Positions 1 to 64,000 of a stretch of 64,000 nt of DNA are shown here, one piece after another. How positions within the stretch are numbered: the stretch's first letter is position 1; the number at the start of each line of letters is the position of its first letter. The DNA comes from an uncultured Anaerolineae bacterium (GTDB lineage Bacteria > Chloroflexota > Anaerolineae > JACIWP01), in assembly GCA_938049385.1 (NCBI GenBank), contig CALIBQ010000044.1, forward strand, positions 1,680-65,679. Direction: 5' to 3'. The notes beneath the pieces were generated by a model. That model searched no databases and was not told where the DNA came from. It saw only the letters and a list, made by a program, of their open reading frames with translations. Position numbers and translations under genes: made by a program.

Positions 1-915
1 GTGCCGGTCCTGCTGGAAGAGCTGGGCATGGGGGATTTGCTGGTGAAGAAGCTGGGTCTGCCGGCGCGCGAGGCCGATTTGAGCGCTTGGCGGGCACTGG
101 TCGAGGAAATCAAGCGCCCCAAGCCGCCGGTCGAGATCGGCCTGGTGGGGAAGTATGTCCAGCTTCAGGATGCTTATATCAGCGTGCGGGAGGCGTTGAA
201 ACATGCCGGCGTCGCCCTAAATCGCGACGTCAGGATTCGCTGGATCGATTCGGAGCAACTGGAGCGCCGGCGCGACCTGAGCCTGCTGGAAGGTCTGGAC
301 GGTATCGTGGTTCCCGGCGGCTTCGGCTACCGCGGCATCGAGGGCAAGATCATGGCCGCCCGCTACGCGCGCCAGAACAAAATCCCCTACCTCGGCCTCT
401 GCCTCGGCATGCAGGTCATGGTGATCGAGCTGGCACGCCATGTCGTCGGCAATGACCTGCCCAACAGCACCGAGTTCGACGTCTCTACCCCGTACCCGGT
501 CATTGACCTGATGGCGGACCAACGCGACCTTGCCGAGATGGGCGGTACCATGCGGCTGGGGGTGTATCCCTGCTATCTCAAGCCCGGGACGAAGGCTGCG
601 GAGGCCTACGGCAACGTGGAAGTCGTCATGGAGCGCCACCGTCACCGCTTTGAGCTGAACAATGCCTTCCGCGATATGCTCAGCAAGGGCGGGATGGTCT
701 TTTCGGGCATGTCCCCCGGGGATAAGTTGGTGGAGATCGCCGAGCTGGCCGACCACCCCTGGATGGTGGGCAGTCAGTTCCATCCGGAGTTCAAGTCACG
801 TCCCAACCGCCCGCACCCGCTGTTTGTGGGGTTCATCCGGGCAGCTATCCGCTATCGGGAACAGCGTCTGGGGCAGGTGGAATCGGCGCCGGCCGCTTCC
901 CAGCCGGCCTCCTGA
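1..915 (+). CDS. pyrG: CTP synthase, C-terminal glutamine amidotransferase part (5' truncated by the window edge)
   Basis: VGKYV..DAY.S, VPGGFG.RG.EGKI, GLCLGMQ (catalytic Cys), ERHRHRFE, QFHPEF.S. Confidence 0.97.
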   Translation: MPVLLEELGMGDLLVKKLGLPAREADLSAWRALVEEIKRPKPPVEIGLVGKYVQLQDAYISVREALKHAGVALNRDVRIRWIDSEQLERRRDLSLLEGLDGIVVPGGFGYRGIEGKIMAARYARQNKIPYLGLCLGMQVMVIELARHVVGNDLPNSTEFDVSTPYPVIDLMADQRDLAEMGGTMRLGVYPCYLKPGTKAAEAYGNVEVVMERHRHRFELNNAFRDMLSKGGMVFSGMSPGDKLVEIAELADHPWMVGSQFHPEFKSRPNRPHPLFVGFIRAAIRYREQRLGQVESAPAASQPAS

Positions 916-951
916 CAGCCTTGGCACACCAGATGACAGCGGTTCAAGACA

Positions 952-1005
952 CCCCATCCCCTGCACCTCTTCCCCGCATGCGGGGAAGAGGCCAGAGGTA
1001 GGGGC
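952..1005. repeat. REP-like GC palindrome downstream of pyrG
   Basis: CCTCTTCCCCGC-AT-GCGGGGAAGAGG hairpin preceded by CCCCATCCCC; a looser relative starts near 54567. Confidence 0.5.
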
Positions 1006-1046
1006 TTCGGCTCCTTATGCGGCATGTTCTACACATTTGCCACAAC

Positions 1047-1242
1047 GGGTGACAGTCCTCGGCAAGGGGACTCAAGGCTTTTCAATGTTCTAACAAACAG
1101 CAGTTGAAACTGCACCAACGACCGCGAAATCGGCCGGCGCCGACTGATATGGCCCACGCAGGTGGGCTTCGCCACTGTAGCCGCGACTTCCAGTCGCCCA
1201 GAATGTTATAGCATTGAAAAGCCCTGAAGGGGACTGTCACCC
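1047..1242. mobile_element. MITE/REPIN-like non-autonomous element with nested inverted repeats
   Basis: GGGTGACAGTCC (1047-1058) / GGACTGTCACCC (1231-1242) perfect IR; GGCTTTTCAATGTTCTAACA (1076-1095) / TGTTATAGCATTGAAAAGCC (1204-1223) IR with 2 mismatches; core related to the repeats at 6447, 48001 and 59937. Confidence 0.6.
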
Positions 1243-1247
1243 AGCTC

Positions 1248-3140
1248 TCACCCATAAAACCCTGGCCCGTAGAGCATCATCGTCAGCAGGGCGTCGGTCA
1301 GCACGAAGATGAAGAATCCAACGAAGAGCCGCGGCGGCTGTGCCTTGCGGATGTACTGCCGCAGTGCCAGCAGTGCCAGCGCCAGGATGAGTGCCGGCAG
1401 TCCGAAATCCAGCGTCCAGCGCAGGCCTGCCGGCAGAAGCTCCCGGAAGGGTGGGAAGGACAGCAGGGCGGAGAAGATCAGCAGTTTGCCGGCATAATAC
1501 AGCAGGCCGGCGATCCCCAGGACGATGCGCGGCCCCCGCTCCGTCAAATCCTCCTGACTGCCGAAAATGTGATATCCCACCACCACTGCCAGCGGGAAGA
1601 CCAGCACCACCAGGAGGAAGGGCAGAAATGTGGTCAGGCCGGCCAGCATCCCCCACCCGAAGACCATCACACCCAACAGGATGTCCTCTCGGGTTGGCCG
1701 GCGGATGGCCTCTTTCAACGCCGGCGCTGTGGTAGCAATATACACGTCATATTGGCCCTGTCCGCGCGTATCCGGCCATGCCAGGTAGAGATGGCCGGCA
1801 CTGTCCCGGGCCGGCGATGGGTTCCAGGATAGGCTGCCCGTGCGCGCCACCTGCTGATAGGCCAACGGTTCGCCGTCAGCAAGGATGGCCACCGCCGGCT
1901 GTAGCTCATCGTTGAGGCGGTACTCCGTCATGACACTGCAGAAGACAAGCTGAAGCTCCGCCGGCATGCTCAGCGGCGCTGGATAGGCCACGAACTGGCT
2001 TCCGCCCTCGCCGGTGGAAAGGGGCACCAGCGCCGAGATGTCAGGGAACGCCGCTTCCGCCGGCATGCCGCCGCGGCTGATCTTCCCCGCGCCGCGCCAC
2101 TGTCCAAGCTGAGCGCTCATCGGCACATACGCCAGGGCCTCTGTATCCGGCAGGGATAACGTGCGGGGCTGTTGGGGGGCAGGCCGGCCCTTGGGGAAGG
2201 AGGCGAAAAAGGTGCTGGCGGAACCCTGCTCCATGCCGGCGCGGTATTCCACGCTCCAGTACACGTACACATGTCCGTCGTCGAACCCCAGGCGCGGCGC
2301 GGTGAAGAGGGCTCCCGTGCCGGCGTACAGCCGGCTCAGCTCCACCGGCCGGGGTTCGGCGGCGAAAGGATATTCCAGCCAGGCATAATAGAGGCGGCGG
2401 TCCTGGGGGCGCGGCTCGGTGATCCAGGCAAGATGCGCGCCGGCCCCCGGCTCTACGGCCAGCGCCGGCTCCTTCCCATCGCCGGCCAGCAGGCGAGGAC
2501 TGCCCTGCGGCGCGCCGCTCCCATCAAGCCGCTGGAAGAATATGCCCGCCGGCGTTTCGCCGGCCTCCCAGACCGTCCAGAATCCGCCGGCACCGTCCGG
2601 CGCCAGGGCATAATGCCGGAGGTTGTGATCCCTCGGCGTGATGGGTTCGGGTTCGGCGCCAAGCCGGCCGCTCTTCTCCAGCACCGCATGGTACAGGCGT
2701 GCGTTTTGACCAGAGCCTTCGCTGGCCAAGAAAAAGACATGCAGTGCGTTCCCTTCCAGAAATAGGCTGTAGCTCTTGGGGAAAAAGAGCGACAGCTCGA
2801 TGAGCTGGTCCACCGCCGGCTGACGGCTGTTCCGCAACTGCAGGTAATGCAAAGCCAGGCCGTCAGCGCCGGCCTCCGGCCACACCAGGTGGACGGCGGA
2901 GCCATCCTCTTCCACGGCGATGGCGATCGGCTCGTGCTGGCTGGCATTGCCCACCCGCAGGGCCGGGCTCCAGTCCCGGGAGATGAGCGGGGTCTTCACC
3001 GGCCGCATCTCACAACCGGCGAGCAGTATCATGACAATGCTCACTGTGAGCAAAATCAGCCCGCGGCGGAGCCGCGGGAAGGCCCAATGCTTCCGATATG
3101 ACATCCCATCCCCCCATTGGGGAAGCGCTGGCTTCCTCAT
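1248..3140 (-). CDS. Predicted lipoprotein with beta-rich extracellular region and C-terminal multi-pass membrane domain (hypothetical)
   Basis: Lipobox LLAG|C after a hydrophobic stretch; repeated 'HLVW/HLAW/YLAW' beta motifs; about 5 C-terminal TM helices; start 3140 (ATGA overlap with murE stop) or 3104. Confidence 0.7.
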   Translation of the reverse strand: MRKPALPQWGDGMSYRKHWAFPRLRRGLILLTVSIVMILLAGCEMRPVKTPLISRDWSPALRVGNASQHEPIAIAVEEDGSAVHLVWPEAGADGLALHYLQLRNSRQPAVDQLIELSLFFPKSYSLFLEGNALHVFFLASEGSGQNARLYHAVLEKSGRLGAEPEPITPRDHNLRHYALAPDGAGGFWTVWEAGETPAGIFFQRLDGSGAPQGSPRLLAGDGKEPALAVEPGAGAHLAWITEPRPQDRRLYYAWLEYPFAAEPRPVELSRLYAGTGALFTAPRLGFDDGHVYVYWSVEYRAGMEQGSASTFFASFPKGRPAPQQPRTLSLPDTEALAYVPMSAQLGQWRGAGKISRGGMPAEAAFPDISALVPLSTGEGGSQFVAYPAPLSMPAELQLVFCSVMTEYRLNDELQPAVAILADGEPLAYQQVARTGSLSWNPSPARDSAGHLYLAWPDTRGQGQYDVYIATTAPALKEAIRRPTREDILLGVMVFGWGMLAGLTTFLPFLLVVLVFPLAVVVGYHIFGSQEDLTERGPRIVLGIAGLLYYAGKLLIFSALLSFPPFRELLPAGLRWTLDFGLPALILALALLALRQYIRKAQPPRLFVGFFIFVLTDALLTMMLYGPGFYG

Positions 3141-4675
3141 GAACTGCCGGCGAAGCCCAGTTCCCGCAGCGCGCGCTCCACCGCCTCGTGGTCGCTCCAA
3201 GGGTATTCCACAGTGCCGATGCACAGGGAGCGCTCGTGCCCTTTGCCGGTGATAAGCACCAGGTCTCCTGGTTCGGCCAGGCGGATAGCGGTGCGGATAG
3301 CCTCGGCGCGGTCGTGGATTTCCAGCAGGCTGTCATCGAGGGGCCGGCCGCTTTCCCGATAGCCGGCGATGATCTGGGCGTTGATCGCACGGAGGTCTTC
3401 CGTGCGGGGGTCCTCGGCGGTCAGGATGACCCGGTCGGCCAGTTCGGCGGCGATGCGTCCCATCATGGGGCGTTTCTGGACGTCGCGCAAGCCGGCGCAT
3501 CCGAACACCACGGTCAGCCGGCCGTGGGTCATTCCCCGGGCGGTCGTCAGCGCTTTCTGCAGGGCGTTGGGCGTGTGCGCGAAGTCAATGATGACGGTGA
3601 AAGGCTGACCTCGGTCAATGCGCTCCATACGTCCGGTCAGGCCGGCCATGCCGGCGATGCCGGCCTGCACATGCGCCGGCGCGATGCCCTGCGCCAGGGC
3701 GGCGGCGATGGCCGCCAGCAGGTTGTGGACGTTGTATTCCCCGACCAGCGGGGAATGTACGTCGAAGTGCCCGAAAGGCGTGCGGGCGCGAAAGCGGATG
3801 CCGGCCTCGGTGCACTTCACATCCTCTGCCCGGATGTCTGCGCCGGCCCGCCGGCCGTAGGTGATGACCATATCGGCCGGGATGCGGGAAAGGCCGGCGA
3901 AGGGTCCTTCATCATCGGCATTGAGCACGGAGATTTTGGGGATGCCCGGCTTGCGCACGCTCTGCGACAGGTCCCAGAACAGCCGCGCTTTGGCCTCGAA
4001 ATAGGCCTCGTATGTGCCGTGATAATCCAGGTGTTCGTGGGTGATGTTGGTGACGACGGCCGTGTCAAAGGCGCAGGCCGCCGCGCGGTACTGCGCCAAC
4101 CCGTGGGAGGTCACCTCCAGCACAGCGGCCTGGGCGCCGGCATCCACCATCTCTCGCAGGTACCGCTGTACCGCCGGCGCATCCGGGGTAGTGGTGTGCA
4201 GGCCGGTATCGTAGATCCGGCCGGCGATATCGGCGTAGATGGTGCTGATCATGCCGGCGTTCCAGCCGGCGGCGCGCAGGATGTGATAAATCAGGTTGGT
4301 GGTCGTGGTCTTGCCGTCCGTCCCTGTCACACCAATAACGCGCAGGCGGTGCGCAGGGAAGTCATAGAACGCCGCGGCCAACCAGGCCAGCGCCCGACGC
4401 GCATCGCGCACCTGAAGATAGGGCATGCCCGCCGGCAGTTCCAGCTCCGCACGGCTTCTCTCGCCGGCGACCGCGCCGGCTCCGCAGGCGAGCGCCTGGG
4501 GGATGAAGCGATGGCCGTCCACGGTCAGGCCCGGTACGGCGACGAAAAGGAAGCCGGCGCTCACCTGGCGGGAATTATCGGTCACTCCGCTGATAGATGC
4601 ATCTTCCCAGGCGCCGCTGAGGTCAAGCAGTTCGCCGGCCGGCAAGCCGTGCACCACTGCGGAAAGGGCTTTCAT
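3137..4675 (-). CDS. murE: UDP-N-acetylmuramoyl-dipeptide--amino acid ligase MurE
   Basis: GVTGTDGKTTT P-loop, TTPDA, LEVTSHGL, TNITHEHLDYH, GRME, DFAHTP, EDPR, GKGHE. Confidence 0.93.
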   Translation of the reverse strand: MKALSAVVHGLPAGELLDLSGAWEDASISGVTDNSRQVSAGFLFVAVPGLTVDGHRFIPQALACGAGAVAGERSRAELELPAGMPYLQVRDARRALAWLAAAFYDFPAHRLRVIGVTGTDGKTTTTNLIYHILRAAGWNAGMISTIYADIAGRIYDTGLHTTTPDAPAVQRYLREMVDAGAQAAVLEVTSHGLAQYRAAACAFDTAVVTNITHEHLDYHGTYEAYFEAKARLFWDLSQSVRKPGIPKISVLNADDEGPFAGLSRIPADMVITYGRRAGADIRAEDVKCTEAGIRFRARTPFGHFDVHSPLVGEYNVHNLLAAIAAALAQGIAPAHVQAGIAGMAGLTGRMERIDRGQPFTVIIDFAHTPNALQKALTTARGMTHGRLTVVFGCAGLRDVQKRPMMGRIAAELADRVILTAEDPRTEDLRAINAQIIAGYRESGRPLDDSLLEIHDRAEAIRTAIRLAEPGDLVLITGKGHERSLCIGTVEYPWSDHEAVERALRELGFAGSS

Positions 4676-4708
4676 ATGGTATCCGACAATCCTCCGGAAA
4701 GCGAGGGT

Positions 4709-6337
4709 TTATTTCGGCCGGCGTAATCCCAGCAGTTCATAGGCCAGGATACGGGTTTGCCGGCCGCGCAGAGTTACGGACTGGACCGAACGCACATCCA
4801 CCATATCCTTGACCCGCTCATACACCGCATGGCTCACCAGGATCTGCCCCGGTTCGGCGACCTCTTGCAGTCGGTCCGCCACGTTGACGCAGTCCCCTAC
4901 CGCGGTGAAGTCCATGCGCTCCTCCGTCCCGATATGGCCCACGATGGCCTCGCCGACCGTAATCCCGATGCCGAACTGCAGTCGGAAAGGCTCGGGGAAC
5001 GTTTCCCAATTGCGGCGCACGTTCTCCTGGATCGCCAGCGCCGCTCGCAGTGCCCGCATGAGGTGATCGGGCTGGCGCACCGGGGCATTGAAGAAGGCCA
5101 GGATGGCGTCGCCCAGGAACTTATCCAGCGTCCCCTCTTCGGCGAAGATGGCATTTACCGCCAGGCCCAGGTAGCGGTTGAGGATGTGCACCATCTCTTC
5201 GGGGGCCGTCTGTTCCGCCAGCGCCGAGAAGCCGCGCAGGTCGGCGAAGAGCACGCTGATCTCCTGACGCTCCCCACCCAGTGTCAGGGCACTCGCCGGC
5301 ATGGCGGCCAGCTTCTGGGCAACCGAAGGGCTTAAGTAGCGCTGGAGCATGGCCTGTAACTGCTCCCGCGCCCGGGCTTCCCGCTCCCTGTCTTGCTGGA
5401 GCAGGGTCTCCAGCGTCTGGTCCTCGATGGCCAGCACAATGCCGCCGCCCGTGGCGCCGCGCAGGCGGGAAAGGGTGAGCTTGAAATGTACCTGCCCGCG
5501 CCCGGGCAGATGGGCGGAGAAGGGCAGAGTGATGACATCCTTTTCCCCGCGCACGATCTGCAGGAGCGCATCGGGGATAGGCTCGATCACCAGCCAGGGG
5601 AGCGCTTCTTCCAGCGGTTTATCCAGCAGTGCTTCGCGCGGCTGGCCGAGTAGGTGGGAAGCGGCGCGGTTGACCATGGTGATGCGGCCATGCGGCCCGA
5701 CCGTGACGACACCGCTGGCAATGCTGGCAAAGATGTTGTCCATGAGGCTTTTGAGCCGGCTGGTCTCCTCCAGGTTACTCTGCAGGCGGCTGAACAAGCG
5801 CGCATTCTCAATGGCTACTGCCGCCAGGTTGGCGAAGGAGGTCAGAAAGTCCAGGTCCTCGTGGGAGAAGGCGCCGGCCTTCAGGCGGTTATCAATATAA
5901 ATGGCGCCGGTCACCTGCCCCTTGAGTTTGAGCGGCACGCAGAGGATGGAGCGCAGGTGATAGTCCAGGATGCTCTGATAAGCCTGAAAGCGCTCGTCCT
6001 CCTCTGCGTTCAGCGTCAGCACCGGCTCTCCGGTGCGCGCCACGCGGTTGACCACACTGCGGCTGATCTCGAACTCGGGACCGGCGATGTTCTGACGGTC
6101 CAGGTTGCGGGCGACGGGGAAATTCAACTGCCCGGTCTCCGGGTTGACCAGCATCAGGAACCCCCGCTCCGCCTCCAGCGCCTCGATGACGATGTCCATG
6201 ATCAGCTCCAGCAGTTGATCCAGATGCAGGGTGGAGTTCAGCAGTTCGCTGACGTGCATCAGTGCCCGAAAGTGCCCGCGGGATTTCGCCTGATCCTGTG
6301 GTGCCTCGAACCGTGCTGGAGAGTGCTCCCTGCTCAT
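4709..6337 (-). CDS. GAF-PAS class III adenylate cyclase
   Basis: GAF (RSILCVPL..GAIYIDNR..AIENARL), PAS, cyclase motifs FADLRGFS, DKFLGDA (ATP-selecting Lys), DFTAVGDCVNVADRL. Confidence 0.9.
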   Translation of the reverse strand: MSREHSPARFEAPQDQAKSRGHFRALMHVSELLNSTLHLDQLLELIMDIVIEALEAERGFLMLVNPETGQLNFPVARNLDRQNIAGPEFEISRSVVNRVARTGEPVLTLNAEEDERFQAYQSILDYHLRSILCVPLKLKGQVTGAIYIDNRLKAGAFSHEDLDFLTSFANLAAVAIENARLFSRLQSNLEETSRLKSLMDNIFASIASGVVTVGPHGRITMVNRAASHLLGQPREALLDKPLEEALPWLVIEPIPDALLQIVRGEKDVITLPFSAHLPGRGQVHFKLTLSRLRGATGGGIVLAIEDQTLETLLQQDREREARAREQLQAMLQRYLSPSVAQKLAAMPASALTLGGERQEISVLFADLRGFSALAEQTAPEEMVHILNRYLGLAVNAIFAEEGTLDKFLGDAILAFFNAPVRQPDHLMRALRAALAIQENVRRNWETFPEPFRLQFGIGITVGEAIVGHIGTEERMDFTAVGDCVNVADRLQEVAEPGQILVSHAVYERVKDMVDVRSVQSVTLRGRQTRILAYELLGLRRPK

Positions 6338-6406
6338 GGTATATCCCCGTTGCGCAGTGTAGAGCGGCGCCGCCGGCGCCGGCCCACCCTTGTTCCGCGT
6401 GCAGTC

Positions 6407-6435
6407 ATTATACGCTGATTACTGGGGGCCGGCAA
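6407..6435 (-). promoter_or_regulatory. Sigma70-type promoter for the cyclase-murE-lipoprotein unit
   Basis: TTGCCG-17 bp-TATAAT on the minus strand. Confidence 0.6.
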
Positions 6436-6446
6436 TCCGAAGGGAT

Positions 6447-6596
6447 GAGGGTGTGGAAAGGGTCAAGATTGTCTTTCGATTTGCGGGTATTGGCTCATCG
6501 CCTGGCGGTTGAAACCGCGGGCCGGCGCCGACTTCGCGAAGCCTGCCTGCGCAGGCAGGCTTCGCAGTCGTTGCCGCGGCTTCAGCCGCCAGGCCG
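6447..6596 (+). repeat. Dispersed palindromic repeat (REPIN/MITE-like), copy A
   Basis: Closely matches 59937-60074; perfect 30-bp palindrome GCGAAGCCTGCCTGCGCAGGCAGGCTTCGC (6536-6565) inside an imperfect IR (6501-6520 / 6574-6593). Confidence 0.85.
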
Positions 6597-6610
6597 CGGT
6601 TTGGAAGCGG

Positions 6611-7150
6611 CTACTCCCACAGCCGGCGCGCCAACTGCCGCGGCAGTTCATCCCGGTTGTCCTCGGTGACGCCGACCAGAATGGTGGAGGTGTGTCCCAA
6701 GCCGGCCAGCCGTTCCCGCAGTGCCTCCACCAGCTCCGGCCGCACAACGATGAGCACGGCGGCTCCCGGAAAATCGCCCAGTATAGTAAGAAGGGGGGCA
6801 AAGCCCTCGCCGCGCAGGAGTTCCAGCGGGCCAATTTCATCAATGATGACCAGATCATCGCCGGCGCGCAGGGCTTCCTCCACCAGCCGGATGCCCCACC
6901 GCAGGACCGACTCATCCATAGCGAAGGGTCCGACCCGCATACCGGTGTCTGCCTCGGTGCTGTACTGCAGGCGCATTTCGCCCGTATGCAGGTCCTGGAG
7001 ATAGGCACCGGTTTTTTCGCCCTGGGGGTTGAACACCGCCGGGGAAATGAACCCGCCGATGCGTTTGCCCCGCCGGCGGCCCTCTTCGGCCAAGCCCTGG
7101 CAGACGGTGCTCTTCCCCACCCGACGCGCGCCGGTCAGCAGGATGATCAC
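6611..7150 (-). CDS. P-loop NTPase (THEP1/NTPase_1/DUF2478-like)
   Basis: IILLTGARRVGKST Walker A, LVIIDEIGPLEL Walker B; GTG start overlapping the upstream stop (GTGA). Confidence 0.85.
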   Translation of the reverse strand: MIILLTGARRVGKSTVCQGLAEEGRRRGKRIGGFISPAVFNPQGEKTGAYLQDLHTGEMRLQYSTEADTGMRVGPFAMDESVLRWGIRLVEEALRAGDDLVIIDEIGPLELLRGEGFAPLLTILGDFPGAAVLIVVRPELVEALRERLAGLGHTSTILVGVTEDNRDELPRQLARRLWE

Positions 7151-8268
7151 GGCAGGCGCACCAGCCCTTCGAGGAAACAGAGGAGCAGGCCGGTCATGAT
7201 GCGTGCTTTGCTCGATTGGCCGTTCAGCCAGCCGGCGAACAGCTCCGTAGCGCGGCGGTTGCGCACGCCGTAGCGGTAGCAGGCCCAGGGATGCTCGTAA
7301 AAGAGGCGCGCCAGCAGGAGAATGGGGTGGAGGCGGGAGCGGGCGTAGCGCGCCACGGCGCGCGAATAGGCCGGCACCTTGCCCTGGACGATAGCCTTCG
7401 CCGCCAGCCGGGCGCTGAAAACGGCATGACGGATGCCCTCGCCGCTCAGGGGGTCCACCAGGCCGGCGGCATCGCCGGCCAGCATACACCTTGTGGTGCC
7501 GAGCGGTTCCGGCCCGCGATACACTGGCAGGGTATGACCGTGCCAGGGCGTGTTCTCCAGCTCTAGGCCGAACTTGCGCATCTCGCGAAGGAGCACCGCT
7601 CGCAGTTCACTGCCTTTGCCGCGAAGCTGGCCGATGCCAACGGAAAGATGGTCGCCCTTAGGGAAAATCCAGAGGTAGCCGTTGCGCAGGGCGCCGAACT
7701 CGAATAGAGCGGAATCGGCGAAGCGCTCCATCACCGCCGGCGCCGGCGTGTGCTCCACCTCCACCGCGCCCACCAGCTCTCTCTGCCGGCGCAGGCCGAG
7801 CTGATGGGCCAGGCGCGAGTGGGCGCCGTCCGCGGCGATGAGATAATCGGCGTGGAGGATGTCTCCGCCGGCCGTGCGCACCCGCACCCCATCGGCCGTT
7901 TCCTGCACCTCCTCGACGGTCATGCCGTCCCGTACCTCAGCCTGGGCGTGCTGGAGGATGTGCCAGTCGAAGCGGTCGCGCATAACCATGCAGATGGGCC
8001 GGCCGGCCAGCGGCCACCGCACCGCCTGTTCGCCCCGCCAGGAGTAGATCACGTAGGAGGGCCGGCGCTCTATGACTGGGTCAAAGGAAAAGGGGAACAG
8101 GCGGAAGACCGCCGCGGGGACCGCGCCGCCGCAGGGCTTATAGCGCGGCAAGCGGTCTTTTTCGAGGACCAAGACGCGGGCGCCGGCCTCTCCCAAGAAA
8201 TAGGCGGCGGAACTGCCGGCGGCGCCGGCGCCGGCGATGATTACGTCCCAGTGCAAGGTTCTCACCAT
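7147..8268 (-). CDS. Geranylgeranyl reductase family FAD oxidoreductase
   Basis: DVIIAGAGAAG, PRYKPCGG, GYLWIFPK, GDAAGLVDPLSGEGI. Confidence 0.9.
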   Translation of the reverse strand: MVRTLHWDVIIAGAGAAGSSAAYFLGEAGARVLVLEKDRLPRYKPCGGAVPAAVFRLFPFSFDPVIERRPSYVIYSWRGEQAVRWPLAGRPICMVMRDRFDWHILQHAQAEVRDGMTVEEVQETADGVRVRTAGGDILHADYLIAADGAHSRLAHQLGLRRQRELVGAVEVEHTPAPAVMERFADSALFEFGALRNGYLWIFPKGDHLSVGIGQLRGKGSELRAVLLREMRKFGLELENTPWHGHTLPVYRGPEPLGTTRCMLAGDAAGLVDPLSGEGIRHAVFSARLAAKAIVQGKVPAYSRAVARYARSRLHPILLLARLFYEHPWACYRYGVRNRRATELFAGWLNGQSSKARIMTGLLLCFLEGLVRLP

Positions 8269-8302
8269 GTCCAGTGCACCTGGATGCAGTATCTCTCGCT
8301 AG

Positions 8303-9967
8303 CTACATGGTTTCGGGCGCGCTCATGCCCATCATGCGCAGGACGCGTGCCAGCACCAGCTTGGTAGCGGCGACCAGCTTCAGGCGTGCCTTGGTGATGG
8401 CCTCGTCCTCTGGCAGGCTGGAAAGCACCCGGCAGTCGCGGTAGAAGGCATGGAAGGCGCTGGCCAGGTCCATGGCATAGTAGGTCAGATGATGGGGCGC
8501 TAGGCGCGCGGCGGCCAGCTCGATGATCTCTGGCAGTCTCAGCATCTCGCGTATCAGCGCGATCTCCGAGGGGTGCTGGAGCAGGGAGGTATCGCCGGCG
8601 CTGTAGTCCATATCGCCGGCCTTGCGCAGGATGCTGGCGATGCGCGCATGCGCGTACTGGACATAATATACCGGGTTCTCGTTGGACTGCTCTTTAGCTA
8701 GCTCCAGGTCGAAGTCCATCTGACTCTCGGCGGCCCGGGACAGGAGGAAGAAGCGCACTGCATCGGGGCCGACCTCTTCCACCACCTCGCGCAGGGTGAT
8801 GAGGTCGCCCGTGCGCTTGGACAGCCGCACGACCTCTCCGCCGCGCTTGAGCGTCACCAATTGATAGAGCAGGAGCGTCAGGCGGTCCGGGTCCAGCCCC
8901 AGCGCCTGCATCATGATTTTCATGCGCGGCACATGGCCTTGATGGTCGGCCCCCCAGACGTCAATGACCCACTCGAAGCCGCGCACGACGAACTTGTTGT
9001 AATGGTAGGCGATGTCCGAGGCGAAGTAGCCGGGGGTGCCGTCGGAGCGGATAAGCACCTCGTCCTTGTCGCCGCCGAGCTTGGTGGCGGTGAACCAGAC
9101 GGCGCCCTCGCGTTCCTCGACCATGCCGGCGGCCCGCAGGATTTCCATCACCTTCTGGAAGGTATCGTCCTGATAGAGGGAGCGCTCAGAGAACCAGCAG
9201 TCGTAATAGACGCCGATAAGCTCCAAGTCCTGGCGGATGCCGGCCACGGTGCGCTCCAAGGCGATCTCGCCCAACTGCCGGGTGGCCTCCTCGCGCGGCA
9301 TATGGAGGAATGTATCGCCGTACTCCTCGGCCAACTGCCGGCCCAGCTCGATCATGTACTGGCCGAAATAGCCGGCCTCGGGCATGGGTTCGTCAATGCC
9401 CAGCGCCTGGGCATAGCGCACATAGGCGGTGGCGGCGAAGTTGTCGAACTGGGTGCCGCGGTCGTTGATGTAGTACTCGCGGTACACGTCATAGCCGGCG
9501 GCCTGCAGGACGTTGGCCAGTGTGTCGCCGATGACGGCGTTGCGCGCCGAGCCAATATGCAGGGGGCCGGTGGGATTGACGCTGACGAACTCCACCTGCG
9601 TCTTTTTCCCCTTGCCCAGGTCAATGTTGCCGAACGTCTCGCCGGCGGCCAGGATGGTGTCCACCTGGCGGGCGATCCATTCCTGGCTGAGGGTGAAGTT
9701 GATGAAGCCCGGTCGGGCGGGCTGGACCTTCGCCAGCATGGGCGCGGCCGGGAAGTGGGCCGCGATGGTCTCGGCTACCTCCAGGGGGCGCCGGCCGATT
9801 TTGCCGGCCAACTGCAGGGCCAGCGGTGTGGCATAGTCCCCCAAGTTGGCCTGCTTAGGGCGCTCCAGGATGATTTCCGGGAGCTCCAGCTCGGCCGGCA
9901 GGGCGCCGGCGCGCTGAGCGGCTTCCACAGCTTCTTTCAGCAACCGGTTCAGTTCGCGCAGGATCAA
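8303..9967 (-). CDS. argS: Arginine--tRNA ligase
   Basis: VEFVSVNPTGPLHIGS, REYYIND, WGADH.GH, LSKRTG, ENPVYYVQYAHARI, APETM C-terminus. Confidence 0.97.
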   Translation of the reverse strand: MILRELNRLLKEAVEAAQRAGALPAELELPEIILERPKQANLGDYATPLALQLAGKIGRRPLEVAETIAAHFPAAPMLAKVQPARPGFINFTLSQEWIARQVDTILAAGETFGNIDLGKGKKTQVEFVSVNPTGPLHIGSARNAVIGDTLANVLQAAGYDVYREYYINDRGTQFDNFAATAYVRYAQALGIDEPMPEAGYFGQYMIELGRQLAEEYGDTFLHMPREEATRQLGEIALERTVAGIRQDLELIGVYYDCWFSERSLYQDDTFQKVMEILRAAGMVEEREGAVWFTATKLGGDKDEVLIRSDGTPGYFASDIAYHYNKFVVRGFEWVIDVWGADHQGHVPRMKIMMQALGLDPDRLTLLLYQLVTLKRGGEVVRLSKRTGDLITLREVVEEVGPDAVRFFLLSRAAESQMDFDLELAKEQSNENPVYYVQYAHARIASILRKAGDMDYSAGDTSLLQHPSEIALIREMLRLPEIIELAAARLAPHHLTYYAMDLASAFHAFYRDCRVLSSLPEDEAITKARLKLVAATKLVLARVLRMMGMSAPETM

Positions 9968-10037
9968 TGTGGGTCTCCTCCAGCTCTATGTTCTACAGCA
10001 CAGCGCTGATACTGCTGGGCCATCGGCGGCGGGCCGG

Positions 10038-12839
10038 CTAGCATGCTTCCATCTGCCCCCAGTTGGGGCCGGCCTGGCAGTCCACCTTCAGGGGCACCTT
10101 CAGCGGGTACGCGTTCTCCATAATATCCTTCACCAGGGCGGCGGCGTCACGCGTTTCCTCGGCTGGCACCTCCAGCACAAGCTCGTCGTGCACCTGGAGC
10201 AGGAGCCGACTGCGCATGCCCCGCTCTTTCAGGGTATGGTGCAGGCGGATCATGGCGATCTTGATGATGTCAGCCGCCGTGCCCTGCACCGGCATGTTGA
10301 TGGCCATGCGTTCCGCGGCAGCGCGCAGGCCGGCGGGTATCTTTTGGCCGGCCTGCAGTTCCGGGAAGTAGCGGCGCCGGCCCAACAGCGTCTCCACGTA
10401 GCCCTTCTTTGCCGCCTCTTCCTTACACCGCTCCACATATTCCTTGACCCGGGGATACTGCTGGAAGTACGCCCGGATGAAGGCCGCCGCATCCTCGTTG
10501 GACATGCCGGTCTGCTGGGCCAGGCCGTACGCCGTAACGCCGTAAATAATAGCGAAATTCGTCGTCTTGGCAATCCGGCGCATCTCCGGTGTCACTTCTT
10601 CCTTGGGCACGCGGAAGATAACGGAGGCGGTGAAGGTGTGGATGTCCTCGCCGCGCTGGAAGGCCGCTACAAGCTGGGGGTCATCGGTCATATGGGCCAG
10701 GATGCGCAGTTCGACCTGGGAATAGTCCGCCGAGAGCAGGAGCCAGCCGTCCTCGGCGACAAAGGCCTCGCGCACCCGCCGGCCGATGGGGGTGCGGATG
10801 GGGATATTCTGCAGGTTTGGGTCGCTGGAAGAAAGCCGGCCGGTGACCGTGCCGGTCTGGTTGAAGGAGGTGTGCACGCGCCCGGTCTGCGGATTGACCA
10901 GCGCCGGCAGGGTCTCGATATAGGTGGATTTGATCTTGGCGATCTGGCGGTGCTCCAGGATTTTCTCCACCACCGGGTGCGCATCGCGCAGTTTTTCCAG
11001 CACGTCGGCGGAGGTGGAATATTTGCCGGCGGTCGTCTTCTTCAGCCCCTTGGCCGAAAGCCCCAGGTGCACGAACAGGGCATCGGAGAGCTGTTGGGAG
11101 GACTGCAGGTTGAAGCGGTAGCCAACCATGCGGTATATCTCTTCCTCCAGCTCTGCCATGCGGGCGGCCAGCTCGCGGTCCAGCTCCTGGAGGACACCTA
11201 CGTCCAGCTTGATGCCGGCCATCTCCATATCAGCCAGCACCGCCACCAGCGGCATCTCCACCTCGGTGAACAGGTGCCAGAGGTTTTTCTCCTTCAGCTC
11301 CGCTTCCTGCAGGGGTTTCAGGCGCAGGAGCATGTCGGCGTCCGCCGCGGCATACGGGCCGGCCTGTTCGACGGACACATTGGCCATGCTGTCCTGGTGC
11401 TTCCCGCTCCCGATAAGGTCGGTGATGGGAGTCATCTCCATGCCCAGCCTCTGCCAGACCAGGTTCTTCAGGCCCAGGTTGCGGCTGGCCGGGTCAATCA
11501 GCCATTCGGCGATCATGGTGTCGAACAGGGGGCCTCGCACCTCCAGGCCGTGCCGGCGCAGGATGATCAGGTCGTAGATGGCGTTGTGGGCGACCATGGG
11601 AATCTGCGGGTTGGCGAGCACGGGATGAAGATGCCGGCGCACCGTTTCCATGGACAACTGCTGGCCGCGCGCATGCCCGACCGGGATGTAATAGCCCTCG
11701 CCGGCCTTGTCGGAGAAGGAAATGCCCACCAAATCCGCTTCCATGGGGCGCAGGCTGGTAGTTTCGGTGTCAAAGGCCACCGCCGGCGCTTGCTCCAGCC
11801 GCTTTGCCAGCTCCTGAAGCGCTTCTTCCTCCTGCACCACGCGATAGGTGCCGAGGGCTGGTTTGGGCGGGACGGCGGCGGCGAATTTGGCGGAAGGCAG
11901 TGCTTCTTCCGGGAAGATAGGTAACTGGGTGGGGCCGGCCGGCGCGGCTTCCACGGGTGCCGGCAGGCGGCTTACCAGCGAGCGGAACTCCAGCTCGCGG
12001 AACAGCTCCAGCACGCGCTCGCGGTCGTAGCCGGCGAAACGGCAGGCCTCCAACTGCAGGGAGATGGGGGCATCGCGCCGGATGCGCGCCAGCTCCTTGC
12101 TCAGGAAGGCCTGTTCACGGTGCTCCTCCAGTGCCTGGCGCAAGCGGGCGTTGGTGATTTCATCCAGATGCTCGTAGATGTTTTCCAGCGTGCCGTATTT
12201 CTGGAGCAGCTGGGTGGCGGTCTTCTCCCCAATACCCGGGATGCCCGGGATATTGTCCGATTTGTCGCCGATGAGGGCTTTATAATCAATGAGCTGTTGG
12301 GGGCGCAGGCCGTAGCGCTGGAGCACCGCCTTCTCGTCGTAGATGACGACATCGGAGAAGCGCCGGCCGGAGGTCATTACTCGCACCAGAGGGTCGATCA
12401 ACTGAAAGGCATCGGTATCCCCCGTCACGATGAGGGTCGGCATACCCTGTTTCTCGGCCTGGGCGCTCAGGGTGCCCAGCACATCATCGGCCTCATATCC
12501 CTCCAGGGTGAAGATCGGGATGCGGAATGCCTCCAGAAGCTGGTTGATGCGCTCAAGCTGATAGCGCATTTCGTCAGGCATGACGGCGCGGTGCGCCTTA
12601 TATTCCGGGAAGCGCTCGTGGCGGAAGGTCTTTCCGACGTCGAAGGCCACCGCGATATATGCCGGCTGAAGCTCCTGCAGGGCATTGAGGAGCATGGAGG
12701 TGAAGCCGTAGACAGCGTTGGTCAGCTCACCGCGCGAGGTGGCCAGCGTCGCCGGCAGGGCATGAAACGCGCGATAGGCCAGCGAATGCCCATCAATCAA
12801 CACCAACTGCGGACGCTTGCCTTCACCTTCCTGTGACAC
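10038..12839 (-). CDS. polA: DNA polymerase I
   Basis: 5'-3' exonuclease (LIDGHSLAYRAFHA, EADD, GDKSDNIPG), 3'-5' exonuclease (FDTETT), polymerase motifs ADYSQVELRILAH, R..AK..NF.IIYG, LQVHDEL. Confidence 0.98.
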   Translation of the reverse strand: MSQEGEGKRPQLVLIDGHSLAYRAFHALPATLATSRGELTNAVYGFTSMLLNALQELQPAYIAVAFDVGKTFRHERFPEYKAHRAVMPDEMRYQLERINQLLEAFRIPIFTLEGYEADDVLGTLSAQAEKQGMPTLIVTGDTDAFQLIDPLVRVMTSGRRFSDVVIYDEKAVLQRYGLRPQQLIDYKALIGDKSDNIPGIPGIGEKTATQLLQKYGTLENIYEHLDEITNARLRQALEEHREQAFLSKELARIRRDAPISLQLEACRFAGYDRERVLELFRELEFRSLVSRLPAPVEAAPAGPTQLPIFPEEALPSAKFAAAVPPKPALGTYRVVQEEEALQELAKRLEQAPAVAFDTETTSLRPMEADLVGISFSDKAGEGYYIPVGHARGQQLSMETVRRHLHPVLANPQIPMVAHNAIYDLIILRRHGLEVRGPLFDTMIAEWLIDPASRNLGLKNLVWQRLGMEMTPITDLIGSGKHQDSMANVSVEQAGPYAAADADMLLRLKPLQEAELKEKNLWHLFTEVEMPLVAVLADMEMAGIKLDVGVLQELDRELAARMAELEEEIYRMVGYRFNLQSSQQLSDALFVHLGLSAKGLKKTTAGKYSTSADVLEKLRDAHPVVEKILEHRQIAKIKSTYIETLPALVNPQTGRVHTSFNQTGTVTGRLSSSDPNLQNIPIRTPIGRRVREAFVAEDGWLLLSADYSQVELRILAHMTDDPQLVAAFQRGEDIHTFTASVIFRVPKEEVTPEMRRIAKTTNFAIIYGVTAYGLAQQTGMSNEDAAAFIRAYFQQYPRVKEYVERCKEEAAKKGYVETLLGRRRYFPELQAGQKIPAGLRAAAERMAINMPVQGTAADIIKIAMIRLHHTLKERGMRSRLLLQVHDELVLEVPAEETRDAAALVKDIMENAYPLKVPLKVDCQAGPNWGQMEAC

Positions 12840-12890
12840 AGTTCCCTCTCCTTCCGGGCAAAGTACTGCCCGAACGCATACACAGGCGCA

Positions 12891-13679
12891 CTATGCGAGC
12901 AAATCGGCCAGGCGTTCGGCGGCCTGGCGCATCTGATAGCGCAGAATGCCCAGCGGGGTATCGGCCCCCAGGACGCAGGCCAGGAGCCAGCCCGGGCGCA
13001 CGGTCTGCCAGTAGATGCGCCGGCGCGTCCCTTCGAGATAGCCGTGCAAGGGGCCGGCGTCCTGTGATTCTCCCAACAGGGCCATGATTTCCTGCGAATC
13101 CGCATGCAGGCGGCGCAAGAGCGGGGCGAGGGCTTCCGGCTCCACCCGTCCGACTGCTCCCGAGGCCAGCGCCACACCCATAGGGCCAACCAGCAGGACC
13201 GCTTCGGAGACCAGCTCCCGCTGAAGCTCCCCGACGACCCGGATGATGGCCTGGTCGCGCGAGGGGGCGGCCGGCGGAGGTGGGGATGCAGGAGCGGTTG
13301 GCTCGATTTCTGGCGGTTTACGCTCCATGGCCTGGCGCAGGATGGTCTGCAGGTCATCGAAGAAAAAGGGTTTGGGCAGGATGCCTTGGACCTCGATGGA
13401 GCGGAAGCTCTCGTCCAGCTCTTCCCCTTCCAGCGGGATGAGCACCAGGCGCAGGGTGGGGTAGCGCCGGCGCACCTCCCGCACGAACTCCAGCGGGCTG
13501 GTGTCCTGCAGGCCGGTGTCAATGATGACCATATCGGATGCGGCGCGCGCCAGACAGGCCCAGGCATCTTTGGCGGAGGCCGCCGCCTCCGCCGAATAGC
13601 CCAGCGCCCCGGTGATGGTCTGGCAGAGCATCTGTGCGAATGCCGGGTCGTTGTCAACGACGAGGACACGCGGTGGCAT
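12891..13679 (-). CDS. Response regulator receiver domain fused to a C-terminal Roadblock/LC7 (MglB-like) domain
   Basis: RVLVVDND..VIIDTG..LPKPF receiver; Pro-rich linker; AVLLVGPMG.ALA...WLLACVLGADTPLGILRYQMRQAAERL fits the Roadblock fold. Confidence 0.75.
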   Translation of the reverse strand: MPPRVLVVDNDPAFAQMLCQTITGALGYSAEAAASAKDAWACLARAASDMVIIDTGLQDTSPLEFVREVRRRYPTLRLVLIPLEGEELDESFRSIEVQGILPKPFFFDDLQTILRQAMERKPPEIEPTAPASPPPPAAPSRDQAIIRVVGELQRELVSEAVLLVGPMGVALASGAVGRVEPEALAPLLRRLHADSQEIMALLGESQDAGPLHGYLEGTRRRIYWQTVRPGWLLACVLGADTPLGILRYQMRQAAERLADLLA

Positions 13680-13733
13680 GCTGGATCGCTCCCCGCCGGC
13701 CGCGGCAGGTTTGGCAAGGGGCCGGCACTCCGC

Positions 13734-13762
13734 ATTATACGATTCCCGGCGGGGCTTGTCAA
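13734..13762 (-). promoter_or_regulatory. Consensus sigma70 promoter for the REC-Roadblock/polA/argS run
   Basis: TTGACA-17 bp-TATAAT. Confidence 0.75.
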
Positions 13763-13855
13763 CGCGGGGGCGATCCCCACACCGGTCCGATGATTATGCG
13801 CGCCATAACTTGGGATATTTAGATGAGCGGCGTCGGGCCTGATTAGGGGGCGCGC

Positions 13856-13884
13856 TTGACAGTGCCGGCGCCCCGTGCTATCCT
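13856..13884 (+). promoter_or_regulatory. Sigma70-type promoter
   Basis: TTGACA-17 bp-TATCCT with extended TG. Confidence 0.6.
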
Positions 13885-13922
13885 GTGGCAGACTTCATGG
13901 GTTGGAGCGGCACAGCAGGGCG

Positions 13923-15311
13923 ATGAGCACCTCCGGCGATGACTTACTGCGCATGTGCCTGGCGACGGGCATCGCTGCTGCCAAGGCTGGCGACAAATAT
14001 CAGGCGCGCCTCTATCTCGAGCGCGCCCTGCGCTTACAGCCTTCCCCCGAGGAACGGGTGCAGGCTCTGCTGTATCTCCAGCAAATTGCGGATGATCCGG
14101 TGGAGCGCCGCGCCTATCTGGAGCAAATTCTCATTTTCGACCCGGCCAATCCCACCGCGCGGCAGGAGCTGGCCATTCTGGAGGGCCGGCTCACGCGGGA
14201 ACAACTGCGGTCCCCAGACGCATCGGCAGAGTCAGAGCCGGCGCAGGGACCCGAACCAATCCCTAGTCGGCGCTTCGTCTGCAAGAACTGCGGCGGCATC
14301 ATGCGGTTCGATCCCTGGAAAGGACGTCTGCTTTGCCAGTACTGCGGCCATACCATCCTCCCTAGCGAGGCAGTGCAGGCCGGCTATGTCGTGGTGGAAG
14401 GGGATTTCCTGACCACTCTGCCGACAGAGGTGGGGCATCGCTGGCAGAAGCAATCCTATGCGGTTCGCTGTGCCGGCTGTGGCGCTACCAGCATCCTCCC
14501 CGAGGGACAGTTCAGCGCCTCCTGCCCGTTCTGCGGCTCCCCGCAGGTGGTGCACATCGAGCTGGACGCCGATGTCATCCCGCCGCACGGCATCCTGCCG
14601 TTCCGCATCTCGCAGGAGCAGGCCCTTACCGCAGTGCAGGAATGGTTGGGGTCGGGATGGTTCACGCCGGCAGACCTGCGGCGCTCTGCCCGGCTCGCTT
14701 CCATCCGGCGGGCATACCTGCCCTTCTGGGCGTTCGATTTTATCGGTACGGTCAAGTGGAATGCCCTGATGCAGAGCGGTTCCGAATGGGTACCCACTGC
14801 CGATGCCCTGTCCATTTTTGAGGAAGGTGTGCTCGTACCGGCTTCCTCTTCCGTGCCGGCCAGCCTGCTCGAGCAGGCGATGGACTTTGACCTGCATGAG
14901 CTGGAACCTTTTGCTCCTGAAAAGCTGGCCGGCTGGCCGGCAGAGCTGTATCAGGTTTCCCTAGCCGATGCCTCTATCCGGGCGCGCGAGCGCGTCGCCC
15001 ATATGGTGCGCGAGCGCATCGCCGGCCAGCTTTTCCCGGGCCAGAATATTCGCTCCCTTTCCATCAGCACCCATATGGTCAACATTGATCGTTTCCAGCA
15101 TCTTCTCCTGCCTTTTTGGCTGATGAGCTACCGCTATCGCGACGGGGTGCGGCATGTGGTGGTGAACGGGCAGACAGGCAGGGTCGCCGGCGAGCTTCCT
15201 CGCACGTATGCTCCTCTGCTCATCCTGGCCGGCCTGGCGCTGGCGGTCATCGCCGCCTTCACTGTGCTGATCTACCTCATTACTTCCTCCGGTGGAATAG
15301 GCTTCCCCTGA
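13923..15311 (+). CDS. TPR plus double zinc-ribbon protein with C-terminal membrane anchor (hypothetical)
   Basis: N-terminal TPR-like helices; CKNCG/CQYCG/CAGCG/CPFCG; P.GILPF.I, YLPFWAF, HLLLPFW..SYRY....VVNGQTG.V.GELP; one C-terminal TM. Confidence 0.8.
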   Translation: MSTSGDDLLRMCLATGIAAAKAGDKYQARLYLERALRLQPSPEERVQALLYLQQIADDPVERRAYLEQILIFDPANPTARQELAILEGRLTREQLRSPDASAESEPAQGPEPIPSRRFVCKNCGGIMRFDPWKGRLLCQYCGHTILPSEAVQAGYVVVEGDFLTTLPTEVGHRWQKQSYAVRCAGCGATSILPEGQFSASCPFCGSPQVVHIELDADVIPPHGILPFRISQEQALTAVQEWLGSGWFTPADLRRSARLASIRRAYLPFWAFDFIGTVKWNALMQSGSEWVPTADALSIFEEGVLVPASSSVPASLLEQAMDFDLHELEPFAPEKLAGWPAELYQVSLADASIRARERVAHMVRERIAGQLFPGQNIRSLSISTHMVNIDRFQHLLLPFWLMSYRYRDGVRHVVVNGQTGRVAGELPRTYAPLLILAGLALAVIAAFTVLIYLITSSGGIGFP

Positions 15312-15420
15312 TCTAAGACCCGACCCGCGACTTTCGACCTCTTGCAGGGTTATCATCTTTTGAATGTGCCGGTACCCCAGAGGCCGGCACGTCCCACATT
15401 CCATTCGCGTGGAGGATGTC

Positions 15421-16662
15421 ATGAACCGGCGGGTTGTCATCACCGGTCTGGGAGCTGTCACGGCCCTCGGGGAGGATGTGCAGAGCCTGTGGACTGCCGT
15501 GGTAGAGGGGCACAGCGGTGTGCGCCGCATCCAGTCCTTTGACCCCAGCGGATTGAAGACCCAGGTGGCGGCAGAGGTGTTGGATTTCGATCCCGCCCGC
15601 TATATGAACCGCAAGGATGTGCGCCGGCTCGACCGTTCCATCCAATTCGCGGCCAACGCCGCCGGCCAGGCGGTCGAGGATGCCGGTCTGCTGACGGATA
15701 ACCTGGACCGCACCCGGGTGGGCGTCATCATCGGGAGCGGCATCGGGGGCATCCACAGCCTGGTGAAAAGTCAGCAGATCCTCGAGACCGAGGGACCGGA
15801 CCGCATCAGCCCCTTCTTTGTGCCGGCCTGTCTGGCCGACATGAGCGCCGGCTATATCTCCATCCAGTACGGCTTCGGCGGGCCCAATATGGCTATCGTC
15901 ACCGCCTGTGCCACAGGGAACAACGCCATCGGCGAAGCGATGCGCATGATTCGCCTAGGGCTGGTGGACGTGATGATCGCTGGCGGGACGGAGGCGGCCA
16001 TCCTGCCGCTGACCGTCGCCGGCTTCGACCAGATGGGCGCGCTGGCCTGCAACTCGAACGATGTCCCGGAGCGGGCCTGCCGGCCTTTCGACCGGGACCG
16101 CGCTGGCTTTGTGCTGGGGGAGGGGGCTGGCGTGCTGGTGCTAGAGGCACTGGAGCATGCGCAGGCGCGCGGTGCCCGGGTCTACGCCGAGCTGGCCGGC
16201 TACGGCTCGACCTCCGACGCCTATCATATCGCCGCGCCGGACCCCAGCGCTCAGGGCGCTGTGCGCGCTCTGCGTCTGGCGCTGGAGGATGCCGGCCTGT
16301 CCCCCGATGACATTGATTACATCAACGCCCACGGCACCGGCACCGATCTGAATGACGCCATGGAGACGCTGGCGATCCGCCAGGCCTTTGGGCCGGCAGC
16401 CGACCGGCTGATGGTCAGCTCGACCAAGGCGGTCACAGGCCATCTGTTGGGCGCGGCCGGCGCCGTGGAAGCGGTTATCTCCGTGCTGGCGCTGTACCAC
16501 GGCATTGTGCCTCCCACCATCAACTTGGAGAACCCCGACCCCCGCTGTGACCTGGACTACGTGCCGGGAAAGGCGCGCCAGGCGGCACTGCGGGCGGTGA
16601 TCTCCAACTCCTTCGGTTTCGGGGGACATAATGCCTGCCTGGTCTTCCGGCGCCATGGCTAA
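15421..16662 (+). CDS. fabF: 3-oxoacyl-ACP synthase II
   Basis: RRVVITGLG, TACATG, GFVLGEGAG, INAHGTGT, GHLLGAAG, SNSFGFGGHN; GGAGG SD before ATG 15421. Confidence 0.96.
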   Translation: MNRRVVITGLGAVTALGEDVQSLWTAVVEGHSGVRRIQSFDPSGLKTQVAAEVLDFDPARYMNRKDVRRLDRSIQFAANAAGQAVEDAGLLTDNLDRTRVGVIIGSGIGGIHSLVKSQQILETEGPDRISPFFVPACLADMSAGYISIQYGFGGPNMAIVTACATGNNAIGEAMRMIRLGLVDVMIAGGTEAAILPLTVAGFDQMGALACNSNDVPERACRPFDRDRAGFVLGEGAGVLVLEALEHAQARGARVYAELAGYGSTSDAYHIAAPDPSAQGAVRALRLALEDAGLSPDDIDYINAHGTGTDLNDAMETLAIRQAFGPAADRLMVSSTKAVTGHLLGAAGAVEAVISVLALYHGIVPPTINLENPDPRCDLDYVPGKARQAALRAVISNSFGFGGHNACLVFRRHG

Positions 16663-16707
16663 TCTCCACTGTCTGAACATATCCATTATGACGTTGCGGA
16701 GCTGTCT

Positions 16708-17832
16708 ATGAGCCCCTATGCGCATATCGCGGGTTGGGGAATGTACGCGCCGGCCAAGGTGCTTTCGAACCAGGACCTGGAGCGCATGGTGGATACGTCC
16801 GATGAGTGGATCCGCTCGCGCACCGGCATTGCGGAGCGGCGCATCGCTGGCGAGAAGGAGTCCACCTCTACCATGGCGGTCGAAGCGGCGCGGCGTGCCC
16901 TGGCACGCGCCCATCTCTCCCCGCGCCAGCTCGATGCCATCATCGTCGCCACCATCTCGCCCGATTATCTGACCCCTGCCACGGCCTGTCTGGTGCAAGC
17001 GGCGCTGGGCGCGGATAGGGCGGCGGCGTTCGACGTCAGCGCCGGCTGTTCCGGCTTCGTATATGCGCTCCACTTGGCGCACATAGGCATCGCCGCCGGC
17101 GAATGGCGTAGCGTGCTCATCATCGGCGCGGAGACGCTTTCCCGTTTCGTGAATTGGGAGGACCGCGCTACCTGCGTGCTTTTCGGAGATGGGGCGGGGG
17201 CGTTAGTGCTGGTGGCTTCGGACCAGCCGGGCGGTGTGCTGGCCTGCGTGCTGGGGGCGGATGGTTCCGGTGCAGAACTGCTGTCCATCCCCGCCGGCGG
17301 GAGCCGCATGCCGGCCAGCCCTGAGACACTCTCTCAGCGCGCCCACACGATCCAGATGGATGGGCGGGCGGTGTACCGCTTTGCCACGCACATTATCCCG
17401 GAGGCGGTGGAGCAGGTGATGCGCAAGGCCGGCCTGCCCCTATCGGCGGTGGATATGATTATTCCGCATCAGGCCAATATCCGTATCATCGAGGCGGCGC
17501 GCAAGAAACTGCGCCTGCCGGAGGAAGCGTTCTACATCAACCTGTACCGCTACGGGAACACTTCCGGGGCATCCATCCCCATCGCGCTGTGTGAGGTTGC
17601 CGAGCATGAGCTGATCAACGATGGGAGCGTGGTGGTGCTGGTGGGGTTCGGCGCCGGCCTGACTTGGGGGGCGGCGGCAGTGCGTTGGGGTGTGCCGCTT
17701 CCTCAGCCGGCGCGCCCGTGGCATCAGCGCGTGCTGTACCTGGGCCGCGCCCTGCTGGGGCGCCTGCCGGCGTTCCTGCGCAAACTGCTGTACCGCCTGT
17801 GGCACATCCTGCCCTCGCAGCGGGATGGGTAG
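16708..17832 (+). CDS. fabH: 3-oxoacyl-ACP synthase III
   Basis: DTSDEWI..RTGI.ERR, AGCSGF, LFGDGAGA, PHQAN.RI, YGNTS.ASIP, GFGAGLTWG. Confidence 0.96.
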   Translation: MSPYAHIAGWGMYAPAKVLSNQDLERMVDTSDEWIRSRTGIAERRIAGEKESTSTMAVEAARRALARAHLSPRQLDAIIVATISPDYLTPATACLVQAALGADRAAAFDVSAGCSGFVYALHLAHIGIAAGEWRSVLIIGAETLSRFVNWEDRATCVLFGDGAGALVLVASDQPGGVLACVLGADGSGAELLSIPAGGSRMPASPETLSQRAHTIQMDGRAVYRFATHIIPEAVEQVMRKAGLPLSAVDMIIPHQANIRIIEAARKKLRLPEEAFYINLYRYGNTSGASIPIALCEVAEHELINDGSVVVLVGFGAGLTWGAAAVRWGVPLPQPARPWHQRVLYLGRALLGRLPAFLRKLLYRLWHILPSQRDG

Positions 17833-17942
17833 GGACGACCCTTGTGGTCGTCGGTAGGTCGTCGGTAGGGGCGACCCTTGTGGTCGTCCCCTATGGTTAG
17901 GGCAACCACAAGGGTTGGGGCAACCACAAGGGTTGCCCCTAC
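17829..17942. repeat. GTAG-family REP cluster (REPIN/BIME-like)
   Basis: Two forward GTAGGG(A/G)CGACCCTTGTGGTCGTC units and two inverted GGGCAACCACAAGGGTT(GCCCCTAC) units between convergent genes. Confidence 0.85.
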
Positions 17943-18796
17943 GGGTGTAACCGTCTCTCGAACAGGGACTGCTTCAGCTCGGCATAAAGGACGTAGCCGC
18001 TGGATTGGAACGCCGCCTGTGCGTCGTCCAGGCCCTCGGGGATGACGGCCTGGACGTTCTCGGAGCGGCCGACGGCCCAGGCGCGCAAGGAGCGGGCCAG
18101 CGCCGGCATCGCCTCGGCATCGCCGGCGATGAGGCCGCAGGTCACATCCCCATATTCCAGGTCCACCGAGGCGATGAGCAGGCCGTGCCACGCGCCCTCC
18201 GCCGGCCAGACCCAGACCTGTCCCGCCTGCTGGCGCTCTGCCAGACGCTCCTGCGTCAGCCGGCGCCAGACCCAGCCCTCGCAGAGCAGTCCGCCGGTCA
18301 GGCGGTGCCAATGGCTTTGCCGGATGAACTCCCAGGCGGCCGGCAGTTCGTCGGCGTCCAGCAGGCGTGCCTCGAACGTCCCGCCAGCCGGCGCCTCCCA
18401 GAGCAGGGAATCCGCCAGCCGGCGGAAGCGGTACACCTTCGCCAGGTGCTGGACAGGCGCGTTGTCGCTGGCGGTGCAGAAGCGCGCCACATGCACCCCA
18501 CTGCGCCGCACCACGAACATCTGATAGGCGAACAAGATGCTGGCCAGGCCCTGCCCCTGATACTGGGGGTGCACCCTCCCGCCTTCCAGCCAGGCCTCGC
18601 CCGGGTCAGGGAAGGACACTCGCCCCAGGCCGGCCAGTTTGCCCTCTACCTCCACGACGTAGAAATGGCCCGTGGGGTCCTGCACCCAAGCGTCGAAGAC
18701 GCGCGGCAGGTAGTCGTGCCCTTCCCAAATATCGCGGGTGAGTTCCAGCACGGCCGGCTTGTCCTCGGGGCGGGCGGGACGGATGAGCAGGGTCAT
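17939..18796 (-). CDS. GNAT family N-acetyltransferase
   Basis: IRPARPEDK...IWEGHDYLP, EAWLEGGRVHPQYQGQGLA acetyl-CoA motif. Confidence 0.88.
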   Translation of the reverse strand: MTLLIRPARPEDKPAVLELTRDIWEGHDYLPRVFDAWVQDPTGHFYVVEVEGKLAGLGRVSFPDPGEAWLEGGRVHPQYQGQGLASILFAYQMFVVRRSGVHVARFCTASDNAPVQHLAKVYRFRRLADSLLWEAPAGGTFEARLLDADELPAAWEFIRQSHWHRLTGGLLCEGWVWRRLTQERLAERQQAGQVWVWPAEGAWHGLLIASVDLEYGDVTCGLIAGDAEAMPALARSLRAWAVGRSENVQAVIPEGLDDAQAAFQSSGYVLYAELKQSLFERRLHP

Positions 18797-18799
18797 GGC

Positions 18800-19429
18800 T
18801 CACTCCTGCGCCTGGTTTGTGGGGCGTTCGCTATCCGATGGCAAGGAGGCCGGCGGCTCGCCGGCCGGCAGGAACCGGCCTTCCGCCAGCATGCGCTCCA
18901 GCAACTGCCGCGCTTCCTCCTGCTGTAAGAAGGTGGAGAGCAGGGCCTGCTTATAGCGCACGGCGCGGGCGCTCTCCTGGTACTGCTTCTCCAGCCGATC
19001 CATGAGCTTGCCGGTCAGGTCCCCGACCATATCGCGCATTTCCTCCTGCAGGCGCGCGATCTGCTCATGGAGCTGTTCGTTCTCCAGCAGGAGCGCACTG
19101 ACAGCCTCGCGCTGGCCGCGCCCGAAGAGGCTCAGCAGACCCCCCTGGCTCAGGCGGTCGCGCAAGCGCGCTACCTCTTTCTCCAAGGCCTCAATGCGCG
19201 CCTGTTTCTCGGCGACGATTTCCTCGTACTTGCGCACCAGCTCTTCTTTGTCGTGGGCGAGGGAGTCAAAGAGGCGTGAGACGGTCCCTTCCTGCTGTCG
19301 GCGCTGTTCCTCCAGAGCCTTTTCCAGCCGGCGGCGCCAGTTCCATGAGAGGAGCCAGATGACCAGACCGGCTGCCGCCGCCGTTGCCAGGAAGGTCAGC
19401 AGTACCTTCGGGTCCATGAGCACTTCCAT
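18800..19429 (-). CDS. Membrane-anchored coiled-coil protein (hypothetical)
   Basis: N-terminal TM followed by long E/K/Q/R heptads; start 19429, 19417 or 19459. Confidence 0.7.
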   Translation of the reverse strand: MEVLMDPKVLLTFLATAAAAGLVIWLLSWNWRRRLEKALEEQRRQQEGTVSRLFDSLAHDKEELVRKYEEIVAEKQARIEALEKEVARLRDRLSQGGLLSLFGRGQREAVSALLLENEQLHEQIARLQEEMRDMVGDLTGKLMDRLEKQYQESARAVRYKQALLSTFLQQEEARQLLERMLAEGRFLPAGEPPASLPSDSERPTNQAQE

Positions 19430-19455
19430 AAATTCTGCGCAATCCTTTCTGCCTG

Positions 19456-20313
19456 TCACGGCCAGGGAGCGCCGCCCTCGTCCCAGGGGGCCGGCTCGCG
19501 CCGGCGCTTGCGGCCGCCCCAGATGACCACCGGCGGGAAGAACAATGGGATGATGAGCGGGCCGATACAGCAGAATCCGCCGCGCGGCACGGTGCGCTCC
19601 CCGTCTGTAAGCGCCGGCAGTTCCCGGACCTCCGCCGGCCGGCCTGCCAGCACCGCCAGGGGCCGGCCCGGCCCTTCCAGCGCCGGCGGCAGGGCCAGCA
19701 GGACTTGGCCGGCATCCCAGGCCTGCCCCAGCAGAGCGAACTCGAGCCGGCGATCACCCTTCCATGATAAGTAGGCTGGCACGCGCTCGTCGGTGAAGCG
19801 CACCCGGTACACCGCCAGGTCGCGTTCGATTAGCGGGAAGAGGCGCGGCTTGACCCGCACAACCAGCTCGCCCTGCTGACCGGGTAGGGCGCCCATGCCG
19901 CGCAGAGCAACCTCGCCGATGTATGCGCCTCCGGGCGAGACGGCGCTTTCGATGCGGTGCTCGACAGCCGTGCCGGCGAACAGCTCCAGCGTGTCAAAGG
20001 TGAAGGGCGGCACCAGCATCAGTACCGCCGCCAGGACGAAGGCCGCCCCGCCGACCAGCGATGGGATGCAGGCACGCCGCACCGATGCCCGCATATCCGC
20101 CGGCACGTAGTACGGCACGGCGATAAAAGTGTAATAGGCGAGCACCCCGACCAGCAATGGGTATACCCAGTCCGCAACCGTGCCGGCCAGCGAGAGGTCG
20201 GTCAGATAGCCGATCCACAGCAGGATGCCGAGGACTAGGTTGATCGCGCTGATGGTGCGCCAGGTGGTTTGCGATGCCCAGGGAGAGTGCGATGGCTCCA
20301 AAGATGTGCGCAT
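19456..20313 (-). CDS. Hypothetical membrane protein
   Basis: Three N-terminal TM segments and a C-terminal hydrophobic tail; GGAGG SD; packed in the glgP unit. Confidence 0.65.
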   Translation of the reverse strand: MRTSLEPSHSPWASQTTWRTISAINLVLGILLWIGYLTDLSLAGTVADWVYPLLVGVLAYYTFIAVPYYVPADMRASVRRACIPSLVGGAAFVLAAVLMLVPPFTFDTLELFAGTAVEHRIESAVSPGGAYIGEVALRGMGALPGQQGELVVRVKPRLFPLIERDLAVYRVRFTDERVPAYLSWKGDRRLEFALLGQAWDAGQVLLALPPALEGPGRPLAVLAGRPAEVRELPALTDGERTVPRGGFCCIGPLIIPLFFPPVVIWGGRKRRREPAPWDEGGAPWP

Positions 20314-20340
20314 GGTCACACCTCCCAGCTTCTGATGTCC

Positions 20341-22911
20341 CTACGCCGCCCAGATCATCATCCCTGGCAGAACAGGGTCGGGCAGGTCTGGGTGCGCCGG
20401 CCGCACCCGCACCGTGTAGCCGAAACGGCCGCTCTGGGTGCAGGTCACCGAGCCTTGGAAGGTATGCATGCGGTCGTCGTGGACGCCGGCGTGTTCCATG
20501 CGCACCACCTGCGGTTCGGTGATGCCGCGGTCCGGGTCCAGCCGGCCGAAGTACAGCTCCACCAGCACATCCTCCGCAGACAGCTCTCCCAGGAATACAT
20601 CCGCCCGCACATCAAACTGTTCGCCCACGCCGATGCGTTCCAGGTCGCGGTTGGTCTCCACGGAGCGGATCCAGACCTGCGCCCATCCTTTGCGCACCTT
20701 GTCCAGCCAGCCGGCCAGCTCGCGGGCGCGCGCCATGTCTTCGGCGGAGAGCCGGCGGAAATGCTCATGGGCCGGCAGGTACATGCGCTCGGTGTATTCC
20801 CGCACCATGCGGTTGGTGTTGTAGTACGGCGCGAGCTGGGCGATGGCGCGCCGCATGCGCTCCGCCCAGCGCCGCGGCACGTCGTCCGGCCCGCGCTCGT
20901 AGAAGAGCGGGACAATCTCTTTTTCCAGCAGGTCGTACAGCGCCTCGGCCTCGACCTGGTCCTGATAGGCCTCGTCGGCATATACCTCGCCTTGGCCGAT
21001 GGCCCAGCCCACGTCCTTGGAATAGGCCTCGTCCCACCAGCCGTCCAGCGTGCTGACGTGGAGCACGCCGTTGGCGACCGCTTTCATGCCGCTGGTGCCG
21101 CTGGCCTCGCGCGGCCGGCGCGGCGTGTTCAGCCAGATATCGGCGCCGGCCACCAGGTAGCGGGCCAGGTTGGCGTCATAGTCCTCGAGGAAGACCACAT
21201 GCCGGCGCACGTCTTCCTGGCGGGCGAAGTGCACGATCTGCCGGATGAGGTCCTTGCCCGGGCCGTCCGCCGGATGCGCCTTGCCGGCGAAGATGATCTG
21301 CACCGGCCGATCCGGGTTCAGCAGGATGCGCTTCAGGCGCTCGGGGTCCTTGAGCAGGAGCGCGGCCCGTTTGTAGGTGGCGAAGCGGCGGGCAAAGCCG
21401 ATGGTCAGGGCGGCCGGGTTGAGCGCCTCGCCGGCCTCGTCTATCTCGCTCTGCAGTGCGCCACGCCGGCGGAGCTGTTCCTGCAGGCGCCGGCGGGCTA
21501 CTGCGACCAGCCGCTCGCGCCGGCGCTCGTGGGTGCGCCACAGCTCCTCCAGCGGAATCTGCTCCACCGACTTCCATAGGTCGCCGTTGGCCTGGTCGGT
21601 GCGCCAGGCCGGCCCCAGGTAGCGGTCGAACAGCTCGGCCATGTCGAACGAGGTCCAGCTCGGGATGTGCACACCGTTGGAAATGTGTATGATGGGTACC
21701 TCTTCCTCCGGCAGGCCGGGCCATAGGTTCTGCCACATGCGCCGCGACACCGAGGCGTGCAGTCGGCTGACACCGTTGCGAAAGGCGGACAGGCGGAGCG
21801 CCAGCACGGCCATATTGAACGGTTCCTGCCAGTTGTTGGGGTTGATGCGGCCGAGCGCCAGGAATTCCTCGCGCGTGATTTTCAGCCACTCGTAATAGGG
21901 CATCAGGTATTTATCAATCAGTTCCGCGCCGAACTGGTCAATGCCGGCCGGCACCGGCGTATGAGTGGTGAAGATACTGCCGGCGACGGCCGCCCAGCGG
22001 GCCACCTCAAAGGGCACCTGATGCTCTTCCATGAGCTGGCGGATGCGCTCCAGCACCGAGAAGGCGGCATGTCCCTCGTTGATATGGATGACGGTGGGGT
22101 TCAGGCCGAGGACGCGCAGGGCGCGCACCCCACCGATGCCCAGCACGATCTCCTGCTTGATGCGCATCTCCGTATCGCCGCCGTAGAGCTGGTCGGTGAT
22201 GTCGCGGTCCGCCGGCGCGTTGGCCGGGATGTTCGTGTCCAGCAGGTAGAGCGGCACGCGTCCCACCTGCACGCGCCATATCTGCGCCTTCACCTCGCGG
22301 CCAGGGAAGGGGATGGCGACGGTAACCGGCTCCCCGCCGGCGTCCCGCACCAACTGCAGAGGCATGGTGTAGAAGTCGTTGATGGGGTAGGATTCGCCCT
22401 GCCAGCCGTCGGCGTTGAGGTACTGGCGGAAGTAGCCCTGTTGAAAAGCCAGGCCCACGCCTACCAGAGGAATGCCCTGGTCGCTGGAGGATTTGAGGTG
22501 GTCGCCGGCCAGCATGCCCAGCCCGCCCGAGTAGGTGGGGATGCAGTCGGTCAGCCCGAACTCCATCGAGAAGTAGGCGACCAGCAGGTCCTGGGCCTGG
22601 CTGTGTTTGGCGCGGAACCAGGCCGGCTCCGTCTGGCGCATGTATTCGTCCAGCCGTTCGGCGATGCGCGCCAGTTCGGCGCGGAAGCTGGCGTTGGCCG
22701 CCAGCGCGTTCAGCCGTTCTTGTGATATGGTGCCCAGCATGCGCACCGGGTTGTGTTCGGTGGTTTCCCAGAGGCCGCGGTCCAGCCGGCGGAATAACTC
22801 GATCGTATCATGATCCCACGCCCAGCGCAGGTTATAGGCGATCTCGCGCAACTGCTCCAATTCCGCCGGCAGTTTGGGCACGACCTCGATCGTGCGTACC
22901 GGCTTGATCAT
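20341..22911 (-). CDS. glgP: Alpha-glucan (glycogen) phosphorylase
   Basis: AYFSMEFG..YSGGLG.LAGDHLKS, HINEGH, FTTHTPVPAG, FARRFATYKR, EASGTSGMK (PLP Lys). Confidence 0.96.
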   Translation of the reverse strand: MIKPVRTIEVVPKLPAELEQLREIAYNLRWAWDHDTIELFRRLDRGLWETTEHNPVRMLGTISQERLNALAANASFRAELARIAERLDEYMRQTEPAWFRAKHSQAQDLLVAYFSMEFGLTDCIPTYSGGLGMLAGDHLKSSSDQGIPLVGVGLAFQQGYFRQYLNADGWQGESYPINDFYTMPLQLVRDAGGEPVTVAIPFPGREVKAQIWRVQVGRVPLYLLDTNIPANAPADRDITDQLYGGDTEMRIKQEIVLGIGGVRALRVLGLNPTVIHINEGHAAFSVLERIRQLMEEHQVPFEVARWAAVAGSIFTTHTPVPAGIDQFGAELIDKYLMPYYEWLKITREEFLALGRINPNNWQEPFNMAVLALRLSAFRNGVSRLHASVSRRMWQNLWPGLPEEEVPIIHISNGVHIPSWTSFDMAELFDRYLGPAWRTDQANGDLWKSVEQIPLEELWRTHERRRERLVAVARRRLQEQLRRRGALQSEIDEAGEALNPAALTIGFARRFATYKRAALLLKDPERLKRILLNPDRPVQIIFAGKAHPADGPGKDLIRQIVHFARQEDVRRHVVFLEDYDANLARYLVAGADIWLNTPRRPREASGTSGMKAVANGVLHVSTLDGWWDEAYSKDVGWAIGQGEVYADEAYQDQVEAEALYDLLEKEIVPLFYERGPDDVPRRWAERMRRAIAQLAPYYNTNRMVREYTERMYLPAHEHFRRLSAEDMARARELAGWLDKVRKGWAQVWIRSVETNRDLERIGVGEQFDVRADVFLGELSAEDVLVELYFGRLDPDRGITEPQVVRMEHAGVHDDRMHTFQGSVTCTQSGRFGYTVRVRPAHPDLPDPVLPGMMIWAA

Positions 22912-23149
22912 GACAGCTCCTTTCTAAAGTGTATGCGTTGATGTTGGGGCCGGCGGTGCGACGGCCGGCGCGTATTCCAGCGGTTATACTACTCGATGGG
23001 GGGCATTCCGGCAAATACGGAGGGCTTTGCCGACCGACTGAACTGCGCGGTCATTAATTAGGGGGCATGTAAGACCCAGGGATTTGTATTCTGTTGTTGT
23101 GAGCTTCTGGAATGTAGACCGCATCAATAACGCGAAAAACAGCTTATGG

Positions 23150-23179
23150 GGCGCCGGCTTTCCTGCCGGGGCCGGCGCC
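23150..23179 (-). terminator. GC hairpin after the coaD unit
   Basis: GGCGCCGGC...GCCGGCGCC stem; no clear U-tract. Confidence 0.4.
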
Positions 23180-23188
23180 TTGGACCCA

Positions 23189-23695
23189 CTAGTCCTCGCT
23201 GTCGAGCGGCTCGCCGGCCTCAAACTGCCGCGAGCTGATTTTCTTGATGCCGTTGCGCACCTGCCGCAGTGATGCCTCCAGCGCCGCCTCCAGCTCCCGC
23301 AGTACCTGCAGGGCATACTGATCCGCTTCCTGCCGCAGGGCGTCCGCCTCCGCACGGGCGCGCTCCAGTATCTGCTCCGCCTTGGCCTGCGCCACCACCA
23401 CCTGCTCGTGCTGGGAAAGGGCGGCCTCCGCTTCCTGGCGGGCCTGTGCCTTGATGCGGTTGGCCTCTTCCTTGGCCTGGGCGAGGATGCGCTCCTGCTG
23501 TTGCTGGATGCGCCGTGCCTGCTTCAGTTCCTCAGGGATGCGGATGCGCATCTGGTCAATGATCTCGAAGACGGCATGCTCATCCACCACCACGCGGGCA
23601 GAGAAGGGCAGTCTCCACCCATCGGTCAACAGCGCCTCAAGCTGGTCAATCCACTGCAGGATATCGATCGAGCTGGTTTGTTCTGGCGTTTGCAT
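23189..23695 (-). CDS. Coiled-coil protein of the type usually found downstream of coaD (ATP synthase b/DivIVA-like hypothetical)
   Basis: IDQLE.LL..G.RLPFS..VVVD...IIDQMR..IPEE.KQA, AD.YA..VL. Confidence 0.8.
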   Translation of the reverse strand: MQTPEQTSSIDILQWIDQLEALLTDGWRLPFSARVVVDEHAVFEIIDQMRIRIPEELKQARRIQQQQERILAQAKEEANRIKAQARQEAEAALSQHEQVVVAQAKAEQILERARAEADALRQEADQYALQVLRELEAALEASLRQVRNGIKKISSRQFEAGEPLDSED

Positions 23696-23771
23696 AGTTC
23701 TGCCCCTTTACAGTGAGGGTGCTGGACCCGGAATGCCTCGGGTTCGCCGGCCGGCGCACGGCAGGCCGGCG

Positions 23772-24296
23772 TCAATCACGCAGGGAGATCATCCGCACCA
23801 GGTCATCCTTGCCGGAAAGCCCGCGCAGTTTCTCGACCAGGGCATCTCGCACGTGGGGCGGCACCATCTGTTCCACACAGCCGCCGGCGGCGGCGATTTC
23901 TTTGACGATGCTGGAGCTGAGAAAGGCGTGGGCCTGCTCGGTCATCAGGCAGACCGTCTCCAAGGTCGGCGCCAGCTTCTTATTGGTCATCGCCATCTGA
24001 TACTCCAGCTCGAAATCATAGGTCACGCGCAGTCCGCGCACAATGACCTTGGCGCCCACGCGGCGCGCGAACTCGACCGTCAACCCGCTGTAGCTGGTGG
24101 TCGTGATATTGGGGATATCCTGAAGCGCTTGCTGGACCATGCGCAGGCGTTCCTCGGTGCTGAACAACAAGTTCTTGAGAGGCCGGTCATATACCGCCAC
24201 CACCACTTGGTCGAAGATGCCGGCCGCCCGCCTGGCGATGTCGATGTGGCCGTAGTGGATCGGGTCAAACGTGCCGGGATACAGGGCTATCGTCAT
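23772..24296 (-). CDS. coaD: Phosphopantetheine adenylyltransferase
   Basis: YPGTFDPIHYGHIDI, IVRGLR..DFE.E, FLSSSIVKE. Confidence 0.97.
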   Translation of the reverse strand: MTIALYPGTFDPIHYGHIDIARRAAGIFDQVVVAVYDRPLKNLLFSTEERLRMVQQALQDIPNITTTSYSGLTVEFARRVGAKVIVRGLRVTYDFELEYQMAMTNKKLAPTLETVCLMTEQAHAFLSSSIVKEIAAAGGCVEQMVPPHVRDALVEKLRGLSGKDDLVRMISLRD

Positions 24297-24365
24297 CTCA
24301 TCCCTTCTCGGGTGGGAATATGGGCCGCGCCGCTGCCGACCCAGACTTGACTATAATTCGCTTTC

Positions 24366-24394
24366 ATTCTAGCACAATCCGAGAGCCTCGTCAA
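24366..24394 (-). promoter_or_regulatory. coaD promoter
   Basis: TTGACG-17 bp-TAGAAT with extended TG. Confidence 0.65.
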
Positions 24395-24446
24395 CTATGC
24401 GCGAGGGTCGCGAATGTTAAAACTTTCCTCCATCTTCGGGGTCGGT

Positions 24447-24475
24447 TTGACAGTCCGGTCGTCATCTGATATATT
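24447..24475 (+). promoter_or_regulatory. Promoter of the ProRS-like gene, probably giving a leaderless mRNA
   Basis: TTGACA-17 bp-TATATT; ATG begins 7 nt after the -10; no SD. Confidence 0.65.
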
Positions 24476-24481
24476 GGCGGC

Positions 24482-26116
24482 ATGCGAGCGACAAAACTTT
24501 TCTGGAACACCCTTCGACAAGCGCCGGCCGGGGTTGACCTCCCCGGTCAGCAGTTGCTGCTGCGTGCCGGCCTGATGCGTTCGCCGGCGCCATCCGTCTG
24601 GACGCTCCTTCCGCTCGGCCAGCAGGGATGGGAGAGACTGCTGGCATGCACTGTGCAGGTCGCCCGGGATGCCGGTGCACAGCCGGTCTCGTTCCCTTGG
24701 GCACGTCCGCCAGAATCCGAGAGCGGCAGGGGGGCGCGGTGGCGCTTTGGCGAGCCGGCCGGCTGGGCCGCCTGGGACACGGCGGCGCGTGAACTGCGTT
24801 CCTACCGCCAGCTTCCTCAGCTCTGGTACGCGGTACAGCCTCATATGTCCGCCCATGCCAACACCCGCGCCGGCCTGTTGGGAGGCGCCCTGGGACGCCG
24901 GCTGGAGCTGTTCGGGCTGTATCCGACGCTGAAAGAGGCGCAGGCCGGCCAACAGGCGCTCACCGCGGCATACTCGGGGCTATGGAACCGCCTGGAGCTT
25001 CCGCTGGTGGCCGCGGCGGCCGGCCCCCGAGAGGCCGCCGCCTGGCTGTGGGAGCATCCCGATGGGGAGACCGCCTTTTTCCGCTGTGCGCACTGCGGGT
25101 ATGCCGGCCTGCCGGCGGCCACCGAAGTGCCCCCGCCGTCCCAAGACACTGCCCCCATGCTTCCGATGGAAGAAGTGGAAACGCCGGACTGCACCACGAT
25201 TGCTGGGCTGGCGGATTTCCTGGGCATCTCGCCGGCGCAGACCATGAAGGTGGTCTTTTACACCCTGGAACAGGAGAATCAGGTGATCTGCGCCGTCATT
25301 CGCGGCGACCTGAATATTGATGAACAGAAGCTGGCCAGGGCGGTGGGGAATAAACCCTTCCGGCCGAGCACGGACAGCGAGGTGCGCTGGATCGGTTCGG
25401 TGCCCGGCTACGGCTCGCCCATCGGATTGACGCGAGTGCAGGTGCTGGCAGATCCATCGGTGATATCCGCCCGCAACCTGGTTGCCGGCGCCAATAAGGA
25501 ACCGTTCCACATCCGCAACGTCAACGTCGGCCGCGATTTCTTCGTGCACCAGGTGGTGGACTTGCGAGCGGTGCGTGCCGGCGACCCCTGTCCCGGGTGC
25601 GGCGAGCCGCTTGCGGAGGGGTATGGGTTTGCTCTGGGGGAGAGCATGATGCACACCGCGGACGAGGCCGGCATACCCGAAGCCCGCTATCTGGACCAGG
25701 CCGGCCAGCCCCAGCCCTTAGTCATGCTGAACATGGTCTGGGACCTGGACCGCGCCTGGGGCGCGCTGGCCGAGGTGCACCGGGATGAGAACGGCCTGCG
25801 CTGGCCGGCTCCCGTGGCGCCGGTCCATGTGCATCTGGTCGCCATCAAGCTGGACGTGCCGGAGGTGGCGCAGACGGCAGAACGCCTGTACGAGCGCTTA
25901 CAGGCCGCCGGCCTGTGCGTCCTCTATGACGACCGGGATGAGCGCCCTGGCGTGGCGTTCAAGGATGCTGATTTGCTGGGCGCGCCTCTGCGGCTCACGG
26001 TCAGCCCGCGCGCACTGGAGGCCGGCGGCATTGAGGCCAAATGGCGCACCGGCGGGGAGCCCCAGGTGGTGCCGGAGGATGCGCTGGCCTCGCTGGTTGC
26101 CCCGCTGTTGTCCTGA
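24482..26116 (+). CDS. Prolyl-tRNA synthetase paralogue with degenerate catalytic core, intact INS/YbaK-type editing domain and anticodon-binding domain
   Basis: Colinear with bacterial ProRS (QLLLRAG, SYRQLP, RGD....KL, GAN...H..NVN.GRD, LYDDRDERPGV.F.DADL.G.P) but THEE, motif 2 and motif 3 are replaced. Confidence 0.85.
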   Translation: MRATKLFWNTLRQAPAGVDLPGQQLLLRAGLMRSPAPSVWTLLPLGQQGWERLLACTVQVARDAGAQPVSFPWARPPESESGRGARWRFGEPAGWAAWDTAARELRSYRQLPQLWYAVQPHMSAHANTRAGLLGGALGRRLELFGLYPTLKEAQAGQQALTAAYSGLWNRLELPLVAAAAGPREAAAWLWEHPDGETAFFRCAHCGYAGLPAATEVPPPSQDTAPMLPMEEVETPDCTTIAGLADFLGISPAQTMKVVFYTLEQENQVICAVIRGDLNIDEQKLARAVGNKPFRPSTDSEVRWIGSVPGYGSPIGLTRVQVLADPSVISARNLVAGANKEPFHIRNVNVGRDFFVHQVVDLRAVRAGDPCPGCGEPLAEGYGFALGESMMHTADEAGIPEARYLDQAGQPQPLVMLNMVWDLDRAWGALAEVHRDENGLRWPAPVAPVHVHLVAIKLDVPEVAQTAERLYERLQAAGLCVLYDDRDERPGVAFKDADLLGAPLRLTVSPRALEAGGIEAKWRTGGEPQVVPEDALASLVAPLLS

Positions 26117-26137
26117 TGTCCCTTGTGAAAGCTTCGC

Positions 26138-26167
26138 GGCCTCCTGCCGGCCGGCAGGAGGCCTTTT
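26138..26167 (+). terminator. Intrinsic terminator
   Basis: GGCCTCCTGCCGGCCGGCAGGAGGCC followed by TTTT. Confidence 0.75.
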
Positions 26168-26239
26168 CGCTTTGGCGCGGCGGTGCGAATGGGGTATAAT
26201 GGCGGCGCGTGCATGTCATTATCACATGGGGGATTCGCG

Positions 26240-27325
26240 ATGGTCTATTACCTGATCGCCGGCCTGTGTTTCGTGGTGGGTCTCAGCGCCCTGGCTGGGG
26301 CGCTGTTCAGCCGCTCGCCGGCGCGGCGGCGAACGGCGTTCGCCGCGGTATGGGTCGTTTTCTGGGCCGTTTCCCTCGGCCTGGTCTATATGGCGGAGAA
26401 ACAATCTGCCGCTCGTCCTATGGTACAGACGCCGACCCGTTCTGCAGTCACTCCCTCTGTGACGCATACCCAGCGTCCGACAGCTACGCCGACGCCGGCA
26501 GTTCCTGCCGGCCGCGTGGCTTTCCACAGCGACCGCACCGGCGATTTCGAGATATGGGTCATCAACGATGACGGGACGAACCCTGTGCAGTTGACCTCTT
26601 CCCCCGAACGGGATATTGAGCCGTGCTGGTCCCCTGACGGTTCGAAAATCGTCTTTGCCTCGGGAAGGGATGACCCCGATAATTTGGAGCTGTACGTGAT
26701 GAACGCCGACGGGACGGACCAGCGCCGGCTGGTGGAGCTACAGCCCGGCGATGACCTGGCGCCGGCGTGGTCCCCGGATGGGAGCAAAATCGCCTTCCAT
26801 ACCAACCGCGACGGCAATCTGGAGGTTTACGTGGTCAACGCTGACGGCACAGGGTTGAAAAACCTGACCAATTACCCGGATGCCAATGACAGCCGGCCGA
26901 GCTGGTCGCCCGACGGCAGGTACATCGCCTTCGTGTCGGATCGGGACGGCAACAGCGAGATTTACGTGATGGATGCCGACGGGAGCAACCAGCGCCGGCT
27001 GACCTTTGATGTGGCCAACGATACGGTGCCGCGCTGGTCGCCCGACGGGAAGACCATCGCCTTTGAATCCACCCGGGGTGTGCGGTTGAGCATCTACCTG
27101 ATGGACGTGGATGGTTCAAACGTGCGGCCGGCCCTGCGAGAAGCGCAGGAGGATGCGGCGCCGGCGTGGGGCAACGGCGGCCGGCGCATCTATTTCTCCT
27201 CTTTGCGCACGGGTTCATGGGAGATTTTCTACGTGGACCTGGTGACGGGTGAGGAGGTTCAGCTCACGAAAGCGGAGGGGTACAACCGCTATCCGGCCTG
27301 GGGGTCGATGACCGCCGTTCCCTGA
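26240..27325 (+). CDS. Membrane-anchored TolB-like (PD40 repeat) beta-propeller protein
   Basis: Two N-terminal TMs, Pro/Thr linker, repeated P.WSPDG..IAF.S.RDG..EIYVM.ADG. Confidence 0.9.
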   Translation: MVYYLIAGLCFVVGLSALAGALFSRSPARRRTAFAAVWVVFWAVSLGLVYMAEKQSAARPMVQTPTRSAVTPSVTHTQRPTATPTPAVPAGRVAFHSDRTGDFEIWVINDDGTNPVQLTSSPERDIEPCWSPDGSKIVFASGRDDPDNLELYVMNADGTDQRRLVELQPGDDLAPAWSPDGSKIAFHTNRDGNLEVYVVNADGTGLKNLTNYPDANDSRPSWSPDGRYIAFVSDRDGNSEIYVMDADGSNQRRLTFDVANDTVPRWSPDGKTIAFESTRGVRLSIYLMDVDGSNVRPALREAQEDAAPAWGNGGRRIYFSSLRTGSWEIFYVDLVTGEEVQLTKAEGYNRYPAWGSMTAVP

Positions 27326-27344
27326 TCATGTCCCAATGCCAACG

Positions 27345-27382
27345 CAACAGCGGGGGTCAGGAATCCCTGGCCCCCGCTGTTG
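27345..27382. terminator. Strong hairpin between convergent genes (probably bidirectional terminator)
   Basis: CAACAGCGGGGG...CCCCCGCTGTTG followed by a T-rich run. Confidence 0.7.
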
Positions 27383-27406
27383 TTGTTTCGTGCGTTAGCG
27401 CGAGCG

Positions 27407-28909
27407 CTACGGCACGTAGGCGTTGTAGGTGCCGGACCAGTTGGGCTTGCTGATGAGGTTGACCACGGCCACGATGGGCTGGTTCGAAGTGATCTTCACA
27501 CTGCCGGTGAAGTTGTCGCCCAGCGGGTTGAAGGCCGAGGCCGGCACGGCGCCCGAGTCACTGCCGAAGCGGGTGTTGTAGGCGTCGCCAGAGTTGCCGG
27601 CGATGGTTGGGTTGAGCGTCAGGGCCACACTGCCATCGGGGTTATAGTAGGTGAGGGTCAGGTTGGCGGTGCTGGCGCTCAGGTTCTGGACGGCGATCTT
27701 GGACCACTGCACCCAAGCAGTGCCGGACTTCTTGCGCGGCGCGTAGGGGACGAAGATCTCGGTGGCGCCGGCGGGCACCGCCACGTAGGTGGAAGCGGCA
27801 TTCTCATCCGGCCGGTTCCAGAAGGTGTGCACGACGGCGGCCAGCGGCTGGCCGTTGGTGCAGTTGATGACCACCGAACCGTTGAAGAGGTTGCCCAGGG
27901 CGCTGGCAAAGGCCGAGGCCGGGTAGGCCGGGTTGGTCGGACTGCCGAAGCGGGTGTTGTACTCGCCCATGGTCTTCGGTTGGATGGTGTCGTTGATGGT
28001 CATCTTGGGCGTGGTACTGCCGGTCTCGAAGAACTGGATGGTGACGTTGGCCGGGCTGGTGCCCAGGTTCTGGACCATGATGTTGGAGGAACGCACCCAG
28101 GAGCCGACGGCCGGATCGCTGGTGCGGTCAACGCGGAAGACGGACGGCGCATACAGGGTGGTGGCGCCGGAGCTGACGCCTTCATAGGCGCTGGCCCACT
28201 GCCGGTAGATGTACTGCGCCCAATGGTTGGTGACCACGCCGGCAATGGGCTGGTCCGAGTGCACGTACACGGAACCCTGCCAGTTGCCGCCCAGGTTCGG
28301 GATCTTGGGGCCGGAGAGGCTCAGGTTGTAGCTCTTGGAGCGGCCGGCCTGGATCACGTCGGAGATGGGGCCGGTCACACTGCCGTCGGTCTGGTTGTAG
28401 TAATACATCTGGATGTTGGCATCGGCGGTGCCGGCGTTCTGCACGGTGATGATGGAAAAGCGGATGAGCTTGCCCGGGATGGTGCCGACGGGCTTCACCG
28501 TGGCGTAAGGGAAGTAGAGGTCGGTGCCCGGGGCATAGGTGCCGGCGTAGGCATCGCCCGTGATGCGGTCATCCACCGTGCCGTAGGTGGACTGCCAGGT
28601 CAGCATGGTCACCGCGGAGACCTTTTTGTCGGCGGAGATGACCACGGAACCGACCCAGCCATCGCCCACCGGCAGGGTGGAGGACTGGAAGACGCGCGAG
28701 CCGTAGGCATTCAGCGTGAAGGGCGAGCCGGAAACATCGTTGGCGCCGGTTTGGTCGTAGTAATCGACCGTGACGGTGGCCGTGGAGTTCTCCACGTTCT
28801 GGATGACGAAGTCGCTGTTGCCGGTGCCGGGGTTATCGGCGAACGCCGGCACAGCCATCGTCACCAGCATGGCCGCGGCCAGGATGAAAGCAAACAGTCT
28901 TTTCCGCAT
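27407..28909 (-). CDS. Secreted Ser/Thr/Asn-rich protein built from four ~120-aa beta repeats (putative major surface/S-layer-like protein)
   Basis: Signal peptide ending PAFA|D; repeats I.VQN....A.....Y...G ... GSV.I.S..P...VV; AGGAGGTG SD. Confidence 0.75.
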   Translation of the reverse strand: MRKRLFAFILAAAMLVTMAVPAFADNPGTGNSDFVIQNVENSTATVTVDYYDQTGANDVSGSPFTLNAYGSRVFQSSTLPVGDGWVGSVVISADKKVSAVTMLTWQSTYGTVDDRITGDAYAGTYAPGTDLYFPYATVKPVGTIPGKLIRFSIITVQNAGTADANIQMYYYNQTDGSVTGPISDVIQAGRSKSYNLSLSGPKIPNLGGNWQGSVYVHSDQPIAGVVTNHWAQYIYRQWASAYEGVSSGATTLYAPSVFRVDRTSDPAVGSWVRSSNIMVQNLGTSPANVTIQFFETGSTTPKMTINDTIQPKTMGEYNTRFGSPTNPAYPASAFASALGNLFNGSVVINCTNGQPLAAVVHTFWNRPDENAASTYVAVPAGATEIFVPYAPRKKSGTAWVQWSKIAVQNLSASTANLTLTYYNPDGSVALTLNPTIAGNSGDAYNTRFGSDSGAVPASAFNPLGDNFTGSVKITSNQPIVAVVNLISKPNWSGTYNAYVP

Positions 28910-29060
28910 GTTCACCTCCTGTGTGATATGTGAAAAGGATAAGGCCGCATATCGCGAACCGCTTGCAGGGCCTACGCCGGCCCTTGTACTGCTCTCATTG
29001 TAGCCGGCGGTCCCCTGAAAATCAATACCACCATCGGGTTATTTTGGGGTGATGAAGATA

Positions 29061-30482
29061 TCAGAATGCTCCGCGCCCGCGGATGACCGCGCCGATGGTC
29101 TTGATGAGGATGTGCAGGTCCAGCCAAAGCGAATAATTTTTGATGTAGTACAGGTCGTCCTCGGTGTGCAGGTGCATGGGACGGTCGGCGCGGCCGCTGA
29201 TCTGCCACCAGCCGGTGATGCCGGGCGGGACGGAGAGCCGGCGGCGTTGCCAGGGCTCGTACTGCTCGACGATGCAGGGAAGCTCCGGCCGCGGCCCCAC
29301 CAGGCTCATCTCGCCCTTCAGCACGTTGAAGAACTGCGGCAGTTCGTCCAGGCTGGAGCGGCGCAGGAAGCGGCCCAGCCGCGTCACGCGCGGGTCATTG
29401 GGGAGTTTATGGATGGGTTTGCCGTCATCGGTGTACTGAATGACCTCATGAAGTTGGTGTTCCGCACCGTCCACCATGGTGCGGAATTTGTACATGAGGA
29501 ACGGCCGGCCGTTCTCCCCCACGCGCCACTGCTTGAAGATGACCGGGCCGGGGGAATCCAGCTTGATGGCCAGCGCGATGAGCGCCATGATGGGGGCAGT
29601 GATGACGATGAGCACGGCTGAGAGGAGCACGTCGAAGATGCGCTTGACCAGCCGGGTGTAGCCGTTGATGGCCGGCGCCCGCAGGCTGATGATCGGCATC
29701 CCGTCAATCTCTTCCACTTCGGTGCGGGCGAAGGCAAGGTCAAAGAGGTCTGGCACGACCTTGACCTCCACTGGGAGCTTCTGCAGTTCCGTCACCAGAT
29801 TGATAAGCCGGTGATGCGCCCGCAGTGGCAGGGCGAAAATGACCTCATGGATGTTCTGCTCCTGGACGATGTTGCAGACCGTATCCAGCGGGCCGAGCAC
29901 CGGCACCCCTTCGTACTCGCAGCTCCATTTCTCCGGGGCGTCGTCCAGGAATCCCACCACTCGGGCCATGGGCCAGCCGCGGCTGGAGTGGATGGCGCGC
30001 GCCAGGTCCTGCCCCACTTTGCCGGCGCCCAGGATAAGCACCCGCAGGGGGTCCTGATCGCGCCCCATGCGGATGTAAAAGAGCGTGCGCATCAACACCC
30101 GAAAGCCGATCAGAGCGATGAGGTCGAAGAAAAAGAAGTAAACGAAGAGCAGGCGGGGCACAGTGCGGTAGGTGAGGTACAGCACGCCGGCGAAGGCGGC
30201 TGTGGCGGCCAGCACTGCCACCGCGACCGACTGCAGTTCCTGCGTCAGGCTGGCCATTTTGCGGTGGGAATAGACGGAGAGCGTATTGAAAAAGAAGACC
30301 CACAGCACCACGACCAGTACATAGACCACAGGAGATAATTCCGCCGCCTTGGGGTGTGCGATCTCCGCGCCAAAGGGCCAGGATAACCGGGCCAGACGCG
30401 CCAGCGACAGGGCGATAACCGTCAGAACGATGTCACTGGCTCCCAGGAAAAGGCGAAAATTCACTTCGGAATCGCGGGGCAC
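29061..30482 (-). CDS. Polyprenyl glycosylphosphotransferase (priming sugar transferase, WcaJ/WbaP family)
   Basis: N-terminal TMs, CoA-binding-like domain, KRIFD, KFRTM, DPRVT..G.FLR..SLDELPQ..NVL.GEMSLVGPRP. Confidence 0.93.
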   Translation of the reverse strand: MPRDSEVNFRLFLGASDIVLTVIALSLARLARLSWPFGAEIAHPKAAELSPVVYVLVVVLWVFFFNTLSVYSHRKMASLTQELQSVAVAVLAATAAFAGVLYLTYRTVPRLLFVYFFFFDLIALIGFRVLMRTLFYIRMGRDQDPLRVLILGAGKVGQDLARAIHSSRGWPMARVVGFLDDAPEKWSCEYEGVPVLGPLDTVCNIVQEQNIHEVIFALPLRAHHRLINLVTELQKLPVEVKVVPDLFDLAFARTEVEEIDGMPIISLRAPAINGYTRLVKRIFDVLLSAVLIVITAPIMALIALAIKLDSPGPVIFKQWRVGENGRPFLMYKFRTMVDGAEHQLHEVIQYTDDGKPIHKLPNDPRVTRLGRFLRRSSLDELPQFFNVLKGEMSLVGPRPELPCIVEQYEPWQRRRLSVPPGITGWWQISGRADRPMHLHTEDDLYYIKNYSLWLDLHILIKTIGAVIRGRGAF

Positions 30483-30519
30483 CTCTCACCCTCCTTGCCG
30501 CTGCTGCACGGTGTGCGTA

Positions 30520-31305
30520 TCACCACAGAGGCAGGGGATGTTTGCTGAACAGCCGCATTATACTCCTGAGATGAATCCACGTCAATCGGTTGAAGGGGCC
30601 GCGCGCGCTCTCGCGGCGGTGGTGATGGATGATACGGGCGGTGGGGACGTAGTACACCGACCAGCCGGCGGCGTGCGCCCGATAGCACCAGTCAATGTCC
30701 TCGTAGTACATGAAAAAGCCCTCGTCCAGCGGCCCCACCTGCTCCCAGGCCTGCCGGCGGATGAGCAGACAGGCCCCCAGCACCCAGTCCACCTGGCGGG
30801 GCGTCTCATGGTCCCAGTCGCTCATCAGGTAACGGCACAGGCTGGGATGATGCGGGAATATGCGGTGCAGGGGAGTGCCGCGCAGGATGACGCCCAGCAG
30901 GTTGGGGAATTCCCGGCAGGAGGTCTGTATCTCCCCGTCCAGGCCGATGAGCTGTCCGCCAGCCGCGCCGGCGTCGGGATGCTCTTCCATGAACCGCACC
31001 AGCTCGTCCAGCGCGCCGGCCTGCACCTGGGTATCCGGGTTGAGCAGGAGGATATAGCGTCCGCGAGCACGTGCGATGCCGCGGTTGTTGCCGGCGGCAA
31101 AGCCCAGATTCGCCGGGTTCTCCAGCACCTGCACCTCTGGGAACTCGCGCCGGATGCGCGCCGGCGTCCCGTCGCCGCTGGCGTTGTCCACCACCCATAT
31201 CTCGGAAGTCCCCAGGGTGAAGGGATAGCGCCGGAGGGACTGCAGGCATTCGACCAGCAGGTCTGGCGTGCGGTAGTGCAGGATAATGATGGAAAGGTCA
31301 ATCAT
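30520..31305 (-). CDS. Glycosyltransferase family 2 (WbbL/rhamnosyltransferase-like)
   Basis: VVDNASGD, NLGFAAGNN, LLLNPD, DEGFFMYYEDIDW. Confidence 0.9.
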   Translation of the reverse strand: MIDLSIIILHYRTPDLLVECLQSLRRYPFTLGTSEIWVVDNASGDGTPARIRREFPEVQVLENPANLGFAAGNNRGIARARGRYILLLNPDTQVQAGALDELVRFMEEHPDAGAAGGQLIGLDGEIQTSCREFPNLLGVILRGTPLHRIFPHHPSLCRYLMSDWDHETPRQVDWVLGACLLIRRQAWEQVGPLDEGFFMYYEDIDWCYRAHAAGWSVYYVPTARIIHHHRRESARGPFNRLTWIHLRSIMRLFSKHPLPLW

Positions 31306-32485
31306 CCGCCGGCGCTCTCCCGGGACGAAGCAGTTCATCCAGGACGGATTCGAGCCGCGCTGTGTTGGCCTGCGCGTCGTGCCGCGTCAGGGCGACCTCC
31401 CGGCCGGCCCGAGCGAGGCGTGCCCGCAGTTCCGCGTCCGCCAGAAGCGCGCCAATCTGCGCGGCTAGGTCGTCGGGGTCGCCAGCGCGGAAGTGCAGTC
31501 CGGTCTCCCCATGGCGCACCAGTTCTTGGGGGCCGGAGTGGTTCGGCACCACGACGGGGGTGCCGGCCAGCCAGGCCTCCGGGATGATGAGGCCGGCGCC
31601 CTCTGGGCCGGCGGAGGCCAGCACCACCACATCGGAAGCGGCCAGCAGTGCCGGCACATCCTCTATCCATCCTAATAGACGCACACTGTCCCCAAGTTGG
31701 TACGTCTCGATGCGCCGACAGATGTCCTCTTTGTAGGATTGGTACATAGTGCGGGGGATGTCGCCGGCCAGGCAGAAATAGGCGCGGGTGCCGGCCTGCT
31801 GGAGCCGATGCGCGGCTTCCACCAACGTGTCCAGACCCTTCTGCGGCACCATGCGCGCCACCGAGGCTACGATGGGCCAGGGTTCGGTCAGGCCGTACTG
31901 CTGGCGCACGCCGGCGGCACGCGCCTCCAGGTTCTCGAAGCGCCGGCGATCCACCCCATCGTAAATGACGCGAATCTTGCCTCCGACGTGCCGGAAATTG
32001 GCAATGGCTACCGCGTAGGTAATGGTGATGATGCGGTCGGCCATGAGCGAGATATAGCGGTACAGGGAGCGCGTCAGCCAGCGCGGGGAGGTCCATATCT
32101 CGCGGATGTGCCAGACGTTCGGGACTCCGCTGAGCCGGGCGGCCAGCGCACCCACCGGGATGGCGCTGGAATTGGTGTACACCAGCGCGATGTGCTCCTG
32201 GCGGATCAGGCGCGTGAGCTGGAGCGTGCTGGCGATAAAGCGCCGGCCAAACTCCCATATGTCCCGCGGGCTGGAAAGCCGCTCCAGCCGACATAGGTCG
32301 AGGTAGATGATGTGGGCGCCGGCGGCCTCCAGATCGCCTACCAGGGGACCCGGATGCGGGAGCACCACCAGCGGGGTAAAGCGGCGCTGGTCCAGGTTCT
32401 GGACAATGGTCAGCAGGCCCATATCGGCGCCGCCGTACTCGGAGCGGGAGTTCAGGAACAGAATGCGTTTTGGCTCGCTTTCCAT
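31298..32485 (-). CDS. Glycosyltransferase family 4
   Basis: GT-B: VWHIRE, VIYDGVD, VARMVPQKG, EGAGLIIPEA...G.PVV. Confidence 0.9.
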   Translation of the reverse strand: MESEPKRILFLNSRSEYGGADMGLLTIVQNLDQRRFTPLVVLPHPGPLVGDLEAAGAHIIYLDLCRLERLSSPRDIWEFGRRFIASTLQLTRLIRQEHIALVYTNSSAIPVGALAARLSGVPNVWHIREIWTSPRWLTRSLYRYISLMADRIITITYAVAIANFRHVGGKIRVIYDGVDRRRFENLEARAAGVRQQYGLTEPWPIVASVARMVPQKGLDTLVEAAHRLQQAGTRAYFCLAGDIPRTMYQSYKEDICRRIETYQLGDSVRLLGWIEDVPALLAASDVVVLASAGPEGAGLIIPEAWLAGTPVVVPNHSGPQELVRHGETGLHFRAGDPDDLAAQIGALLADAELRARLARAGREVALTRHDAQANTARLESVLDELLRPGRAPADD

Positions 32486-34068
32486 TATGCTACCTCATGG
32501 GAAGCAGGGTCAGGGGCGGAACGGCGCGCCAGCCTGGCGGCTGTAACGATCATGGCGATATAGAACCACTGATAGGTGAAGTGGAAGGAATCCGCCATGG
32601 TGAGGCGGGCCATGAGGGCCAGGAAGCCGGCCAGCAGGCCGAGGGACGCCATGCGCATGAAGCGGTCGCCCCGCCGGCGCCACAGCCGGATGGCCTCGAT
32701 CCCCTCCAGGACTACGGCGATGACCAGCCATACGAAGGCCAGCAGGCCGGGGATGCCCGTCTCGGTCAGGAAGCGCAGGATGATACTGCCGCTCATCACA
32801 GGAAAAGCATCTGGATAGGCATCGGTGATGGCCTTCCCCCAATCCGGCATGTAATCGTAGAAGAAAAAGCCGTAGTTGCCGTAGCCGACGCCCCAGGGGC
32901 GGTCCAGGAACATGGCCCAGGAGGCGGCGATGGCGGTGGTGCGGTGGATGTTGCCGAAATTTTCCTCCTGGAAGGGAGAGATGAAGCGGTCACTGACCGC
33001 CTGGAGCAGGGAGGCCTGCTCCGTCACGGGCATCTGCGACAGGATGAGGCTGATGATCACAATGACAACGGCGACGCCGGCCAGGGCAGTGCCGGCGCGC
33101 GCCAGAAAACGCGGGGCGAAGACCAGCACGACCATGCCGCCCACCAGTACCGCCAGGTAGGCACTGCGGGCGAAGGTCAGCAGGAGCGCCAGGCCGGCGG
33201 CCCCCAGCGCCGCCCACAACAGCCACTGCCAGCGGCGGTCGCGCACCGCGCGGCCGGCCAGCAGGGCGAAGATCAGCGGGATGGCCCCGCTCAGGAAATC
33301 GCCGAACCACACCGGCTCCGAGGCGACGGACCAGATGCGCAGGAAGCGTCCGCCGGCCAGCGGGATGGCCCACTGCCGCGAGGCCCCGAACGATGCGCTT
33401 TGCGGAAACGGGTCTACCCCCGGCCAGCCCAGCGGGTAGGCGATGAACTGGTAGATGCCGTACAGCGACACCGCCAGGGTGGAAAGGATGAGGACGACAA
33501 CGGCGCGCCGGAACAGCCGGCGGTCCTGCACGGTCAGCACTACCACCGCATACGTGACGACCATGAGCAGGAACTGCGCGATCTGCTTGGCACTGCGGAT
33601 GTAGCGCACCTCGCCGCGATATTCCCCGGGCGGCACCTGGGCGGAGAGGAAGAACGATGCCGCGATGGCCAGCGTCAGCAGGAGGACGGCGGTATGCACC
33701 CGCGAACGCGGCCACCACAGCGGGCGTGCCCGGCGCAGTGCGCGGCAGAGCAGGAGCAGAGCTGTGAAGGCCAGGGCGGCGTAATTGGCCTGGAGGCTGA
33801 AGCCCATCTCGAGGAGGGAGAAGCGCGTCGCCGGCATCAGGAAGACGAAGGCCAGGAAAGCCCATTCGACAGGGCTTCGGCTCCGCAGGGAAAGCCATAT
33901 GCCGGCGGCCAGCACTGCCAGCCCCAGCAGGCCAAGGGCCAGGGCCAATTGGGGCACGGGGAGCAAGGCCAGCGCCAGCGCCGCGACCAGCGCGCCGGCC
34001 ATCAGCATCGCCTGCCAGAGCGGAGGATGTTCTGCCAGCCAGGAACGTGCGCTCTCCATCAGGGTCAT
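32485..34068 (-). CDS. O-antigen ligase/polymerase (Wzy_C) family membrane protein
   Basis: About 12 TMs, RIWSVASEP, LTFARSAY, DRPWGVGYGNY, LTETGIPG. Confidence 0.8.
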   Translation of the reverse strand: MTLMESARSWLAEHPPLWQAMLMAGALVAALALALLPVPQLALALGLLGLAVLAAGIWLSLRSRSPVEWAFLAFVFLMPATRFSLLEMGFSLQANYAALAFTALLLLCRALRRARPLWWPRSRVHTAVLLLTLAIAASFFLSAQVPPGEYRGEVRYIRSAKQIAQFLLMVVTYAVVVLTVQDRRLFRRAVVVLILSTLAVSLYGIYQFIAYPLGWPGVDPFPQSASFGASRQWAIPLAGGRFLRIWSVASEPVWFGDFLSGAIPLIFALLAGRAVRDRRWQWLLWAALGAAGLALLLTFARSAYLAVLVGGMVVLVFAPRFLARAGTALAGVAVVIVIISLILSQMPVTEQASLLQAVSDRFISPFQEENFGNIHRTTAIAASWAMFLDRPWGVGYGNYGFFFYDYMPDWGKAITDAYPDAFPVMSGSIILRFLTETGIPGLLAFVWLVIAVVLEGIEAIRLWRRRGDRFMRMASLGLLAGFLALMARLTMADSFHFTYQWFYIAMIVTAARLARRSAPDPASHEVA

Positions 34069-35555
34069 CGCGACCCTCCTGTGCCGGCGCCACTGCTGGG
34101 GCGCAGGGCGGCCCGCGGCCGGAGCAGTGCGGCGAACTGGCGCAGTTCACTGGCTTCCACCAGGCCCAGCGGCCGCAGCGTGGCGAGGTACAGAAGGCCG
34201 GCGGCGGCCAGTCGGAGCAGTACCGACCCAGCCGGCCATAATATGATGATGACAGCCGCCGGCAGGGCGCCGGCCGCCAGCCGTAGGAGCGGGCCGGCGA
34301 AATTATATGTCCCCAGGCCCCGGCTGACGTAATAATATCCCACGGCGAAGGCGACCACCTGCGCGGCAAGCATGGCGACAGCGGCACCGGTGGCGCCAGC
34401 GCGAGGGATGAGCCAGATGCCCAGGGCCAAGTGCGGCACCAGGGAAATGGCCAGGCTGATGGCCTCAAAATGCTGTTGCCCGAGCGCCGTCAGCAGGTAC
34501 TTGAAGGTGTAATTAGGGAACATGAAGACCAGCGACCAGACCATCAGCGCCAGTGCCGGCGCCGCGCCGCGGTACTCAGCCCCGAAAAGCAGTACCACGA
34601 TAGGTTCGCTCATCATGGAGGTGAGCACGGCGACCGGCACAGTCATGATGAGGAAGTACTTGAATATCTTCTGGTACAGGGCCAGCGCGCGCTGCCGCCC
34701 CTCGGCGTCGCGGGTCAGGTTGGAAAGCGCCGGCAGGAGGCCGGCCATGAGGCTGTCGGGCACGATGTTCATGCGGGAGATGAGCCGGTAAGGAGCGCCG
34801 TACAATCCCAACTCCAGCGCGGTTTGCAGAATCTGGAGCAGGAAGGTGTCGAGCTGGCCGTCCAGCGTGCGGAAGCCTGTGGAAAAAAGCAGGGGGAGCG
34901 ACTCCCGGAAGAAGTAGCGCAGGCGCGGCCACTGCACCTGCCAGGCCGGCCGGGCGAACTTCCACCAGACGATGATACTGCAGAAGATGAGCTTGATGGT
35001 GAATGAAAGCACCTGGAACCAGAAAATGGACAGGAAGCCCCAGCGCAGGATCATGACCAGAATCACGCCGGCCAGGAACACGCCGCGCTCGATGAACACC
35101 GAGATTGCCAGATATTTGGTGTCCTCGAAGGCGGTGAAGACGCTGGCGAACAGGTTGGCCAGCACCTGAATGATGGACGCCAGGACACTGATGTAAACCG
35201 CTGTCACGACCCCGGCTTCGCGGGTGAAGAGCGGTAGGAGCAGGACGGAGAGAAGCGCCGCCAGGATGGTAAAGACCGCCTGAACCACCAGGGCATGGGT
35301 CAGGTTCTCGCCGGCGCGCGGGCGGTCGCGTGCCGTCTCGCGGATGAGGATACTGAAGGTTCCGCCGGTCGCCAGTGTACCGATGAAGAGGGAATAGGCC
35401 ATGACGAAGGCGTAGCGGCCAAAGCCCTCGGCCCCCAGATAGCGGGTGATGAGCAGGACGGTGATGACGTTGGCAGCCAGGCCGATAAGGCGCGAGAGGA
35501 AGATATAGCCGGCGGTGGCAACGGAACTGCGTCCGACAGGGGTCTCTTCTGCCAT
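34065..35555 (-). CDS. Polysaccharide flippase (Wzx/MOP family)
   Basis: TRYLGAEGFGRY, LGLYGAPYRL, LLFGAEY..AAPAL; many TMs. Confidence 0.9.
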   Translation of the reverse strand: MAEETPVGRSSVATAGYIFLSRLIGLAANVITVLLITRYLGAEGFGRYAFVMAYSLFIGTLATGGTFSILIRETARDRPRAGENLTHALVVQAVFTILAALLSVLLLPLFTREAGVVTAVYISVLASIIQVLANLFASVFTAFEDTKYLAISVFIERGVFLAGVILVMILRWGFLSIFWFQVLSFTIKLIFCSIIVWWKFARPAWQVQWPRLRYFFRESLPLLFSTGFRTLDGQLDTFLLQILQTALELGLYGAPYRLISRMNIVPDSLMAGLLPALSNLTRDAEGRQRALALYQKIFKYFLIMTVPVAVLTSMMSEPIVVLLFGAEYRGAAPALALMVWSLVFMFPNYTFKYLLTALGQQHFEAISLAISLVPHLALGIWLIPRAGATGAAVAMLAAQVVAFAVGYYYVSRGLGTYNFAGPLLRLAAGALPAAVIIILWPAGSVLLRLAAAGLLYLATLRPLGLVEASELRQFAALLRPRAALRPSSGAGTGGSR

Positions 35556-35570
35556 CTCTGCCAACTCTAA

Positions 35571-37280
35571 CTAATCCAGGTATCCCAGGCCGCGTAGGCG
35601 CTCTTCCAGGATAGCCCGTTCCTCTTCGTTGTAGAGGTCGCCGCCAGCCGGGGTCTCCCCGCTCTCGATGGCATCGAAGTAGCGCACTGTCGGCAGGGCC
35701 TCGAACAGCTCCGCCAGCACTCGCCCGTCCAGGCCGCGCGGCACGGCACAGCCGGCCAGGTGCAGGATGGTCGGCGCCATGTCTATGATTTCCGCGCCTT
35801 CGAGTGCACGGCCGGCGGCGATGCCAGGCCCCTCCACGAACAGCATACCATAGAGCCGGTGCGTGCCGTTGGGCAGGTATTCCCGCAGGAGCTCCTGGCG
35901 TGACATGGTGTAGATGCTGACCGGGCCGGGGCTGGTGTGGCTGGGCCGCACTCGGTAATAGGGGTCCTGCCGGGGGATGAGGATGATATCGGGCGCCCGC
36001 TCCAGCTCCGTGCCGTGGTATATCTCTTCCCGCAGGCCGGCATATTCGATGACCGCTTCGCCGGTGAGAGGGTCCTTCCATTCGTGCAGGCGCTCCAGGA
36101 TCTGTCGGCGCAGTTTCTCATACTCGGCGCCGGGCTGGACAGTGCCCTGCGGCTCACGGCCGGCGAGGTTGATCCAGATGCTCTCCTGATACTCGTCCGC
36201 GTAGGCGAGGGTGTGCTCCCAATCAATGAAGAAGAAAGCGGCTGGGTAGCGGATGCGCTGGTACCAGCGCGGCGCCAGGCGCTCCAACGCGGTCTTGAGC
36301 CGCTGGGGCACCATCTGGCGCAGGCGTTCCCAGGCCGTGCGCCACACCAGCCGGCCCAGGCCGGCCGCGCTCTGGGGTGCGGCCGGCTGGCGTCGGAACC
36401 TCAACCAGCCCTGCTCCGCCAGCCAGTTGTTCAGGTAGATGACCTTGTCGCTGGTAGGGCCGAAGCCGTGATCCGACATGACGATGAGCACGTCCTCAGG
36501 GGAAAGGCGCCGGCGCACCTCCGCGACGAATTCATCCAGCCGCTGATAGACGCGCAGGATGCGGTCGCCGTATCGGCCGGCGCCGGCGGGGTCGTACTGC
36601 GGATGGGCCGGCTCCATGAACTTCCAGAAATGGTGCTGGACGCTGTCCGTGGCGCGGAAGTTCACGGCGAAGACGTCCCATTCCCCGTGTTCCAGGAGAT
36701 AACGCGTCGCGGCGATCTGGCTCTCCATGTGGCGCTCGATCTTGTCCCACAGCGCGTCATAGCGGTAGGTGCGTGCCTCTTCCTCCAGCGTTGGCTCGAT
36801 GATGTATTCCCCCAGCCGGCGGAGCAGTTCCTCCTTCAGTTCCGGCGGGTAGGTGTAGGCGCTGTCCTCGCCCGGCGTGTCCATGCCGGAGACTATGAAG
36901 CCGTCCAGCGGCTCGGGCGGATAGGTCATCACCAGGTTGACTATGCCGGCCCGGCGCCCCTGCTCGTTCAGCATGCGCCAGAGGGGCTTGCCGCGCCGGT
37001 CCGCCCCGCACACCAAGCGCGATTCGTAGGTGCCGGAGATGTGCTCTTTGAAGTAGTAGATGCCGTGCCGGCCGGGGTTGTTGCCAGTGACGAAGCTGGC
37101 CCAGGCCGGCGCGCTCACCGGCGGGATGGTGGACTTCATACGGCCGTACGCGCCGCGTTCCAGCATGCCGGCCAGCGCCGGCAGTCTGCCCTCGCGCGCC
37201 CAGCGGACGGCCAGCTCAAACACCGCACCGTCCCATCCGAGCACCACTACCTTCCGTTTGGTCAGCTCGCCGTCTGCCAT
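35571..37280 (-). CDS. Alkaline phosphatase superfamily protein (nucleotide pyrophosphatase/phosphodiesterase-like), paralogue 1
   Basis: LGWDGA, STIPPVSAPAW, D..QH.FW, SDHGFG, GTHR..G; C-terminal ERLRGLGYL. Confidence 0.88.
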   Translation of the reverse strand: MADGELTKRKVVVLGWDGAVFELAVRWAREGRLPALAGMLERGAYGRMKSTIPPVSAPAWASFVTGNNPGRHGIYYFKEHISGTYESRLVCGADRRGKPLWRMLNEQGRRAGIVNLVMTYPPEPLDGFIVSGMDTPGEDSAYTYPPELKEELLRRLGEYIIEPTLEEEARTYRYDALWDKIERHMESQIAATRYLLEHGEWDVFAVNFRATDSVQHHFWKFMEPAHPQYDPAGAGRYGDRILRVYQRLDEFVAEVRRRLSPEDVLIVMSDHGFGPTSDKVIYLNNWLAEQGWLRFRRQPAAPQSAAGLGRLVWRTAWERLRQMVPQRLKTALERLAPRWYQRIRYPAAFFFIDWEHTLAYADEYQESIWINLAGREPQGTVQPGAEYEKLRRQILERLHEWKDPLTGEAVIEYAGLREEIYHGTELERAPDIILIPRQDPYYRVRPSHTSPGPVSIYTMSRQELLREYLPNGTHRLYGMLFVEGPGIAAGRALEGAEIIDMAPTILHLAGCAVPRGLDGRVLAELFEALPTVRYFDAIESGETPAGGDLYNEEERAILEERLRGLGYLD

Positions 37281-37285
37281 GTCCG

Positions 37286-39007
37286 TTATCCCAGGTACCC
37301 CAGGCCGGCCAGTTTTTCCCGCACCAGCTCCTCTTCTTCCTCGCTGTAGCCCAGGCGCTCGGCGGGACCGCCGGCACCCCAATCGCGGTACTGCACTTCT
37401 CCCGGCCGCTCCAGCGCTTCCACCAGCACGCGCCCGTCCATGTGGGATGGCACGGGCAGTCCCATCAGGTGCAGGATAGTGGGGGCGATGTCCATGATGG
37501 AGGCGTTATGCAGTTGGACGCCGGCCTTGATGTTGGGGCCGGCCAGCAGGATGATGCCTTCCGAGCGGTGCAGGCCGGGGGGCAGGAAATCCTCCAGCAG
37601 TTCCTCGCGGGAGAGGGTCTGCACGGGGTCCGGCCGGCGGGCGGTATGGCTCAGGCGCGTGCGGTAGTACGGCTCCTCGCGAAGCTGAACGAAAATATCC
37701 GGCGCCTGTTCCGCGTAAGGGCCGTGATACAGCTCCTCGCGGAGATAGACGCGCTCCACGATGTGTTCGCCCGTCTCGGGGTCAATCAGCGATTCACTCA
37801 ACCGGCGGGCGATTTCTCGCCGTAGGCGCTCATATTCCTCGCCGGGCGAGACGATGCCCTGCGGCTCGCGCCCGCGCAGGTTGACCCAGATAGCCTCGCG
37901 GAATTCGTCGGAATAGGCCTGCGTGTGGGCCCAGTCAATGGCGAAGTAGGACGCTGGCGAGCGGGCGCGGTCGTACAGGGTAGGGAAGAGCCGGCGGATC
38001 GTGTCCTTGGTGCGCTTGCCCAGCCACTTGCGCAGGTAGTGCCAGATGCTCTTCCACAGGAAGCCCATCAGGCCGGCGCGCAGGCGGCCGGCGAGGGAGC
38101 GAGAGCGTTCGCCGACGAAGGTCAGCCAGCCCTGCTGGGCCAGCCAGCGGTTAAAGTAGACGGCTTTGGCGCTGGCCGGGCCGGCGCCGTGGTCGGAGAC
38201 GAGGATGAGCGCCGCCTCGGCATCGAGGCGCCGGCGGAGCACGCCGATCCACTCGTCCAGCCGCTGGTAGACGCGCAGGATGCAGTCCCCGTAGCGGCCG
38301 GCGCTCTGCGGGTCGTACAGCGGGTGCGCCGGGTCCAGGAAGTGCCAGAAATGGTGCTGGATGTTGTCTGTGGCGCGGAAATTGACCACGAACAGGTTCC
38401 AGGGCTTGGTGGCCATCAGGTATTCCACCGCTTTGAAGCGCTGTTCCATAGCATGCATGATGGCCTGGAAGGCGGCATCATAGCGCCCGCGGCGGGTGTG
38501 CTCCACCAGTCCCGGCTCGATGATATATTCCCCGATGGCGGATTCCAGCTCTTTCGCCAGTTCCGGGGGGTAGGTATACTGACTGCCTGTGCCCGGGGCG
38601 TCCACGCCGGCGATGACGATGCCGTTGACGCGTTCCGGCGGAAAGGTCATGGCCACGTTGACGGCAATGCTGGATTTGCCGGCGTCGCTCAGGATGCGCC
38701 AGATGGTAGGCGCTTTCACGTCGGCACCGCTGACCAGCCGCGCCTGATAGCTGTTCGGGACATGTTCCTGGAAGTGATAAATGCCGTGCTTGCCCGGGTT
38801 CACACCGGTCATGAAAGAGACCCATGCCGGCGCGCTGATGGGCGGTATCGTGGATGCCAGCGGACCGTGGGCGCCCTCTGTCAGCAGTTGGGCCAGGTGG
38901 GGCAGTTTCCCCTGGCGCACCCACGGCGTGATCAGGTCCCAGGTCGCGCCGTCCAGTCCGACGACCATGACGCGCCGGACGGCCGGCGGCGGTACATCTG
39001 TCATCAT
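37286..39007 (-). CDS. Alkaline phosphatase superfamily protein, paralogue 2
   Basis: VGLDGA, STIPPISAPAW, DNIQHHFW, SDHGAG, GLHRSEG; C-terminal EKLAGLGYL. Confidence 0.88.
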   Translation of the reverse strand: MMTDVPPPAVRRVMVVGLDGATWDLITPWVRQGKLPHLAQLLTEGAHGPLASTIPPISAPAWVSFMTGVNPGKHGIYHFQEHVPNSYQARLVSGADVKAPTIWRILSDAGKSSIAVNVAMTFPPERVNGIVIAGVDAPGTGSQYTYPPELAKELESAIGEYIIEPGLVEHTRRGRYDAAFQAIMHAMEQRFKAVEYLMATKPWNLFVVNFRATDNIQHHFWHFLDPAHPLYDPQSAGRYGDCILRVYQRLDEWIGVLRRRLDAEAALILVSDHGAGPASAKAVYFNRWLAQQGWLTFVGERSRSLAGRLRAGLMGFLWKSIWHYLRKWLGKRTKDTIRRLFPTLYDRARSPASYFAIDWAHTQAYSDEFREAIWVNLRGREPQGIVSPGEEYERLRREIARRLSESLIDPETGEHIVERVYLREELYHGPYAEQAPDIFVQLREEPYYRTRLSHTARRPDPVQTLSREELLEDFLPPGLHRSEGIILLAGPNIKAGVQLHNASIMDIAPTILHLMGLPVPSHMDGRVLVEALERPGEVQYRDWGAGGPAERLGYSEEEEELVREKLAGLGYLG

Positions 39008-39015
39008 GCGATCCC

Positions 39016-40848
39016 TCAGAGATTCAGCCCGATGTGATAATAGTGTGGTACAAGATAGCCCCAAAAGGCGATCTGGTCAAATATGAAGAGCAGGATGACG
39101 AGCGCTCCTGACCAGATGCGGCGCGGCAGGCGAACCGGCGCCAGTTCCAGCCAGCCGGCGGCCAGCAGGGCGCAGAGCGGCAGGAGAGCAGGGAAGAGGT
39201 AGCGCCCCTGGGGCTGCCAGCCACTGCCAATCATGGGCAGGAAAGTCTGCAGAAGGATCAAGCCGGCCGCGATACCCATCCCCGCCCAGCCGGCCCCCAA
39301 CCGCCGACGGCGCACAGCCCGCATCAGCCCGACGCCAGCGGCCAGACAGACACCGGCCGGCAGGAGGTACCACTGCGGCGTGAGGGGCAGGGTGAGCCAG
39401 CCGAAATTGGCCCAGAAGCCGGCGAAGGTCAGCATCCCATAGAGGATATAGCGCCGCAGGGAGGGCCAGGAGTAGCTGGCCGGCTCCAGCAGATGCGGCA
39501 CCTGTCCTGGCGAGACGCGGAGAAAGCGTGCCCACCATCCTTGGCTCCAGTGCGCTCCCTCTTCCAGCCCGGGATTTTGGAGGAGCTGGCGGCGGGTCGG
39601 GTCGCCGGCGCGCCAGAGGGCGATGTCATCGGCCAGCAGGGGGACGGGGCCGGCATTGGCGATCACCACGGCCAGTCTGCTTGCTCTCTCTGAGACGACG
39701 CGGCAGGCCTGCACGTACTGCCAGCCGGCGCCGTTGGGGCGAAATCCCTGCCGCGTGCTGGATTCCCCGTCGGTGATGACCAAATAGCCCTGCGCCGGCG
39801 CGCCTTCTGCCATCACCCAGACCCCTAGGCACAGCTCGCTCCCGCGCAACTGCTGAGCCTTATTGAATGACAGTTCCTGGAGCGCGCGAGTTGGTTCTCC
39901 GTTCACCGCCGGCGCCAGGTACAGGGCATATTGGCCGGCATGGGAGGCACTGCTGATGCGTTCCGCCGGCTGGTAGCTGATGGGGGTCACCCAATCCGAT
40001 GCGCCGGCCAGGTGCCAGCTCCAGGCGATGCTCAGCGCCGAGGCGAATGCCAGGCCAGCGGCTGGCCACCAGGCCCGGTGGGCGCCCAACCAGGCGCACA
40101 GTTCCCTTCGGTACGCGATCACAAGCGTGAGGCACACGGCCGGCCATAGGAACAGCGTCGTTTTCTTTGTGAATGCCGATGCCAGCAGGAACAGCCCCAG
40201 CAGTCCTATGTTCTGCGGGTTCCAACCCCGGCGGATAGAGCGCAGGAGCCACCACAGCGCCGCAGATGAGACGAACATGCCGGCGATGTCGTTGTTGGCC
40301 GAACCGCCGATGAAAGCCGGCATGGGCATGAGGAGAGCCGCCGCCAGGGCCAGGCGCCACAGGGTGATATCGCGCGTCAGTTCACCAAGCCCCTGCCAGA
40401 TGAAGATCATGGTCAGGGCGTACAGCAGGACGGACCACAGGCGCATGAGCTGTAGCCCTTGGATGGGGTCAGCCGGCATCCAACGCAGGAGGAGCGCCGG
40501 CGGGAGGTAGTAGAGTGCTGGCTCGTCCTCGCGCTGGCTGATGAGGTAGGGGTCTTGGGAGAAGCGCGCCGGCAGGGGATTGGGTGTGGGCTTGCCCAAC
40601 CGCTCCCAGAAGCGTTCATCCACCAGGGAAGCGATGATATCGGACTGCAAGTCCGCTCGCGCCGGCGCCGATGGCTCCCGCAGTCCGTAATCTGCCAGAA
40701 TACGGGCGTACTCGTAATGGCCAGGTTCATCCGGCGCCTGCCAGGGCGGAACGGCCAGCAGGCCGAAGCCTGCGGCGCGGATGCCGGCCAGCAGGAAAAT
40801 CAGTGCCAGCTCCCAGAGGGGTCTGGAGAAAAATGAACGGCGGTGCAC
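39016..40848 (-). CDS. GT-C fold membrane glycosyltransferase (DUF2142/PMT-like) with inserted carbohydrate-binding-like domain
   Basis: PPWQAPDEPGHYEY, PALYY, ANND, TKKT, FWANFGW, QGRYLFP; soluble insert ending LLQNPGLEEG. Confidence 0.75.
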   Translation of the reverse strand: MHRRSFFSRPLWELALIFLLAGIRAAGFGLLAVPPWQAPDEPGHYEYARILADYGLREPSAPARADLQSDIIASLVDERFWERLGKPTPNPLPARFSQDPYLISQREDEPALYYLPPALLLRWMPADPIQGLQLMRLWSVLLYALTMIFIWQGLGELTRDITLWRLALAAALLMPMPAFIGGSANNDIAGMFVSSAALWWLLRSIRRGWNPQNIGLLGLFLLASAFTKKTTLFLWPAVCLTLVIAYRRELCAWLGAHRAWWPAAGLAFASALSIAWSWHLAGASDWVTPISYQPAERISSASHAGQYALYLAPAVNGEPTRALQELSFNKAQQLRGSELCLGVWVMAEGAPAQGYLVITDGESSTRQGFRPNGAGWQYVQACRVVSERASRLAVVIANAGPVPLLADDIALWRAGDPTRRQLLQNPGLEEGAHWSQGWWARFLRVSPGQVPHLLEPASYSWPSLRRYILYGMLTFAGFWANFGWLTLPLTPQWYLLPAGVCLAAGVGLMRAVRRRRLGAGWAGMGIAAGLILLQTFLPMIGSGWQPQGRYLFPALLPLCALLAAGWLELAPVRLPRRIWSGALVILLFIFDQIAFWGYLVPHYYHIGLNL

Positions 40849-40860
40849 CTTTATGTTCCG

Positions 40861-42060
40861 CTACAGCAAGCGGGTTTTCGCCGGCTGGTGCCGGGTCATG
40901 AATTCGGCGATGATGGAGGCGGCGATGGCAAGCACGGCGCCAGCCGTAATGGCAAGCACTGCGACTACGGACCAGTCACGGGATGCGCGTTTTTCCGGCG
41001 CCGCCGCCTTTCCGACCACTCGCACCAGGGGACCCTCCACCCGATTCTCGATCTCGATCTCGCTGACCTTGCGCTGAAGGGTCAGGTAATTCTCCTTGGC
41101 CAAGTTGCGTTCCTCTACCAGCCGATCCAGCTCCGAGGATAGCTGGGCCAGTTGTGCCTGGTCTGCGCTCAGGCGTTCCTCCAGAGCGGTAGCGGCGGCT
41201 TGCTGGGCCGTCAGTTCGGCATCCAGCAGGGCGGCCAGGGCGCCGGCATCGTTCAGGTGTTCGGCAACGACCTCATGCGTCAGGATGCCGCGGGCGGCGA
41301 TGGTGGGTGCGTCCAGCAACTGCCAGGACAGTTCCTCCAAGGAGGCGTTCTGCCGGCGGGCCTGCTCTAACTGTTCTTTCAGCAACTGCAGGTTGGCGAT
41401 GGCCTGGCGGTGAGCGGCTAACTGCCGGCTGCGCTCCGCCAGCTCCATGCCCAACGCCCCCAGCCATTCATAGCCCTCCAGCGATGGGGCGCCTTCGGAG
41501 GCGATACCCACACCGGTGCGGGCCTTGAACTCTTCCACGGCCTTCACTGCCTGCTGGTATTGTTCCTCCCAGCGCTTGAGTTCCTGGGCGAAGGGTTCCG
41601 CGAGGGCGGTGGCGCCGTAGAGCTGTTCAGCCTGATAGGCAAAGGCTTCCGCCCAAGCGTTGGCCAGGTCGGCGGCGTCCTGGGGCGTGAATGCAGTGAC
41701 GTCGATATGGATGAGCGACTGTTTGCCGGCCCGCACGCTCATCTCCCCGATATTTTTGTGCGGGAAGCGGGTCTCCACCTGTGCGGCGACCTGGCTCCGG
41801 AACCAGGGGTCTTTGGCTAGGTCGAGAAAGATGCGCTGCCAGTTCACGTTGACTGGTATGTTGGGGGAGAGGCGGGAGTCGAAGCGCCACTGGTACTGGG
41901 GTCCGCCGGCGAAGAGGGTAGCAGTGGCCGTGTAGCTGGCCGGCCGCAGGAGATTGACGAGGAGGATGGCGCCGGCGGTCAGGATGAAAATCACGATCCC
42001 CAGACGAGCATGCCGTACCAGGATGCGCAGATATCGGGTCAGATCAAGTTCGTCTTCCAT
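40861..42060 (-). CDS. Wzz/GumC-type polysaccharide chain-length determinant
   Basis: EDELDLTRYLRIL, TM, YTATAT, P..AA.LANAWA, coiled coil, A..P, C-terminal TM; alternative GTG start 42069. Confidence 0.8.
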   Translation of the reverse strand: MEDELDLTRYLRILVRHARLGIVIFILTAGAILLVNLLRPASYTATATLFAGGPQYQWRFDSRLSPNIPVNVNWQRIFLDLAKDPWFRSQVAAQVETRFPHKNIGEMSVRAGKQSLIHIDVTAFTPQDAADLANAWAEAFAYQAEQLYGATALAEPFAQELKRWEEQYQQAVKAVEEFKARTGVGIASEGAPSLEGYEWLGALGMELAERSRQLAAHRQAIANLQLLKEQLEQARRQNASLEELSWQLLDAPTIAARGILTHEVVAEHLNDAGALAALLDAELTAQQAAATALEERLSADQAQLAQLSSELDRLVEERNLAKENYLTLQRKVSEIEIENRVEGPLVRVVGKAAAPEKRASRDWSVVAVLAITAGAVLAIAASIIAEFMTRHQPAKTRLL

Positions 42061-42101
42061 TGCATTCACCCATGTGTCGGGGTAGATGACTTGACGCAGG
42101 T

Positions 42102-42130
42102 AGTGTAAACGAAAGGGGGCGTTTTGTCAA
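42102..42130 (-). promoter_or_regulatory. Promoter of the glycan locus
   Basis: TTGACA-17 bp-TACACT. Confidence 0.6.
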
Positions 42131-42157
42131 TGAGAGTTGGTCTGTTGGAGCAAACGC

Positions 42158-42192
42158 GCCTGGAGCCCATCCCCCGAGGGAGGGCTCCAGGC
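42158..42192 (-). terminator. Hairpin terminating the dehydrogenase unit
   Basis: GCCTGGAGCCC...GGGCTCCAGGC then GTTTG on the minus strand. Confidence 0.55.
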
Positions 42193-42239
42193 CTGATCAA
42201 TGTGATGCGTCTCCACTGGGTCGGTACTGCCCGGCGGGG

Positions 42240-43406
42240 TTATTCCTCGAAGCAGGACTCGTAAATCTTGATGTAGCTTTCCAGCGTCAGGTCGCGCGGG
42301 TTGCCGATGGTCTGGGGATCCTTGAAGGCCAGCTCGGCCAGCATGGGGATGTCCTTTTTCGGGATGCCCATCTGCGCCAGGGTGGGGATTTCCAGGTCCT
42401 TGACCAGCCGGCGTACTGCCTCGACCGCCTTCCAGGCCGCATCCCACACGCTGAGGCCGCGGATGTCTTCGCCCATAGCCAGGGCGATGCGGGCGTATTT
42501 CTCCGGCTCACCCAGGTAGTTGTAGGCCATGACGTGGGGCAGGAGAGCGGCGGTCAGGGTGCCGTGCGGCAGGTCATAGACGCCGCCGGCGGTCTGGCTC
42601 ATGGCATGGACGGCGCCGGCGCTTTCGGTGCCGTAGGACATGCCGGCGAGCATGGCGGCCATGGACATCTGATAGCGGGCTTTCAGGTTGTTGCCCTGGG
42701 CGAAAGCGATGCGCAGCCACTTGCCGATTTCCTCAATGGCCCATAGGGCCACTGCATCGGGCCAGGGCTGGGCGTAAGCGCAGGTGTAGCACTCGATGGC
42801 ATGGGTCAGGGCATCCAGGCCGGTGCCGGCGGTGATGTGGGCCGGCAGACCCAGGGTCAGCTCGGGGTCGATGAGTGCCACATATGGGGCGATGAGGCCG
42901 GTGCCGCCGACGTTGAATTTGATATGGCGGTTGGGGTCGGTGATGACGGCCCAGAGGGTCACTTCACTGCCGGTGCCGGCGGTGGTCGGTACAGTGATCA
43001 GCGGCGGGATGCGCTTTTTGATGGGCTGGGGATCGGCCCACTCATACTGCAGGATGGAGCCGCCGTTGGCCACCACTACGCCGATGGCCTTGGCGGTGTC
43101 CATGGAACTGCCGCCGCCGAAGCCGATCAGGCCGTCGCATCCTTCCTGTTTGTACACTTCCGCGCCGTGGTCCACCAGGGCAATGGGCGGGTTGGGGATG
43201 ACGTCCGCGAACAGGACGTAATCCACGTTCGAGGCCTGCAGGGCTTTCTCTGCCTCGCCCACCAGGCCGGTCTTGACCAGTCCCTGGTCAGTGACCAGCA
43301 TGGGGCGTTTGCATCCGAGCGCTTTGACCTCATCGCCCAGGGCCTTGACGGCGCCGGGGGCATGTTTGACCACGGTGGGCACTTCGAACGAACGCAGGTT
43401 CACCAT
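42240..43406 (-). CDS. Iron-containing alcohol dehydrogenase, GbsB (choline dehydrogenase)-like
   Basis: GGGSSMDTAK, PTTAGTGSEVT, DALTHAIECY; SYGTESAGAVHAMSQT and DPQTIGNPRDL match my recollection of B. subtilis GbsB. Confidence 0.85.
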   Translation of the reverse strand: MVNLRSFEVPTVVKHAPGAVKALGDEVKALGCKRPMLVTDQGLVKTGLVGEAEKALQASNVDYVLFADVIPNPPIALVDHGAEVYKQEGCDGLIGFGGGSSMDTAKAIGVVVANGGSILQYEWADPQPIKKRIPPLITVPTTAGTGSEVTLWAVITDPNRHIKFNVGGTGLIAPYVALIDPELTLGLPAHITAGTGLDALTHAIECYTCAYAQPWPDAVALWAIEEIGKWLRIAFAQGNNLKARYQMSMAAMLAGMSYGTESAGAVHAMSQTAGGVYDLPHGTLTAALLPHVMAYNYLGEPEKYARIALAMGEDIRGLSVWDAAWKAVEAVRRLVKDLEIPTLAQMGIPKKDIPMLAELAFKDPQTIGNPRDLTLESYIKIYESCFEE

Positions 43407-43503
43407 ATGTTCCTCTCCTTACATGAATTTGGTCTATCTTTCACCAGCTTGTTGGACATAATGCCGAGCTGGCGAATTGCCGAGTGGGTAAGAGACGGCC
43501 GGC

Positions 43504-44262
43504 TTACTTGCGCTGGACCTCTTCGGGCAGTTCGTACCAGCGCACCCGCTTGCCGATCTTGGCGCGCAGTTTCCACTTGGTGGGCTTGGGAACCGCCTCC
43601 ATGGCATCCTGGATCGCCAAGATGCGGTTGCGGATGATGCGCTGGGATTCCTGGTCCAACCCCACCTTGCCCAGGTTTTCCAGGATGCGCTCAAAGTTCA
43701 TGTTGACGGTGGTGTACAGCCCCCAATCCTGGGCGCCCAGCTCCGCGATGCGCTCCGAATTGATCATGTCATCGTCCGACGGTCCCACAGGATGGTCGAG
43801 CAGGATAGCCAGCATATCAATGAGATCCTTCTGGTTCAGCTCGATGATCTGGGCCTTGGTCAGGAACAGCTCGGCCAGGGGGATGGTGAGTTTGTCTTTG
43901 TCCAGCCGGCCCTCCAGCGGGATTTTGTGGCACATGCTGAATTCGCTGATGAAGATGTCAATCTGGCGGTTGTCGTGATATGGGTCGTAGTAAAGCTGTC
44001 GCCAGTCGCCGCTGAGCGTGTTGAAGGTCTTATTGGGCACGTAGCCCATGCGCTCGAAGAAATCGGGCAGTCGGATGCTCCCCTCTTTGTCGGTAACGAA
44101 GTCGGCGTCTTTGTACTTGCGCGCCAGCGGGCCGGCGACGGAGCTGGGGCAGTGAAGCCAGACCGCCAGCCCTCCGATCAGCCGGATGAAAATCCCTTCT
44201 TTCTGCGCGGCTTCGATAAGCCGCAGTGCTTCATCTTTTACATCATCTAACGTAGGAGCCAT
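43504..44262 (-). CDS. Uncharacterised Pol-beta superfamily nucleotidyltransferase-fold protein
   Basis: RLIGGLAV..H...RKYKDADF (hGG + DxD), third Asp in IDIF, LFLTK.Q...KD..D. Confidence 0.7.
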   Translation of the reverse strand: MAPTLDDVKDEALRLIEAAQKEGIFIRLIGGLAVWLHCPSSVAGPLARKYKDADFVTDKEGSIRLPDFFERMGYVPNKTFNTLSGDWRQLYYDPYHDNRQIDIFISEFSMCHKIPLEGRLDKDKLTIPLAELFLTKAQIIELNQKDLIDMLAILLDHPVGPSDDDMINSERIAELGAQDWGLYTTVNMNFERILENLGKVGLDQESQRIIRNRILAIQDAMEAVPKPTKWKLRAKIGKRVRWYELPEEVQRK

Positions 44263-44311
44263 GGTTATTTTCCAACCCTATTCCCCCTAGAACGTGGGGA
44301 CATGGTTAGGG

Positions 44312-44339
44312 GGAGCTGGGGGCATTAGCCCCCAGCTCC
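44312..44339. other. Intergenic stem-loop between permease and NTase genes
   Basis: GGAGCTGGGGGC-ATTA-GCCCCCAGCTCC; no U-tract in the sense direction. Confidence 0.6.
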
Positions 44340-44353
44340 GGTCCAACCGGCGC

Positions 44354-46000
44354 TTATTCGACCGGGATTTCCTCATATACCTTGTCGATGTCAATGCCCT
44401 GCCGCTTGCGGTAGGTTTTGAACCCGAAGTAGATCACTGCCGCCAGCACATACATCGCCAGCATGAAGACGACCGAGCTGATATTGCGGTAGCTGATGCC
44501 GTAGAGCTGGAGCGGGTCAATCAGCCACTCGTAGAGCAGGAACAGCTCGAAGCCGAGGAAGATGATGCCGGCGATGGTGATAAGGGGTACGCCGCCTACC
44601 TTGTACTTGGCGATGGGCGAGGCATTGTACAGGTCCCGCTTGCGGTACGGCAGGAGGATGGCGGCGATGGTGCTTCCCAGATACGTGGTAGCGATGACCA
44701 GTGTGGAGCACAGCGTCAGCGACTGGAAGTTGAAGATGTTCCAGGAATACAGCGCGCCGACGATAAGGGAAGGAATCACCATCAGCAGGAGGGCATTGAT
44801 GGGCGTGCGGAAGCGCGGGTGAATGTCCGCCACCCATTCCGGCAGGAGGCGATCAAAGGCCGCCGCGAAGATGACGCGGGTGGAGCTCAGGAAGACCGTG
44901 CCCGACCAGCCGAAGAACCACAGCCCCATCAGCAGGATAACGATGAACTGGATCACCCGGCTGTTGGTGAGCAGAACGGCGAACAGGGCAGGGTAAGGCC
45001 AGACAGGGATGGGCGGTGGGGTTTCGGTATAGCCCCAGCGGTAGTTCCAGAACGCCCCGTTGGCCTTCATGTAGAAGTCCCAAGAGATGGTCTTGTTGAT
45101 GAGCACGAAGAGCACGATACCCAGGATGGCGGTGGCGATGAGGGCGTACCACATGCCGTAGAAGTTGCGCTTGAAGTCGGTGGCGCCGCGCACTTCGCCG
45201 TAGAGGGTAGCGCCCCAGTTCGGCCACAAGTTGAAGAAGACCATGTAAGGGATGGCCAAGAAGATAGGGGCCAAGGCCCATCCGCCGCCCCAGGTCTGGG
45301 CAGTGCCGGCCTCTTCGCCGGCGGCCAGCGTCGCTTCATATAGGCCGTCGCCCGATGCGCCGAACAACTGCGGGATCTGGGCTTCCAGGTTGGCCTTGAA
45401 TGCCGCCGGGTTGCCGAAGAGCAGGAACAGGAAGACCAGCAGTAAGCCGATGAGGCCGCCGATGAAGCAGGCTTTCTGCAGGCGGGCATAGTTGCGCATG
45501 CCCATGGCGATGTAGACGAACACGAAGGCACAGACGATCACCACGCTGATGAATGCACCCTCTGGCGTCTCGGTGAACCACAGCGCCGGCGACTGCGCGC
45601 CCAGGATCGCCAGCAAGGGGGTGATGACCTCAAAGCGCAGCATGTCGGCGTACAGGGGAACCCAGTACCAGAGGATGAACCACCAACCGGTGATCGCCAG
45701 GATGAAGCCCACGCCGCCGCCCAGGATGCGGCTCTGCCAGACGTAGTCACCGCCGGCACGCGGCATCACCGCGATCAGGGCCGCGTACACGAGACATTCG
45801 AACGTGATGAAGAAAGTGGAAACCAGCAGGGCACCGATCAGATTCCCATCGAGGTAGTACATCTGGGAGAAGATGTACAACCCCAGGGTGATGAGGTTGA
45901 CCGAGAAGAAGGCGTAGATGAACGCGTCGGTAACCGACCAAGCGCGCACCAGTCCAGTCGCGGCCCGGACGAACAGGGTAGTGGATTGCTGACGTTCCAT
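44354..46000 (-). CDS. APC superfamily permease
   Basis: LFVRAATGLVR, MPRAGGDYVWQSR, TRVIFAAAFDRLLP..ADIHPRFRTP; about 14 TMs; YEEIPVE end. Confidence 0.9.
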   Translation of the reverse strand: MERQQSTTLFVRAATGLVRAWSVTDAFIYAFFSVNLITLGLYIFSQMYYLDGNLIGALLVSTFFITFECLVYAALIAVMPRAGGDYVWQSRILGGGVGFILAITGWWFILWYWVPLYADMLRFEVITPLLAILGAQSPALWFTETPEGAFISVVIVCAFVFVYIAMGMRNYARLQKACFIGGLIGLLLVFLFLLFGNPAAFKANLEAQIPQLFGASGDGLYEATLAAGEEAGTAQTWGGGWALAPIFLAIPYMVFFNLWPNWGATLYGEVRGATDFKRNFYGMWYALIATAILGIVLFVLINKTISWDFYMKANGAFWNYRWGYTETPPPIPVWPYPALFAVLLTNSRVIQFIVILLMGLWFFGWSGTVFLSSTRVIFAAAFDRLLPEWVADIHPRFRTPINALLLMVIPSLIVGALYSWNIFNFQSLTLCSTLVIATTYLGSTIAAILLPYRKRDLYNASPIAKYKVGGVPLITIAGIIFLGFELFLLYEWLIDPLQLYGISYRNISSVVFMLAMYVLAAVIYFGFKTYRKRQGIDIDKVYEEIPVE

Positions 46001-46109
46001 TTTTGCCGACTCTCCTTTCCTTCCCTGAGCCTGCCTAGGGTGGTGGAATGACGAAAGAATGAGAGACTGCCGTACCGCTGTTCAGACCAGCAAGGATCTC
46101 TTGTGCGCC

Positions 46110-46147
46110 ATCACCTCCTTTCTGAGAAAGCCAATGATATTATAGCA
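46110..46147 (-). promoter_or_regulatory. Extended -10 promoter followed by a 14-nt anti-16S (SD-like) element in the permease leader
   Basis: TGCTATAAT (46147-46139), then AGAAAGGAGGTGAT (46123-46110). Confidence 0.55.
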
Positions 46148-46194
46148 CAATCCCGATGCGTCGAACCCTCGAAAATGGGTGCCGGCCGCCGGCG

Positions 46195-47136
46195 TCAGCC
46201 GGTGGTCAGCAGGTACGACTTGATCTTGCCCTTGTTCAGGGTGATGACGGCACCCAACAGCCGGCCCTGCTCGTACATACTGCCCGGGTTGATGCATAGC
46301 GTGCGGCCGATGCGGGCTGTGCCCTTCCCTTCATGGATGTGCCCGAACAGTCCCAGCAAAGGCTGATACTTTTCGACGATTTCCCGCACCGCGGTACTGC
46401 CGACAGGAATCAGCGCCCGACCGCCCAGCTTGGGCTTGAGGTCGGGGGTCAGTTCCGGTGCCTCATCCAGGTTGCTGTTGTACGGCGGGACATGGAAGTT
46501 GAAGACAGCGGTCTCGGGCTTGCTGAGCTTCTTGACAATAGCTTCCAGACGCTCTTTCAGTTGGGGCTCCTCTTCCTCTCGGTAGGTGTGCCAAGGGGTG
46601 ATGTTGCTCCAGCCGGAGCTGACCATCTCGTGGTAATCATCAATATGGATTACCTCGCCCTCGGCCAGGTGGACGTGCTTGGAGGCGCGGATGATGTCGT
46701 CAATCTCGAACATGTCATCGTTGCCCGGAGCGACGTAACAGCGGATGCCGGTGCCTTCGAGCTTTTCATCGGCGTATTCCATCCAGGCTTGGACGGTTTT
46801 CAGCACTTCTTTGTGGAACAGTTCATCCACCTTTTCCGGGTGCTGTTCCAGCTCGCGGATTTCATCGGGGTTGGTGACGTAGGGGTAATAGCCGCGGCTT
46901 TTGACCTGCTTGATCATCTGGTCCACTTCCTCCTGGCCGTGGAGCTCGAACTGCTGTTCCAGGAGTGTGGCGATATACTTGTCACCACCCTGGTGGACGA
47001 TGGGCACGATGGCCTTGCCGGTCATGTCGCCGCCGAGGATGATGATGTCCGCGTTGTAGAATTTGCCGGCGTTAATGAACTTCTTCCAGCAGATGTCGGA
47101 ACCGTGAACGTCCGTCGCAAAAAAGATCGTTGTCAC
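46195..47136 (-). CDS. Calcineurin-like metallophosphoesterase (Icc-related)
   Basis: ATDVHGS, GGDMTGK, PGNDD, FHVPPY, FGHIHE, INPGS; GTG start with GGAGG SD. Confidence 0.88.
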   Translation of the reverse strand: MTTIFFATDVHGSDICWKKFINAGKFYNADIIILGGDMTGKAIVPIVHQGGDKYIATLLEQQFELHGQEEVDQMIKQVKSRGYYPYVTNPDEIRELEQHPEKVDELFHKEVLKTVQAWMEYADEKLEGTGIRCYVAPGNDDMFEIDDIIRASKHVHLAEGEVIHIDDYHEMVSSGWSNITPWHTYREEEEPQLKERLEAIVKKLSKPETAVFNFHVPPYNSNLDEAPELTPDLKPKLGGRALIPVGSTAVREIVEKYQPLLGLFGHIHEGKGTARIGRTLCINPGSMYEQGRLLGAVITLNKGKIKSYLLTTG

Positions 47137-47260
47137 TCTGCCCTCCAAACAGAAATGGTCTCCGAGCAAGCCCGGGTACTGCCGAGTAATAGTGTGCTAG
47201 AAAAATATCTGTGATATACTACACTATCTGCGAGAATCCGCCCCTGCGGCGGGCAGTAGG

Positions 47261-47890
47261 CTATACCTGTGCCCGCACCTGGCTCCAGAAGTCCAGCACG
47301 TGTCGCTCCATGAGCTGATGGGCGAGGTCAGGGTCGCGCTTGCGCAAGGCGTTGAGCAGTTGCCAGTGTTGGGTCTGGATTTCGGCGGCGCCGGCGGCAG
47401 GATCCGGGGCCAGGCGCCAGATGCGCGCGGTTAAGTCGTAGAGCCAGCGAACGCCATCAATCAGGAACTTGTTGCCAGTGGCCTCGGAGATGATTTTGTG
47501 CACCAGGCGGTCGCTTTCCATGAGCCGGCCGACATAGTCCGGGCTGTGCCGGTCTTCTGCCATGCGAACAGCATCTTCCAGGGCGGAGAGCTGGTCTTCC
47601 GTAATGCGTTCTGCGGCCAGCCGCGCTGCCCAGGTCTCAATGGGTATGCGGGCTTCGAAGATCTGTTTGAGGTCGGTGACGCTGATTTCGGAGACATACA
47701 TCCCGCGGCGGGGCTGGATGACTACCAGGTCGTCGCGTGCTAAGCGCTGAAGCGCTTCCCGGATCGGGGTGCGGCCGATCCCCAGCTCCTGGATCAGTTC
47801 CGCTTCGCGGAGCACTTTCCCGGGGGGATATTCCAGGCTGACGATCTTGGCTTTCAGGATGTTGTAGGCCCGCTCTGTCTGGGAAATCAT
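47261..47890 (-). CDS. GntR family (FCD) transcriptional regulator
   Basis: PG..L.EAEL...LGIGRTPIREAL..L, E.R..IE, D..VH..I....GN..L, H..L..AL..RD. Confidence 0.93.
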   Translation of the reverse strand: MISQTERAYNILKAKIVSLEYPPGKVLREAELIQELGIGRTPIREALQRLARDDLVVIQPRRGMYVSEISVTDLKQIFEARIPIETWAARLAAERITEDQLSALEDAVRMAEDRHSPDYVGRLMESDRLVHKIISEATGNKFLIDGVRWLYDLTARIWRLAPDPAAGAAEIQTQHWQLLNALRKRDPDLAHQLMERHVLDFWSQVRAQV

Positions 47891-47939
47891 CGAGAGAATC
47901 CCTGTGAGATGGCGGCAAATGTGCCGGCGCCCCCACGAC

Positions 47940-47980
47940 TGATGTATTAATAATATATCACAGGTCGCCGGATTTGTCAA
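47940..47980 (-). promoter_or_regulatory. gntR promoter with overlapping palindrome (candidate auto-operator)
   Basis: TTGACA-17 bp-TATATT; TGATGTATT-AAT-AATATATCA near-palindrome at 47940-47960. Confidence 0.65.
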
Positions 47981-48000
47981 TCGCGGGGATATTACGTTGC

Positions 48001-48083
48001 CGGGCGGCTGAAGACTTGCCGGCATCTGCGAGGCCTGCCTGCGCCGGCTAACTTGACAGGCGCAGTTTCAACTGCCAGGCAGG
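48001..48083 (-). repeat. Degenerate inverted copy of the palindromic repeat family
   Basis: GGCGGCTGAAG and GCAGTTTCAACTGCCAGG are reverse complements of the arms of copies A/B; central GCCTGCCTGCGC. Confidence 0.55.
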
Positions 48084-48145
48084 TCCGATGCGGATACCAA
48101 CTTCTCTCATATGCGGCTTCTGCAACACCATCGGTCTGAAGCCCA

Positions 48146-48174
48146 TTGACAACGGCGCGATTTTGGAATATGCT
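48146..48174 (+). promoter_or_regulatory. Sigma70-type promoter for the Zn-ribbon/protease/transglutaminase unit
   Basis: TTGACA-17 bp-TATGCT. Confidence 0.6.
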
Positions 48175-48307
48175 AAAGGTGGAAATCCATGTTACTGCCG
48201 GCATGATGGATACTGTGTACGTAGGAATACGAAAAGGGGTGCGTAGAGAGAGGATCATGGATTGATGCGGACGATGAGGTCGCCGGCCGGCACAAGGAGG
48301 TTGGACG

Positions 48308-48685
48308 ATGGTAAACCTGACGCAAATTGAAGAATATCTGCGCGAAATGGGCTGTCCCCGCTGTTATTCCACGCGTCTGGAGGTCTGCGTCCAGTTGGAA
48401 ACGGAAAATGGACTGCCCCGGATCATGGTGGTATGTCAGCAGTGCGGGTTCCGGTTCGAAATCAACGGCGAGGCCCTGACCTGGGACGCATTGGAGAAGC
48501 AGGTGGAACGCGATGTTCGCCGGAAGGGCTGCCCCCGATGCGGCAGTCATCGTCTGGAGCTGAACTTCCGGTGTTCGCTGGAATCGCGGCGCAGTTTCCA
48601 CGTGGCCACCTGCCAGGATTGTGGGGCGGTCTTCATTGTGGAGAAGCAGTTGGACGAACCGCGACCAGGGATTTTTGATATGTGA
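48308..48685 (+). CDS. Small protein with two tandem zinc-ribbon repeats (hypothetical)
   Basis: GCPRC.S.RLE....C..CG..F repeated twice; AAGGAGG SD. Confidence 0.75.
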   Translation: MVNLTQIEEYLREMGCPRCYSTRLEVCVQLETENGLPRIMVVCQQCGFRFEINGEALTWDALEKQVERDVRRKGCPRCGSHRLELNFRCSLESRRSFHVATCQDCGAVFIVEKQLDEPRPGIFDM

Positions 48686-48705
48686 ATCGTGAAGGAGAAC
48701 AGGAC

Positions 48706-49824
48706 ATGAAAGGCTCCATTCGGGTAGGTAAGCTCTTTGGCATCCCGCTGTTCATTCATTATACTTGGTTCGTCATTGTGGCACTGATCACCGTCTCGTT
48801 CGCCACAGTTAACTACCCGAGCCAATACCCGGGCTGGCCGGCCGCTTCCTACTGGCTGGCCGGCCTGCTCACGGCGCTCCTGCTGTTCGCATCGGTGTTG
48901 ATTCACGAGCTTTCCCACAGCCTGGTGTCGCGGGCCCAGGGCGTGCCGGTGGACAGCATCACCCTGTTCATCTTCGGCGGGGTGGCGAACATCCGTGAGG
49001 AGCCGCGCAAGGCGCGCCATGAACTGCTGATGGCGGCCGCCGGCCCTGCTTCATCCCTGCTCCTGGCCCTGCTCCTGGGCATCGCGGCGCTGGTGGCGCC
49101 GGCGAGGTCGTTTGCGGCCGGCCTGGCGCGCACCCTGGCCCTCATCAACCTGTGGGTGGGGCTGTTCAACCTCATCCCCGGCTTCCCCCTCGACGGCGGC
49201 CGGGTCCTGCGCTCCCTCGTCTGGTGGGGCAGTAGCGATATCGTGCAGTCCACCCGCATCGCCTCCATCATCGGGCGGGTCATTGCCACGCTGATGATTA
49301 TCAGCGGGTTCCTGGTGGCTATCTTCCTGGGCGATTGGGTGAGTGGCCTATGGCTGGTCTTCATCGGCTGGTTCCTGGACAATGCCGCCGTGCAGAGCTA
49401 TCAGCAGTTGCTCCTGCGGGAGGCGCTCGCCGGCGTAACCGCTCGCCAGCTCATGAGTCCCCTCTGCCCGACCATCGAGGATGACCCCGACCTGCAGACC
49501 GTGGTGGATGAATTGGTGCTGGGCACCGGCCAGCGCTGTCTGTTCATCGCGCGGGAAAACCGCCTGGCCGGCCTGCTGACCCTGCACCATATCAAGAGCG
49601 TGCCGAAGGAGCGCTGGCGGGAAACGCACGTCTCCGAGGTGATGACCCCATCTGCAGAGATTAAATCGGTGGATGTCAACCAGAGCGGGCTGAACATCCT
49701 GCGCACCATGGACGAGGCCAATGTGAACCAGATTCCGGTGGTGGAGGGAGACCGCTTGGTGGGCATTATCACGCGGGAGCATGTACTGCATTACATCCGC
49801 AACCGCATTGAGCTAGGGTTATAG
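48706..49824 (+). CDS. Site-2 (M50) metalloprotease with CBS domain pair
   Basis: HELSH, LFIFGGVA, AAAGP, FNLIPGFPLDGGR; C-terminal CBS pair. Confidence 0.93.
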   Translation: MKGSIRVGKLFGIPLFIHYTWFVIVALITVSFATVNYPSQYPGWPAASYWLAGLLTALLLFASVLIHELSHSLVSRAQGVPVDSITLFIFGGVANIREEPRKARHELLMAAAGPASSLLLALLLGIAALVAPARSFAAGLARTLALINLWVGLFNLIPGFPLDGGRVLRSLVWWGSSDIVQSTRIASIIGRVIATLMIISGFLVAIFLGDWVSGLWLVFIGWFLDNAAVQSYQQLLLREALAGVTARQLMSPLCPTIEDDPDLQTVVDELVLGTGQRCLFIARENRLAGLLTLHHIKSVPKERWRETHVSEVMTPSAEIKSVDVNQSGLNILRTMDEANVNQIPVVEGDRLVGIITREHVLHYIRNRIELGL

Positions 49825-49845
49825 CGCCGGCGAAAGAGGTGGCGC

Positions 49846-52146
49846 GTGACAGACGAGGAAGGGCTGGCGCGCTGGCGTGAACTGCGCCTGTCCTTTGTGC
49901 TTCTGCTGTTGATATATCTCAATTTGACCTGGTCCATTCAGGGCGCCCGCTGGGCGGAGGGCCTGCACATCCTGCCGTGGGTAGTCCTGGGCACGGTGGT
50001 GCTGGGTTTCTTGCTGGCCATCAGCAGATGGCCGGCGCACGCCGCACACGGCTACATCCTCTTCGTCGGCGTTATTACTAACAGCCTCCTCCTCTGCGCC
50101 CTGGTATCTCCGGAGCTTTCATGGCAGGACCGTCTTATTGAGGTGGGCCTGCGGCTCTATCACTGGTTCATGGTCCTGCTGGGCGGCGGCACCAGCTACG
50201 ATAACCTGGTGTTTGTGGCGGAGCTGGCGCTCCTGCTGTGGATCGTCGGCTATGTGTCCGCCTGGCAGTATTTCCGCCACCGCCGGCTGTGGTGGGCCCT
50301 TTTCCCGCCCACCGCCGGCCTCATGTTCAATCTGTATTACGCCCCGCCGGAACTACTGCCCTATTTCATGATTCACTTGGGCCTCTGCCTCCTGCTCCTC
50401 ATCCGCCACCGCCTGCATCAACGCCAGGGGGAATGGCAGAAGGCCCGCATCTTGGCCGGCGACGAAGCCCGCTTCGACATCATCCGCGATGGCCTGATCA
50501 TCGCGCTCCTAGCCCTCTTCCTGGCCTGGACGCTTCCCGGCGCACAACAGGTGAAAGCCCTGGCGCGCTTCGGGGAACGCCTGGAGCGGCCGGTGCGCAC
50601 GGTCAAGGAGGAGTGGAACCGCCTCTTCGCCTCGCTCCAGCGCTACGGGCGTTCGCAGGAGCTGACCTTTGGGCCGACCAAACTGCTGGCCGGCGAGGTG
50701 CAGTTGACCGACGCGCCCATCGCTGATATCCAGGCGGCGGAAGGGCGCTATTGGGCGGCGGCCGTGTATGACTATTACGGCGGGCGCGGTTGGGCGGCGA
50801 CCTATACCGATCGCGGCCCGCTGGGGGAGAATTCCTCGCCGATGGCAGAGCCGCCGTATCGGATGCGCATGAAGGTGGAGCAGGTGGTGCGGGTGCGCTG
50901 GCCGGCCATGCGCATTATTCTGGCGGCCCCTCTGCTGTACCAGGTGGATATCCCGGCCGAGGCCCAGCTCCTCTATCTGCCGCGGGAGGGCGCCACGGCG
51001 GCGCGGCCGCCGGCGGATATCCAGATGGCTTTCCCCCAGCACCGCCTGTACGAGGGTGATGTCTATCGGGTGACGTCGTTGGTCTCTGCGGCAGACGAGG
51101 AGAGCCTGCGCGCCGCTGGCACGGATTATCCCGATTGGGTGCGGCAGTATTACCTGCAACTGCCCCAGGATGTGCCCCGGCGTCTGCGCTGGCTGGCCAG
51201 GTTCCTGACCCGTGGTCTGACCAACAATTACGATAAAGCGCTGGCCATCGAGAGCTTTCTGCGCCTGATCCCGTATAATGAGCATGTCGAGGCGCCGCCG
51301 CCGACGGAGGATGCCGTTGAGTATTTCATTTTCATGATGCGCGAGGGGTACTGCGACTATTATGCCTCGGCCATGGTGGTGCTGGCGCGCATCGCCGGCA
51401 TCCCTGCTCGCTTCGTACAGGGCTACGCGGTGGGAGAACCCGACGCGAACGGCGTGTATCATATCTTGGAAAGGAATGGACACGCCTGGGCGGAGCTGTA
51501 CTTCCCTGGATATGGATGGATCATCTTTGAGCCGACGCCGGCTCAGCCCCTGCCTGTGCGCTATGCCAACCGGGCGGAGGCGCTGATCGCTGAAGCGGAA
51601 CACCGCACCGCGCCGACCAATCCTCTGGAAGAGGAGGAAAAGTTCGGTCCGGACATGCCCCCTATGGGCGAAGCGGCGGGGCCGTTCGGGGTGGGGGAAC
51701 TGCCAACGCCGGCGCGGGTGGGGGCAGAGATCGGCATCGTGCTGGTGGGGTTGGCCCTGCTGGTGGGCATCCTCTGGGGCCTCTGGCGGTTGATGGAGCC
51801 GCGAAGACTGACGCCGGTGGAGCGTGCTTATCTGCGGCTGACACGATTGGCACGCGTGCTGGCCGGCGTGCGGGCTGAGCCGACCTGGACGCCGTATGAG
51901 TTTGCCGGGACGCTGGCGCGTCGGGCACCGGCGGCCGGTGGGAGCGTGCGCGCGCTGGCCGATATGTTCGTGCGGCAGAGGTACGGGCCGGCCGGCTCAG
52001 CAGTGGCAGAGGGCGACCCACTGGAGGTTTGGCGCCAGGCCAGTGCGGAGCTGTTGGGCGCGCGGATACGCGAGATATACCATCGGTTTATGGGGCTGGT
52101 ACGGCTACCGAAGGATTATGCCGGCTCCAGCGGCAGGGTGAAGTAG
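49846..52146 (+). CDS. Membrane transglutaminase-like protein (TgpA type)
   Basis: N-terminal TMs; GYCDYYASAM...R..GIPAR...GY, HAWAELYFPGYGW..FEPTP; TM and DUF4129-like TP.EF tail. Confidence 0.9.
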   Translation: MTDEEGLARWRELRLSFVLLLLIYLNLTWSIQGARWAEGLHILPWVVLGTVVLGFLLAISRWPAHAAHGYILFVGVITNSLLLCALVSPELSWQDRLIEVGLRLYHWFMVLLGGGTSYDNLVFVAELALLLWIVGYVSAWQYFRHRRLWWALFPPTAGLMFNLYYAPPELLPYFMIHLGLCLLLLIRHRLHQRQGEWQKARILAGDEARFDIIRDGLIIALLALFLAWTLPGAQQVKALARFGERLERPVRTVKEEWNRLFASLQRYGRSQELTFGPTKLLAGEVQLTDAPIADIQAAEGRYWAAAVYDYYGGRGWAATYTDRGPLGENSSPMAEPPYRMRMKVEQVVRVRWPAMRIILAAPLLYQVDIPAEAQLLYLPREGATAARPPADIQMAFPQHRLYEGDVYRVTSLVSAADEESLRAAGTDYPDWVRQYYLQLPQDVPRRLRWLARFLTRGLTNNYDKALAIESFLRLIPYNEHVEAPPPTEDAVEYFIFMMREGYCDYYASAMVVLARIAGIPARFVQGYAVGEPDANGVYHILERNGHAWAELYFPGYGWIIFEPTPAQPLPVRYANRAEALIAEAEHRTAPTNPLEEEEKFGPDMPPMGEAAGPFGVGELPTPARVGAEIGIVLVGLALLVGILWGLWRLMEPRRLTPVERAYLRLTRLARVLAGVRAEPTWTPYEFAGTLARRAPAAGGSVRALADMFVRQRYGPAGSAVAEGDPLEVWRQASAELLGARIREIYHRFMGLVRLPKDYAGSSGRVK

Positions 52147-53708
52147 AACCGGCTCCCTTGGCCGGGGACGCTCTCCACGCCGATCTGACCCCCACAGCGC
52201 TGGATCATCTCCCGGGCGATGGTCAGGCCCAGGCCGATGCCGCCGTGCTCCCGCGTCAGCGAATCCTCGACCTGATAAAACGGCTCGAAGATGTGCGGAA
52301 TGGCATCGGGAGGAATGCCGATGCCGGTATCGGTGACCTCGACCAGCAGTTCGCCGTTCCGTGCCTCGGCGCTGATGCGCACTTTGCCGCCGGCCGGCGT
52401 GAACTTGATGGCGTTGGAGAGCAGGTTGGTCAGGATCACCCCCACTTTCTGCCGGTCGGAGACCACGGGCGGGAGGTCGGCCGGCAGGTCCACCAGCACG
52501 GTGAGCGGCTTCTCGCGCGCCAGCGGCCCTAGTTCTTCCAGCACCTCCGCCACCACATCCCGGATGTGCAGTGTCTCGGGGTGAAAGGCGATTTCCCCTG
52601 TTTCCAGGTAGCGCAGGTTGAGCATGTCGTCAATCAGCGATCGCAGACGCACGGCGTTGCGCACGACGATTTCGAGCCGTTCGCGCGTCTCGCCGGTGGT
52701 TTCCTCGGCTAGGATGCTGGCATAGCCCATAAGGATAGCCAAGGGAGTGCGCAGTTCATGAGCGGCAATGTTGATGAACTCCCGCTTCATGTGATCCAGG
52801 CGCTTGACCTCTTCGTAGGCACGCTGGATCTCGGCGAAGAGGCGGGCGTTGGAGAGGGCGATGCCGGCCTGGCCGCACAGGATGGACAGCAGTTCCACGT
52901 CGCTGGCATCAAAAGGGGAGGCGCCGGCCTCGCGTGCGGCGATCAGCACGCCGCTGGGCTTATTCTGCACGATGATGGGCGTTCCGACCAAGGGGCCGAT
53001 GCCGGCCTCTAACGCTATCGAGCGTGTGGTGGTAGGGAGCAGTTCCGTCCCATGCAGGATGACCTGCTGGTTCAGCTCCAGGATTTCCCATGGCAGGGAC
53101 CACCCCTGGTGGGGAGAGCTGATGCGCACGTCGGAGAGGATGCCGGCGGCCTTGCGGGCGGTGATCCAGCCGCGCTGGGTGTCAAGGAGCATGACGAGGG
53201 CGCCGGCGGCATGGGTCTCCTGATGCGCGATGCGCAGGACATGCTCCAGGATTTCTTCCTCTTTGACCGTAGAAAGAAAGGCCTTGCTCAGGTCGAACAG
53301 GGGGATTAAAGCCCGCAGACGGATGTTCTCCCGCTGGAGCCGCACCTTGGTCAGCGCCTTGCTGACAGAGGAGACCAGTTCATCGGGGGTAAAGGGTTTG
53401 ACGATGAACTCGTCAATGCCCAGGCGCAGGGCCTCGATGGCCAGGTTCATGGTGCTGAAGCCGGTCATGGTGACACAGACAAGATTGGCGTTGCCCTCTT
53501 TCATGGCACGGGCCAGCTCCAGCCCGCCCAACCCGGGCATTTTGATATCGGTGAGCAGGAGGTCGAAGGTCTGCTCACGCGCTGTATTCAGCGCTTCCCA
53601 GCCATCCGAGGCGCGCGCAACCTGATAGCCCTCTGTCTCCAGGACGCGCTGACAAAGGTCCAGCACATCTACCTCGTCATCCACGACCAGAACGCGTTCG
53701 CGCGGCAT
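52116..53708 (-). CDS. Hybrid REC-GAF histidine kinase
   Basis: REC (LTDIKMP, KPF), GAF, AHELRTPL, NLLSNAIKFT, DTGIGI, GIGLGL. Confidence 0.92.
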   Translation of the reverse strand: MPRERVLVVDDEVDVLDLCQRVLETEGYQVARASDGWEALNTAREQTFDLLLTDIKMPGLGGLELARAMKEGNANLVCVTMTGFSTMNLAIEALRLGIDEFIVKPFTPDELVSSVSKALTKVRLQRENIRLRALIPLFDLSKAFLSTVKEEEILEHVLRIAHQETHAAGALVMLLDTQRGWITARKAAGILSDVRISSPHQGWSLPWEILELNQQVILHGTELLPTTTRSIALEAGIGPLVGTPIIVQNKPSGVLIAAREAGASPFDASDVELLSILCGQAGIALSNARLFAEIQRAYEEVKRLDHMKREFINIAAHELRTPLAILMGYASILAEETTGETRERLEIVVRNAVRLRSLIDDMLNLRYLETGEIAFHPETLHIRDVVAEVLEELGPLAREKPLTVLVDLPADLPPVVSDRQKVGVILTNLLSNAIKFTPAGGKVRISAEARNGELLVEVTDTGIGIPPDAIPHIFEPFYQVEDSLTREHGGIGLGLTIAREMIQRCGGQIGVESVPGQGSRFYFTLPLEPA

Positions 53709-53744
53709 CCGATGGCTCCGAAGGATTGGGGTCAGAGATGGAAC

Positions 53745-54338
53745 TTAGGCCTTTTCCTTGCGTTCCTGGGAAGGGCGTTCCTGGACGTTGCGCATGGCTT
53801 CGCGTTCGATCCAGCGGTCCAGGAGGGCTTTTTTGACGCGCCACTGCCGGCCGATCTTGAACGCCGGGATCTCGCCGTCGCGGGCCAGCCGGCGCACGGT
53901 CAGCTCATGCAGGCTCAGATAGCGCGCCACTTCTTCGATGGTCATGATCTCATCAATATCCTCGAACGGCTTGGCGATGAAGTCCTGCGCGCCCAGCGCC
54001 ATGGCGCGTTTGATCTCCTCTTCCACCGAATAGCCGCTCATCATGACCACGATGCTGTCCGGGCTGAGCTTCTTGATCTCTTCCAGCGTCTGTACGCCGT
54101 CCATGCCTGGCAGGCGCACGTCCAGGAAGATGAGATTGTACGGCTCGGACTTGATCATTTCGAGGGCTTCGTAGCCGTCGCGAGCGATGGTGACCGTCGT
54201 TTGTGGGCCGCCCAGCAGGCGCTGGAACATGTAGCCGATTTCCTGGTCGTCGTCCACGACGAGGACCTTGAAGCTCTTCTGCGGCTGTTCCTCTTTTGCT
54301 TGCCGGCCGCGCTTGCGGGCCTTTCCTTCCTCTGTCAT
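53745..54338 (-). CDS. Response regulator with C-terminal excisionase-like (HTH_17) DNA-binding domain
   Basis: REC (VVDDD, LDVRLP, KPF) followed by IMTIEEVARYL.L...TVRRLAR.GEIPAFKIGRQWR. Confidence 0.88.
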   Translation of the reverse strand: MTEEGKARKRGRQAKEEQPQKSFKVLVVDDDQEIGYMFQRLLGGPQTTVTIARDGYEALEMIKSEPYNLIFLDVRLPGMDGVQTLEEIKKLSPDSIVVMMSGYSVEEEIKRAMALGAQDFIAKPFEDIDEIMTIEEVARYLSLHELTVRRLARDGEIPAFKIGRQWRVKKALLDRWIEREAMRNVQERPSQERKEKA

Positions 54339-54405
54339 GTGGAGTTACCCCCTGTATTCCTGCCTGATTACTGCCTAATAGGATTCAAGCGATCCGACTA
54401 TCTCG

Positions 54406-54434
54406 ATTATACTAAACGCCATAATGTTTGTCAA
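54406..54434 (-). promoter_or_regulatory. Consensus sigma70 promoter
   Basis: TTGACA-17 bp-TATAAT. Confidence 0.75.
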
Positions 54435-54752
54435 TATATCTTTATGTATGCCAGCGCAACCGGGGAATACTTGGAATGTCAAAGAATGGGATAAGGGGGC
54501 AGTGAAAAGGTGATCGTCATTGCCAAAGACGTTTCTCCTATGCGGGAGGAAAATAAAGAGGCTGTGCCTCATCCCCGGCCCTTCCCTGCGGGGAGGAAAG
54601 CCGCGCGGAAGAGGTGGAAGCTCCTGGTGGGTTTCGCACCCTGAGCCAGGCGCTTCAGCGTCTAGCGAGGCCCGAGCACCGCCCCCGCACGCGGGCAGGG
54701 CAGTGAAACAGAGACAGTCATCTTGTCGGTAACCGCCGCCTGGGCGGCGCGG

Positions 54753-56021
54753 CTACAGGGCCGAGAGGAACTGTTGGAAGCGGTCTTCCTGTTCAAAGGG
54801 GCCGACCACGGCGATGTTGAAATGGTCGGGGGTCAGTACAGCCTGCATGACGCGCTGGATATCGTCGGGTGTGGCGGCTTCCATCTGGGCGATGACTTCA
54901 TCCACGGAGAAGACATCGCCGGGCAGGATTTCCTGCCGGCCGTACCAGCTCGCGATGGCGGAGGTGTTTTCCATCTGGAGCAGGAGCCGTCCCTTGTTGA
55001 ACTCCTTGGCGCGCGTCAGCTCGTCGGCGGAGATCGGTTCGTCACGCATGCGGCGCAGTTCGCGAATGATGGCCTCCAGCGCCGGCTCGGCGCGGGATGG
55101 GTCGACGCCGGCGTAAATCCCCAACATGCCGGTATCCCGCAGGAAGCTGATGTATGAATCCACGCTGTAGGCCAGCGCCTGGCGCTCCCGTATCTCTTGG
55201 AACAGGCGGGAGCTCATCCCGTCCCCCAGGATGGTGTTGGCCAGGGTCAGCACGAAGCGGTCCGGGTGATTGCGGGAAAGGCCAGGAAATCCGAGGCAGA
55301 TATGGGCCTGCTCCGTGTCCTTGAAGACCACTTTTGCCTCGGTGTGCGGCGCGTTATGGTAGGGCAGGGGGTCGCACCCGGGCACCTTGCGCCAGTCCCG
55401 GAACAGGGCTTCTACCTGGTCGCGGGTTTGCGCCGGCTCGATGGCGCCGGCGATGCTGATGACGACGCGGGGCGGGCCGTAATACTGGTCCATGTATGCC
55501 AGCAGTTTGTCGCGGGTGATGCCGCGCACCGATTCGCGCGTGCCGCTGATGTCCCGGCCCAGCGGGTGGGCCGGCCAGACCAGGTTGTTGATGGTCATCT
55601 GTGCCAGCGACTCCGGCGAGTCATACAGCATATTGATTTCCTCGATGACCACCCGCTGTTCCTTGGCGAATTCCTCGGGGTCCATGATGGGGCGCATGAG
55701 CATGTCAGCCAGTAGCTCCAGCGCAACGTGTTCATGGGGCTGGGCGATCTTCACCCAGTATAAAGTGGTCTCGCGGCCGGTGCTGGCGTTGATGACCCCC
55801 CCAATGCCTTCGATGGTCTCGGAGATGGCGCGGGCGGTGGGCCAGCGGGAGGAGCCTTTGAAAAGCATATGTTCGATGAGGTGGCAGACGCCGGCGTCCT
55901 CATCCGGCTCGTAGCGCGAGCCGACCGCAACAAATACCGAAATGGCCACCGACCGAACGTACGGCACAGGGATGGTCAGGAGGATCAGGCCGTTATCCAG
56001 GATGGTCTTGATGTAGTTCAC
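54753..56021 (-). CDS. M16 (pitrilysin) family zinc peptidase
   Basis: GSRYE...GVCHLIEHMLFKGS (HxxEH), NAST, E..VV.EE, SSRLFQEIRE...LAY; GTG overlapping the upstream stop. Confidence 0.93.
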   Translation of the reverse strand: MNYIKTILDNGLILLTIPVPYVRSVAISVFVAVGSRYEPDEDAGVCHLIEHMLFKGSSRWPTARAISETIEGIGGVINASTGRETTLYWVKIAQPHEHVALELLADMLMRPIMDPEEFAKEQRVVIEEINMLYDSPESLAQMTINNLVWPAHPLGRDISGTRESVRGITRDKLLAYMDQYYGPPRVVISIAGAIEPAQTRDQVEALFRDWRKVPGCDPLPYHNAPHTEAKVVFKDTEQAHICLGFPGLSRNHPDRFVLTLANTILGDGMSSRLFQEIRERQALAYSVDSYISFLRDTGMLGIYAGVDPSRAEPALEAIIRELRRMRDEPISADELTRAKEFNKGRLLLQMENTSAIASWYGRQEILPGDVFSVDEVIAQMEAATPDDIQRVMQAVLTPDHFNIAVVGPFEQEDRFQQFLSAL

Positions 56022-56686
56022 GGTGTACCTCGCAGTTGGTTCAGCAGGTCTTCGGCGGTGGCGCGCCACTGGGGGTCCTGGCTTTTGGCGAGAAAAGTCT
56101 CCAAGGCCTGAATGGCTTCTTCGGTTCGGTCCAATCCCTTGTACGTGTAGCCCAGCGCCAGATAGGTCTCGGCCAGCTCAGGGTTCAGCTCGCGCGCCCG
56201 CTCCAGCTCGGGCAGGGCTTCCTGGAAGCGGTTCGTCTGGGCGTAAATACTGCCCAGGTTGTAGTGCAGGTCAGCATCATTCGGCTGAAGGGCGATGGCC
56301 TTCTGTAACTGCGCGATGGCATCGTCCCATTTGCCCATATGGGCGTAGGCCACCGCTAAATTGGAGAGGGCGTCCGGGTTCCGGGGATTGAGGCGCAGGG
56401 CGGCCTCGTATTCGGAGGCCGCTTCGGAGAAGCGGCCTTGGTCTGCCAGGACATTGCCCAGGACGAAATGGGCTTCGGCAAGGTTGGGGTTCAGCTCGAT
56501 GGCCTTGCGCAGGTTCTTTTCGGCGCCGGCCAGGTCGCCGGCCTGCTGGGCCTGCCGGCCGGATTTCAGGTAGGCGGCGGCATTGCCGGGGGCCGGCGCG
56601 CTGCCCGAGCAGGCGGACAGCACCATAAGCCCCAGCGCCAGGCATACCAATATGAAGACTATCGGCGGACGCTTGAACAGTCGCAT
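56018..56686 (-). CDS. TPR-repeat lipoprotein
   Basis: Lipobox LSA|C; about 5 TPRs (A..L.P...A...LG). Confidence 0.88.
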   Translation of the reverse strand: MRLFKRPPIVFILVCLALGLMVLSACSGSAPAPGNAAAYLKSGRQAQQAGDLAGAEKNLRKAIELNPNLAEAHFVLGNVLADQGRFSEAASEYEAALRLNPRNPDALSNLAVAYAHMGKWDDAIAQLQKAIALQPNDADLHYNLGSIYAQTNRFQEALPELERARELNPELAETYLALGYTYKGLDRTEEAIQALETFLAKSQDPQWRATAEDLLNQLRGTP

Positions 56687-56731
56687 GAACGCCCTCCTGG
56701 CTATGCGGCCGGCAGAATATCCGGCACCGGC

Positions 56732-57373
56732 TCAGTCCTGTCGGGGGTTCAGCACCACAATCTGGGTTTCCTCCGGCAGGCTGGCCGGCGTGACCTTCAG
56801 CACATCCAGCGGCTCGGGCATGGAAATGCCCACTTCTTTCAGGAAGACATCCAGGCCGGCGAGCGGCAGAGTGGTGAACTTTGTCTTGTAATGGATGGGC
56901 ACCACGATGCGCGGCTCCAGCAGGCTGATGACCTCGGCGGCCTCGGCGGCCTTCAGGCACTGATGCCCTCCTACCGGCACCAGCAGGACATCAATATGTC
57001 CCAGGGCCTCGATCTGTGCCTGGGTGGGCACATGGCCGAGGTCGCCCAGGTGGCACACGCTGAGGCCGTTGAACTCGTAGAGGTAGACGGTGTTAGGGCC
57101 GCGCTGGCTCCCCTGCTTTTTGTCGTGAAAGGTGGCGATGCCGGTGATGAATACCCCCTTGATCTCATATTCGCCTGGGCCGGCGATGATAAAGGGGTTC
57201 CCCTTGCAAGCCTTCACATAGGCATGATGGGGGTCGTCATGGCTGATAGTGACGATATCCGCCTTCAGCCGCGGCAGGGTGTAGCCGGTGGTCTCGTCAT
57301 ATGGGTCGGTGATGATGGTGACGCCCATCTCGCGGATGCGACAGCAGGCGTGGCCTAACCAGGTAATCTCCAT
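56732..57373 (-). CDS. MBL-fold metallo-hydrolase (Lactamase_B_3-like)
   Basis: ITWLGHAC, ITDPY, TISHDDPHH, HLGDLGH, VPIHY. Confidence 0.88.
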   Translation of the reverse strand: MEITWLGHACCRIREMGVTIITDPYDETTGYTLPRLKADIVTISHDDPHHAYVKACKGNPFIIAGPGEYEIKGVFITGIATFHDKKQGSQRGPNTVYLYEFNGLSVCHLGDLGHVPTQAQIEALGHIDVLLVPVGGHQCLKAAEAAEVISLLEPRIVVPIHYKTKFTTLPLAGLDVFLKEVGISMPEPLDVLKVTPASLPEETQIVVLNPRQD

Positions 57374-57457
57374 GCAGTTTTCCCTTTACCTCGAGGATTT
57401 GCCCGAGGCATTATACCGTATTTCGCCGGCTTTGCCAATATTATCCCTGCCGGCGCC

Positions 57458-58870
57458 TTAATACGCCTGCCGATCGGTGAAGATTTTCAGCACCGTGCGG
57501 ATAAGGATTTTGATGTCCAGCATGAGCGACCAGTTCTCGATGTACCAGAGGTCGTACTTGGTGCGCTCGGCGATGGAGGTATCGCCGCGCAGGCCGTTGA
57601 CCTGCGCCCAGCCGGTGATGCCGGCCTTCTCCCGGTGGCGGTCCATGTAGCGCGGGATGCTTCGGCGGAACTGCTCGACGTAGATAGGGCGCTCTGGGCG
57701 CGGCCCCACCAGGCTCATGTCCCCCAACAGGACGTTGATGAGCTGGGGGAGTTCATCAATGGAGAGCCGGCGAATGATGGCTCCCAGGCGGGTGCGGCGC
57801 GGGTCATTCTCCCTGGTCCAGCCGGGGCCGTCCTTCTCCGCGTCTTGGCGCATGGAGCGGTATTTGATCATCCAGAACGGACGGGCATCGAGGCCCATGC
57901 GCTCCTGATAGTAGAAGACCGGTCCCGGCGAGTCCAGCTTGATAAGCAGGGCGGTCAACAGCATCATGGGGGATAGGAAGATCAACCCCAATGCGCTGAC
58001 GACGATATCCATAGCGCGCTTCACGGCCAGGCGCCAGCCGCGCATGGCGGGGTCGCGGATGGTCAGCAGAGGCAGGCCGTCCAATGCGCCGATGGAAAGC
58101 TCGGCGGCGATAATTTGGAAGACGTCCGGGAAAACGCGAATGCTGACCTTGCCGGCGTCGCACAGGGAGAGGATGTCGAGGATCTCGCGCCGGCTGGCCT
58201 CCGGCATGGCCACAATGACCTCATCCACCCCCTGCTCGGTGATGATGCGGGGGATGTCCTCGATGCGTCCCAGCACCGGCGCGCCGAGGATGGCCTTAGG
58301 GGCGTTCTCCTCATGGGTCACGTAGCCGACCACCCGGTAGCCCAGAGCCGGCGAATGGATGATTTTCTGCTGGATCATGCGGCCGACCTCGGTGGTGCCG
58401 ATGAGCAGTACCCGGGCCACGCCGATGCCGCGAGCGCGCAGGGCGCGCACCAACTGCTGGTGGATGAGCCGGCCCAGCGAGATGAGCAGGCCGGCGAGCA
58501 CCCAGTCATACACCACCATCAGCCGCGGCGCATCAACCTGGTCTTTGTAAAGCAGGGTGGTCAGCGCTACCGTCACCAGCACGCCAACGGTGACCGCCGA
58601 CCAGACCGCCGATATCTCGTCCAGCCGGGAGCGGGCGCGCGGACGCTGGTACAGACGGAACATCAGGAAGACGGCCAGCATGACCACTACCTGCAGGGCA
58701 AGCATACCGCCGTAATCGGACAGCGGAGCGACGTTCTGGTGTTCCGTGAGCAGGCGCAGTCGGTAGGCCAGAAGGAAGGCCACCACATTCATGACTACGT
58801 CCAGCAGGAGCATGGTCATGGTGAAGATAATTTCGGCGCGTGTGGCTCTGGCTCGCGAGGGTGTATCCAT
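57458..58870 (-). CDS. Undecaprenyl-phosphate glucose phosphotransferase (WcaJ-like)
   Basis: KRAMD, QERMGLD, KYRSM, DPRRT, DELPQL.NVL.GDMSLVGPRPERP, GITGWAQVNGLRGDTS. Confidence 0.93.
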   Translation of the reverse strand: MDTPSRARATRAEIIFTMTMLLLDVVMNVVAFLLAYRLRLLTEHQNVAPLSDYGGMLALQVVVMLAVFLMFRLYQRPRARSRLDEISAVWSAVTVGVLVTVALTTLLYKDQVDAPRLMVVYDWVLAGLLISLGRLIHQQLVRALRARGIGVARVLLIGTTEVGRMIQQKIIHSPALGYRVVGYVTHEENAPKAILGAPVLGRIEDIPRIITEQGVDEVIVAMPEASRREILDILSLCDAGKVSIRVFPDVFQIIAAELSIGALDGLPLLTIRDPAMRGWRLAVKRAMDIVVSALGLIFLSPMMLLTALLIKLDSPGPVFYYQERMGLDARPFWMIKYRSMRQDAEKDGPGWTRENDPRRTRLGAIIRRLSIDELPQLINVLLGDMSLVGPRPERPIYVEQFRRSIPRYMDRHREKAGITGWAQVNGLRGDTSIAERTKYDLWYIENWSLMLDIKILIRTVLKIFTDRQAY

Positions 58871-59778
58871 CAGCTCACCTCCGCTGGGGTACCCCGGCGC
58901 AGCTGGCGGGTCAGCCAGAAGCGGCCTACGTTCAGGGCGCCGGCCAGATAGATGCCGGCGATGATCAAGGCAGAGAGCCAGAACGGCGTGTCTTGGGCAT
59001 AATGCTTGCGGAAGAAGAGGTACATGGCGCGGTAAAATTCGACCTGGGCCTTCAGGCTGTGCCGGCTGGAGGCACGTTTATAGTGAAGGACGCTGACGTC
59101 AGCGTTGTAATAGATTTTCCAGCCGGCCTGCTTCATGCGGAAGGCCCAATCCAGGTCCTCGCCGTACATGAAGAAGTCTTCGTCCAGCAGGCCCACCTGC
59201 TGGAGCGCCTCGCGCCGCACCATCATAAAGGCCCCGACCACGGAATCCACTTCGGTGGTAAGGTTGGGGTCCAGGCAGGTGAGGTTGTAGCGGCCGAAGC
59301 GCGGACTGCGCGGGAACAGCCGCGAGAGGCCGGTCAGGCGGTAGAAGGAGATGGCCGGCGTGGGGAAACTGCGCCGGCAGGCCAGGTCCAAGCTTCCATC
59401 AGCGAGCAGAAGGCGGGGGCCGGCAGCGCCGGCGTCCGGGTGCGCGTCCATAAAGGCCAGCATCTCCGCCAGCGCTGAGGGCGGCAGAACCGTGTCCGGG
59501 TTCAGCAGAAGGTAATAGCGTGCCTCGGCCTGGCGCAGGCCCAGATTGTTAGCGTAGGCGTAGCCGCCGTTGTACGGGCTTTCGATAAGGGTGACCTGCG
59601 GGAACTCGCGACGCACCATCTCGGCACTGCCGTCCGTGGAGCAGTTGTCCACCACGCATACGTCGAACGAGAACTGCCCCCGGCTCTCGTAAATGGAGGC
59701 CAGACAGTAGCGCAGTAGGTCGCGCGTGTTGTAATTCACGATAACGATATACAGGTCCAGCAGTCGCTCTTGTTCCAT
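58870..59778 (-). CDS. Glycosyltransferase family 2 (WbbL-like)
   Basis: [41 protein letters not shown]; ATG 59778 sits just after a promoter. Confidence 0.9.
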
Positions 59779-59785
59779 ATGAGAC

Positions 59786-59814
59786 ATTGTACATACCGGG
59801 GCGCTCCGGGTCAA
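59786..59814 (-). promoter_or_regulatory. Promoter giving a probably leaderless GT2 mRNA
   Basis: TTGACC-17 bp-TACAAT, then 7 nt to ATG. Confidence 0.6.
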
Positions 59815-59936
59815 TTTTCCCTTTACGGCTTGCAGGGCAGATGCGCGCTTATACCTTGCTTGCCCTATGGGCGGCGGCCCCTGAAGCATACCAGATTATC
59901 CTGGCTTTGCAAAGCCTCGCTGGCGCAAGTACTCGA

Positions 59937-60074
59937 GAGGGTGTGGAAAAGGTCAAGATTGTCTTTCGATTTGCGGGTGTTGCTCATCGCTTGGCAGTTG
60001 AAACTGCGGCTGTGCCTGCGAAGCCTGCCTGCGCACGCTTCGCATTTGTTGCCATGGCTTCAGCCGCCAGGCCG
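59937..60074 (+). repeat. Dispersed palindromic repeat, copy B
   Basis: GAGGGTGTGGAAA.GGTCAAGATTGTCTTTCGATTTGCGGGT...GCTTCAGCCGCCAGGCCG shared with 6447-6596. Confidence 0.85.
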
Positions 60075-60103
60075 TTGACGGCCGGCCCGCGCTGTGATAG
60101 AAT
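60075..60103 (+). promoter_or_regulatory. Promoter of the two-component/nfo unit
   Basis: TTGACG-17 bp-TAGAAT with extended TG. Confidence 0.65.
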
Positions 60104-60130
60104 AGCCGCGCGCAAGAACATGGAGAACAG

Positions 60131-60832
60131 GTGTGGATGATGAAGGCGGAAAGCAGTGGCCGGCGCATCCTGCTGATAGAGGACGAGCGCAAGATCGCGG
60201 ATTTCATCCGCCGCGGGCTGACCCTGGAAGGGTATCAGGTGCAGGTCGCCTATGACGGTGAGAGCGGCCTGGACGCGGCGGTGGAGCAGAAACCAGACCT
60301 CATTATCCTCGATATCATGCTGCCGGCGATAGACGGGATCGAAGTATGTAAGGCTCTGCGAGACGCCGGCCTTGATATGCCGATCCTGATGCTGACCGCG
60401 CGCGATGCGGTGCGTGACCGAGTGGCCGGCCTTGACGCCGGCGCTGATGATTACCTCGTCAAGCCCTTCGCCTTTGATGAACTGCTAGCGCGCATCCGGG
60501 CGCTCCTGCGCCGACGGGCGGCGGCGGAAGAGGAAATCCTGCAGTTTGCTGACCTGACCCTGCATCCTGCTACGCGCGAGGTGACGCGCGGCGGCCGGCG
60601 CATTGAACTCACTGCCCGAGAATTCGACGTCCTGGAGACCTTCATGCGCCACCCCCGCCAGGTGCTGACCCGTGAGCAGTTGTACGAGCGCATCTGGGGC
60701 TACGATTTCAGCGGCGAATCCAACATCATCGAGGTATACATCCGCTACCTGCGAGCCAAGCTGGAGGCCAACGGGGAACCTCGTCTGATCCATACCGTGC
60801 GCGGGGTTGGTTACGTCCTGAGGGAGGCGTGA
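60131..60832 (+). CDS. OmpR/PhoB family response regulator (MprA-like)
   Basis: [41 protein letters not shown]. Confidence 0.95.
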
Positions 60833-62301
60833 ATGCGCCGGCCGGGAGGAAAGGGATGTCCATCCGCACCCGCCTGACCCTTTGGTACACCGGTATCCTG
60901 GCGGCCATTCTTCTCCTGTTCAGCCTGGCGCTCTATTCCCTCCTCAGCCAGGTGCTGTACGAGCAGGTGGATGATACGATCCGCTCGCGCGCCGGCGAGA
61001 TCAGCAGTTATATCCAAACGCAGACGGACCCCTTGCGTCTACTCATCACCCGGCAGGTGCAGATCCCGCCGGTGGATGTGTTCTCCACCTCCAACACCTT
61101 TGTGCAGATTCTGGACCGGCAGGGGAATATCGTGGCGCGGTCGGCCAACCTGGGGGATAACTTCCTGCCCATCCGGCGCGAGAGCTTTGACCAGAACCTG
61201 GCCGGCAGTGCCGTGCTGTATACGCTCACCACCGCGCAGGCCCGGCTCCGGATATACAGCGCGCCGCTGATCATCTTGGACCCGCTGGAAGGGGAGACCA
61301 TCATCGGCGTGGTGCAGGTCGGTATGTCCCTGCACGATGTGGATGCGACCCTGCTGACGGCGCGCTATGCGATCGGTTTGGGGGTGGCTTTCACGCTCCT
61401 GCTGGCCGCCGGCGTGGGCGCTTTCATGTCGCACGCGGCACTGCGTCCCATTGACCAGATCACGCAGACCGCCCTGCAGATTTCCCGTGCTGAGGACTTG
61501 TCCCGGCGTCTGCCGGCCGTGCGCACGCAGGATGAGCTGGCCCACTTGACCGACACCTTCAACGAGATGCTCGGCCGGCTGGAGGAGCTGTTCCAACAGC
61601 AACAGCGGTTGGTGGCGGATGTGTCGCATGAACTGCGCACCCCGCTCACGACCCTGCGGGGGAATCTGGACCTGCTCCGCCGTGGGATGGAACGGCTTTC
61701 CCCCGAGGACATTCAGGATATCCTGCAGACGATGGAAGGGGAAATCACCCGCATGTCTCGGCTGGTGGCAGATTTGCTCCTGCTCTCGCAGGCGGATGCC
61801 GGCGTGCAAATAAAGCAAGAAATTGTAGAGCTGGACGCTGTTCTGCTGGATGTCTACCGCCAGGCACTGCTGATGGCTGACGGCGTGCGGGTGGAGCTGG
61901 GGCATGAGGACCGGGCGCTGGTGCTGGGTGACCGCGATCGCCTGCATCAGTTACTGCTGAACCTGGTGGATAATGCCATCAAATATACGCCGGCCGGCGG
62001 CACAGTGCGCCTCTCGCTGTACCGCCGCGAGGATTGGGTGCAGGTGAGTGTGGCCGACACAGGGGTGGGCATCGCCAAAGAGGACCTGCCGCATATCTTC
62101 GAGCGCTTCTACCGTTCCGACCGCGCACGATCCCGTCAGACTGGCGGCACGGGGCTGGGCTTATCCATTGCCAAGTGGATCGCTGAAGCGCACGGCGGCC
62201 ATCTGACGGTGGAAAGTGAGCTGGGGGTGGGGAGCACCTTCACTCTTTGGCTGAAGCCGTATCAACCGCGCGCCGGCGCGGCGGAGAACCGCGCCGCATG
62301 A
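60829..62301 (+). CDS. HAMP-domain sensor histidine kinase
   Basis: Two TMs, [37 protein letters not shown]. Confidence 0.95.
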
Positions 62302-63155
62302 CACGTCTGCGTCCGCGCCTGGGAGCACACATGTCCATCGCCGGCGGAGTGGATAAAGCCATCGAACGAGGCGCCCGCATCGGCTGTGAGACGGTCCAGA
62401 TTTTCACCAAGAACACCAATCAATGGCGGGCAAAACCGCTGGATGCCGGCGAGATTCAGCGCTTTCAAGAGTTTCAGCGCGCGCACAGCATTTTCCCCGT
62501 TGTCGGGCATGCCGCCTACCTGATTAACCTCGCTTCCCCTGATGATAGGTTATGGGAACGCTCTCTGGAAGCCTTTGTGATCGAGCTTCAGCGGGCGGAA
62601 CAGCTTGGACTGCCGGGCCTGGTGATTCATCCTGGCGCGCACATGGGCGCCGGCGAGGAGGCCGGCCTGGCGCGGGTTGCCGAGGCGATCAACCGGGCGC
62701 TTCTGCAGGTGCCTGGGAAAGTCGAGATATGGCTGGAGACCACGGCCGGCCAGGGGACGGTGCTGGGTGGTTCCTTCGGCCAGCTGCGCGCCATCCTGGA
62801 ACGGGTGCATCAGCCGGAGCGCATCGGCTTTTGTCTCGATACTGCCCATGTGGCCGCGGCCGGCCGGGATATCCGCACGCGCGCCGGCTATGAAGCTGTG
62901 TGGGCAGAATGGGATGCCCTGTTGGGCATTGACCGGGTGCGCATGTTTCATCTGAACGACCTGGCGCGACCGGTGGGTTCGCGCGTGGATCGCCATGCCC
63001 ATATCGGGCAGGGCGTGCTTGGGCTGGAGCCCTTCCGTATGTTGCTGAACGATCCCCGCTTTGTCGCTCGCCCGATGGTGCTGGAGACCCCCAAAGGCAA
63101 AGACCTGAAAGAGGATGTGGAGAACCTGCGCGTCCTGCGCAGTCTGTTCGAGTGA
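62298..63155 (+). CDS. nfo: Endonuclease IV
   Basis: LGAHMSIAGG, QIF.KN..QW, HA.YLINL, HPG, ETTAGQG, DTAH, HLND, DRHAHIG.G, LETP. Confidence 0.95.
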   Translation: MTRLRPRLGAHMSIAGGVDKAIERGARIGCETVQIFTKNTNQWRAKPLDAGEIQRFQEFQRAHSIFPVVGHAAYLINLASPDDRLWERSLEAFVIELQRAEQLGLPGLVIHPGAHMGAGEEAGLARVAEAINRALLQVPGKVEIWLETTAGQGTVLGGSFGQLRAILERVHQPERIGFCLDTAHVAAAGRDIRTRAGYEAVWAEWDALLGIDRVRMFHLNDLARPVGSRVDRHAHIGQGVLGLEPFRMLLNDPRFVARPMVLETPKGKDLKEDVENLRVLRSLFE

Positions 63156-63220
63156 TGCATTCGTAAAAATGCGGCGGCCCCTGGGCATTTCTGCCGCAGG
63201 GGCCGAGGAGTAGGCCCTGA

Positions 63221-63466
63221 TCAGATGACAGGCTCGACGCGCTGAACCTCTGGGATCTTTTCCTTCAGGATGCGCTGAATGCCGAATGCCAGCGTCATCT
63301 GGGACATGGGACAGCCGGCGCAAGCGCCCTGCAGGCGCACCAGCACCACTCCGTCCTTGACATCTACCAGCTCGACATCGCCGCCGTCTCTCTGCAGTGC
63401 CGGCCGGACCGCTTCCAGGACCTGCTGGACCTTCTCTTTCATCTGGGTATCCTTCTCGTCAACCAC
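63221..63466 (-). CDS. NifU/NfuA-like Fe-S carrier protein
   Basis: VRPALQRDGGDVELV, L.GACAGCPMS.MTL; AGGAGG SD. Confidence 0.92.
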   Translation of the reverse strand: MVDEKDTQMKEKVQQVLEAVRPALQRDGGDVELVDVKDGVVLVRLQGACAGCPMSQMTLAFGIQRILKEKIPEVQRVEPVI

Positions 63467-63525
63467 CTTGTTCCTCCTTACTGGGATTCAAATCCACAAC
63501 CCGAAACTCGGGCTATGATCACTAT

Positions 63526-64000
63526 TTATGCTACGCCGCCGCGGGGCAGTGCCCCCGACTGCGGGAATACCACCCGGTACCGGCAGATACGGGGAGAAGC
63601 CCCCCTCTGTTCATCATGGCTTTCCGCTGGTATTACCTGCACCAAGCCGCCGGTGAGCCGCTGTAACAGCTTCATATCTACAAGGCACAGTTCCGGATGT
63701 CGGCCGGCCAGCCAGCGGTACGGGCAGTTCTTCATGCGGAATTCGATCACACTGCCGGCATATTCCCAAACGGCCTGATAACCCATATTATTCAAAAACA
63801 TGGTAATTTGGTCAAGTTTTGCCTCGGTCGAAATCCCCTCCACATTAGGGAAAGAGCTTGCCCATGCGTCTGCCACGCCCTCAAGGAATGTGTTCAGCTC
63901 CGCCGGCGGCATCAGCCGCTTCAACTGCACTAGCAGGACATGCGCCAGGCGGGTGACGTTGGAAGGGAACATTTCAGCGCCCGCCGACGTCAAAATGTAG
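63526..64000 (-). CDS. SufR-like metalloregulator, C-terminal part (5' end beyond the window)
   Basis: Frame open to the edge: YILT.AG.E.FP wing motif, NCPY..LA..HPELC..D, C.Y; upstream of nifU. Confidence 0.7.
   Translation of the reverse strand, partial: YILTSAGAEMFPSNVTRLAHVLLVQLKRLMPPAELNTFLEGVADAWASSFPNVEGISTEAKLDQITMFLNNMGYQAVWEYAGSVIEFRMKNCPYRWLAGRHPELCLVDMKLLQRLTGGLVQVIPAESHDEQRGASPRICRYRVVFPQSGALPRGGVA

Follow-up and report, generated by a model that had tools for sequence, protein, structure and literature searches.

Here we describe P0001, a degenerate paralogue of the P-type prolyl-tRNA synthetase (ProRS) encoded in a 64,000-nucleotide stretch of Anaerolineae DNA (hereafter the window, to which all positions refer). 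As judged from its sequence, P0001 is most likely a pseudo-synthetase that has been selected for the hydrolytic site of its INS editing domain and for its anticodon-binding domain. It probably serves as an anticodon-guided trans-editing factor for Ala-tRNAPro, in which case it would be the ProRS counterpart of the crenarchaeal ThrRS-ed.

The coding sequence of P0001, delineated by open reading frame (ORF), domain and homology searches, spans positions 24482..26116 of the forward strand (544 aa, stop included). An earlier reading of this DNA from its letters alone (the sequence-only reading) had found no frameshift, and the frame is indeed open over all 544 residues; ORF inspection shows just 4 open codons upstream of the ATG. 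That reading had delimited the locus as 24447-26167, which runs from the promoter -35 box through the terminator. Its near-consensus promoter is a sigma-70-like, TG-extended TTGACA-17 nt-TATATT element (24447..24475, forward strand), assigned by consensus match only (11/12), and promoter-like sites in the P0001 region are more frequent than in shuffled sequence (4 versus 0.3 ± 0.5). With 6 nt between the end of the -10 box and the ATG, the transcript is predicted to be leaderless or nearly so. Downstream of the gene, a motif scan returned an intrinsic-terminator-like hairpin (26138..26173, forward strand) with an 11-bp stem (9 GC) and a loop of 4, followed by TTTTCGCTTT. The terminator claimed earlier thus has its hairpin and T-run, but the single terminator-like site in the region is no excess over shuffles (1.5 ± 1.2). 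Rfam models gave no match within 23500-27000 at E ≤ 0.1, neither for a T-box nor for any other leader. The neighbouring genes encode a glucan phosphorylase, a cytidylyltransferase-like protein (probably CoaD) and a PD40 beta-propeller protein, and no operon link for P0001 was seen from them.

P0001 is colinear with bacterial ProRS, as had been noticed at first reading. Residues 1-538 align with residues 1-558 of S. aureus ProRS 5znj (phmmer, E 7.6e-59), and P0001 is likewise colinear with 5ucm and 2j3l (E about 1e-57). The domain order of P-type ProRS is kept: a core, the INS between motifs 2 and 3, and a C-terminal anticodon domain. The AF2 model of the protein has a pLDDT of 94.5, a confidence that is partly inherited from the canonical ProRS rows in the input alignment; low confidence is confined to aa 71-90. 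Its best Foldseek match is E. faecalis ProRS 2j3l (TM 0.86). The NCBIfam cut-offs for bacterial ProRS (NF006625 / TIGR00409) were not reached (296.8 vs 558 bits and 200.4 vs 306.7 bits, respectively). In a six-frame search of the source genome P0001 scored 259.2 bits, and no match rose above the bacterial ProRS cut-off. Two annotation sources differ on such genes, one naming them 'prolyl-tRNA synthetase' and the other 'His/Gly/Thr/Pro-type tRNA ligase C-terminal domain-containing protein'; these conflicting labels affect annotation and the counts of aminoacyl-tRNA synthetases (aaRS) in Chloroflexota MAGs.

The source genome, which is 98% complete, does encode the second ProRS envisaged in the sequence-only reading, and P0001 is thus not its only ProRS. 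An archaeal/eukaryote-type (E-type) enzyme is found on another contig (G000:C38:28830-30242), as an intact 483-aa open frame with no stops that scores 590.6 bits (cut-off 437). This E-type ProRS is without INS, because all three tRNA_edit domains in the genome lie elsewhere. Two of the three are free-standing, YbaK-like proteins that lack the His at the gatekeeper column. The proposed pairing of P0001 with this ProRS holds as genomic co-occurrence, but physical pairing is not supported. Each prediction of the sequence-only reading that is open to sequence analysis was borne out. Three genuine tRNAPro genes are present, all of the bacterial type (C1:G72/A73). Further ARAGORN tRNA-Pro calls on contigs C10 and C63 look spurious (odd ends, and a length of 98 nt in one case) and were left out of this count.

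The catalytic core of P0001 is reduced to two remnants, defined by alignment and residue mapping: an N-terminal part (aa 1-200; 24482..25081, forward strand) and a C-terminal part (aa 366-440; 25577..25801, forward strand). Pfam tRNA-synt_2b gave no match in P0001 at E ≤ 1. The motif 1 region is kept. By contrast, the other aminoacylation motifs are gone, and every string that the sequence-only reading had quoted for motif 2, the EVGHIF strand and motif 3 was recovered. Deletion or replacement has removed the TxE proline loop (aa ~79-95), with THEE (T109-H-E-E112) aligned to P92-A-G-W95 next to a deletion. Motif 2, canonically fRDE.RPR.GL.R.REF, reads QPHMSAHANTRAGLLGGALG (also given as HMSAHANTRAGLLGGALG), and E. 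coli R140/E142/R144/R151/R153 correspond to S123/H125/N127/G134/A136. The EVGHIFKLG strand has become ALGESMMHT (EVGHIF to ALGESM), and motif 3 reads LNMVWDLDR, in which G-x-Y-G-I-G is lost (LNMVWD) and the Arg is kept (R424). As a yardstick we used 78 canonical homologues, in whose alignment 154 columns reach ≥95% conservation; in the catalytic parts P0001 retains 34/75 of these columns (N part) and 9/21 (C part). Most likely, P0001 can neither activate proline nor charge tRNA, and charging is predicted to have been lost. That it is instead a still-active ProRS with an unorthodox active site appears extremely improbable. Such an enzyme would suit the predicted overall ProRS fold and the retained motif 1 region and Arg of motif 3, but replacements have hit the Arg and Glu of motif 2, the glycines of motif 3, the EVGHIF strand and the entire TxE loop, the scores are far under both curated ProRS cut-offs, and the genome has a canonical E-type ProRS as well.

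The INS editing domain (aa 229-365; 25166..25576, forward strand; Pfam tRNA_edit (PF04073), 5.1e-19) is preserved. The Pfam match covers residues 234-349 with 69 bits against a gathering threshold of 25.5, and the domain scores 73 bits in the genome-wide search. The conserved Lys, the RGD, the loop and the His region had all been read as kept, and the strings TMKVVF, RGD, VPGYGSP and GANKEPFHIRNVNVGRDF are present, with 30/33 conserved INS columns retained. The residues in question are T234, I240, L243, T254, K256, RGD 274-276, G309-YGS-P313, D324, H343 and D360. Residue mapping showed that E. coli T257/I263/L266/T277/K279/D350/H369/D386, including I263 and T277, which we take to be INS pocket residues, are all identical in P0001. 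K256, G309-YGS-P313 and H343 align with E. coli K279, GSLGP and H369, and P0001 therefore carries the Lys, GxxxP and His signature described for INS and ProXp-ala (bioRxiv 10.1101/2020.09.11.293571). K279A is reported as the standard editing-defective mutant of E. coli ProRS, and specificity is ascribed to L266 and H369, the latter blocking Pro-tRNAPro hydrolysis (bioRxiv 10.1101/2020.09.11.293571; PMC3973320).

Three conserved INS columns are changed in P0001 (N280D, A296S and G341P), two of them close to functional motifs, and E. coli G367/K368 are replaced by P341/F342, adjoining the gatekeeper His. These changes may have shifted the substrate choice of P0001. We consider it unlikely, however, that its INS acts on another or a broader substrate (Cys-, Ser-, Thr- or aminobutyryl-tRNAPro) or on other tRNAs too. 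The three column changes, which include G341P, and the altered neighbour of the gatekeeper His are found across the P0001 clade; the INS superfamily is known to vary in amino-acid specificity from member to member, and mutation of L266 is reported to move INS towards Ser (bioRxiv 10.1101/2020.09.11.293571). Against this, the Ala-specificity residues L266 and H369 and the pocket residues I263 and T277 are identical in P0001, and the two YbaK-like proteins are already available for Cys-type substrates. The anticodon domain also bears on this point: it keeps 24/25 conserved columns, which argues for tRNAPro.

This class II HGTP anticodon-binding domain (ABD; aa 441-544; 25802..26113, forward strand; Pfam HGTP_anticodon, 7.9e-15) is matched by Pfam over residues 459-539 with 55 bits. 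It is intact, as had been claimed, and so are both CxxC pairs, which were located by alignment. The first (C202, C205; 25085..25096, forward strand) lies just before the INS and presumably binds zinc; the second (C370, C373; 25589-25600, forward strand) lies in the C-terminal core remnant. The pairs are not special to P0001: CxxC is nearly invariant in degenerate as well as canonical Chloroflexota relatives, and we rejected the pairs as a peculiarity of the pseudo-enzyme since the canonical relatives carry both.

The P0001 gene is under purifying selection. The dN/dS values come from one pair, two full-length orthologues of the genus that are 87% identical, for which the overall value is 0.169. 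Neutral decay was seen in neither of the kept domains, with 0.098 for the INS and 0.153 for the ABD versus 0.322 for aa 79-200, the motif 2 region. The catalytic remnants are likewise under purifying selection (0.09-0.32), with values of 0.089 for aa 1-78 and 0.205 for aa 366-440, and a role for them beyond that of a scaffold is therefore possible. The P0001 clade comprises ten 90%-identity clusters, down to 55% identity, all of which have an open frame and conserve the residues of the INS and ABD; K256, GxxxP, H343 and D324 are invariant. The INS has the highest mean pairwise identity in 4/4 degenerate groups (0.73-0.86), whereas in 2/2 canonical groups it is the catalytic N-part that does. 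Together, the INS and ABD are the best-conserved domains of the four independent degenerate groups, and their conservation exceeds that in the canonical enzymes. Further orthologue DNA was sought in genome contigs, which returned only one 108-residue C-terminal fragment, and with generic patterns in metagenome contigs, from which 80 loci were kept, all of them canonical-type ProRS and 29-38% identical.

The constraint on aa 1-78, as strong as that on the INS, is more than a pure spacer demands. It could point to a tRNAPro binder that performs no hydrolysis and acts as a chaperone or buffer, or else senses or regulates the status of proline or translation; regulatory functions of inactive synthetase paralogues are on record, for example for HisZ (PMC5388404). 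Such a protein is nevertheless quite unlikely, because it leaves unexplained both the invariance of K256, GxxxP, H343 and D324 in the clade, with the corresponding signature in all of the 20 further loci described below, and the rank of the INS as the best-conserved domain of every degenerate group.

Genes of this kind recur across Anaerolineae. Sub-threshold P-type genes occur in 49/151 genomes, and an E-type ProRS is also present in 46 of these 49. The three without an E-type match are G031 and G066, which are 86-88% complete, and G104, whose gene is frameshifted and near-canonical. Canonical P-type and E-type enzymes are found together in 49/151 genomes, that is, in 49/80 of those with a canonical P-type ProRS. 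A P-type match at E ≤ 1e-30 is absent from 22/151 genomes, at least one of which (G084) carries the gene as a contig-end fragment; 19 of the 22 have an E-type ProRS, and the factor may thus be dispensable or replaceable. The scores form a continuum from 548 to 107 bits, and the decay series includes lineages with few-contig or single-contig genomes. We inspected 20 further degenerate loci from the 49 genomes: K, RGD, the loop S-P, His and the ABD signature are kept in 20/20 and G-x-Y-G-I-G in 0/20, and three of the loci are frames of 412-428 aa that lack the N-terminal third, so that some lineages retain little other than the INS and anticodon domain. On the tree, degenerate groups occupy at least two distinct positions, by which measure degeneration of P-type ProRS arose at least twice.

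Several of these counts, namely the frequency of dual P-type and E-type genomes, the 22 genomes without a P-type match and the continuum of scores, would also be expected of a decaying relic, a redundant P-type ProRS that is being lost after acquisition of the E-type enzyme and whose INS and ABD conservation merely lags behind. We regard this as highly improbable. Every full-length copy has an open frame, selection is purifying (dN/dS 0.17), and the ten clusters, divergent as they are, have lost neither the frame nor the residues of the INS and ABD. The conservation of the INS and ABD lies above the canonical level and is not merely residual, and the gene still has a strong promoter match and a terminator hairpin.

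A trans-editing factor guided by the anticodon could operate as follows. The housekeeping charger would be the E-type ProRS without INS, acting on the bacterial-type tRNAPro (C1:G72, A73). Mischarging with Ala occurs in E-type ProRSs, and this enzyme, as other ProRSs, would occasionally yield Ala-tRNAPro. The released tRNAPro would be bound by the anticodon domain of the pseudo-ProRS via G35/G36. The decayed catalytic core would provide a scaffold and dimer interface only, setting the distance from the anticodon site to the INS, where K256, the GxxxP loop, the L243 pocket and the H343 gatekeeper would allow Ala-tRNAPro to be hydrolysed and Pro-tRNAPro to be spared. For P0001 we infer deacylase activity, Ala specificity, anticodon dependence, dimerization and expression. 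Such a route has a parallel in full-length E. coli ProRS, which is reported to need anticodon elements, and not the acceptor stem, when it edits pre-formed Ala-tRNAPro (PMC3973320). On a broader scale, there is perhaps an even chance that, through redundancy with the E-type enzyme, P-type ProRS in Chloroflexota repeatedly became a factor ('ProRS-ed') devoted to anticodon-guided proofreading, in a series that would lead from active dual enzymes through full-length pseudo-synthetases to forms of roughly 410-430 aa with little beyond the INS and anticodon domain.

Proline codons are guarded by the INS in cis and by ProXp-ala and YbaK in trans. To our knowledge, all free-standing members of the INS family are single domains that read the acceptor stem or are without tRNA specificity, and the split of a synthetase into charging (cat) and editing (ed) proteins is known to us so far for crenarchaeal ThrRS. 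If our explanation is true, P0001 would be the first INS-family editor other than a synthetase that locates its tRNA through the anticodon, trans-editing would have a third recognition strategy in a ProRS scaffold kept for the INS and anticodon domain, and ProRS would gain a split cat/ed arrangement. The ProRS-ed series would then be a living record of trans-editing factors born from synthetases, and its graded decay in Anaerolineae a natural experiment to show which segments of a class II synthetase the geometry of editing requires. A full-text literature search found no catalytically dead ProRS that keeps the INS and anticodon domain, although the supplement of a survey of aaRS paralogues in >2500 genomes (PMC5388404) could include such sequences. 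ProRSx is the only ProRS duplicate given in the sections of a 2022 review that bear on this question (PMC9437257).

Among known systems, canonical P-type ProRS (E. coli, 2j3l, 5znj) shares with P0001 its colinear layout, domain order, editing residues and anticodon-domain family; P0001 differs in that its aminoacylation motifs are destroyed, the family cut-offs are missed and constraint has moved from the core to the INS and ABD. In B. thuringiensis, the P-type and E-type enzymes (BtProRS1/BtProRS2) are both described as active, and the E-type enzyme as charging bacterial-type tRNAPro (PMC11229370). The P0001 genome resembles it in having both ProRS types in one bacterium with bacterial-type tRNAPro, but its P-type copy appears to be without a synthetic site. 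P0001 is proposed to do the same job as ProXp-ala, that is, to clear Ala-tRNAPro in trans for a ProRS without INS, and has the same Lys, GxxxP and His signature; by sequence, however, its editing domain is a ProRS INS and not ProXp-ala. Furthermore, ProXp-ala is a single free-standing domain, reported to read G72/A73 of the acceptor stem (PMC3973320), whereas P0001 has 544 aa, with a synthetase scaffold and an ABD, and is proposed to read G35/G36.

The closest parallel drawn here is to the crenarchaeal pair in which ThrRS-cat charges without editing and its paralogue ThrRS-ed only edits the mischarged product in trans, as described in PMC3592468. The E-type ProRS would take the -cat role and the degenerate P-type ProRS the -ed role. 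As in that class, the genome also encodes an intact synthetase for the same amino acid that has no editing domain, and P0001, which selection maintains, keeps the editing and anticodon domains but not the aminoacylation motifs. The activity of ThrRS-ed is demonstrated, whereas that of P0001 is predicted. The two also differ in organism, archaeal versus bacterial, and in synthetase family, with ThrRS editing domains in one and the INS/YbaK fold in the other. Finally, the two ProRS genes belong to deeply diverged types and are not halves of one ancestral enzyme.

The pseudo-ProRS (P0001), a degenerate paralogue of the bacterial (P-type) ProRS, is encoded by a single open frame of 544 aa (window 24482–26116, + strand; only four open codons precede the ATG), free of frameshifts as the sequence-only reading had it. 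In phmmer searches it is colinear with solved bacterial ProRSs, also as claimed (5znj residues 1–558, E = 7.6e-59; also 5ucm/8w8j and 2j3l). Pfam identifies tRNA_edit (residues 234–349, 69 bits) and an anticodon-binding domain (ABD; residues 459–539, 55 bits), while the class II catalytic domain gives no hit at E ≤ 1. Two curated bacterial ProRS models give the protein 296.8 bits where the cut-off is 558, and 200.4 bits where it is 306.7. Alignment to E. coli ProS from the K-12 record confirmed that the aminoacylation motifs are gone: the TxE loop (T109-H-E-E112 in E. coli) reads P-A-G-W with an adjoining deletion; motif 2 residues R140, E142, R144, R151 and R153 are replaced by S, H, N, G and A; ALGESM stands in place of EVGHIF; and G-C-Y-G-I-G of motif 3 reads L-N-M-V-W-D, E. 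coli R450 (R424 here) being the sole residue kept. The protein thus falls short on each point that defines the ProRS family (cut-off score, motifs 2 and 3, TxE). That a protein colinear with synthetases is itself one that is still active is extremely unlikely here, and it should not be annotated as a proline-tRNA ligase. By descent, judging from these alignments, it is a bacterial-type ProRS.

The editing domain (INS) is identical to that of E. coli at T257, I263, L266, T277, K279, D350, H369 and D386, and E. coli GSLGP corresponds to GYGSP; we take T257, I263, T277 and D350 to have functional roles in E. coli ProRS. The best 120 homologues, every row retained, were sorted by these motifs into 78 canonical and 42 degenerate sequences, and 154 columns conserved in at least 95% of the canonical set served as reference. 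The pseudo-ProRS keeps 30/33 of these in INS and 24/25 in the ABD, bearing out the view that both are intact, and 34/75 and 9/21 in the N- and C-terminal catalytic parts. Both CxxC pairs singled out earlier are present, but they are common to the whole Chloroflexota ProRS lineage and not specific to this protein. K279A is the standard editing-defective mutant, and L266 and H369 tune specificity, H369 being the gatekeeper against Pro-tRNAPro hydrolysis (bioRxiv 10.1101/2020.09.11.293571, PMC3973320). An AlphaFold2 model (85-row alignment) has a mean pLDDT of 94.5, low confidence being confined to residues 71–90, the former TxE region; Foldseek ranks E. faecalis ProRS 2j3l first against it (TM 0.86, 26% identity). 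Because the alignment consists mostly of canonical ProRSs, the model indicates compatibility with the ProRS fold and is no proof of it.

The gene occurs in 3/3 genomes of its genus (those in the order), at full length and 87% identity in G041 and as a C-terminal fragment cut by the contig end in G084. For one pair, the genome of the window (G000) and G041, Nei–Gojobori dN/dS is 0.169 over the whole gene, 0.089 for residues 1–78, 0.322 for residues 79–200, 0.098 for INS, 0.205 for the C-terminal catalytic remnant and 0.153 for the ABD, the motif 1 region being under the tightest constraint. A gene with a lost synthetic site could be a decaying relic, which is very unlikely in this case; the proposed per-domain comparison reveals no neutral decay in INS or the ABD for that pair. 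Nine further 90%-identity clusters of the same clade (P0002–P0010; metagenomic, 55–85% identical) keep the frame and are invariant at INS residues 254–261, 305–313 and 331–338 and at ABD residues 483–493. Mean pairwise identity in two canonical groups is highest in the N-terminal catalytic part (0.74 and 0.63; INS 0.66 and 0.60, ABD 0.60 and 0.50), whereas in all four degenerate groups it is highest in INS (0.73–0.86), then the ABD (0.68–0.78), the lowest value always falling in a catalytic part. This comparison shows a shift of constraint between domains, and the gene is, on sequence evidence, maintained by selection.

A sigma-70-like promoter (TTGACA-17-TATATT with TG extension, 11/12 matches; 24447–24475, +) precedes the gene and an 11-bp GC-rich, terminator-like hairpin with a T-run (26138–26173, +) follows it. 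Promoter-like sites are enriched in the gene region, at four versus 0.3 ± 0.5 in shuffles; the count of terminator-like sites (1 versus 1.5 ± 1.2) is not above shuffles. Because the −10 box ends 6 nt before the ATG (24447–24484), with no Shine-Dalgarno-like sequence between them, the mRNA may be leaderless or nearly so. An Rfam scan around the gene matched no family. Next to it lie genes for a glucan phosphorylase and a PD40 beta-propeller protein and, in divergent orientation, a cytidylyltransferase-like gene, a set that does not suggest an operon. Two minus-strand proteins, of 502 aa with an N-terminal hydrophobic segment (27407–28915) and of 168 aa (23189–23695), match nothing in Pfam at E ≤ 0.001. 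AT skew is 0.18–0.26 at 32001–36000 and −0.14 to +0.15 elsewhere in the window.

P-type and E-type (archaeal/eukaryote-type, INS-less) profile searches were cross-tabulated over 151 sampled Anaerolineae genomes. A P-type gene at or above the cut-off (canonical) is present in 80, with E-type also in 49 (both apparently intact in 49/151); a match at E ≤ 1e-30 under it (sub-threshold, 548 down to 107 bits) in 49, with E-type in 46; and no P-type match in 22, a class that includes at least one false negative (G084), with E-type in 19. The sub-threshold genomes lacking an E-type match are G031 and G066 (88% and 86% complete; one gene partial) and G104, whose P-type gene is near-canonical with two in-frame TGA. 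Nine Anaerolineae genomes carry canonical P-type and E-type genes on the same strand, ~0.1–3.2 kb apart (G018:C814:7977–11306, G140:C245:15785–18996, G065:C87:3–3040, G106:C89:1528–5155, G026:C30:6601–10527, G112:C3:32213–36827, G040:C427:2981–7401, G123:C70:619–4828 and G071:C36:37080–43291).

From the sub-threshold class of 49, we retrieved 20 loci that span 110–492 bits. All 20 keep the Lys, RGD, loop S-P, His and anticodon-domain signature; G-x-Y-G-I-G is kept in 0/20 and the [FY]R[DE]E motif 2 in 4/20. Three encode short frames (412–428 aa) without motif 1, TxE or motif 2 that retain INS, a C-terminal core remnant and the ABD (L098, G036:C66:16000–19500; L099, G079:C8:450500–454000; L100, G119:C1:3999800–4003300); a partial match of this type is seen in 13/14 genomes sampled from their family (f37), several of them single-contig or few-contig assemblies. 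A quick maximum-likelihood tree was built from the 42 degenerate sequences and every second canonical one (81 in total); in it the pseudo-ProRS clade is monophyletic (support 100) and joins two other degenerate groups (97). Because two further degenerate groups nest within a canonical clade (99), apart from that grouping, at least two independent degenerations are needed, with long-branch caution. In the phylum-wide sample (201 genomes), which also supplied the f37 count and takes in one unpublished genome (G174), genus g153 has sub-threshold genes (211–230 bits, 525–538-aa frames), as judged from scores and frame lengths only (G210, G269, G285, G309, G325 and G340). Since its family is labelled 'same phylum' and not 'same class', the phenomenon may extend beyond Anaerolineae. 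The dead-ProRS pattern recurs widely in Chloroflexota.

G000 (3.37 Mb, 85 contigs, 98% complete) contains no second P-type ProRS gene in a genome search. The suspected INS-less partner was found: an intact E-type ProRS on contig C38 (TIGR00408 590.6 bits, cut-off 437; stop-free 483-aa frame), so the pseudo-ProRS is not the sole ProRS. The E-type frame ends in Tyr, as is typical of such enzymes (PMC11229370). The three genuine tRNAPro genes (UGG, CGG, GGG) all combine C1:G72 with A73, as bacterial tRNAPro identity requires, and the E-type enzyme must therefore serve bacterial-type tRNAPro, as B. thuringiensis ProRS2 (E-type) does (PMC11229370). Two further tRNA-Pro calls made by ARAGORN, at C10:46110–46185 and C63:4230–4327, are apparently spurious, given their irregular ends or length (98 nt in one case); the program also predicts two tRNA-SeC(tca) genes in G000.

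The genome search found three tRNA_edit domains in G000, INS of the pseudo-ProRS and two free-standing YbaK-like proteins (C60:30887–31402, +; C12:32329–32901, −) that score under the YbaK equivalog cut-off (TIGR00011 99.6 and 80.1 bits, cut-off 153) and whose nearest solved relatives are YbaK, APE2540 and TTHA1699. Lys, GxxxP and His define Ala-tRNAPro editors (bioRxiv 10.1101/2020.09.11.293571). Because the two free-standing proteins have Ile or Val in place of His in the gatekeeper column, only the pseudo-ProRS domain bears the full signature in G000. An editor of shifted substrate range is unlikely, and a tRNAPro binder that uses the retained ABD without catalysis is a distinctly unlikely reading.

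ProRSs misactivate Ala. Pre-formed Ala-tRNAPro is edited by full-length E. coli ProRS in an anticodon-dependent manner without need of the acceptor stem, whereas ProXp-ala reads the stem and YbaK neither (PMC3973320). By analogy, a ProRS scaffold with ABD and INS would be a competent tRNAPro-specific trans-editor needing no aminoacylation chemistry. The pseudo-ProRS has lost its synthetic site, retains INS and ABD under selection and has a partner enzyme; it is probably an anticodon-guided Ala-tRNAPro trans-editor beside the E-type ProRS. We infer an expressed, dimeric protein whose activity, specificity and anticodon dependence would be as follows. The E-type ProRS would supply Pro-tRNAPro plus some Ala-tRNAPro; the pseudo-ProRS would rebind tRNAPro through G35/G36, its decayed core acting as spacer and dimer interface; and INS would hydrolyse the alanyl ester, H343 protecting Pro-tRNAPro. 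The finding is real, and the interpretation first offered for it is the best-supported one.

Full-text searches of the main text of mostly open-access papers brought up no account of a dead ProRS that keeps INS and ABD, nor did passages of an aaRS paralogue survey (PMC5388404) and an aaRS-duplicate review (PMC9437257). The pseudo-ProRS belongs to the INS/YbaK/ProXp editing superfamily and bears the INS/ProXp-ala signature, but is not a ProXp-ala, which is a single domain reading the acceptor stem; in kind it is a trans-editing synthetase paralogue. In B. thuringiensis, P- and E-type ProRS coexist and both are active (PMC11229370). Established assays make the reading directly testable. The closest functional precedent is the crenarchaeal ThrRS-cat/ThrRS-ed pair (PMC3592468), of which the pseudo-ProRS, if a trans-editor, would be the bacterial ProRS counterpart.

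Follow-up and report, generated by a model that had tools for sequence, protein, structure and literature searches.

In Bacillus subtilis, choline is converted to glycine betaine by the products of gbsAB, the type-III iron-containing alcohol dehydrogenase GbsB and the aldehyde dehydrogenase GbsA, with GbsR acting as the repressor and the Opu systems as importers. Catabolism of a different kind of amine is encoded by the frlABCDR operon of Escherichia coli for Amadori compounds, which combines the APC permease FrlA, the PfkB kinase FrlD, the SIS deglycase FrlB and the GntR/UTRA regulator FrlR. A third system, AmtB–GlnK–GlnD, controls the uptake of ammonium.

The locus described here lies in a window of 64,000 nucleotides, i.e. 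the whole stretch of DNA that was analyzed, and consists of five co-oriented ORFs on its minus strand, all confirmed as present. They had been read in the initial annotation as a GntR/FCD regulator, a metallophosphoesterase (MPE), an APC permease, a small nucleotidyltransferase (NT) and an iron-type alcohol dehydrogenase (ADH), and both the genes and their families are borne out by ORF calling, by Pfam and NCBIfam profile searches, which were used for family assignment, and, for the NT, by sequence motifs and a structural model. The intergenic gaps, in the order ADH/NT/APC/MPE/GntR, are 97, 91, 194, and 124 nt. It is very probable that the genes make up a choline-type locus whose foundation is a conserved permease module. 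In the model favored here, a GntR/FCD-controlled unit would carry out the uptake and first oxidation of choline or of a closely related quaternary amino alcohol, and would thereby supply the corrinoid-dependent (MttB-family) demethylation of glycine betaine in this organism. Its core would be a three-part transport module composed of a tail-bearing APC permease, an obligately linked MPE and a Pol-beta-fold NT, in which the MPE is docked to the permease, most probably via the tail, and the target of the NT is not the cargo but a constant acceptor, namely the permease, the MPE or a bound factor. The two enzymes, read as permease-dedicated accessories rather than as choline-ester catabolic enzymes, would then switch uptake on and off by reversible nucleotidylation, as GlnD and GlnK control AmtB. 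The model as a whole, with its choline-type uptake and oxidation, permease module and switch, is plausible at somewhat short of an even chance, and the switch taken by itself, which is drawn by analogy, is tentative.

The window module resembles AmtB–GlnK–GlnD in combining a nitrogen-compound importer of the membrane with a soluble partner that is obligately adjacent and with a Pol-beta-fold NT, and in that one NT copy may serve several importer–partner pairs (Conexibacter, Thermomicrobium), but it has no PII protein, its partner is a catalytically intact metallophosphoesterase and its importer is of the APC rather than the Amt type; the likeness concerns architecture only and does not make the module a member of that system.

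The regulator gene (47261..47890, minus strand) encodes 209 aa if translated from M46 at position 47890, which is probably its start because homologues in related loci measure 207–210 aa and because a promoter-like site falls within the longer ORF, which runs to 48025. This site (47952..47980, minus strand), TTGACA-17-TATATT with an extended TG, lies upstream of the likely start and agrees with the consensus at 11 of 12 positions; it is a consensus match only, four such sites being seen in the region versus 2.7 expected from shuffles. The protein matches the Pfam families GntR (68 bits) and FCD (94 bits), and no NCBIfam equivalog reached its own cut-off. A GntR gene is present in 5 of the 53 orthologous loci, as defined by a permease identity of at least 45%, and an ADH of at least 50% identity in 14, so that both genes are lineage-specific additions.

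The ADH (42240..43406, minus strand; 388 aa) carries the Pfam domains Fe-ADH and ADH_Fe_C and scores 582.5 bits on the NCBIfam GbsB equivalog NF053866, above the cut-off of 550, which upholds the GbsB likeness claimed earlier; the next-best family, lactaldehyde reductase, gives 341 bits and stays under its own cut-off. Copies 66–81% identical adjoin the MPE–permease–NT trio in other Anaerolineae, and copies 55–57% identical occur in loci of Bacillota and Rubrobacteraceae. At least one choline or glycine-betaine gene is found in the flank of 29 of the 53 orthologous loci (ADH in 14, AFOR in 8, MttB in 8, OpuAC in 7, ALDH in 3) versus 2 of 18 paralogous loci. From this gene context, choline would be the cargo, and the permease would bring in choline or a related quaternary amine. 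Beyond the ADH itself, the likeness to gbsAB extends to related loci that add an aldehyde-oxidizing enzyme (ALDH or AFOR) and an OpuAC binding protein. The window differs from gbsAB in its GntR/FCD regulator instead of GbsR, in its APC permease partnered by an MPE and an NT instead of an Opu system, and in its lack of gbsA, an absence which had been pointed out for the window and which extends further, since no PF00171 aldehyde dehydrogenase was found anywhere in the 98% complete source genome. The second oxidation step must consequently fall to one of the 15 AFOR paralogues matched in that genome, none of which is located on the window's contig, and this counts against the model. The genome also contains at least 20 MttB-family and 8 corrinoid-protein matches, and the oxidation product is probably used for anaerobic MttB-type demethylation and not for osmoprotection, as a further difference from B. 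subtilis.

The MPE, the permease and the NT constitute a conserved unit. The complete trio is present in 46 of 79 NT-centered loci, sampled from Chloroflexota, Actinomycetota, Bacillota and one Planctomycetota MAG, and of the 43 loci whose flanks extend for at least 4 kb in both directions, 29 have both the MPE and the permease beside the NT. Five gene orders occur (with N for NT, M for MPE and A for permease: NMA 22, MAN 16, AMN 4, NAM 3, ANM 1), and the permease orthologues in the trio are 47–75% identical across phyla, which answers in the affirmative the question of whether these genes co-occur elsewhere. Among 20 Anaerolineae loci, 12 hold an orthologous and 4 a paralogous trio, and of 301 genomes of the Anaerolineae class, 47 contain the MPE and 62 the NT, which is present in 45 of the 47 MPE genomes; as relatives are not independent samples, such locus and genome counts overstate the statistical support. 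A text search of the literature found no description of the trio, in line with the initial annotation, which knew of no characterized pathway with this gene set.

The permease (44354..46000, minus strand; 548 aa) is a divergent member of the APC superfamily that matches PF13520 (AA_permease_2) with 60 bits (cut-off 27), and no NCBIfam subfamily was at or above its cut-off; the closest solved chain is LAT2 (E 0.009). It had been described as an APC permease of about 14 TM segments, of which the family assignment stands and the firm number does not, as a crude hydropathy profile gives about 12 clear TM peaks with a range of 12–14. At its extreme C-terminus, a cytoplasmic tail (residues 528–548, KTYRKRQGIDIDKVYEEIPVE; 44357..44419, minus strand) carries the pattern G-[IV]-D-x4-Y-x-E-I-P-x-E common to the linked permeases, with G535 and P546 invariant and E544 at least 90% conserved in an alignment that includes permeases only 21–26% identical overall. 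In a survey of 9 genomes with 36 PF13520 matches, all 14 APC genes with the tail adjoin an MPE, none of the other 22 does, and the tail is absent from all 21 non-MPE-linked APC genes with a readable C-terminus. The tail is thus a signature of MPE-linked permeases, with a one-to-one link to the MPE. No Ser, Thr or Tyr in it is invariant (His, Phe or Gln can stand in for the Tyr), and the tail is therefore unlikely to be the modified site itself.

The MPE (46195..47136, minus strand) probably starts at GTG 47136 rather than at the end of the longest ORF (47169), because its homologues, of which there are at least 7998, are mostly 313 aa long, the length obtained from this codon. It matches Pfam Metallophos with 27 bits (cut-off 21.5), and the occurrence of GNDD in place of GNHD, noted from the window alone, recurs without exception in all 47 aligned MPEs, together with equally invariant DxH, GD, H215, GHxH and all metal ligands; judged from this alignment, the catalytic center is complete. 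Such a center suits an enzyme that processes cargo no less than an eraser. The best Foldseek matches of the AF2 model (pLDDT 94.7) are 2yvt (E 2e-12) and 1uf3 (3e-9), with TM scores of 0.67–0.72 on the target, and among solved chains 2yvt also ranks first by sequence (E 4e-6). The two structures are aq_1956 and Tt1561, respectively, structural-genomics metallophosphoesterases of Pfam Metallophos_3, and the window MPE is of their type. Both are themselves uncharacterized and hence transfer no function to the window MPE, which differs from aq_1956 in being about 50 residues longer ahead of the GNDD motif, since its residues 138–317 align with residues 86–257 of the 2yvt chain.

The NT (43504..44262, minus strand; 252 aa) is related to PF14907, which gives weak matches in 39 of 47 relatives, although the window protein itself has no Pfam match, PF14907 included. 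The presence of a Pol-beta fold and of catalytic aspartates, on which its assignment had been made to depend, is confirmed by an AF2 model with the NTase fold (pLDDT 93.8) and by G30-G31, D52-x-D54 and D102, each of which is either strictly invariant or kept in at least 90% of 47 sequences. VIA-align places the model closest to MenT1 (Z 12.4; 170 residues aligned, rmsd 3.3), ANT(2'') (11.1; 154 aligned, rmsd 3.6) and LnuA (10.0). With the small-molecule O-nucleotidyltransferases ANT(2'')-Ia and LnuA and the tRNA nucleotidyltransferase toxins MenT/AbiEii, the NT shares an NTase core with a helical C-terminal domain and the same G-G, DxD and D motifs; it differs from them in that the identity is 9–16%, in that neither an antibiotic-resistance nor a toxin–antitoxin context surrounds it, and in having its own conserved, acidic C-terminal tail (RWYELPEEV, of low model confidence) and about 28 family-invariant residues. 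The latter are kept across paralogues 33–41% identical, and many are basic or acidic and located in the C-terminal helical domain; the family counts 1083 homologues. The nearest solved relatives modify small-molecule hydroxyls or tRNA, not proteins, which is a point against a nucleotidylation switch.

The same MPE and NT families also accompany permeases just 21–26% identical to that of the window. The second copy in the source genome is a paralogous trio with a GntR/UTRA regulator, an aminotransferase and an FGGY kinase, and other contexts comprise PfkB::SIS (locus L122) with a LOG-like protein, a cyclase, a formamidase, a C-N hydrolase and an M20 amidohydrolase. These paralogous trios, and not the window locus, resemble E. 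coli frl in the association with PfkB::SIS or with GntR/UTRA and a sugar kinase and in the shared logic of a permease with catabolic enzymes for an amine compound, whereas frl has no MPE or NT partner. A single NT per genome can moreover accompany two MPE–permease pairs and can act in trans: Conexibacter combines a single NT with 2 tail permeases and 2 MPEs, and Thermomicrobium combines one with 3 tail permeases and 2 MPEs, which argues for a constant acceptor. Because the cargo contexts vary and one NT can accompany two pairs, the MPE and NT are, on gene content, tied to the permease type and not to choline chemistry. For two of the 14 pairs of tail permease and MPE, no NT lies within 6–7 kb, and the NT may be dispensable there.

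These observations do not support, in the form given, the main idea of the initial annotation, a route dedicated to an amino alcohol in phosphorylated or nucleotidylated form, as the MPE and NT families also occur in aminotransferase, amidase and PfkB::SIS operons; its second idea, a writer/eraser pair on the transporter, fits the data better than the ester route, with the mechanism itself conjectural. A relative of the ester route is nevertheless the strongest alternative, somewhat less probable than the favored model: the permease would import a zwitterionic phosphoester or nucleotide conjugate of an amine (phosphocholine, glycerophosphocholine or a CDP-alcohol), the docked MPE would cleave it at the exit, the ADH would oxidize the freed choline, and the NT would handle a common by-product or reactivate a phosphorylated intermediate. 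The invariable partnership of MPE and tail permease, with all catalytic residues kept, speaks for such processing, as do the pairs without a local NT, the recurrent sugar/polyol kinases (FGGY, PfkB) of paralogous operons, which could take up a freed polyol, and the glycerophosphodiesterase GpdQ among the Foldseek matches of the MPE (rank 25). The GNDD motif, with the general-acid His changed to Asp, also counts in its favor, as it bears a resemblance to MPEs that act on phosphoanhydrides or activated diesters, e.g. LpxH and YfcE. However, the formamidase, C-N hydrolase, M20 hydrolase and aminotransferase contexts involve plain amides or amines that need no phosphoester step, the OpuAC-type betaine/choline binding proteins beside some orthologous trios point to a quaternary amine rather than an ester, no APC carrier is known for phosphodiesters or nucleotides, and the NT, although kept in nearly all MPE genomes, is left without a role.

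Considerably less probable is a local loop in which the NT makes a signaling nucleotide that gates the permease and is degraded by the MPE as a phosphodiesterase. An NTase-fold synthase with a phosphodiesterase-type MPE follows the usual writer/eraser logic of nucleotide messengers, the MPE family includes cyclic-nucleotide phosphodiesterases, and CD-NTases appear among the weak Foldseek matches of the NT (ranks 13, 32 and 35), but its best structural relatives are MenT, ANT(2'') and LnuA rather than cyclases, the permease has no evident receptor domain besides the 21-residue tail, and a diffusible messenger would require neither a dedicated MPE by every permease nor whole paralogous trios in one genome. 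A MenT/AbiEii-like toxin module or defense system, in which the MPE would be the antitoxin or effector, is very improbable: MenT1 does top the structural matches of the NT (also in Foldseek, E 6e-5) and the MPE matches the PADLOC candidate PDC-S10 with 43 bits, but the latter match spans the generic MPE core only, the NT has no PADLOC match and is only 14% identical to MenT1, no neighbor is antitoxin-like, and the link to the permease and catabolic operons is constant across phyla. That five ordinary genes stand together by chance, for which the minority occurrence of GntR and ADH in related loci might speak, is scarcely credible, and already contradicted by a trio kept through five gene orders in at least three phyla and by its genome-level co-occurrence.

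All five co-oriented genes of the locus were recovered on the minus strand by ORF reading of the window, exactly at the positions claimed for them in the initial annotation, and Pfam and NCBIfam assign a family to the GntR/FCD regulator (47261-48025), the calcineurin-like metallophosphoesterase (MPE, 46195-47169), the APC-superfamily permease (44354-46000) and the iron-type alcohol dehydrogenase (ADH, 42240-43406). The remaining protein, the 252-aa nucleotidyltransferase (NT, 43504-44262), has no family match in either collection. The regulator joins an N-terminal winged helix (PF00392, 68 bits) to a C-terminal FCD domain (PF07729, 94 bits), which is the architecture of the FadR/FCD subfamily.

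The permease matches AA_permease_2 over residues 29-490 (60.2 bits against a gathering cut-off of 27) and reaches no curated subfamily among the named APC groups (e.g. 52 bits vs 556.8 for TIGR00909 and 33.5 vs 690 for BcaP), its best solved chain having an E-value of 0.009. By crude hydropathy, some 12 transmembrane peaks stand out clearly (range 12-14), so that the 14 or so originally proposed are not firm. At the very end of the protein, in cytoplasmic residues 528-548, it carries a tail with the signature basic-x-x-G-[IVM]-D-x4-[YHF]-x-E-[IVL]-P-x-[ED], in which G535 and P546 are invariant even when the most divergent linked permeases are included. The distribution of this tail was controlled against all 36 PF13520 matches in nine genomes, namely the window's own, five further Anaerolineae, a Conexibacter, a Thermomicrobium and an Anaerolineales chromosome. 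All 14 tail permeases lie beside an MPE of the window's MPE family, as against none of the other 22 matches, 21 of which are readable to the C-terminus and devoid of the tail, with one partial match being unreadable there; many of these non-tail proteins are long and KimA-like. Conversely, every MPE match in the nine genomes stands beside a tail permease. In the window's own genome there are only three PF13520 permeases, of which two belong to MPE-permease-NT trios and one is KimA-like.

The NT is found in the locus of 12 of the 14 tail-permease/MPE pairs. The two pairs with no NT within 6-7 kb, L158 on Thermomicrobium contig C23 and L159 in Conexibacter, have a tandem C-N hydrolase as neighbor at one and an M20 hydrolase at the other, with a DDE transposase at a distance of 2.4 kb in the Conexibacter case. 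The copy numbers of tail permease, MPE and NT are 2/2/1 in Conexibacter and 3/2/1 in Thermomicrobium, so that the NT is present in fewer copies than the MPE-permease pairs, which is evidence that it can act in trans. New in this system are the signature of the permease tail, the strict one-to-one pairing of tail and MPE, and this evidence for trans action of the NT; the signature provides a concrete handle for experiments.

The association of the three genes extends well beyond these genomes. The protein collection holds 1083 homologues of the NT and at least 7998 of the MPE, and of 301 genomes sampled from the window's class, 62 contain the NT and 47 the MPE, with 45 of these 47 also containing the NT. 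Around the best NT matches, 20 loci comprised 12 orthologous trios, four paralogous trios, one locus cut by a contig end and three without a permease; the ADH follows in six of the 20 and a GntR gene is present in five. A single-protein query returned only one close relative, whereas at least 553 were recovered by an alignment-based scan with one genome per species, from which the 79 best loci were analyzed. These come from Chloroflexota (Anaerolineae, Thermomicrobium, Ktedonobacteraceae), Actinomycetota (Rubrobacter, Gaiellales, Solirubrobacterales, Conexibacter), Bacillota (Pelotomaculum) and one Planctomycetota MAG. Both MPE and permease lie beside the NT in 46 of the 79; when only the 43 loci that extend at least 4 kb to either side are counted, 29 have both, five the MPE only, four the permease only and five neither. 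The five-gene module envisaged at the outset is thus conserved across phyla for three of its genes, and the unit is found in at least three phyla, cultured strains included (a Conexibacter sp. and a Thermomicrobium sp.). At two loci, L033 (G043:C18) and L035 (G057:C108), the MPE is either split in two or truncated, the permease is missing and the NT is intact; both units look to be decaying. A distant form of the unit at L049-L052 (e.g. L052 6811-17272) has two inverted NT paralogues, the first following the permease and two small proteins without a Pfam family, the second following a DUF5656 protein and itself lying beside a prepilin peptidase, with the MPE and a universal stress protein between them.

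As to the two enzymes, four motifs of the MPE (D9-x-H11, G36-D37, H215 and G265-H266-x-H268) are invariant in an alignment of 47 sequences, and the GNDD motif pointed out in the initial annotation is real, being present in all 47 with every metal ligand kept. In this third motif, for which the superfamily set has GNH[DE], Asp replaces the general-acid His as the sole change. The model has the sandwich fold (pLDDT 94.7), and 174 solved chains match it at E-values of 0.001 or lower, those listed being MPEs throughout. The description of the protein as Icc-like is not backed by a score above a curated cut-off for Icc/CpdA or YfcE phosphodiesterases, the best NCBIfam score being 20 bits vs 56.25 for YfcE and that for PRK09453 19.7 vs 117; its only close structural relatives, Tt1561 and aq_1956, are both uncharacterized.

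The predicted Pol-beta fold of the NT is borne out by a model with a pLDDT of 93.8, and across 47 sequences G30-G31 is at least 90% conserved and the catalytic aspartates are invariant, both in the DxD (D52, D54) and as the third carboxylate (D102). Its VIA-align Z scores are 12.4 for MenT1, 11.8 for 5uvd, 11.1 for ANT(2''), 10.0 for TglT and 10.0 for LnuA, and Foldseek E-values against nucleotidyltransferases run from 6e-5 to 1e-3; by sequence nothing significant was found among solved structures (best E 0.32). PF14907 (NTP_transf_5) is matched by 39 of 47 NT relatives (best E 7.7e-8), the paralogues score 18-22 bits against its cut-off of 31.2, and the window protein gave no match at an E-value of 0.01; the NT would be placed near this family, itself labeled uncharacterized, with the window protein falling short of the model. 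The protein atlas offers only generic names for the NT and the MPE. About 28 residues are invariant across NT paralogues, many of them charged ones in the C-terminal domain. A search for fused forms returned only two longer proteins, both read as frameshift artifacts on account of out-of-frame, low-complexity stretches; one apparent fusion ran into an arginase-family gene. Residues 240-252 (window 43504-43545) form a conserved acidic tail, RWYE[EL][VP]EEV, with W242 invariant and low model confidence; it loosely resembles the YxEIPxE of the permease tail, and therefore both could address one binding site.

The same MPE and NT families also accompany permeases that are only 21-26% identical to the window's, in operons of different chemistry. 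The window's own genome has a second unit of this kind (G000:C35:14315-21464; locus L132, 10315-17464), consisting of a GntR/UTRA regulator, a 541-aa APC permease with a tail variant ending SVPPL, an MPE of 328 aa (43% identical to the window's), an NT of 264 aa (38-40% identical), a class I/II aminotransferase and an FGGY kinase. Elsewhere the paralogous partners are a PfkB::SIS fusion with a LOG-like protein, a cyclase-family hydrolase, a formamidase, a tandem C-N hydrolase or an M20 hydrolase. Because the same families serve chemically different operons, the MPE and NT follow the permease type and not choline. For the initially proposed route for a phosphorylated or nucleotidylated amino alcohol, this means that the gene set stands, and that a specificity of the MPE and NT for such esters is not supported, given the varied paralogous operons.

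The cargo of the window's permease is a separate matter, on which the ADH bears most directly. Over its full length (residues 1-387 on model positions 6-392) it passes the cut-off of the GbsB equivalog NF053866, with 582.5 bits against 550, the next family giving 341 bits, under its own cut-off, and all other NCBIfam equivalogs remaining below theirs. By the NCBI criterion it is thus a GbsB family member, as had been suggested, and the gene context supports that it would oxidize choline to betaine aldehyde with NAD. When 95 non-redundant loci were split by permease identity to the window's, a choline/glycine-betaine gene was found in the flank of 29 of the 53 loci in the orthologous class (at least 45%) vs 2 of 18 paralogous loci. 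The flanks of these 53 include a GbsB-like ADH (at least 50% identical) in 14, an aldehyde:ferredoxin oxidoreductase (AFOR) in eight, an MttB-family methyltransferase in eight, an OpuAC betaine-binding protein in seven, corrinoid and pterin-binding proteins in four each and an aldehyde dehydrogenase in three, and the ADH linkage recurs in three phyla. The locus differs from the gbsAB pathway in that its ADH is GbsB-type without an aldehyde dehydrogenase partner in the genome, its regulator is GntR/FCD and not GbsR, and its importer is an APC permease; PF00171 found no aldehyde dehydrogenase in the window's genome, which is 97.95% complete, and gave a match in all 14 control genomes. That genome has 15 AFOR matches, at least 20 MttB-family matches and eight corrinoid-protein matches; as a whole it has the metabolic profile of an anaerobic methyl-amine user.

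In the simplest reading of this context, the permease would import choline or a near relative, the ADH would convert choline to betaine aldehyde, an AFOR encoded elsewhere in the genome would carry betaine aldehyde on to glycine betaine, and MttB-type enzymes would demethylate the latter. Choline and glycine betaine are major sources of carbon, nitrogen and methyl groups in sediments and seawater, where Anaerolineae rich in MttB-family genes are abundant, and the permease with its GbsB-type dehydrogenase is a candidate entry point to the choline/betaine metabolism of such organisms. Growth on choline and betaine by such a route has been described for a methylotroph of the Peptococcaceae (PMC8163858). 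We infer that a widespread, uncharacterized permease accessory module here underlies what otherwise looks like an ordinary catabolic entry point of the choline type; the earlier interpretation is in this way supported in part only, with the gene observation itself confirmed.

What this module does can be framed as follows. The MPE-permease pair would form an obligate core, with the conserved tail as the obvious candidate contact, and the NT would act on a constant acceptor and not on the variable cargo, which is suggested because it is nearly always kept with the pair, can be single, and has its 28 or so invariant residues. In architecture the unit is like AmtB-GlnK-GlnD, where an importer likewise has a soluble protein obligately tied to it and an NTase of the Pol-beta fold; all 14 tail permeases are linked to an MPE, and each genome has one NT or more. 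The gene neighborhoods read contained no PII gene. On these grounds, a permease-dedicated nucleotidylation switch formed by the MPE and NT is tentatively favored, as a possibility still somewhat short of probable. It has to be noted that some findings count against such a switch: the permease tail has no invariant hydroxyl residue, the catalytic center of the MPE is intact, and the nearest solved relatives of the NT act on small molecules or tRNA. Prediction of a complex of NT, MPE and the permease tail (residues 519-548, the scored partner), gave 0.42, 0.18 and 0.09 in three runs without controls, with a median of 0.18 against a mark of 0.32, and speaks neither for nor against the switch. The fuller proposal of a new class of transporter control, in which the MPE would sit on the tail of a dedicated APC clade and a trans-acting NT would set the state of the complex by nucleotidylation, is slightly more doubtful. 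If true, it would be a common post-translational switch in many Terrabacteria for importers of organic compounds rich in nitrogen, among them choline, Amadori compounds and amides, and an organic-nitrogen counterpart of AmtB-GlnK-GlnD.

The principal alternative to the switch is that the MPE processes the cargo, cleaving phosphoester or nucleotide-linked compounds as they leave the permease. This reading would accommodate the GNDD substitution and the repeated presence of sugar kinases, but not the paralogous contexts with amidases or an aminotransferase, nor the retention of the NT; we regard it as slightly less likely than the switch. A loop acting through a diffusible messenger is unlikely. 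So is a MenT-like toxin module, or any defense or toxin-antitoxin system, despite MenT1 having the highest Z score: this reading was rejected, as the NT has no PADLOC match, has permease and MPE as neighbors in those 46 of 79 loci, and lacks the cognate antitoxin neighbor of MenT/AbiEii systems. Chance adjacency is unlikely too, since across the 46 trios the order of NT (N), MPE (M) and permease (A) is NMA in 22, MAN in 16, AMN in four, NAM in three and ANM in one, with MPE and permease adjacent in 45, and a gene set that is kept while its order is shuffled is a classic sign of functional linkage.

All three families of the unit lack a characterized member. No description of a permease-MPE-NT unit was found in the main texts of openly available papers, where PF14907/NTP_transf_5 receives one passing mention. 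Should the enzymes regulate the permease, this would be a new way for bacteria to control nutrient uptake; should they process its cargo, a new class of imported phosphoester or nucleotide-linked amines would be implied.

Some local features of the locus may be added. The likely start of the GntR gene is 47890, with a promoter-like TTGACA-17-TATATT upstream of it at 47980-47952, and that of the MPE is 47136, because its homologues have 313 aa. A 13-nt motif, CTGTGATATA[CT]TA, occurs in inverted orientation at 47209-47221, in the gap upstream of the MPE, and at 47951-47963, over the -10 element of the GntR promoter-like site; the copies are 12/13 complementary and, with about 0.5 such pairs expected by chance in that stretch on a rough estimate, constitute a candidate GntR operator. 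A terminator scan found five terminators vs 5.2 expected, none at a gene end, and the sole Rfam match in 41900-48700 was a sub-threshold CRISPR-DR28 (E 0.26; 25.9 bits, the gathering score being 35), taken as chance. The GC content dips across 43500-47200 (NT 0.58, permease 0.60, MPE 0.57, vs 0.64 for the ADH, 0.62 for GntR and a window mean of 0.64); a horizontally acquired island, suggested by this dip alone, was rejected because trio copies within the genus are 97% identical. Both flanks hold genes unrelated to the module, downstream (39016-42069, minus strand) a chain-length protein of Wzz/GNVR type and a membrane protein of 610 aa that matches no family, and upstream on the other strand (48682-52146, plus) an M50 protease carrying CBS domains and a membrane protein that is transglutaminase-like.
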